From Hyphochytrium catenoides (Eukaryota; Protista; Hyphochytriomycota): 35,577 bases of DNA. The stretch spans positions 1 through 35,577 of the forward strand of contig FLMG01003716.1 of NCBI GenBank assembly GCA_900088475.1, in the 5' to 3' direction. Shown one piece after another: positions 1-35,577 of the stretch (position 1 is its first letter; each line of letters opens with the position of its first letter). Position numbers and translations under genes: made by a program. The notes under the pieces were generated by a model. The model did not search any database. It was given only the letters and a program-made list of their open reading frames with translations, and had not been told where the DNA came from.

Positions 1-38
1 GAGAGAGGAGAGAGAGAGTGAGAGAGTGAGAGAGAGAT
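1..38. repeat. (GA)n microsatellite, interrupted, at window start
   Basis: gagagaggagagagagagtgagagagtgagagagaga read directly. Confidence 0.9.
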
Positions 39-2147
39 GGACATCATCATCACCCTTCTTTAGATTTGACTGCTGAACGGCTGAGACGCACTTTTCCTTC
101 TGTAGGGAGGTTTCAGGCTTCTACATCAACACTATAGCGAATAGATCTAATGCTATTACAAATAACCAACATCCCTCATTTGTTCTATTCTGTATAGGTC
201 AAGGTCCAGTTTGGGGAGTTACACTTTTCTGGTTCTCACCTGCAATCTTTGACTACTTTTCATTGACTCCTCGTACTGGGCTGTTGGCTCTAGGTAGGAG
301 ATAGACCAAGAGATAGAACTGTGCTGTACACAGAGAGAAGAAGAGAAGTGGTGGAGCAAGGAAAGAAGAGAGGAGGGAAGCAAGAAAAGTAGTAGTGAGA
401 CAGAAGAGGACTCTTCTTCTGTGGGAAGAGCGCGTTCTGTTTGCCTTGTCCAATTGTTCTTGGTACCTCTTCTTCTCTGGGATCTCTTCTTTTTCTTGCT
501 TCATACATGTCACCACCACTCACCCCAATCAACTTGCTTCTTTCAAAAGTAATAATCTATCAATCTTATCAGTGATAAAGGATCAGTGTGCCACGAGTCA
601 AGACGAAGGCCGCCCCTCTACTCTGGCTATGTTTTGTTGCCCCTTCGATGGACATCTTTTTTTCCTTCTCCCTTGTCATTGTTGTGCTCCGTCCTTCTTC
701 ACTCTTCTTAGTCATAATTTACCTCTTTTTTGCAGAGAGCTCACTTCTTCTTCCTCCCTAACCCTTTGCCGCCGACCCGGCAGAGAGGGCAGCACTACTG
801 CCACTATTATAAGTAATTAAAGACCACAACATACATGCTGTTACTATTTTGCATGCTGAGTTGCGTCGAGTTGTCATAATCAAATGAGAAGGAGAAGCGG
901 AGGAGAGATCAACAGAGACCCACAATACGGAAACAGATGAAGATAAGCCCACGATGATGACATCTCCTACTACCAAAAAAGCAAAGGGAAGAGGGTTTTC
1001 TGATGAGGAGGCTTGATCCATCAAGAAAAGATGTCTGCAGCTGCTCTTCCCTCGTTAAGCTTATTGTTAGACTATTATCATTACCGTCTTGCTTCTTGTT
1101 TTATGTCTGCCCCATCTTATGCGGGGTAGGTTATTAGGTTAAAAGAGGAGGATATATTTAGAAGAGCTGCTCCTTCCTTCTTCTCCTCTCTATCATTCCC
1201 CAACAAGAACAACAACAACAGCTGATTATTACACCCCGTCTTCTGGCTCCTCCTGACCTACACCTTCTTCTTCTGCCGACAACAAGTTTTATTTAGATTC
1301 AGAAGGTGGTGGTCGTCGGTAACATAATAGCAAGCGAAGACTTCGATTGTTTGGCAGCAGGGTCTCTTCTTAGTTCCACAGTATAACTATTATAGTTTGT
1401 TATTATTATCATCCACATCAAGACCCTTCTTCTTCAGAAGGAAGACAATCATCATGACGACGTAGCACCACCATGCATCATCCTTACATGAGCGGCAACA
1501 GGAGCAGCGTCATAATCAACAACAAGAAGTCAATCAAACACACTTCCTCTTTAGAGTTAGTAGCAAGAAAGAAAGAAGAGCAACAACCACAACTAGCAGG
1601 ATGATAACGGGACGCCAACTAGCGATCGATCACATGGTAAAAGGAGGAAGGCTTCTATTCTCGCTTCTTCTTCGACACTTCTTCTCGTCTTGACGTGGAG
1701 CTGATCGTGAGTCGTGATGATGAGTGAGCCGCCGCGCCGCCTCCTCGCTCCGTCGTCGCTCGCCGCCCCATCGGCGGAGACCTAGCTTCCTATCTTACGA
1801 CCTCACAGGCTGATCAGCAGCTTGATCAGCGCTCTTCTCCGGTGATTGTTTGGTTGGCAAGTTGACTCTAAAGTTCGTTGAGGGATACTTATATTTGCGT
1901 TGGATGTTACCGTTTATCTGGCCTTGTAAAGTGACAAGTATCTGAATTAATTTTAAAGTATGCTTGTTATAAAGAGTGTGTATCTCCTCCCTCCGGTCCT
2001 GAATAACCCACCAGAATTTCAAATCAGAACTAGCCGTTACGACGAGTAAAATGTATGGGCTGGTCTTGAAGAGCTTCTTCCATCACAGCAGTTCTGACAT
2101 CTTGAAACAGGGCCGGTCTCTCTCCACTTTCTTCGCCTCTTTTCATC

Positions 2148-2190
2148 GTCTCTCTCTCTCGTCCTGTGTCTCTCTCTCTCCCCGCTCTCT
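2148..2190. repeat. Interrupted (CT)n tract about 290 bp upstream of the + strand gene at 2478
   Basis: gtctctctctctcgtcctgtgtctctctctctccccgctctct read directly. Confidence 0.75.
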
Positions 2191-2477
2191 CCAGAAGCTG
2201 CTGTTGTTCCCACGGCACTGTTAGCGGCGGTCTATGCTAAGTTGTCTTCTTCATCCTCCGTGAAGAGCTTCAGAAGCGATCGCCTTCATTCCGAAGCGAT
2301 CTCACGCGAGACGACTGCCCAGTGCAGGTCCTTTGAGTTTCAGGAGAGATTCTTCATTTCCGGATACTTTCTTTCTCCTCTCTATTACTCATAGAGAACC
2401 ACTGCAAGCTCACATCACGAAAAGGTCTATCAGGACAAAGCATCGCTGAAGCTGCAACGGCAAAGAAGAGAAGCGAA

Positions 2478-3641
2478 ATGGACTCTCTGCACAACTTTAC
2501 CTTTCCTGTTCCAGAGCTGGACCTGCAAGGCACTGTTCTCTCTCTAGAGAGTCAGGCCAAGAAACTGTTCATCTACACGGAGGAGAATGTTAAGGTTGGC
2601 CTTGAGCATTCGAAGGTATGAGTAGATGCCTAAAGCTAGAAAAGCGTGCGGGCTGGCAGGTAGCAGTGGAGGATGTCGTGTGCATTTGAAGGTAGTCGTC
2701 AGAAAGCCGGTGAAAGAGTGACAAACCTATGTAAAAACCTAAAAAGTACGGGAGCAGCTAACATGTTGCATGGGGAGCCCAATTGAAGCAGAAAGCGGCC
2801 TGCTGACAGGGGCAACGGAAGGTGGATAGTTATAGGGAGGACAAAGGCGCGACCAAGAGAAAAGAAGCAGACTGTCAATGACAGCTCAACCTTTCCTTCT
2901 TCTCACCTGTATAGGTGCTAGTCTTAGAGCTTGAGCGTCTTATGAACTCTATCAGTCATCAGCAAGTCGCTAATGGAGCAGTGGTAGCTGGAGCGGTGAG
3001 TTATACCATCGGTTCTCTTGGCCTGTCAACTTGCTCATTAGTTCTCTCTCTCTCTCGCTCCCCTCGTGCTCTCTCTCCCTTCGATCTCTGCTTTTCTCTG
3101 GATCCTTTCATTGCGGCCTCTTCCAATTGATAGTTGCATTCTAACGCCGCCAAAAAATACAACGCCTGTAGGTGACGATGCTAGTTGGGGCTCTCTTTAT
3201 TCTATTGCTGCCCTTCTTCAGGCAGAAGAGGAAGGCTGCCATTGCAGGGGCAAAGGTGCCATCTTCTCTATCTGCCAAGGATTCAATTGGGGGAGAGAGA
3301 TCTAAAGAGGCCAGGTCTAAGGGTGAGTCACGGCATACTCGCGTTGTATCGTGCCGCATGAGATCGTTCAGTCTTATGCGTCCGCATGCGGTATCTGTGT
3401 ACCTCCTCGCTAACAACATGGACCTTTAATCTAGGAGAAGAGGCCACTAAGAGTACACCTAGCACTCCTACGCGCGCTCCAGCCATTGGGCTTATCGGTA
3501 GGCTATTTATGCAAATGACCACCTTTTGAGAGCCTTACCTTTGTCCATACTTTCCTTTCCTGCCTTGCAGCGACTCCCCAAGGAAGACGCTCGACAAGAC
3601 AGCGAAAAGCTACGACTCCATTCAACATTGACAAGTTCTAA
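2478..3641 (+). CDS. Small (about 146 aa) single-pass membrane protein of unknown function, 4 exons
   Basis: Exons 2478-2615, 2915-2995, 3172-3322 and 3571-3641 join in frame at GT-AG sites (donors gtatga, gtgagt, gtgagt; pyrimidine-rich acceptors). Product: MDSLHNFTFPVPELDLQG...GAVVAGAVTMLVGALFILLLPFF-RQKRK...ATPQGRRSTRQRKATTPFNIDKF*. One hydrophobic segment followed by a basic tail; no family recognised. Confidence 0.72.
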
Positions 3642-4095
3642 GCCCAATTCAGGATCTTTCATGTGCTCTTCCTCAGCCCCCTGACAAGACCAGACTCTCT
3701 TTCTCTCTCTACTTTCCTTCTATCTCTTTTTCGCGATGACGACCATGACGCCTGCCTAGGGTAGGAGAAAGGCCTTTTCACCTCGAAACGTCCGAGACTG
3801 ACCCAGGATGTCCTTGAGCCAGTCGATCGGCACCGGTGTACCAATAAAGAAAGAGAAGGTTGTCGATTCCGCTTCGGCTTCCTTAGCAATCCCCTTGGAT
3901 TTGGGTTATCACACCCGTCTACCCTCTCTTAAGTTTTCTTGAGGGTCTATCTCTCGTCTGCCTGCTCTCTGTTCAATCGCTGGGCCACAAACCTTACCAA
4001 ACCAGGTCTGGAACTGACCCCGGTCTTGTAAGAAAAGAGGTAGCTACACGAGAACCAAAGACGGAAAGAGCTAAATGATATAAATCTCTTCTCGC

Positions 4096-6559
4096 TTACA
4101 ACTTTCCTAGTCCAAGGTTTCTCTTGGACAGTGTTTCTTTCGCTCCTTGATACTCTAGATCTAGTCGATCTACTAGCTCTTGAACTGTGGGAATATCGTC
4201 GACGTTCATCACACCGTGTCCTACAGTAGAATAAGCGATTGGTACAGGCGCGGGAAAGTTCCCGCCTCTCTCGCAGCTTTATGCTTCGGTCTCTCTGTCT
4301 CCACATCTTCACTTTGTCCAGCTTCCTTCGATGTCTTATGTTTACACCTCTCGTATCTCTTTTGAAGCCTTACCTGCTGACCAGATGTCTGCCCATGGGC
4401 GCTTCTCCTTTGGCTTAGGTTCTCCTTCGAAGAGGTGGTCCTCAGTTCCCAGCCCCTCTCCATAAATATTATCAGGGTCGAGGCCGCAGTCTGTCAATGA
4501 CTTTCGGAGGAAGTTGGCATAGATCCCTGTATGTGGGGAGTTTTCTTAGTACTAAATAATGACGGTGAGCAATCCAGACGACATAGAAAACTCAAGGATA
4601 GAGACACAAAAGAAGAGCAGAAGAAGAGTTTATAAGGTCAGCAAGGATAAGCCTTTTGAACGAGGTGCTGCCAGTGAGGATGTATGTCTCCATAACGCGA
4701 AAGCCCTACGAGGGTCGCCCAGCGCCGTTTCAGCCTGATAGGGGCGGCGATGCGTACCTGATATTTTGTCGGTGTAAACAGTAGGAAGGAAAAATGGTGG
4801 AGGACCCGATTGCTCTGTTCGTATCATGTCTATAATAAAGGGAGACAGTATGCAAGGTTGGCGATGGAGGTTTTCTTTTTTGCATGTCGTGCTTCTGAAC
4901 TGACCTTTGAGTCTCTGGTCTGCCATACTTTCTGCAACGAGTAACACAAAGAGATCAGAGAACAGCCAATTAGAGCCAAGCAAGCCCCGCTGGAGGAAGC
5001 TGAGATGCTTATCCAGGACAGCACTTGAAAAACTTCAGGGTTGACATGTGAATAAAGTATAAATTGACCTTGCACGCAGACAGAGATCGAACTTTGACGG
5101 AAGACGCTCACTGGAAAACACCGACCGCTGAAAAGAGAAAGGAGGACAGAAAGTGTACCTTTCGTAGCCATGAACCTGGTCCCCATATCTGATCATAAGT
5201 GTGTGCAGCAGGTGAAGGAGTTGATGGTGGAGAGAAATGATCGAGGGAGGGGGGTTGCATTCCGGCAGATACTTAGTCACTGGAGATGATCACGATTCTC
5301 AGTAGCACGGATCCTACATGCTAGATCGGCTCCTAATGCTTGTGCGGCCAGTATCGACTCGCCAGTCGACAATGCACCCGCTAGAATGATGGTTTTGTCG
5401 AAGAATTTCCGCACCTGCAGAGAAGTGTTCCAAGGCCCGGACACAGAAAGTTAGAACGGGTTTGGGCAAAGTTAGACAAAGTCGATCTGGAAGACCAAGG
5501 AACCTCTGGGGATCAGTTTGATAGGTAGAGTGACAAAAGAGGCGGCAAATGCACGATTAGGCGTTGAGCACGGCTAAAAGGTAAGTAAACCAAGGCGATG
5601 AAGCAACTGACGGCTGGCAGAAGGGCAAAAGCTGAGGCAGCTCCTGCGTGCCCTCCAGCACCAGAGCAAACAAGGATCAAGCCATCCACTCCTGCCGCTG
5701 CGGCCTTCCTAGAAGAGCAATAACGTGAGAGAGAGAGTAGCTCATAAACGTTCTCCATCAGTCTTAGGCATAATATCATTTCCCCTGTCCAGTCTCTCTC
5801 TTCGGACGTTCCTACTATTTATGCGTCAAGCTCTAGCTTTACGCCTCTTACTTTGCATGGACCACATTCGTGACGTCGTGGAAGACGACCCCTCCGTAGC
5901 TGTGAACCGCGTCGATGACTTCCCGGACGGCCCCGAGTGAGGTGATAACGATGGGAACTTGATATTTTACTATCTTTTCCAAGTTCTGCTGCAGTCTTCA
6001 GCGGTTCGCAGAGCCATAAGAGCCATGTACAATAGAAGAGATTAGGAAGAGTAGGACATCAAAGAGAATGGAAAGTTGAGCATGGTAGAGATCTACCGTC
6101 GCTATGCGAAAGAGATTCCGGAGGACCACTATATCATATAGTCAAGATGGAGCTCTGACCTGGGGTTAGACTTGTGAACAATGAGGTTGACTCCATAGGG
6201 GGCGGTCGGAGCCTTAGCCTGCAGCTTCTGCGTGATGTCTTTCAGCCAGTCATCCAGAATATCGTCATTTCTAAGCGCGTCGTAGATGAGCTCAAGTGCT
6301 GAGGATCAACAGCCCACATACAGGGCTTTGACATAGCATATTGTGCTGTTATTACCGTGCGTTTAACGCTGGGAAAGTGCCCACCACTCCCGATCTGCAG
6401 GTAGCAGTTACCAAGTCAACCCCTGATACTAGGAACATGGGTGCGGCAATGAGCTATGGAGAGAGAGTCAGAGTCCAAAGGTGAGCACGGTCTGCAATAA
6501 TTACAGGGACTCACCGGCAGACGAAGGTTAGCTCGAGTTAACAGGCCTGGAAGCGGCAT
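4096..6559 (-). CDS. Nitronate monooxygenase / 2-nitropropane dioxygenase family flavoprotein, about 11 exons
   Basis: Spliced translation gives MPLPGLLTRANLRLP|LIAAPMFLVSG...GVVGTFPALNAR, PYGVNLIVHKSNPR, VPIVITSLG...VHSYGGVVFHDV, GVDGLILVCSGAGGHAG (catalytic His motif), IILAGALSTG...LGADLAYMGTRFMAT, WADIWSAGHGV and ...LGLGKL* (TAA at 4098-4096). All junctions are GT-AG and phase-compatible. Confidence 0.93.
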
Positions 6560-7320
6560 GGCTCAGAGAAATGCTTCTGGAAAATAGCTTAGCCTTAAAC
6601 TGGCCGCACTTAAATGGTGACTGCTGTCAGGTTTCACTGAGAGACGGCAGGATGCAGAACAAGATCCCTTGCTCGCAGTCTGAAGCCTCTGAATAACATC
6701 ATCCGGAGCTTCACCTCTCAACATCGCCATCGGGCGGCGCTCGAGCTTGGAGAAGCGCTCCACCAGCAGACGAAAAGATTCTTCAGAAGCCATCAAAAGA
6801 GTCCAGCAACCTCTTTCACGGCTGCATTTGGCTCGGAGGCCAACGGGCTAAGAGATCTTGACACCAAAACTAACCCCAGGTGTTTGAAAGATTACTAGCT
6901 ATTGATTATCTTTATCTGACCATTGACCAAAAATGCTAACTGAAGCTTTCATGCTTTTCTTTACTTCAAAGCTTTTCGTAGCAGAAAGTCACCAGTGTTT
7001 AGGTCTAAGGAAGGAGGTCTCTCAAGAGGTTCAAGAAACATTCAACGGCGGAGGAATTTAGAAACATTCATGAGACCATTGCCATATTCCTAATCCTGTA
7101 GGGAAAGAAGATTGATATTACGGTTTAACAGCCGTTATAATTCCGAATCTATTAGTAGAAGTTCAGAAAAAGGGCCTTGGTGCGCCTTGATGTTCTTTTC
7201 TCAGAAGGGCAAGGAGGAGGAGGAGGAGGAGGAAGGAAAATGATGTCTCTCCCTTTTCTACTACTTGTCGTTCCTTTCTTCCTCCCCTGCCCTCCTTCCT
7301 TGTACAGTACACAGGCTGCT

Positions 7321-7747
7321 TTACTCTCTCTCTCTCTCTCTCTCTCTCTCTTTATCTCTCTCTCTCTCTCTCTCTCTTTATCTCTCTCTCTCTCTTTCTC
7401 TCTTTCTCTCTCTCTCTCTCTTTTTTTTGCTCTTTGTTCTTTCTCTTTTTCTCTTTTTCTCTCTTTCTCTTCTTCTCTCTTTCTCTTCTCTCTCTCTCTC
7501 CCTCACACTAACTCTTTCTCTTTCCATTCCTCTGTCTCTTCTTCTTCCCCCTCTCTAGCTCTCTCTTCGTCCCTCTCTCTCAGTTCCCAGTTTCTCAGCT
7601 ACATTCTCTATCTTCTTGTTCCCCTCAAAGTCAATCATCATCTCTGCGCTCTTCATTCTTTCGGAACAAGCCGTAGCAGCAGCAGGAGCAGGAGAGAGAA
7701 TCAGAAGAGCGGAAGACAGACGTCAAGCGACCAACCCTCTCTTCTTC

Positions 7748-7805
<58 letters not shown>
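7321..7805. repeat. Long (CT)n / polypyrimidine microsatellite cluster upstream of the E2-Tubby gene
   Basis: (CT)n-rich at 7325-7580 and a near-perfect (CT)n run at about 7751-7804; source of the spurious LSLSLS ORFs. Confidence 0.95.
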
Positions 7806-7808
<3 letters not shown>

Positions 7809-8096
7809 AAACTCCTCACACTCTGCCTTTACTCTCAATCTTCTTCGCCCGTTGCGTCACTGCTGCTAAAGTTCCTTGCGCAGCGCTTCTGTACCTGGAA
7901 AGCGTCCCAGAAGCCGCGCGACATTAGGTTGTCTTCCCTCCAGATTGCGGCGACTTCCTCTCTCTCTCTCTCTCTTTCTCTTTTTCTCTCTTCTTCCTTT
8001 CTTTCTTTTCGCTATTAGCGCCTTTCTTACTACATCGTTGAGCCTGATGAATTGACAAAAGCAGAGAGAGAGAGACGCGGTGAAGCTGCGAGCGAT

Positions 8097-8212
8097 ATGA
8101 ACCTGCTGACCGTAGATCCGCTGTCTATGGAGGAGGAAGAAGGAAGACTCGGAATCCTCTCTAAAGCCCGTGACAGGTAAGGGAAAAGAGACAGAGAGAC
8201 TGAGTGAGAACC

Positions 8213-8262
<50 letters not shown>

Positions 8263-11200
8263 GACAGAGAAGGAGATGCACGAGGAGAGACTCTGCTCGG
8301 AAGGGAGAAGACTTCAATGCACGTGCTAATGCTAAAAATGCCTTCCCGGTCTAGCGTCATCGGCTCCGATTGCTCCTCCGAGCCCGAGGAAGAGGCACTC
8401 TGCGAGCTGAGGAACTATGGAGACGATGAAGAGAGGAGCGAGCCAAAGAAACTAGAGCCGGAAGATACCGTAGCAGAGACAGAGAAGGAGAAAGATACGC
8501 TAGAGGTGGAAGAATGGGTCCTGTGCCGACGAGCAGCGCTGCAGGCGTTGCAGAGAGAGGCAAGGGAATGCTGGCGCAGTCTGCGGCCAAGTTGCAGGTA
8601 AAGCATGAAACACATCAGGAAGTGCCGGGCAAGACAGCTACATGCGTATTCAAAGCGGATGAAGAGAGGACGGAGAGAAAGAAGAAAAGCAAGAAGAACG
8701 AGGAAGAGAGAGAGAGAAAGAGAGAGAAAAGGAGAGAGGAGAGAAAGAGCGCGAGAAGTAGGGTCAGGCAGCAAGCGAGAAGCCTAGCGTCTTAGGGATC
8801 AAAGGTGATAAGCCCTGGAGCACGAGGAAGGACAGGTGATGGCAAACTGTCCAGGACATGAAAAGGGGGAAGATCTGTCCATCGGCTGTAGACGTCGCAA
8901 CTGGTCATTCAACCTTTCCTGACAGCTTCTCTTTTCACTATCTCGCTCTCTTTCTTCTTCTTCACTCCGACGCTTCTCTCTCTCTCTCTCTGTGTGGCTC
9001 TGCAGCGTTGGCCCTGTGCCAGTGGGCGCGACCTCTGTCGATCCATTCCATTGGCAGCTGGTTATCCCGCTTCTACAGGAGGAGGAGGAAGACGAGGAAA
9101 TGTATGTCAACCGCTATTCTAGCCGAGCTAGAGCAAGAGAGAATGTGATCATCGGCATACATTTTCCATACAACTACCCTCTGAGACCACCCATGCTGGA
9201 GGTGCAGTCACTCTTAGACGGGATTGCAGAAGAAGAGGAGGAGACACAGCCAGAGACAGAGGAGATGATTGATAGAAGAGAAAAGCCATCCGTGTATCGG
9301 AACAGATGCATTTGTCCCTACCGCCAGCCTCAGGGATGGAGCCCAGGACAGTCCATTGTCGATCTTATCTCCGAAATCTTCTCGGGCGTGGTCAGAGAAG
9401 GAAGAGCGTACCTGAAGAAGAATCTGCACTGTGTCTTCGAATCTGCATTGTGCGAGTCCTCTTACCTGCCGCTGCTGGACAGGCCTCTGCTGCCTTCTAT
9501 CGGTCAAGAGGCTGGGGGAAGGAATAAATGTTTCCAGGCTCTCAGGTAAGAGCGTGACCAGCAGAGACAGGATAACATCATAGATCCCAATCTTTCTTCG
9601 CTATGCTTGCCTCTGGGCTGGTAATCACCTTCCTATTTATGCTTTTAGATGGGATAACGCGCTCAAGAGAGGAGGCACGAATGGACTGAAACTCTGCAAC
9701 TGTTTGTTAACTTTGCCTGGGAGGAAGACTGAGCGAAGGTAACAGCGGCTTCTTTTGGTTGGATCATCCATGGCCTCCATCTATCCCTGGGGAAGCCGTT
9801 CTTAGAATGGGCTTGCTTGCAATCTCTCTCTTACTCATTCTCTCTCGCTGTCTCTCTCTCTCGCTCTCGTTCTTTTTCTCTCGCTTGCCCTCCTTTCCAT
9901 GGTCTCATGGTCTCTCTCCTTGTGTCTGTGTGCGTCACCTTGCTCTGACAAATGGTTGAGATCCTGTTGGTAGCTGGATTCTTCTGACTGAGTCTGCTTT
10001 GTTATCTTTTATCTCACTATCTCTGGTGTTTCGCCCTGCTGCTTTTCTGTTAATCCCAGGAGTGCATATCTAAAAACTCATGTACCTGGATGGTCTTGCG
10101 GCTCTCAGAGCTGTCAGTACAGTGGACAAGCTGCAGAGGAACAAAGAGCAGCGATCCCGCAGGATGATGAGTCTTCGTGTTGGTATCCTTGGCGGACAGG
10201 GATGTTGAGGGAGGAGGAGGCAAAGGGTCTGAAGTGTTTCATCTGTCGTGCAAGAGATATCCTCGGGGCCGATGATTACGATGATCACTATGACTTTGTG
10301 CCTCTTCTGAAGGACTCTCCCCGCCCGCAAGAGTAAGAGAAAGCGCTTTCTCTCCTAATTATCCTCCTATCTCTCTTTCTTCCATTCCCTCCTTAAAGAT
10401 GCATCTCTGGCCCCTCGCCCTATCGGGTGCGTTTCTTCTGAGGTTAGAAGGAAAGCCAAACCTTCAATACGCTTAGCTACGAAGGCTTTGTCTGAGTCAT
10501 CTTCGCCTAGTGTTTATGTCAGTAGCATGACGGGCACACGCTGGTTCTGGGCGGAGGCATTGAGCTGCTCGGCCTGCACTCTGCCCTTGAAGACACGGAG
10601 TATTCAGGCAGCTGAGGTACTCCATGCTGCTCAGAAGGAATGGAAGGAGATCAGAGCGAGGTAGGTTTTCCTTCTTGCATCTCTCCAAGCGTTTTGTGTG
10701 TCTCTCTCTTTTTCCTTCTCCTTTTCTTATCGCCCTTATGGCCTGTGTCCTGCATGGCTACTTACTACTTTGCTCCCGGTCCTACGATGCCACAGGATTA
10801 TCAGCGACAATGGGCTGTGCAGCTCTTGCGGCATTGAGTCAGCTCACAGCTACTGCTCGGGCGGTTCTGCTGCCAAACTTGTCTGCGCCAACCGGTCGGT
10901 CGATTCGCTTCCTCTCCTCCATCCCCCGTTTTTATGTCTCTCTCTGTCCCAGTTCCTTCTTTCCTTTGGTCTCTTTCTTTCTTTCTCTCTGCCTAGGAGG
11001 GTCTCGGTCACCATTCTTCAGGTGGCAGTAGTTAGCCGTCCTGCTGCCCTCTCTCTTTCCATAGACTAATTGATACCTTCTCCTTGCAGACGATGTATAA
11101 CTAGGGACAAGTCCGTCTCTTACATCTCCCTCGCGGACGTGGCCCAAGAGCAGAAGCTCTTCTCGGACCTTCTTCTGTCGAGAGCAGAAAACTATGGAGA

Positions 11201-14200
11201 TTCCCAAGGAAGTGGCGGAGAAAGAGAAGGATCTAACTCCCTCTGCTCTCTACCTGGGAATTCTCCGGATCTCTTCACGTTGAGGGCTACCGATGACGCT
11301 TGTGTGGGGCTCTACCAGAGGATGAAGAGGCTATCAGGAAGAGTGGAACAGAGCGAAGACAGTGGGCCCACATTGCAAGCGAGCTCGAACTATTCAGACG
11401 CTACCATTGATGACGAAAGTAACTCTAAAGGTTGAACTTTGCCTCCTTTCTGCGTCTTCGCCATTCTTCTTTGCGCTTCCTTATAATCCGCCCGTGCCTA
11501 GCCTACCTTTTCTTACACTTCTCCACTGCTATGCCTATCTTACTCTGATGGCCTCAGGCAATGCAGAGTATAAGCTTCCAGCAGACTGGTCCTATTCCGC
11601 AACCGAAGGAGTGCCGGAGGGTCTCAACCTCGTTGAGCCTTTTCTTGTTAAGCCCAGTAAGCTTATGGATATCGTCTGTCTAACCTTGTGCCGCACCTCC
11701 CTTTCCTTTCTGTTCCATATCTCTCGGCTGCTCTTGCTAGCCAGTCTGTTTTGTCTCTCTGCTATGTCCCCGATGTCCGCCTGGAAGCTCGCCATTTGCA
11801 GCCAATAATCATTTGCTCTTGTTGCATTGGGCTCACGGTCCCCAGTATGACACAGTGTCAATTTTTCTGTTCTCTACTATTGATACTGTTGACACTTTCC
11901 CCTCGCACAACCCCTTCTCATCCTTGTCTTGAGGTTATTCTGACTGATATGGCTGTCTATCCAGTCCCAAAGGGCGCCGGAGTCGTCCGATGTTGCATGG
12001 TAGTGAAGAAGAGTCCGACGATGTTCACATACTCTCTTTATCTCGATGACGGGAGGACAGATGGTTTGTGCACGTTCCCAAAGGCCTCTCTTTTCTTTGT
12101 GCGCTTTTTCGATGCTTATGCTTCTTCCTGTCTTAGCTTCCTGGCTATGAACTTCTTGTGCCTATCAGTTTGTGAACTTAGAGTCTCATCCCTCAGCTTC
12201 AGCTAGTGTGCCCGGCAACTTAAGCCTGCTTCTCCATTTTCTCTAGCGCTAGATATGGAGCAGCTTTTTCAAGATCGAAGAGATTATTCCTCAAGAAGTC
12301 GCTATCCTTTCAGCGTCGCCACAGACACTGAAGTTGGAGCATCACACCCTTCAGGTCAGCTAAAAAGTTAGAGATACGTCCACAAGCGCCTTCCCTTCTG
12401 TCCTGTCGCACGCACTCATGTATGGGCTCGTTGTCTCCTCACGCTTGTGGAAGAGATGCCCTTTCGTCTATCACTTAACATTACATGTCACTGTCTCTCA
12501 CTGCCGGCATTGTTGCTCGCTTTACACAGGGATGGTGGGCCTCAACATCCTGATGTACCGACAGCGGATGATACAGAATGAGGACTTGGGACGGATGGTG
12601 GTTGCGATGGCTGCTGCTAAGCGACTTGATCTTCCTTCCCTTCCAGCAGCAGTATGGCAGGTAAGACGCGATGTAACCCTTTCCCCTGTTCGTCTTTGTT
12701 TAGCAACTCTGTCTCTTTCACGCCTTCTGGCATGCTGTAAGTGCTTCTCACCTTTTCGCGATTGCGAGTTTCGTCGTTAGGGTTCTCCCTAGTCAGAATG
12801 AGCTCTGAGAAATGAAGTATCTTCTCTAAGGCTCTTCCGGACGGACCGCCTTTTGCCTTGTTTTGCATCTAAAAACACCGCTTCCTCGCTGCTCTTCTTT
12901 CTCTTAGTATATTTATCAGATGGCCCAAGGTGTTCCTCGGCCGTCTACTCGCCTTCTATGGGCTCGTGAGTCGTTGAAGACTGTTAATATTTATGGCAGG
13001 GGTAACATTCTTACTAGAAGAATGAACGGTAAGTCAATCATGATGTATATAGGGCGCATCAGCAATGACAGCGCGCCAAGCATAATCCAGAGTGAAATGG
13101 GAGATCTCTCCCCTAGAGAGAGACTAGAGCGAAAAAGAGGCCAAAGGAGGAAGAAGGGAAAGAGCAATGCACTAGAAACAGCGATGGGGCCCTTATGATG
13201 TTGAGAGGTCACTTAGGAGGAGGTCGAAGTTCATCATTAGCGGTGATAGCTCGAAGCTGTGTCCAGCAAAGACTGAATCCCGGTTGATCTTGATAACTGC
13301 AGGAGGCCGTGGACAGCATGTCGGAACCGTCCGCTATCATCACACCTTGGGACAGGGCAAGCCTAATCTCGCCAATGGTCATCTAAGGAGCATCCTCTAT
13401 GCCGTTGGACATCCTGCCTCTCTCCGTTCAAGACAACGTCAGGGCTCAGGCTCTTCTGACTCCACATCAGGCTCCTCTATGAACGCTAAAGAAGACGGTA
13501 AGGGTAGTCTTCGTGATCGTCTCGCCAAACGCAGCCCAGACGGCATACAGCTTTATTTGCCCTCCATGTCTCTCGTACCTATCCTCAGCTTGTAACATTC
13601 CTCTTACAATTTCCTTCAGGTTCAACACTTGCCTGCCGCTTCAAGGCAATCGGCTCTATCCGCTGGAAGTTTAGTCGTCTGGGACTTTGGCCTAACAGCG
13701 GAGAGGTTCACATCCCGCGATTGAACGATTTGCCAGCGAGAGATCCTCTGCAAATTGGCTCCGAAGGTAGACTAAAGGGCAAGCGTTGCAGGCCCTTCCT
13801 CTCTTCTCCCCGCTCAGCGCTCGTTGATAGACTTCATCTTGTTTTTGAGGATGTAAAAAAGTTGGTCCTCTCGGTCTCTTTCCTACTCTCAATGCATGTG
13901 GCTCGCCTTAGTGCGGTTGTGTGCAATTATTTTAGTCCGTGACCTTGTCTCGTTGTTGGTCTTCCACGTTTGCCTACCGTTGGTCTCCTATCTCTTGCCG
14001 GTTCTTCCGTTTAGCTTCATCTTCTCTTCCGCTCACCTTCACTTACGGGCCCATTTTTGGCCCCTCACTCTTGCATGCTGACGGCTGGTCCTTTCTGTCC
14101 TGGCAGTTCCACGTAAGATTCATCACTTCTCGACGGAGACAGCGCCCGTTCTGGACGACACGATATTAGAACAAACGCTGCAGGAGCAGAGGGGTATCCG

Positions 14201-14492
14201 CCTCATTTCACGTCCTCCTCTGTGGAGAGACGACCTTCAGGCCTATACTATTTCTTTCCATCCCAACGGCAGAGTGACGAAGGCCTCAGAAGGGAACTTT
14301 CAGATCATCTCCCCTTGCGAGCTGCAGGAGCCAGAGGTGGAGAACTCTCGAATTGAGCACGAGCAAGTGCTGCTGCAGTGCGGACGCTATGGAGAGATAA
14401 AGGACCGGTGGCACGTAGATGTGCGCTATCCTCTTTCTATCCTCCAGGCCTTCGCGATCTGTATCACTAACCATGGCATCGTTGACACGTGA
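8097..14492 (+). CDS. Putative UBC (UBE2Q-like E2 fold) - Cys-rich - Tubby-domain fusion protein, 17 exons, about 994 aa
   Basis: Exons 8097-8176, 8355-8597, 9006-9545, 9649-9738, 10060-10332, 10399-10426, 10593-10660, 10796-10894, 11090-11430, 11558-11656, 11965-12063, 12247-12354, 12530-12660, 12908-12965, 13303-13497, 13620-13766 and 14107-14492 are all GT-AG and phase-compatible (2985 nt in total). N-terminal part: ALQALQREA...DPFHWQLVI...IHFPYNYPLRPP...CICP...QGWSPGQSIVDLISEI (E2 fold). C-terminal part: FLVKPIPKG..VRC...PPLWRDDLQAYTISF..GRVTKASEGNFQI...VLLQCGR...DVRYPLSILQAFAICIT (Tubby). Each domain call is more secure than the single-transcript model. Confidence 0.7.
8215..8260. repeat. 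(GA)n microsatellite inside intron 1 of the E2-Tubby gene
   Basis: Near-perfect gagaga run; a second GA-rich tract lies in intron 2 at about 8700-8750. Confidence 0.9.
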
Positions 14493-14832
14493 GAGGTAAG
14501 GCTTTGAAAGACTCAAGCCAAAGGAGATGAGAGAAGCATGTGTAAGATAGAAGGAAAAATCTACCTTTTTTATTTATAGTGTACATAGTTAACGGCATAG
14601 CTGCCGTCCGATAAGTGGCAAATAATGGAAGTGTGGCAATGATCACACGGAATGTTGAGAGATAGGGGCAGAAGGCTCATCAAGGGCCTGACAGCCTAGA
14701 GAGGAAAAGAGAAGATGGAGTAAATACATAGGAAGAGCTTTCTGTACAGTCTGTAGGACGGCGGAACAGTCAATATGAGGTCTAGCAGTAACTAAGAAAG
14801 GCTCAAGCAGCAGCAAAGACAATGCTGACCCT

Positions 14833-17800
14833 TTAGCACCGCTCGAACACTCGATAGAGCTTCTGCAAGCAGGCCACCTCGGTGACCGCAGTCGCAGAAG
14901 AGAGAGTAACACTTGGACAAAGCTCTGTGCGAAAGGCTGGATAGAGGCAATGCTCTACCGTCTTAGCAGCAGGATGATCTTTAGTGAGGTGACTCGACAG
15001 CGGAGCGTCAGCGGAGGGAAGGACAGAGAATAGCATCCCGAGCTCCTTGGCGATGCCATCCAAACAGGCCTGCTCCTCATCCCAGTCCACCTATAGACCC
15101 ACAAGTTAGCACACACATGCTGTCTTGTTGACTTTGATCGCGTCAGAGCAAGACGAGTCAAATCTGAATGAGAAGAGGTGACAAGGTCCTGTCATATGCG
15201 AAGACTTTGTCTCACCTCCGTTGCTAGCCTCAGAACAAATGAGGGAAGAGCAAAGGTAGAAGGCTTATAGTCATCCAACAAGTCAGGCAAGCTGTGCAGG
15301 TATCCCTCTGGATCTATATCGATTCGATAGTACTCGCCCAACAACTCTCGCTGACTGACGAGCAGCTCTGCTACTTCCTGCAACACGTAAAGCTTCAGTG
15401 ACAGCCAAAGCAAAGATATGGGAAAGATTCGTCTAACTAAAAGTTGCCTTAGCTGACGAGTAAAACAAAGAGCTAAAGCCGTGTCAGAAGGGATGGAGGA
15501 CATACTGACCTTCGCCAGATCCTTTGGGTCTCCATCCTCTTCCGTCCACCCCGAGGACGGATCCAAAATGGCAGCCTCTGCCATCTCGACGACGGGAAGC
15601 CCTTCCGAAAAGCTGACAACAAAAAGATATTAGACCAAGTAGGTAGGGCTAAGACTACCAGCTCCTGAAGAATGAACAAGGCTTGACGGGCTCGCAAGCA
15701 CACAAAGAGGGACAACGGGTACCTCCTACACGCCGAGAGGCTGAGGTTGACTAACAGAAGGTCAGGCAGAGACAACGCTTGGAGGACGATATTGCAAAGG
15801 CAGTTGCTGTAACCAAAGACAAGCTGTGCACCTTATCATCGGCATTCTGCTGAAGCTCCTCAACGTCAGCTGATAGAAGAGCTCGGAAGCCAGAAGTCTA
15901 TGGTTCACAAGCAGAAGCTTCGTCCCGTTTTGCACCAAGGAATATTCAGAGTCCACGAGCCCCACGTAAGTGTGCTTCTGCAAGATCTGATGAACAAGGC
16001 AACACCCTTAGCTTTAAAGATGAAAATATCTTTATCTTTACGCACGGATGACCAAATGTCCAAGACGCAGTAAGGGAAGATGAGTTAACATAAGATATCA
16101 GCTCTTAGCGGTCAGACATAAAGTTAACCGGGGGGCACTTTTATAGTCAAATCAAGGTTCCTTACCTCCCTGAGCCCCTTGTCCGCCTTCTGCTCCACCC
16201 CTTTCAAAAGGTTCTGCAAGCTCGTCAGCTGAGGAACCTCTGCTTCCCGTGCCTTCCGTAGACTTCTAAGTTCAGACTGGGTTAACTCCTGTCCACCTTC
16301 TTCTGCGGCAAGTAAGTTAGTTTCTTGCTTCGTAGTATATAGGTGTCCTCTCCAACGTACGTGGAGCAAGGGTGATACATTGATGATACATTTGAAGCAA
16401 GCGCGGGGGTGTTTCTTCAAAGAAAGTCTAAACAGTTACACCGAGAGTCACCGTGCGAAGGAACACTACCATAGATACAGATCGTGAAAAGTACCTGCTT
16501 TGCTCTGGCTAGAACCACCGTTTTCCTCCGATACATGTGGTGAAGACCGAAGGAGGAAGCTGTCAATTCGCGAGGTGCGATGGTCTGTCCGGACGAGCTT
16601 CTGTGGTGCCTTCACAGCCCGGTGGCGACAAGATATATAAAAAATAGGTGCAGATGAGCAGCATGAAAGGAAGAGAGATAAATGTGACGTCCGAGTGAGA
16701 TCAATTCTGCGACTGACTCGAGGCAACCATAAGTTCCCGTCAGACAACCCAGGTTAATAGCTCAAGCACATAAAGGGTTAGTGCCACCCCATAATCTCAA
16801 GGGACCACAAATGGGAGCCTTACAGCAGCCTCGGAAGGCGAGCACGCAATGCAGGAAGAGCAGTAGAATCCACGATGGACGATCACAACACAATAATACC
16901 TTGCTTGGCTCATACTTTGACTTCTTCTTCGCTGTAAGCTCGACCTGCACCAGTCTCTGCTGCGGTTCCCCCTGTGCGGTAGATACGCTCAGAGGAGCAG
17001 CTTTCAGCTTCCAGCAAAGGGCAATTGGCACGTATATACCTTCCTCTTCTTGCGGGAGTCATCCCCCTCACTTGGTCTGTCACTTTCGTCTTCTGAACCA
17101 CTTCTTCCGTCAATTTCTTCTATATCACCTTTGTTCCTCTCCTTCTGGGAAAACGGAGAAGAAGTTTGGAAAAGAGCTTGGGTCTGAAAAGTTCGGGAGG
17201 AGTTTGCTCCTTGTAAAAGCTCCGCAATTTTCAGCTGCAACTTATCTGTCACATCCTGCTCAAAGAGGAAGTGTACCTAAATGGAGACCATGCCCTGTTA
17301 GTATATGCAACAACTTTTCCTCCTTTCCTCCGCAGTCTACGTGAACCCTTGCCCGACCGCTATCAAGTCAATTAAATAAGCCTTTCCGCGGCAATGTCTG
17401 CTTTGCCAGGCCCTTCACTTTAACCGGATATGCCGCCACCCTACCATTCCGTGAACATCAGCAAATTTCTTTTCCTTCTTATTATTGTCACCTTGCTGTC
17501 CTACCTCTCTCTTGGTGGGGTGTACGTTGACGTCGACATTACCCGACGGCAAATCCAATGCCAGGTAGATGAAGGGAGAAGAATTCTTCGGCAAGTACTC
17601 AGCATACACGCTCTCTAGGGTCCTCTTTAGGCCTGGATTCTCGACTAACCGCCCATTGATGAACATGATAAACACCCCTCTTTTCAGGCTGCGGGCGGGA
17701 AGGGCAAAGTTAGTCGGAGAGAGAGTTCCAAGTAATGAAAGTAAAATCAGACCGTCCCCCTAGCTCTAACGCTGAGTTGAAGTCGAGGCAATGTTGAGGG

Positions 17801-19544
17801 AAGCGAGCTGAGTCAGGCGGATGGGGGTGCTTGGGCAAGGAACAATGTTATTAGAACTAAAAGCCGATAGCAGGAGACAGCTGTAAAAAGAAGAAGTCGG
17901 GCCAGGAGAAGTATGGCAGATGGGCGGGGAATCTACCTATAGTTAGCGTTAGAGATGTATCCCTTGGCGCGGAAGGAGAGTCTATCCATGGTCTGGGAGC
18001 TCTTTAGTTCTGCCTCGGAATGATTTGAACAATACGGGGACAGGAGTGGATTTTAGGGTAGCAGGACTGGTAAGAAGTATGGAGCAGGGAAGAGAGCGAA
18101 GATAACGGCAGACGGGTGCAGAGTGCCAGTCATAGTCCGTGACGAAAAGAACTACCTTCAGACCATCCTTCTTGGCATTCCAAGGCTATCAGTTCCCTAG
18201 CAACAGCTTGACCATAGACTGCTCTAATGTTGTCCACCGTGGTACATTTCATTGGCGTCTTCAGGTCAGCGTTGGCATCTCCGATCTACGTAGATGTTTA
18301 CGCCCAAGGTGTATTATCAGCACCCAAGCGGAGGCAAGGGAAGAATGCAAAGACAGTAGCATAGACGAACTCATAATTAGGCCTGGGCGAAGCCGCAGGA
18401 GTGAACTGAGAGATACGGACCCAAGCTAGATAACAATGGGCTTTGCTTTAGTGCAAACACCTTTTTGCAGGTAAACGAGACTCCTGTAGCACCATAATGT
18501 ATGGCATAGCGCTGCACAACTTCCAATATGCGGTGGTACTCCTCATTTGGGTTCTTGAAGGCGCGCTTGCGAGTAGGGACGTTGTAAAACATGTCCTCGA
18601 CCTAGAGCGTCAAGTGCAAAGGTCAGTTGTGCTGAGAATGGGAAGAGGAGAAGCAAAGCAAAGCGCAAGAAGTTGAAGAGAGAGTGATATACTCACCAAA
18701 ATTTGAGTGCCAACGACGCCTGCGCAAGGTTTGGGTTTGGCTTGTTCTCGAGGAGCCCAGGGGAGCAAGGTTCCGTCCGAGTACCTAGCCCTAGGATGAT
18801 AGGCCGATGAGGCAGGTTGAGGGTCAGGTGGTTAGCTCTTTCATTGGACCGGGACCTGTCTGACGGCCAGGGGCCACTAGCTGCTGGTTGATAACTCACG
18901 GACAAGGAGATCAGAAAAACTTATACCAGAGGAAAAGGCGAGGAGACTCCAAACAGCTAGGATAAAGAGAAGGGGATCTAGGAGCAAGGTCACCTGTATG
19001 CACAAGGCTGATCTTTGGTTTTGGAGGTGATGGTGACGTGAGCAACATGGGAAATACTTGCCAACGCCTCTCCTCTGAAGCCAAAAGTGACAATCTGCTT
19101 CAGATCTTCAAACTTCTTCAGTTTGCTAGTTGTGAAGCGCTCGCAGACTATGGGCATATCGGCGACCTTTCGATGAAACGTATCAGTGGTAACCAAGAAG
19201 CAGTACGATAGAAGGCAAAAGCGGCTAACAGGAGTCCTCACATTGATCCCATGTCCATTATCCTGAATCTGCAAGACCTTGAGGCCGCCAGCTTTGGCTG
19301 AGACGGTGATAGACGTGGAGCCGGCATCCAGGCTGTTCTCAAGCAGCTCCTTTAATGCATTCGCGGGGCGATGGACAACCTCTCCTAAGGGGATATAGGA
19401 AGCGTCAGCAATATGGGCAAAGGGTTTTCCAGCACATGGCGTAGTACCGGCTGCAATCTTGTTGACAACGGTTTCATCAAGACGGCGTATTTTGCCTCCG
19501 CCCTGAGCTTCGGTCTTTCCTGCTACGCAGCCCACAGCAGTCAT
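14833..19544 (-). CDS. MLH1: DNA mismatch repair protein MLH1 (MutL homolog), about 16 exons
   Basis: [67 protein letters not shown] (MutL GHKL ATPase signature), [39 protein letters not shown] and the MLH1-specific C-terminus LYRVFERC*. Exon boundaries in the linker (16500-17070) are uncertain. Confidence 0.98.
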
Positions 19545-20422
19545 GTTCAGCTCTAAGAACTGTCCAAGGTAAACAAGGCTCTCTGCAAGCAATGGATAAG
19601 CCACCCAGTGCTACCTTCCGGCGTATCAAAGACCTATAACATAACACCGTTGCCTCAAGGACTTCTTTTCCTCCTATAATAGCCCATATGATGGACCCTA
19701 GCCGTGGCCAAGAGAGGAAAGGCGATGGAAGCACAAGCTGCTGCAAAGCTTCATCATCAAATCAGCCATCGAGAATCGCAGTTGCCGTATGAAAGCTCCA
19801 AAAATCTCCAGATTTCGCGCGAACAAGTTTGGCGCAAATAAACGTGCACTATCCATAATAGCTGCCACTACAGTTACCCTCATCGAGGATAGGACAATTT
19901 ATATACCGAATACCTTGCAATAAGAATCTGAAGCTTTTCTTCTGTGCAGCGTAGGCGGTAAAAGAAGCCAGCGCAGTTTCTGGGCTGATCATCAAGGCGG
20001 TTGACGCTTGGCGATTGGCGATGAAGTGGTTCGCTACTAAGTGAGTCCTCCGTCTGAGGATAGTGCCAATGCCATTTCTAGAGAGCGAAGTGATCTTACT
20101 CTGACATAGCTACTCTAGGGAGTGAAGATAGGAAGCAAGAAGCGGACACATGCCAGCGTTTAGAGCAAGAGCGGGATGCTCTGGAAGACGTGTCTTGAGA
20201 TCCCTATAGTTTGAGAGGCGCATTCCCTGATAGTGCCAGGTACGGGCCTTGAGACAGGCTTCGGACAGGGTTCGTCAACACTATTGCAAGTCTGACGAAG
20301 GCAAGTAAGACCATGACAAAGCAGGTGCAGACCAAAGGACCCGAGAAAGCAATCACGATCTCTCGATTCTTACTTAGTAAAGGGTTCAGTACACATGTGG
20401 GCCTACGGCCAGCTATATGTTT

Positions 20423-21022
20423 CTAGGACTGATTCTCAACGTTCTCTGCCTTTGCGGTGGGCATTTCAACCTTCACCAGATCTCTGTCCTCCTCCAGAGT
20501 AGCGACCACCGCTGTTTGAGGGTGCTTGAGGAGGTCATGGTCTATGGCCTCCTCTTCACGGTGAGGGATGTCTTGGGCGGCGCTTCTCTTGGCGGCTGCC
20601 TCTAACTCCAGCACCTTGATCTTTAGCTCCATCAGCTCCTTTTTCAGTTGAGTCTTCTTCAGCTTTAGCTTCTTCTTCTTGGCCTTGTGCTTCTTTTCCA
20701 TAGCCTTCAGCTGCGCTTGCGTCTTCTTTTTCTTCAGCTTCAGTTTCTGCTCGTTCTTATGGATCTTGGCTCTAAGCTTCTTCATCTTGATATGGACAGC
20801 CAGTAGAAGCGTAACCACCGTCGCAATGAGCAGAATCCCAATAGCGATACCGGCAAAGATCGCCATGCCACGACCAAACTTGAAGTCATGATGAAATCCA
20901 TGGAAGGGATGGAAGCCAAACGAGCCTGTCGGCTCGCTGGATCCTGAAGTGCAGAACTTGCTTCCATCTTGAGAAGAGCTGCAGAAAGCTTGCTCCATTC
21001 TGTCCTTATAAAACTTCTTCAT
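20423..21022 (-). CDS. 199-aa uninterrupted ORF: single TM helix followed by a very Lys-rich coiled coil and an acidic tail; unknown function
   Basis: ATG-initiated ORF with a strong hydrophobic span (MAIFAGIAIGILLIATVVTLLLAV), a heptad-like K/L/E region and an acidic C-terminus. It is not microsatellite-derived. Confidence 0.7.
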   Translation of the reverse strand: MKKFYKDRMEQAFCSSSQDGSKFCTSGSSEPTGSFGFHPFHGFHHDFKFGRGMAIFAGIAIGILLIATVVTLLLAVHIKMKKLRAKIHKNEQKLKLKKKKTQAQLKAMEKKHKAKKKKLKLKKTQLKKELMELKIKVLELEAAAKRSAAQDIPHREEEAIDHDLLKHPQTAVVATLEEDRDLVKVEMPTAKAENVENQS

Positions 21023-21235
21023 AGTGCGAAACAGCGGGATACTGATAAAGAGAGGAATGGCTGCCTCTCCCGATGCGAAAGTCCTAGGGTCGTGGAGCTC
21101 GTCTTTGGACTGTGTTGCAGGCTCTTGGGAGACTGAGAAGTGGCGCTCTTCGAAGAGGAGAGTGCAATTGGAGAGAAAAGCTCATCACTTCTCTTGTTGG
21201 CCCCCTTCCCCCTACTACTGATATTCCCTTTCACA

Positions 21236-21385
21236 ATCTCTCTCTCTTTCTCTCGTCAACTTCCAAGTTCTACCTTTCCTCTCTCTCCTATCCTCTTTTG
21301 TTGCTTTCTTTCTTCGTCTCTGTCTCTTCCTTCTTTCGCTCGCGCTCGGCCGGACTCTCGTTTTGCCCTCTCTCCTCTCCCTCTT

Positions 21386-21437
<52 letters not shown>

Positions 21438-21481
21438 CTTTTTTCTCTCTCTCTCTCTCTCCCACTCTCTCTCTCTCTCTC
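21236..21481. repeat. (CT)n / polypyrimidine tract
   Basis: Near-perfect (CT)n at about 21392-21433 and 21444-21481 within a pyrimidine-rich block. Confidence 0.92.
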
Positions 21482-21789
21482 ACTGTGTGCCTTCCTGATA
21501 CTTGCTACGGTAAACAGTCCTCCTGGCGTAGAGCAAGCCTAGCCGACCCTTAACGGAAGAGCCTGAGAAGCATATTATTTTAAAGCTATTCACATGTCCA
21601 CATTCTGAAACAGCATCGTCCCTAATGGAGAGAGATGGACCAGGAAAAAGCATCTTGCCACCTCGTCCCCATTGTCCGGGATAATCATGACCGAATCTTG
21701 AATAGGTGAACCGTCATCGAGTCCTTTTTCCTTTACTTCCTTGCTTTCCAGGTCATCAGAACCGATAAGAAGAGATGATAGGGGTTCAA

Positions 21790-21885
21790 GCGAACAGAGA
21801 CGGGAGAGACAGAGACTGAGAAGCGAGAGAGAGAGAGGAAGAGAAAGAAGACAGAGAGAGAGAGAGACAGGGAGAGAAAGAGAGG
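21790..21885. repeat. Degenerate (GA)n tract
   Basis: gagagacagagactgagaagcgagagagagagaggaagagaaagaagacagagagagagagag read directly. Confidence 0.8.
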
Positions 21886-23150
21886 GCGAGGCTTTGGCTT
21901 ATGAAAAGAAGGGGCACAAGGCCATAAAGGTGGACCGTCATCTCATGCTTCCACGTGGTGGAGCTCTTCTGAGGCCTGAGCTCTAGACGAAGATTGTCAA
22001 TGTGGATCGCGTCGGAGTGCCTCTAAAGAAGCTGGCTTGAGGGCTGATAGCCCATATCTTTGTATCAATGCCACCACGTGGGCACTGCTCGCGGCTCGCC
22101 CAGGCATAGCCTTCAATGAAAATCTTATTATAGACTATATCAGATCAGGCTCTCAGCAGAGATTCTGACCCTCGCTCCTTGTGCTTGAGCAGCTCTCGGT
22201 AGTCGCAGAAGAGGATATAAAGAGGGAAAGAGAAAGCTTTTAATGACATGCAGAAGATAGGTCTATCGGGGTACTCTCTCTTCTCTTTGATTCATATCTC
22301 TGTAAGCGATTCCCCTTCTATCTTTTCCTCGGCTTGCGAAGTAGAGCCTTATCGCAACTTCCCACCAGTTCTTTAGACGGCTGCGGCCTTTCAAATATTC
22401 TTTGATGCTCCATGCTCTGGAGGGGTGACGTTTTCCAGTTGCTCTCAACTTTGTCTTCCAACAAGAGCAAAGGACTTCTTCCAATACGTCCCCCACACCA
22501 CCACAAAGCTGTTTTTATCTTAAAAGGTGGACGTTCACGCTCTCAGGAAAGATTTGAAACTCTTCAGCTACGCTTGTTAACGTGCTCTAGAAAGCCTAAT
22601 GGCACTCGAAGTTCGACGTTATTGCCTCTCTGGACATGCTTTATAGCATCTACAGGGAGGAATGTGCCTGGCAGGCTAGTACGTCAGCGCCTCGTTAAAA
22701 GCGTCTCATTATACTTTCAATGGCGTCTACTTTGCCTTCTCGTTGACGTTCGTCTAAGCTGCAACCAAGATGAAGAGATGACTGCCAAGGAGATATTGAG
22801 TGATGTAAAGCTGGTACACGGACGGAGTTCAGTGATACACTCTAGCTTATTTCTGTCATGCTTCTGCCCGGAATGTGGGGTTGATGTCACAGAACTCATA
22901 ACCTCAGTATGTCACGTCAATGGTCTTCGTCTCAAAATCTCTTTTTGGGGCATCGCTAGCTGAAGGCAGGCTACTTAGTGGGATAGGGTAGGAGAAGCAC
23001 CCTCTTCGCGTCAATAGACAGATAGGCTTGCTCTCTGACCTACAAGGACCTGGCAGTGACCTGTGCAGACATAGACATCTCTACCCCTCAAGTAAGCAGC
23101 CAGACTGGACTCGACTTTTCCCCTTGTTCAAATGCTTCCGTGTAAGGTGA

Positions 23151-23662
23151 TCATGATAGCAGCGGTGTCCGCTCATCGGAGTAAAGGATGGAGTCGCTCG
23201 AATATCTCTGCAACTGCTGCTTCTTCTTCTGCGTTTCCACTAAGTAGACAGCGCCTGAAGCTACCATCGTCAACAAGTAGACAAGAGCTGTAGAGAGTGG
23301 TTAGGCGTAAAAAGAAACAATGGTGGCAAAAGCACTTGCAACCCCATATTTACCTCCATAGTAACAGCCATGGCCTGCCACCTTGATGTCCTTCACACCC
23401 GATACATATAGCGGCTGCGTATCCAAGAGGAGGCCAACAAATGTCTGTTGTTCACCATAAACCGTCATGAGAATTAGAAAGCGCAGGTTCAGGGAAAATT
23501 AAGGGTTCACCTACCAAGAACACTATTCCACAGAAAGAGAAGAGCCCACAGCAAGCGCCCCCTAGTTGATGGATAAGCGGAGATCCTGTCAGTTCCCACA
23601 ATAGATTCCTGGCGTCCAGTAAACTACATAGAATAGCTCAACTTACAAGCGCCCCTATCCAT
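23151..23662 (-). CDS. RNASEK: RNASEK / V-ATPase V0 subunit f-like two-TM protein, 96 aa, 4 exons (absent from ORF track)
   Basis: Exons 23662-23647, 23561-23515, 23444-23354 and 23287-23151 (291 nt, GT-AG) give MDRGAWGACCGLFSFCGIVFLTFVGLLLDTQPLYVSGVKDIKVAGHGCYYGALVYLLTMVASGAVYLVETQKKKQQLQRYSSDSILYSDERTPLLS*. Size, the CxxxSxxGxxxL pattern in TM1 and the CxxxAxxY pattern in TM2 match RNASEK as recalled. The tail ERTPLL is a dileucine-type motif. Confidence 0.78.
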
Positions 23663-24229
23663 ATCTCCTTGGCTCCAAAGGCAAAGTATATGCTGCCGTC
23701 GAGCTTGTCCCTGCAATAGAACTCCACGTTACTTGCCATCAGTTAAACCTGACTCACTGACCTTTGCGTTGCTCACCTGACACTGTACGGAATCAGCTCC
23801 CGTAACCTCTAGAGCCAAATACAAGCCCACCTAACCTAACGGAAGATAGTACGTCTCGATGGGTTCCAACCTCAGGTGAATGAGCTAGATATGCAAAGGA
23901 ACGGCACACGGATTCCGCGTCTTGGTAAGCTACAGCGCCTGCAGAAGTGCTTGAGGTCCCACAGGCACAGCTGTTGCCGATAGTGAAGATTGAAGAAGAT
24001 GTAGAAGATGACGACCAGCAGCAGACAAGGGAAAGAGCGGGCAAGAATCCGCGCTTTCCTCTTGCCGTCGGACTAAACCTCAGTCATCCCCCGGAACCGA
24101 ATCCTTGTAGATTCGGAATATGCTATCCCAGTTCATCCAGAATCATAATAGGATTAGCCATAAGCCGAATTAGTACTGAAACACTTATTCTGAGGATTCT
24201 CAGCCATGACTTTTGACTTTGGGTACTGC

Positions 24230-24405
24230 AAGAGAAAGAGAGGGAGAAAGATTGGAAGAGAGATACAGTAGAGTCAGCGTGAGAGAGAGAGTGGCAATGG
24301 GATAGGAAAGAGTAAAAGAGAAAGAGAGAGAGAGACAGAGTGTGAGAGAGACAGAGTGTGAGAGAGAGAGAAGAGAGAAGAGAGAAGAGGGAAGAGAGAG
24401 AGAGA
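24230..24405. repeat. (GA)n tract ((CT)n on minus strand) between the divergent RNASEK-like and KdtA genes
   Basis: GA-rich block read directly. Confidence 0.88.
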
Positions 24406-24855
24406 GTGCCGTCTTCAACTCCGAGCCTGGACATATTTTTAGACGACAGAGGCGTCTGTCGCTGCGTCTCTGCGTCTCTGCAGCTCTGGCCCGCGTTTGA
24501 TCGTCCTCAGACGATGAGTTGCACATCAGAGAAGGTCTTTAAGATCTATAACGCAGAAGTAATGTGCAGTCCATTCCGTCGAGATGTGCCTCTGATCGCT
24601 GCCCTTCTGTCGGTGGCTGCTGACTGCTGGTGCCAGTAGCAGAGGGCGACCGATCATCACTCCTTGGTGTAGTGAGCTGACTAAGTCTCATCTTTCGTCT
24701 TTTTCCTCTTTGAGACTATACTCTTAGTTCTAATAAGAAGCTGCGCTTAGGCCCATGAGACGATGAGTAAGCCTACTAAGACGAGGATACGGTCCTTGGG
24801 GTTGGAGGCTTCAATAGAGTAAACTGGTTGGTCCGGACAACTCGCTGTAGGGGCG

Positions 24856-27709
24856 ATGGCGAGCCGCCCTATATTACTTGAGGTCTATCGCACAGTCACG
24901 AACTTGGCCAGTCCCGTGCTTCTCTGGTACAGGAGGCGCCATATTCGCCTCAAAGGTGGTGGGCAAAGGCTCCTGCAAGAGATATCAGGAAGCCCCTCCT
25001 ATCCTCGCCCTGGTAAGCAGTCGTGAGGTATCTCAAGATCCTCTACCTCAGTGATATAACATTCTTCATCCCCTGGTACTCCGCCACTCAGAGTCGTCAA
25101 AAGTCCTTTGGATTCACGCAGCGTCAGTAGGTCCGTGAACTGTGGTCTCGTGACCTAGGGGTCTCTATTACCTAACTGCTCTGCCTATAATAGGAGAAAG
25201 TCTATCTGCCATACCTCTGATACGCTTCCTACTTGCCAAGAAGTATGCCTCGAACATTGTTCTTACCACCAGCACTGTGGCAGCTCGCAAACTAATGCCT
25301 AAGTTGCTGCCAAAGGTACCAAAGAGGACGGAAAGAGATGAGCCTATTGCTTAGAGGATTGAAACAGTGATACAACGTAGAGAAAGTTGAGAGAGAAATG
25401 GCTGGAGCTGGCAGACAAATGCCAACAAAGGAGTAAGAGAGCTAGGATAGATCGCAGCATGGAGATGCCTCTTCAGCGACTTGACGAGCTCCGACGTATC
25501 TTGTAGGATGCTGTCTGTCAGCTTGCCCCATTTGACTTAGAGAAATGCGTTGAAAGCTTCTTGGACCATTGGTCACCTCGGTAGGCCAGCCCGAACCATT
25601 CTCCTCCTGCTTGCCCGCCTTAATGTGCAGGTCGTCTTCACCCTCTGCTCCACCTGGCCTTGTCTAATATCCCCATGTCTAAAGAGCAGCTATCTGGATT
25701 GAGTCCGAGTTATGGCCCAACATGATGCTAACGACGCAACAAAGAAAGGTGCAAAGATCGATGTTTTTCTGCATGTTCCAGTGCTTTCTCGGGGTGATCT
25801 TCTTCCTGGTCACTCAGATCTTTCTGTGGGGCTATGTGGCTCTGCGAACTGAACTTCATTGCAGGTCCCAATGGCTCTAGTCAATGGAAGGATGTCAGTA
25901 GTATCATTCAGGCGATGGCATACTGGTCCTGCGCACACAGTAGCTCAGTATCTGCTTTCTCAGTTTGGTCTTGTTCTTTGTCAGTCTCCTCAGGTATGTA
26001 TTAGACAATGACAGATGTAGGAGAAGTAGGGACCTCCGAATGCTAGGTAGGGCTAGGAGACGATCGAGGTGTACTCAGCGAGAGAAAGGGGGGAAGATAT
26101 TCTCGACCAACTTCAAACAGTTCATCTGGCACTGGGACCTCAGGATTGCGCCAGATTCGAGATTCTTGGCGCGGCATTTCCGACGTATGTTGGCAACCTT
26201 AAGCTCGGTAGGTTTGCAACTCTAGTTAGCGAAGAGCTACGCGTGGACCAAGAGGTTTAATTGGAGAGCGTGTGGCGAAAGCGGGCCTCTTCACTGTGAT
26301 AGAGAGCAGGTCTAGAGTAAAGCGAGAGGAAGATTGCAAACGCTTTAGCACGCCACGAGGCCAGTGCAATAAGTTGCAATAAGTGTTTAATGCTCATTGG
26401 TGGAAACATTTACTGGCGACCTCTTACTGGCGACCCTTTACCGGCGACCCTGACTTCTCCCTTTATCCAGCTGGCGAGAGCGGACATCCTGATTCTGACC
26501 TTTCCACAAGGATGACAAGAGTTATAGGGAAAAGGAGCGCTTGGATAGCAGCTAGCACGCACAAGGGAGAGGAGGAACTGATATTGCAGGTCTTGCACCC
26601 CGCACATTTTTATCTCTCGAGTAAACTCTATACTAAGCTGTCTTTGGCATGTAGGCCCATCTGGCTCTTCAAAGAACCAAAGAGCTCTCGGACCTCCTCC
26701 TCATTCTTATACCTCGTCATCCAGAACGACTACGGGAGGTGACGGCACTGCTCAAGGTTGGCATGTCAATGGTCTGCGCCTTGACCTAACGCCTCACATA
26801 CAATGGCATTGTCCCCTCACCTTTAGAGGCACAAGTGCGACTTCTCCTTACATTCAAGAAGCATACCTGAGCCCGGGGTTGATGTTTACGTAGTTGATAC
26901 TCTGGTGAGCTCAACTGTTCTCATGTAACCCCAATTTCCCTGCTGCACCTTTTGGTTGCTATGTCTCCCTTCGACAGTGCTCTGTGTGTTCCACCCTTGT
27001 CTTGTCTTATCTAAGTGACTCTCCCCTTCCTTCATTCTGCCAGGGTGAGGCGGCAAAGTTCTATCATTTTGCCCGGATAGCCTTTGTGGGGGGCTCCCTC
27101 ATACCCAGGGGCGGCCACAACATCCTTGAAGCCCTAACAGCAGGGTACATTAAGAAAGTCTAGCCCCCTCGTGGCCTCTAGCTCACCTAAGCTTTGTCTA
27201 AACTTCTCGCTTGACAATCCGCCTCTTGGCCTTGTTACAAACCACCTGACTTGGCAAATGCAACGGCTTCCTTATTCGCCCTGCTGACCTCTTTCGCTTT
27301 CTCTTATCAATTCTTTGCAAGATGCTCCTTATCACTTATCCCATGCCCATCTGGTCCTAGGTGCTCTGTCCTTCACGGCCCTTCTATGGAGAACTTTGCA
27401 CATATCCGAGACTCGATTAGGCGGAAGTTAGATCACGCTAAAGATGCCGGAAAGATTATGGCGGGAAGGCGGGTGTGCCAGGAAGTGGAAACGGTAGAGG
27501 ACATAGTTCGGCGGGCACGAGAAGTGCTAGTGGCAGATGACAGAACGACCGAAGAATGCCGACACCTCGCCTTAGATATTTCATCACAAATGCGCCAGGA
27601 GAGTAAAGGAAACATTGAGAGGCGAGTTGCAGGATGGCTAGCGGCAGAACTTGGTGAGCATCAAGCTTATTCAAAGAGCATAGAACAGGAACATATAAAA
27701 GAGCTATAA
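24856..27709 (+). CDS. kdtA: 3-deoxy-D-manno-octulosonic acid (Kdo) transferase, GT30 (KdtA/WaaA), about 12 exons
   Basis: Spliced translation contains [23 protein letters not shown]...[59 protein letters not shown] and [18 protein letters not shown]...LHGPSMENF, i.e. the WaaA motifs in their usual order. Confidence 0.95.
26410..26451. repeat. Three tandem 14-bp units (ttac[t/c]ggcgacc[tc/ct]) in a KdtA intron
   Basis: ttactggcgacctc-ttactggcgaccct-ttaccggcgaccct read directly. Confidence 0.85.
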
Positions 27710-28210
27710 CTTAATGAGATTTGGACTCAGCTAAGTGGGTTCTTAGGTGAATACATAATAGACATAGAGAGCTTTCAACCTTGTCATGGAGCTGCTAGGT
27801 ACTGCCGCATTAGGAAGGTCACATCCTGAAGCCTATCGCCGGCTGCAAGAGATAAAGCAGATACACGACCCTAATTCATATATAGAAAGAAACAGGCCTA
27901 GGAGGAGGAGAGATGCTTGCTTCGATTCGAGGAATATGTTGATAGATACACGAGTTATGCAAGAAGAGCAGCATAATACTAGGCAAAAGCCCGATGACAG
28001 ATATATTTCCCAGTGGATTACTTCTTAGATAGGAAAGATAAAGCAGATGGATAAGAGAAGAAGAAAGCCAAGCAGAGAAAGAGAAGCGAGAAGGGACCGC
28101 ACGGAAAGAGAGGGCTGACATGGGGTCATAAATTATGTTCCTGTAGGATTCCCATCCGCTCTCTTCCGGGCACGGGGCCCCTGCTATCCGTCCTCAAGGC
28201 ATCTGGCCTC

Positions 28211-29915
28211 TTAGTAGGGCCGATAACTGCGATCTGCCCTTGCAGCCTGCTGTTGATGGCTACGATAGTTCTGATAGCCTCCTCCTCCACCTCCGTATCC
28301 TTCGTTTCCGCCGTAGCCATAGCCCTCATAGCCCTGGCCATCATCTCCTGCTCCTTGACCGCCCTGGCCGTAGCCGCCGTAGCNNNNNNNNNNNNNNNNN
28401 NNCATAGCCTCCGCCATAGCCGCCACGTCCACCGTAATCTCTTCCTCCACCTCTGGCCTCTTTGGGCTCGGCCCGCTTTATCTCTACTTGTTTCCCATTG
28501 ATCTCATGCGACCGAGCAATGACACTGGAAACGGCGCTCTATAGATAGGATAACATACATTGCAGCGGCCAAGATGGTAAGCCCAGATCTCTACCAGTTG
28601 GAACGCAATCGATCATGGGAAGTAGTGAACTTGTCATACCACAATGGCAAGCCAAATATGACAGAAGACAACTGATTGTTCGATGAAGGGAAAGTCCAAG
28701 CATTGTTAACAGGGCGAGCGTCAATTGGCACAAAAATCTTACCTCTTCCTCAAAGGTGACGAAGCCAAACCCTCTTGACCTCTGGGTATCGCGGTCAAAC
28801 ATTACAACGGCATCCGTGATCTTGCCGAACTGGTCAAAGTAGTTTCTGAAGTCCTCCTCCGTCACGGATGGTGCTAATCCTCCCACAAAAATTTTCTTGG
28901 ACTCAAAAGGAACACGACCCCCGTTCTGTCTATCTCCAAAGCCTCCACCGCTGTTTGCAGGACGCAAAGATTGATAGACGTTAGAAATACCAAGATATAG
29001 GGAAGATGAGGTCGGCCACATACTGGCAGATTAAAGCAGAAAACGCGCTGCGTCCTTACCCGAGGTGAGCCTTGTCTCTAGGAACAGCTCTCTTGACTTC
29101 CACATTTCTTCCATCAACCGTATGGACGTCCGCAATAACCTGATCAATAACTATACAGAGTGGCGTGACAAAAATTTTAGGACAGCAGGACATATGGCGT
29201 CTCGAGCTAGAGACTATAAGAGACAGCGGACGCAGCAGCAAGGATAGAATGAGGAAGAAAATCCATATCTTTTGGGATGAGACGACGGAGTTCTTTAGCC
29301 CTCCTCTGTTTCGTTTCTTCCTTACCGGAAGGATCCTCATAAGTGACGAAGCCAAAGCCTCTTGGTTGACCAGTGAATTTGTCCTTCATCAGCGCGCAGT
29401 CAATAAGCTTTCCGTACTTCTCGAAGTGCGCCCTCAGGCCGTTCTCTGTGGTCTGTATGGATATAAAGACTATGAGCTACGCGACGAGGTGTGCTGTTTA
29501 ATACGGAGTAATCTCCACAGTTAACTGGCAGACTCTTGTCCACCCTGGTTGCCAACTCCATAGAAGGTTCAGGGTCAAGAGAATGCGTCCCCCCAACATA
29601 GGCACATGACAACGCTTTAAACGCGACTACAGCTGTTCTTGCATGCCAAGCCCAGGGACATGAGGGGGAAACAGATACAGATTAACGACATGCCGCTGAT
29701 TGTCCCATTCATACCTCCCAAGAAACGCCTCCTACGAAGAGCTTGCCCAGATAAGACTTGTCATCCCCCTCTTGTATGGCACCTTGTGGCGGCGGTGCAT
29801 CTGACATCTGCTGATTGGGATCATTCCCTCCCTCGCCCTGGAAGTATCCTTCCTCTTCTTGATGTTGTTGCTGCTGCTGCTGGTCCATCTCATAGACTAC
29901 ACCTACGGGATCCAT
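28211..29915 (-). CDS. Two-RRM RNA-binding protein of the hnRNP A/B/D - Musashi/DAZAP1/Hrp1 type, about 5 exons
   Basis: RNP2 motifs KLFVGGVSW and KIFVGGLA; RNP1 motifs PRGFGFVTY and SRGFGFVTF; VEVKRAVP and VEIKRAEP; Gly/Tyr-rich tail ending RADRSYRPY* (PY-NLS-like). The last exon contains an assembly gap. Confidence 0.95.
28384..28402. other. Assembly gap (19 N) within the GGY-repeat tail of the RNA-binding protein
   Basis: Run of N. The reading frame differs either side, so the true gap length is probably not 19. Confidence 0.97.
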
Positions 29916-31102
29916 ACTTCCTACAGCTTAAGAGGGCCTAAGCTCTTCTAGACTTTAGCAAGCTAGCTTTGGCTGCGTAATCTCTACAAAGGACATTGGC
30001 GGAAGGAAAGGAAAAGGGTAACTGGGTAAATCTATCAATCGCGCTAACATAGACCAAGGGAGCGAACAGTACATGCTAAAGGGTAACTTCAAACTAACTC
30101 TGCGAGGGCACACGCTGTGTACTGCTCCTTCCTAACGCTGAAAGACCTAACTAGGTACTGAAAGGCTCTTTCCGAGTAGGCCCTGCTTTTGAGAGTGAAC
30201 TGGTGGCAAGTCTAACAGACAACGTAGGGAGAGACTGCCTGATTGTCCTCTAACTTCCTGCACTTTCCTCCTCTGCGAGCAGCCGAATCTACAACTTAGC
30301 CCGCGTCTACCTGTCACGGACAATCCTGCGCTTGTCTGCTCGTTCACCTTTCGCCTGCTTGGATGCACGAGAAGCACCTCAGACCAAGACAGAAGTCCTG
30401 AAGAGAGAGAGAGAGCTATTCCTTCGACTGTGTGGCCTCTCTCTCTCGCTCTCTCTTGTGTGTATCTCTGTTTTTTACTCTCTCAATGTGTCTCTGGCTC
30501 CTCTCTGTCTCTCGCTCTCTCTCCCTCCAAGAAAGCCGAAGCTTTGGGCTCTCATCCACAGTCTCAACAAGGCTTTTTCTTATGATCACACAGCAGAACT
30601 CTCACGCCGCTCTTCCTTCGCAATTTTCACATGAGACTGTCTGTTTACATTAGTATCACAGTAGTTCCTCATCTCTGTGCCTCTCTTTCTCTTTTCTTTT
30701 GGGGACTCTGTCTTGTCCTCATTTTTCCCGTCGCCCTTTCCCCACCCCACACCTTTTATCTGATGCTGTGAGATGTATCACGGGCAACCAATAGAACGTG
30801 GACCAAAGGGCTTCCTTCAGCCTTTATTGTAGCGGCGTATTCGGGCCAAATGCTGACCCCATTTCTATATGTTGCCCTTGAGTTTTCTGGCCTTTTCCTT
30901 TCTATGAGTATGGAGAGCTAGAGGGAACCAGCTGCTCTCTCGTAGTATTTGTAAGGCATTCTCCTGTACGGGGAGAGAAAGAGGAAAGGGGGGCCTTTGG
31001 GCTCTAAAAGCGAGTCCTTTTCGGACTTTGGATCGGTTTTAGCCCTTGATCTTCTGAGGGGCACTCCGATATCTTAATAAACTATATCAGGAAAATAGTT
31101 AA

Positions 31103-34100
31103 CTAGGAAGCGATAACTATCTTCGAGATTTCTGACTCCTTCGTTGGTGGACTGTCCGTTAGCGTCCCATACAGATCTGTGTGAGCTTTGAGAACTTGGC
31201 TGCAGAAATCTGCATCTTCGTGGAGAATCTCATCGTCAACCTCATCCGAGATGTCTTCTAAGCTTATTGACTGTATGTGCTCCTCTAAATACTTAAGCAG
31301 ACGCGGTTGATGTTGATCTTGCCTTTTCTCTACATTGGCTTTTGAAGCTTTCTGCTCCATACCTGTAATGCCGCTCGTCTGATCTTGCACAAGTGGGCTG
31401 TAAGCGAATCAATGGCAGGCGGGAAGGGAGCCCGATTGAGAACAGATACAAAGTAGAAGGAAAAACGTCTTTCAAAGCCAAAGAGAAGACGAAAAATAAA
31501 CGTACATGTGGTCAATGGCTTCAATACCCCCGATGACAGGCCTATAGATGGAGCTAGGAACTGTCCTATCGCTGGACACAACAATTCCACCCATGCCTCT
31601 TCGCTTGAGCCTCATGGTCTCAACAGCAGTGGCAGGCTCACAACTTGAGCCAGCAAGCTCCTCCTTCCTGAATGTCTTCTTCAGCTTCACCTTTGCTGCC
31701 GCACGAATGCTGTCCACAAATGAAACTGTCTCTTGATAAGAGGTGCTCCACACGCCGTACTGATAAATTTTGTGCGACTCCCTTTTAGTTCCTTCCCTCA
31801 GATCTATCTTCCTAGATTGCGCAGCGTGGACAATGTGGCAGCAGAGCCCACACAAACTTAACCGACAAGAAGTGCAAAAGTACCGAGCCACGTGAGTCTT
31901 CGTAGGGAAGGCGCATGCGCTGATCTCGCAGGTGATAACCTTGGCCGGCACAGACTTGAGAATCGCCTGCATTGCTGCTTCCCCTGCATCTTCCTTGCCG
32001 ACACTCTCTTGCAAACTCGCAGCTTTCTCTTGAAACCGTGGGGTGAGAAGCTCCTTTGCGGCAGCTGCAAAGTCCTTAACCGTGAGATCAGATAGCATTA
32101 TTGGGGAGGGTCCCACTCCTGCCTGCTCCATAATATGGCCCATGAACTGAGCGTCTGGGAAGACGGGGAGGACCAGAGTTGGCTTTCCTGCTTGAAGAGT
32201 GAGGAAGGAATAATAGGGTGTCCCACTGTGGACAGCAGCAGCGCAGGAGCTTATCAGAGCTTTGTGAGGCACTTTGGAGAAAAAGAAGACGTTGCTTCCT
32301 CTGAAAATGCCTGTGGGGAAGTGGCCTCCAGTCTCTACTATGAAGGATATTCCAGTTTGGTTGGAGGCCTTGATTATCATCTGAAAGAGGGAGTTTGGGG
32401 CGGTTTTGCTCAAGGTTGGGAGCTCCTAATCAGCATCCAAAAGGTTAGCTGGCGACTCAAGAGGTAGGGAATGGAGGAGAAGAGGATTCAGCGCCCCCTG
32501 ATTAGTATGGGTCTAGGCAGCCTGGCAGAGAGGTCATTCGTAGTGCAGACAGCTGCACGTAGTAAAGAGTACATCCGTTCGATTTGACTTACCGCCTTCC
32601 TGACCGCGACGAAGATAACTTTTCCTTCTCTTTGACTTATAAACTGGAAGATGGCGGCAGTAAGTTCGTCTTCCTGGAGAGCCTTCACCTGCTCTTGGGT
32701 CTCCTCCCGCTCAAAGCAGAACCCAATAACCTCTATATGTGGACCCCACGTCTGGGGCTTGGGATAGATTGTTGGACTCCAATCATAAAGGATGGGAGTT
32801 GCGCTAGAGAAGATAAAGTTCTTGTTTCTATTCAGCCAGCCGGCTTGCAGGGCAGGGAGCTTCAGGTCCTTCCTTACTTTGTTGATTAAGATGAGGTTTT
32901 CTTCCAAAATCTGACGGGACATCTTCACATGGCTATCTAAATTCCCTGCTGGACTGTTGGACTTCAGATAGTTCGAGGGGTCCAAGGGGTGCGCGAACTC
33001 TAGATTTGGATGTACGGGCTGTCGGACAGAAGGAGTTGCATACCCATTAGGGCGTTCGGGCCTATCATTAGACTAACTGATGACTTGACATCGCAAAGCC
33101 AGAATGACGCTTGCTTGGAACAATGGAACCGACTAGGGAAGAAAGAAAACAGAGCCAGCAGGTATGCCTAATAATAGATGAGGAAAGGAAAATGAAACCC
33201 AAGAGCCCCAGGCCATTACGAAGAAGAGATGCGAGGAGGTATCCGGTAGGATATAACAGATGGCTAGCAGGAGCAGAAGGTAGACGCCAATCTGACCTGA
33301 TTGTCAATAACAAAGATAGGGATACGCTTTGCTTGTGCCAGATGAATGAGAGCAGTTATCGCCAGCTGTGGCCTCGCGATTATAAGATCCGCCTGGAAGG
33401 CTGGACCAGGCATACAATGTCCGTTTCCATGAGGATCTCTGCAAGTGGCCGAATCCAGGTAGGACTGGACCCTGACGTGGTCGGTAGCGTTCCAATCATC
33501 CTTACTCTTGAGGACGTCTGGGCTTGGATGCGCTGAGGTATTCATTTTTTGCTTGTCTCTCTTCCGGGAAGAAGAGGAAGATGAGGAGTCACTTGTAATG
33601 CTTTTCTCTCCTCTTAAGGGATAGAACTCTAGCCCATCGCTTAAAATTAGGTGTCGATTGAGTTCCGATGTTGCTATCCTATGCAGGAAATGGGAAGGTG
33701 ACAGCGTCAAACGGAAATGGTGCACAGGAAGCGGTACTTTGGAGAGAATGAAGAACTGGTGAACCCAAAGCAAAGCCGGCACTATGGGAACGGGCCAGAG
33801 AGGAAGAACGTCCGCCAAAGTCTCAAGCTAGGGAAGAAAGGGAAAAAAAAGGTAAGGTCATAATTCTAACGAGAGAGTAGATCTGTGCCAGCGTTCTCCC
33901 AAGCACAGGCAAGAGGAGGAGGAGGGGAGACGATCTGTGAGGGACAGAGAACAAAGGGACTTAAGATAGGGAGAGAGAGAGAGATGTCCAAATCTCTGCC
34001 TTCGAAGCAGCGTAACGTGATCACGGACCTTACTCGATGACCTCGACGTTTGAGGCCCTTGGCCAGGCCTGGAAGGCAACAGGAGGTGAGAGCCCAAAAG

Positions 34101-34638
34101 AGCTAGCATCGGCAATTGTAAGACTGACAAGCCACGTGGCCCGAGCTAGGTAAGGAAAGAGAGGTTGGAAAGGAGGAAGAGACAAACCCGAAGTAATAGG
34201 CAGACAGTGAGATGTCGCAGTAACAGGAAGCGGCCCCATTCTAACAGGAACAGCTCACTGAGACTGCTTGTTGAGCGCCAGAAGGACTCTGCCAACTGAC
34301 CTGCACCTACCGATGAAGGACTTGATTGAGCCTTTAGATCCGAACCCAGCGATCAGGATGTTCATCTTAGGGGGAGAGAGCTCTCCCTCGTCATGATGAG
34401 AAGAGAGGAAGAGTTCTTCATCCTCTTCTCCATTAGGAAGGACGAAGCTGAGATCAGCTCCGGTACTAGCATCTTCTCTGCTCTCTTCTTCCATCTGTGT
34501 GGTCTCTTCCCCATCTGGTCGGTCCCGATCTTCAGTGCCCGAATAGGCTTCCGCATCATCAGTACTTAGATGGAGTGAGGAGAGCGACAGACCGCTACTA
34601 AGATGCTCGTGGTAGGACTGCTCGGAATCGTCGGCCAT
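31103..34638 (-). CDS. Sterol 3-beta-glucosyltransferase-like (UGT80/UGT51, GT1/GT28-N) protein, degenerate, with B-box-like zinc finger; 6 exons, about 796 aa
   Basis: Exons 34638-34311, 34068-34029, 33678-33297, 33018-32593, 32425-31506 and 31397-31103 are phase-compatible. Motifs: MNILIAGFGSKG, LAKGLKRRGHRVRIAT, GLEFYPL, FQADLIIA...HLAQA..IP, FAHPL, INKVRKDLKL, YDWSP..YPKPQTWGPHIEVIGF and VPH..I..CAAAVHSG......LQAGKPTLVLP. Confidence 0.88.
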
Positions 34639-35039
34639 CTTAGATAGAAGAGGACATACAGGGCCAATACCTGGGAGCTCGGGGCATCACTGGACCAGAA
34701 AGCTAGATTGGCTCGATTATATCTAGAGCATCACCATCTCGGAGGACAGATAGATACAGCTGCTCCATCCCCAGCTCCAGACAGGGCACATAGGCGAGGA
34801 TGTGGGTACAGAGGGAGGTAAAAGAGTGGAGTTTACTCTCAAGTTAATAAGGCGCAGCCAATGCATTAAGATAAGATTGCACAGGAGTGGAGACTTGGGC
34901 GTGGGAACTCAGTTCATTCTTAGGGACGCGAGGACGTTGGTCATGAGCGCAGGAGAGGAGTGGGAGAAGATAAGCAGGACAAGAGCGAGGAGCCATGTAT
35001 GTAAAGCGAGGGATTGAGAGAGGGAGCGAAAGGAGAGAT

Positions 35040-35230
35040 CATGAGAGAGAGTGAAAGGGGGTGGGGGGGAGAGAGAAAGTGAGAGAGAAAAGGGCTGAAG
35101 GAGTGAGGCAACTTCCTTTCAGAGAGAAAGAAAGATAGATGTGTGTGTGAGAGAGAGAGCGAGACAGAGAGCGAGCGAGAGAGAGAGAGAGAGAGAGAAA
35201 GAGAAAGAGAGGGGAAAAGAGAGGGAGGGA
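35040..35230. repeat. (GA)n tract ((CT)n on minus strand) upstream of the glycosyltransferase-like gene
   Basis: GA runs at about 35148-35200 within a purine-rich block. Confidence 0.9.
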
Positions 35231-35472
35231 AGCTGGGGATGACATGTTGAAGACCTGCGCACGATCGAAGCTTCGCTTTACAACAAAGATCTCAGCCCAT
35301 CAGAAACATTTAATGCTTCCGCCAAAGGATCTTTGGAAACATTTCAGCCTTCAATATTGAATAGGTTCTTCGAAGGGATGAAATAAACTCAGTGAAAGAT
35401 ATCAAAGGGGAAGGAGTTACAATGGTTGTATCGATGTGAAAGGTCATAGCCGACGACGAAGGAGGGCTGGCT

Positions 35473-35577
35473 CTGCTGCTACTGAGGCTGGGCCTGCCAC
35501 TGGTGGCTGCTGTCACTGAGGCTGGGGCTGCCACTGGTGGCTGCTGCTACTGAAGGCTGGGTCTGCCACTGGTGGCT
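35473..35577. repeat. 34/35-bp minisatellite, three copies plus the start of a fourth, truncated by window end
   Basis: Units at 35473-35506, 35507-35540 and 35541-35575 with consensus ctgctgctactgaggctgggNctgccactggtgg. Confidence 0.9.

Follow-up and report, generated by a model that had tools for sequence, protein, structure and literature searches.

The locus lies in Hyphochytrium catenoides (assembly GCA_900088475.1, contig FLMG01003716.1) and occupies positions 8097-14492 of the plus strand in the window, which is the whole 35,577-nt stretch of DNA that was analysed. A divergent E2-like domain of the UBC fold comes first and a Tubby domain comes last. The analysis establishes the two domains, the order and strand in which they lie, and a number of splice junctions within each of them. 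Cysteine-rich, finger-like exons sit between the two domains and were overlooked in the preliminary description. The somewhat favored model is a single plus-strand gene, composed of 16 exons, that encodes a protein of ~1054 aa (Table 1).

The predicted product would begin with an acidic N-terminus, followed by the divergent E2-like UBC domain, a Cys-rich stretch, a Ser/acidic linker, and a divergent Tubby domain. The Cys-rich stretch would include a C4HC3 pattern of the cross-brace (RING/PHD/ZZ) kind.

Table 1. Features of the proposed gene model, in window coordinates.
Feature	Position	Strand	Basis
Exon 1, with proposed ATG (tentative)	8097-8176	+	Donor CAG/GTAAGG; in-frame codon score best of three frames
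Exon 2, acidic N-terminal region and E2-like helix 1 (8536-8574)	8355-8597	+	Profile alignment
Exon 3, E2-like core	9006-9545	+	Custom E2 HMM
Exon 3, E2 motif FHWQ	9046-9057	+	
Exon 3, E2 motif IHFPxxYPxxPP	9154-9189	+	
Exon 3, KPS for HPN	9283-9291	+	
Exon 3, candidate catalytic Cys	9313-9315	+	
Exon 3, E2 motif WSP	9337-9345	+	
Exon 4, candidate additional exon of 90 nt, entered and left in phase 2	9649-9738	+	Splice sites, composition, codon score
Exon 5, Cys-rich	10060-10332	+	Frame open over 114 codons, continuing the phase of exon 3
Preferred bridging intron, 115 nt	10333-10447	+	GTAAGA donor, pyrimidine-rich core 10340-10420, TAG acceptor
Exon 6, linker exon with CSAC (10566-10577) and ATG 10527	10448-10660	+	Frame open 10359-10661, exon-like composition, pattern match
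Exon 7, finger core	10796-10894	+	Weak sub-cut-off Pfam matches
Exon 8, last finger Cys, then Ser/acidic linker	11090-11418	+	121-codon open frame; codon score best of three
Exons 9 and 10, start of Tubby domain (VEPFLVKP..., first strands)	11558-11656, 11965-12063	+	Custom Tub HMM
Exons 11 and 12, Tubby strands to the GKLRS...FTIYD equivalent	12247-12366, 12530-12660	+	Custom Tub HMM
Exons 13-15, divergent expanded barrel middle with Ser-rich loop	12908-13028, 13303-13497, 13620-13766	+	Splice signals
Exon 16, C-terminal third of Tubby domain and stop TGA	14107-14492	+	Pfam Tub, PDB, custom HMM

Exon 2 also holds in-frame ATGs, which are alternatives to the start proposed in exon 1. The candidate exon 4 is a purine-rich block inside a long intron, with a TAG acceptor behind a pyrimidine run and a GTAACA donor. 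Its in-frame codon score tops the other two frames, and it is without homology support. Exons 13-15 have YAG acceptors and strong GTAAG donors at 13029 and 13498. For exon 11, the first choice of donor (12355) was replaced by GTTAGA at 12367 on homology grounds.

Most introns of the model gene are pyrimidine-rich, the exceptions being introns 1, 2, and 13; this property is not clear for MLH1. At four gene starts in the window, no clear tendency for an acceptor to lie directly ahead of the ATG was seen. Seven of the ten plus-strand GTAAG sequences in 8000-14600 are located at donors of the model. Rfam and bacterial promoter and terminator scans were empty or returned irrelevant results.

The preliminary description had joined the two halves through a chain of 17 phase-compatible GT-AG exons into one ORF of ~994 aa. 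The chain can be rebuilt without stops through the same bridge as 16 exons and 981 aa, or as 17 exons when 9649-9738 is included, but it is no evidence for one gene. In a chance test, dynamic programming searched for the longest ORF obtainable by splicing out no more than 16 GT-AG introns, each 60-520 nt long. Six shuffled versions of the region gave lengths of 3042-3486 nt, and other stretches and strands gave 3126-4671 nt. Phase compatibility by itself is therefore uninformative.

The E2-like domain

By sequence comparison, the E2-like domain is real but very divergent. The ORF at 8992-9549 is present as claimed (reading-frame check), and the frame of exon 3 is intact across 180 codons. Its earlier designation as UBC-like holds in part. 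Pfam, including UQ_con (PF00179), gives no match to exon 3 alone at E values up to 1, but a purpose-built E2 profile on exons 2-3 beats its controls. This custom HMM was built from 105 giant-virus E2 genes and scores exon 3 at 13.8-14.9 bits (E 9e-7, about 1e-6, for one target). Control scores peak at 2.6 bits in 1000 shuffles, 8.4 bits in 8004 unrelated ORF pieces, and 3.0 bits elsewhere in the window. With YPxxPP masked, exon 3 still scores 5.4 bits, against 3.7 or less in controls. The alignment of helix 1 and the start of exon 3 to profile positions 28-64 is colinear and spans the splice junction; it scores 3.4 bits, compared with 1.8 or less in 1000 shuffles. In all, there are three colinear E2 blocks, each scoring above 1000 shuffles.

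The sequence IHFPYNYPLRPP aligns with the E2 YPxxPP strand-loop motif, with the N-terminal helix in colinear order. In the custom HMM alignment, the Cys at the catalytic position matches the profile Cys, and WSP falls on the WsP of the profile. The HPN triad is absent; the alignment sets SVYRNRCIC on ninsngsiC, and the HPN position reads KPS. Shared with UBE2D-type E2s, including those of giant viruses, are the colinear helix 1, xFHWQ, IHFPxxYPxxPP, and the Cys-x7-WSP spacing. The differences from these E2s are KPS for HPN, two acidic inserts within exon 3, C-terminal helices that are unrecognisable, and a score far under the Pfam cut-off.

A very improbable reading takes the ORF for a decayed relic or a chance likeness rather than a working E2 fold, and the locus for simply a Tubby gene whose long 5' region is unrelated. 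The blank Pfam result and the loss of HPN are in keeping with it. Exhaustive phmmer finds 0 homologues of the E2 exon among 1.84 billion representative proteins, and AlphaFold2 gives an unusable model for exon 3 as a single sequence (pLDDT 37.9). A word search with the E2 ORF was blank as well. The targeted HMM test with its controls argues against a relic, as does the intact 180-codon frame. Moreover, structure and feature matches indicate a single family: the weak PDB matches of exon 3 are nearly all E2s, and its Atlas features point to UQ_con at 0.90.

Cysteine-rich exons and the proposed bridge between the halves

Exon 5 contains C-x4-C at 10097-10114 and C-x2-C at 10235-10246, and has a weak Pfam match to Anti-TRAP (CxxC; E 0.006). 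The finger ligands are CSAC, CSSC (10818-10829), HSYC (10845-10856), and a last pair that is split between exons 7 and 8. Together they form the cross-brace pattern C-x2-C-x35-C-x2-C-x5-H-x2-C-x9-C-x4-C if 10566-10577 is coding. Alone in Pfam, exon 7 matches CEBP_ZZ (E 0.017) and PHD_pln (E 0.044), both under cut-off.

The bridge that the preliminary description regarded as critical is made up of a 66-nt intron (10333-10398), a 28-nt exon, a second intron (10427-10592), and a 68-nt exon. The 66-nt intron and both exons occur in the sequence as described, but this bridge is the weakest part of the chain and is probably wrong. Its acceptors at 10398 and 10592 are AAG, versus YAG in 15 of the 15 acceptors of the 16-exon model. 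The 66-nt intron would be the shortest, with the remaining introns being at least 103 nt. The supposed intron 10427-10592 is not rich in pyrimidines (purine fraction 0.40-0.60) and is open in frame with the following exon. The CSAC pair, needed to complete the C4HC3 finger pattern, is left out.

A better in-frame bridge runs from the GTAAGA donor at 10333 to a TAG acceptor and into exon 6. We infer from these signals that the E2-like and Tubby halves are probably spliced together by this route. Same-phase alternatives to acceptor 10447 are a CAG acceptor at 10522 and a jump to 10796; an acceptor at 10564 reads GAG and was rejected. Codon scores for exon 6 give no decision either way. Codon-usage log-odds, trained on the model gene and on neighbouring genes, are too weak to separate the models at short bridging segments.

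The halves lie on one strand and leave too little space for an ordinary intergenic region, in line with the earlier statement that no obvious intergenic space separates them. Stop-to-start gaps under two-gene readings would be 190 nt or 112 nt, and the intergenic gaps measured in the window are about 880 nt (tandem pair) and 340 nt (tail-to-tail). Between the halves, only one tract looks non-coding, a pyrimidine-rich stretch of 80 nt flanked by GTAAGA and a YAG acceptor. Frames are open over 10359-10661 and 11070-11432, and no in-frame Met occurs between 10530 and 11321. In exons 3 and 5 alike, the frame closes in a TAA within a consensus donor (CAG/GTAAGA and AGA/GTAAGA, respectively). A GTAAGG also sits 4 nt past the true Tubby stop, so GTAAG near a stop can be chance.

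The TAA inside the exon 5 donor (10334-10336) is the stop of a rival reading with two adjacent genes. One would encode a ~408-aa E2-like and Cys-rich protein ending at this TAA, and the other a ~615-aa finger-Tubby protein starting at ATG 10527. In this reading, the GTAAGA that overlaps the stop would resemble a donor by chance or serve only a minor isoform. The ATG is in frame into the finger and Tubby exons, 14 codons ahead of CSAC, and the codon score for 10449-10526 is low. A RING+Tubby protein with the finger N-terminal is known as a compact single ORF on an environmental contig (L227:682-1755; zf-C3HC4_3 E 6.7e-10, Tub E 1e-87). Furthermore, no E2 was seen in any of the Tubby sets examined, which comprise 120 stramenopile proteins, 42 environmental ORFs, and 120 loci. 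This split is nevertheless unlikely, though a serious contender. Its gap is the 190-nt one, of which 80 nt is intron-like, far shorter than that of the window's tandem pair; its stop would coincide with a consensus donor; and the 56 codons of frame 0 ahead of the ATG contain no stop.

A split further downstream is improbable. Here, an E2-like protein with fingers would continue in the exon 8 frame, which has no Met before 11322, to TGA 11433, and a Tubby-only gene would start at ATG 11548. This ATG is in frame with exon 9, ten bases before the acceptor of the model, and the proposed exon 8 donors, GTAACT and GTTGAA, are weaker than GTAAG. However, GTAAC is also the donor of exon 9649-9738, and the gap between stop and start (just 112 nt) is pyrimidine-rich, as in other introns.

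A split directly after the E2 exon, with the E2-like gene ending at TAA 9547 and the second gene starting at ATG 10202, is the most doubtful of all. A gap of 650 nt would be ordinary for intergenic DNA, and the codon score rises after 10202. Yet the stop lies within a perfect CAG/GTAAGA donor, and the phase in which exon 3 ends is open for the 47 codons from acceptor 10059 to ATG 10202. Within the gap, 90 nt resemble an in-frame exon and are bounded by good splice sites, and several out-of-frame ATGs lie ahead of 10202.

On intrinsic sequence signals, the balance between one gene and two tips moderately toward one gene. The pairing of an E2 with Tubby had been put forward as an arrangement not recognised from described proteins, and it is without precedent in the sets examined and in the literature found. 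No papers on UBC+Tubby were found, and no orthologue was found by word searches, among the 1.84 billion representatives, or in metagenomes.

The Tubby domain

Exon 16 is the Tubby C-terminus, as first described, and matches Pfam Tub (PF01167; cut-off 27 bits) at 84.4 bits (E 1.3e-23). The match spans profile positions 168-253 of about 256. Searched against the PDB, the exon recovers TULP1/Tubby structures at E about 1e-11, and it scores 70-76 bits against a custom Tub HMM. A word search with this exon was blank, and no close relatives of it were found in the metagenome scan.

At the start of the domain, the alignment to positions 26-72 of the custom Tub HMM runs through the junction of exons 9 and 10. 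With the donor at 12367, the N-terminal alignment reaches position 121 (20.2 bits, E 1.6e-8), giving 20.2 + 70.3 bits for Tubby over exons 9-12 and 16. For positions 122-194, exons 12-15 (212 residues) offer no match, because of either divergence or wrong exons. As read from these alignments, the Tubby domain appears to be conserved in its first and last thirds and expanded in the middle.

The equivalent of GKLRS...FTIYD reads GQLKR...ILMY in the best colinear alignment, where confidence is low. GQLKR for GKLRS replaces Lys with Gln and Arg with Lys. These Lys and Arg residues are presumably K330 and R332 of mouse Tubby, which bind phosphoinositide. Since GKLRS reads GQLKR, the proposal of an E2 tethered to a phosphoinositide-binding domain overstates the sequence.

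Known Tubby-ubiquitin systems and possible function

Tubby proteins are adaptors that bridge membranes, IFT, and cargo in animals and serve as SCF substrate receptors in plants. TULP4, of the animal lineage, is composed of WD40, SOCS box, and Tubby, so that its Tubby domain is tied to an adaptor box for ubiquitin ligases. In place of the E2-like domain of the candidate fusion, it has a SOCS adaptor. UBE2O and BIRC6 possess a UBC domain within a long multidomain chain that carries its own substrate-binding parts; both have a canonical HPN and no Tubby domain. Their likeness to the candidate fusion is one of architecture. UEV/Mms2, TSG101, and AKTIP/FTS are UBC-fold proteins whose active site is degenerate and which act as binding modules, some of them in membrane traffic. 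They have no catalytic cysteine, whereas the E2-like domain here keeps its Cys.

In Arabidopsis, 10 of the 11 TLPs contain an F-box and are able to form SCF ligases, and the plant TLP Tubby domain binds PI(4,5)P2 (PMC11114105). Like the candidate fusion, plant TLPs join Tubby in one chain to a ubiquitination module. That module is an F-box adaptor recruiting Skp1, in contrast to the E2-like domain and Cys-rich fingers here; Pfam detects no F-box in any exon scanned. The RING+Tubby protein of L227 also has an E3-type zinc finger immediately upstream of the Tubby domain. It is 358 aa long, with a canonical C3HC4 RING, a canonical Tubby domain, and no E2. The finger here differs in its C4HC3 spacing and 35-residue first loop, falls below all Pfam cut-offs, and follows the E2-like domain if the locus is one gene.

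By analogy with F-box-Tubby and SOCS-Tubby proteins, the Tubby barrel would serve for targeting or for binding cargo in a working model. It would deliver to its partners a ubiquitin-handling module in cis, made up of the E2-like domain and the finger. The E2-like domain may take on ubiquitin yet discharge it poorly, because the HPN asparagine is missing. Alternatively, it may be a non-catalytic ubiquitin- or E3-binding module, as are UEV proteins.

Chances are about even that one polypeptide combines a Cys-retaining, HPN-less E2-like domain, a cross-brace zinc finger, and a Tubby barrel without the canonical lipid-binding lysine. Such a protein would form a self-contained, Tubby-targeted module for ubiquitin transfer or binding and the third independent Tubby-ubiquitination wiring, after the F-box and the SOCS box. 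If the locus holds two genes, it still contains a very divergent E2, missed by Pfam and by the search of 1.84 billion representatives, adjoining a finger-Tubby gene. If the fusion is true, the link between Tubby and ubiquitin would have been invented repeatedly from different parts. The protein would then be a compact natural system in which to study recognition by a Tubby barrel whose phosphoinositide site has changed.

The E2-like domain

The open reading frame at 8992-9549 is present as the preliminary description had it. Its label, UBC-like, is upheld by a custom E2 HMM with controls but not by Pfam, which gave no match for exon 3 (9006-9545). A word search with the ORF was blank, exhaustive phmmer of the exon against 1.84 billion representatives returned 0 matches, and AlphaFold2 on its single sequence gave a pLDDT of 38. 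Nearly all PDB phmmer matches (E 0.1-10) were to E2 enzymes and aligned over IHFPxxYPxxPP, and Atlas features placed the exon with UQ_con clusters at 0.90. These weak signals all pointed toward E2. To test them, a custom HMM was built from 105 distinct E2 ORFs extracted from giant-virus loci, which had been fetched by a DNA pattern for DYPFKPPK.

Spliced exons 2 (8355-8597) and 3 score 14.9 bits against this HMM (E 9e-7, one target), and exon 3 alone scores 13.8 bits. The control maxima were 2.6 bits in 1000 shuffles and 8.4 bits among 8004 ORF pieces of unrelated eukaryotic contigs; the runner-up among the window's 780 ORF pieces reached 3.0 bits. The Cys at 9313-9315 falls on the catalytic Cys, and WSP on WsP. 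Since the profile had been selected on YP..PP, this motif was masked, leaving 5.4 bits versus at most 3.7 in 1000 shuffles. The masked alignment sets SVYRNRCIC opposite ninsngsiC, so that KPS stands in the place of HPN. Helix 1, encoded by the end of exon 2, and the first strands, encoded where exon 3 begins, are colinear with profile positions 28-64 (3.4 bits versus at most 1.8 in shuffles), an alignment that also supports the predicted exon 2/3 junction. Judged by its sequence, the E2-like domain is real but very divergent: the Cys is retained, the HPN Asn is lost, and two acidic inserts are present.

The Tubby half and its precedents

Exon 14107-14492 is present and is unambiguously a Tubby C-terminus, as first described. 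It matches Pfam Tub (84.4 bits, E 1.3e-23, profile positions 168-253 of 256), TULP1 and Tubby structures (E ~1e-11), and Tub clusters by Atlas features (0.96). The exon had no match by word search and no close relative in the metagenome scan. A pattern for GRVTxASVKNFQ retrieved 120 metagenomic loci, from which 42 ORFs with a complete domain were used. These ORFs and the Tubby domains of 120 stramenopile proteins made up a custom Tub HMM of 161 sequences, which aligns in two colinear pieces to the spliced protein. Piece 1 covers positions 26-121 (20.2 bits, E 1.6e-8); piece 2, in the last exon, covers 195-274 (70.3 bits). Three predicted junctions of the Tubby half are validated by this alignment. 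A donor at 12355 for exon 11 (12247-12366) was replaced by GTTAGA at 12367 on Tub HMM homology.

The other Tubby-half exons, 212 residues in all, have no match to HMM positions 122-194 and are placed solely by strong splice sites (GTAAG donors at 12661, 13029, and 13498; YAG acceptors). The Lys of the GKLRS motif is a known phosphoinositide binder. The GKLRS...FTIYD strand aligns with low confidence to GQLKR...ILMY, in which this Lys would be Gln and the Arg would be Lys. In exon 13, the peptide GVPRPSTRLLWARESLKT (12929-12982) matches ubiquitin-derived Affilins (E 0.009), with the alignment at the GIPPDQQRLIWAGKQLED motif, and the segment at the 13028/13303 junction ends in ...RRMNGG. A ubiquitin-like insert within the Tubby barrel is possible; Pfam gave no match for the segment. 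GTGAGA over the Tubby stop and GTAAGG 4 nt past it (14489-14501) may mark a 3' UTR intron or be chance.

The custom E2 HMM had no match in the 42 environmental Tubby ORFs, in any ORF piece from the 120 Tubby loci (669 kb total), or in the best 120 of 2834 Tubby proteins (383-1220 aa, mostly stramenopiles, including oomycetes). The precomputed Pfam lists of those best 120 give Tub alone or Tub with EF-hand, and the N-terminal 640 residues of the model had no match among them. A literature search found no paper connecting UBC and Tubby domains. An F-box-Tubby link is documented in plants (PMC11114105). The environmental ORF L227:682-1755:+, from a JGI metagenome contig, is a 358-aa single ORF in which a complete Tubby domain (E 1e-87) immediately follows a canonical RING (zf-C3HC4_3, E 6.7e-10, residues 19-64); RING plus Tubby is thus a natural architecture outside the H. 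catenoides genome. Both the E2-like and the Tubby domain are real, and their combination is without precedent among the samples surveyed, which are small and in which an E2 this divergent would be near the detection limit.

The cysteine-rich middle and one gene or two

With the bridge first proposed (66-nt intron 10333-10398, exons 10399-10426 and 10593-10660), a stop-free, all-GT-AG chain is rebuilt in 16 exons (981 aa). Its phase compatibility, offered as evidence, is matched by chance. When dynamic programming was allowed up to 16 GT-AG introns (60-520 nt each) and exons no shorter than 28 nt, the longest spliced ORFs reached 3042-3486 nt in six region shuffles; in other window stretches and on the opposite strand they reached 3126-4671 nt. 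Phase compatibility therefore carries no weight, which leaves splice-site quality, homology, and coding signals to carry the case.

The exons between the two domains are cysteine-rich. They spell C-x2-C-x35-C-x2-C-x5-H-x2-C-x9-C-x4-C, which is a cross-brace type of C4HC3 pattern and requires 10566-10577 to be coding. Exon 10796-10894 alone gave weak Pfam matches, both below cut-off (CEBP_ZZ, E 0.017; PHD_pln, E 0.044). The original bridge places the first Cys pair inside an intron (10427-10592) that has exon-like composition and no stop in the frame of the next exon. It also depends on a 28-nt exon, uses two AAG acceptors versus YAG in 15/15 acceptors of the present model, and has a 66-nt intron versus at least 103 nt for all others. 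The key junctions it named are probably not the right ones. From the same phase 2 donor, GTAAGA at 10333, in-frame routes lead to a TAG acceptor at 10447, a CAG acceptor at 10522, or directly to 10796. The first two make better bridges, and 10447 (exon 10448-10660) was chosen. The 90-nt candidate (table) has exon-like composition and its highest codon score in the right frame, and is likely an additional exon. The resulting model comprises 16 exons and encodes 1054 aa.

All 7 introns of the 5' half (8177-10895) are phase 2, exons 2-7 are multiples of three (243, 540, 90, 273, 213, and 99), and introns from intron 8 onward (11419-14106) are nearly all phase 1. This split may reflect a bias of model building, or it may be genuine, with cassette-like exons as one example. 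The DNA of the window is eukaryotic and intron-rich, at ~50% G+C, with (CT)n/(GA)n tracts; long ones occur in introns 1-2 and upstream of the gene (7200-8030, 8210-8260, and 8690-8760). Introns 1-2 are purine-rich and most later introns pyrimidine-rich.

Features of the locus and its neighbors
Feature	Position	Strand	Details
Candidate extra exon	9649-9738	+	90 nt, in frame, TAG acceptor, GTAACA donor
Tub HMM piece 1	11558-11656, 11965-12063, 12247-12366, start of 12530-12660	+	
MLH1 gene	14833-19544	minus	HATPase_c_3 E 4.7e-11; Mlh1_C E 8.5e-20 up to profile end
RRM protein gene	28542-29021	minus	RRM_1 E 1.7e-15
Glycosyltransferase-like ORF	31475-32413	minus	EryCIII-like_C E 1.9e-5, below cut-off

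On balance the two halves are somewhat likely to form one gene. Exon 3 and exon 10060-10332 each have a frame that ends in a TAA within a consensus donor, and 7/10 GTAAG on the sense strand of the region serve as donors in the model. The sole non-coding-looking tract between the halves is ~80 nt of pyrimidines from GTAAGA to a YAG. Upstream of the ATG at 10527, frame 0 stays open for 56 codons, and no in-frame Met occurs from 10530 to 11321. Also in favor of one gene, the two-gene models would need stop-to-start gaps of 190 or 112 nt, versus ~880 nt in a tandem pair on the opposite strand (an unnamed gene, then MLH1) and 340 nt between the MLH1 end and the Tubby stop, tail-to-tail. Two genes split at the stop at 10334 and this ATG are an unlikely but credible alternative: the ATG sits 14 codons upstream of the finger, the product would be a 615-aa finger-Tubby protein with the architecture of the environmental RING-Tubby ORF, and the true Tubby stop also has a donor-like GTAAGG nearby. 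Other two-gene splits, taken together, are improbable. Codon statistics do not separate the models. No orthologue or close relative appeared in word searches, the 1.84-billion-representative phmmer, or the metagenome scan. The one-gene fusion should be read as a reasoned gene model rather than a finding.

Proposed mode of action

The proposal draws an analogy to F-box-Tubby and SOCS-Tubby proteins: the Tubby barrel would choose place or partner. Loss of the GKLRS Lys, in a low-confidence alignment, would argue against classical PI(4,5)P2 binding. The E2-like domain at the N-terminus, together with the finger, would act in cis, providing ubiquitin chemistry or binding of ubiquitin/E3. Here, the lost HPN Asn would argue against efficient canonical discharge, and the retained Cys against a purely UEV-like role.
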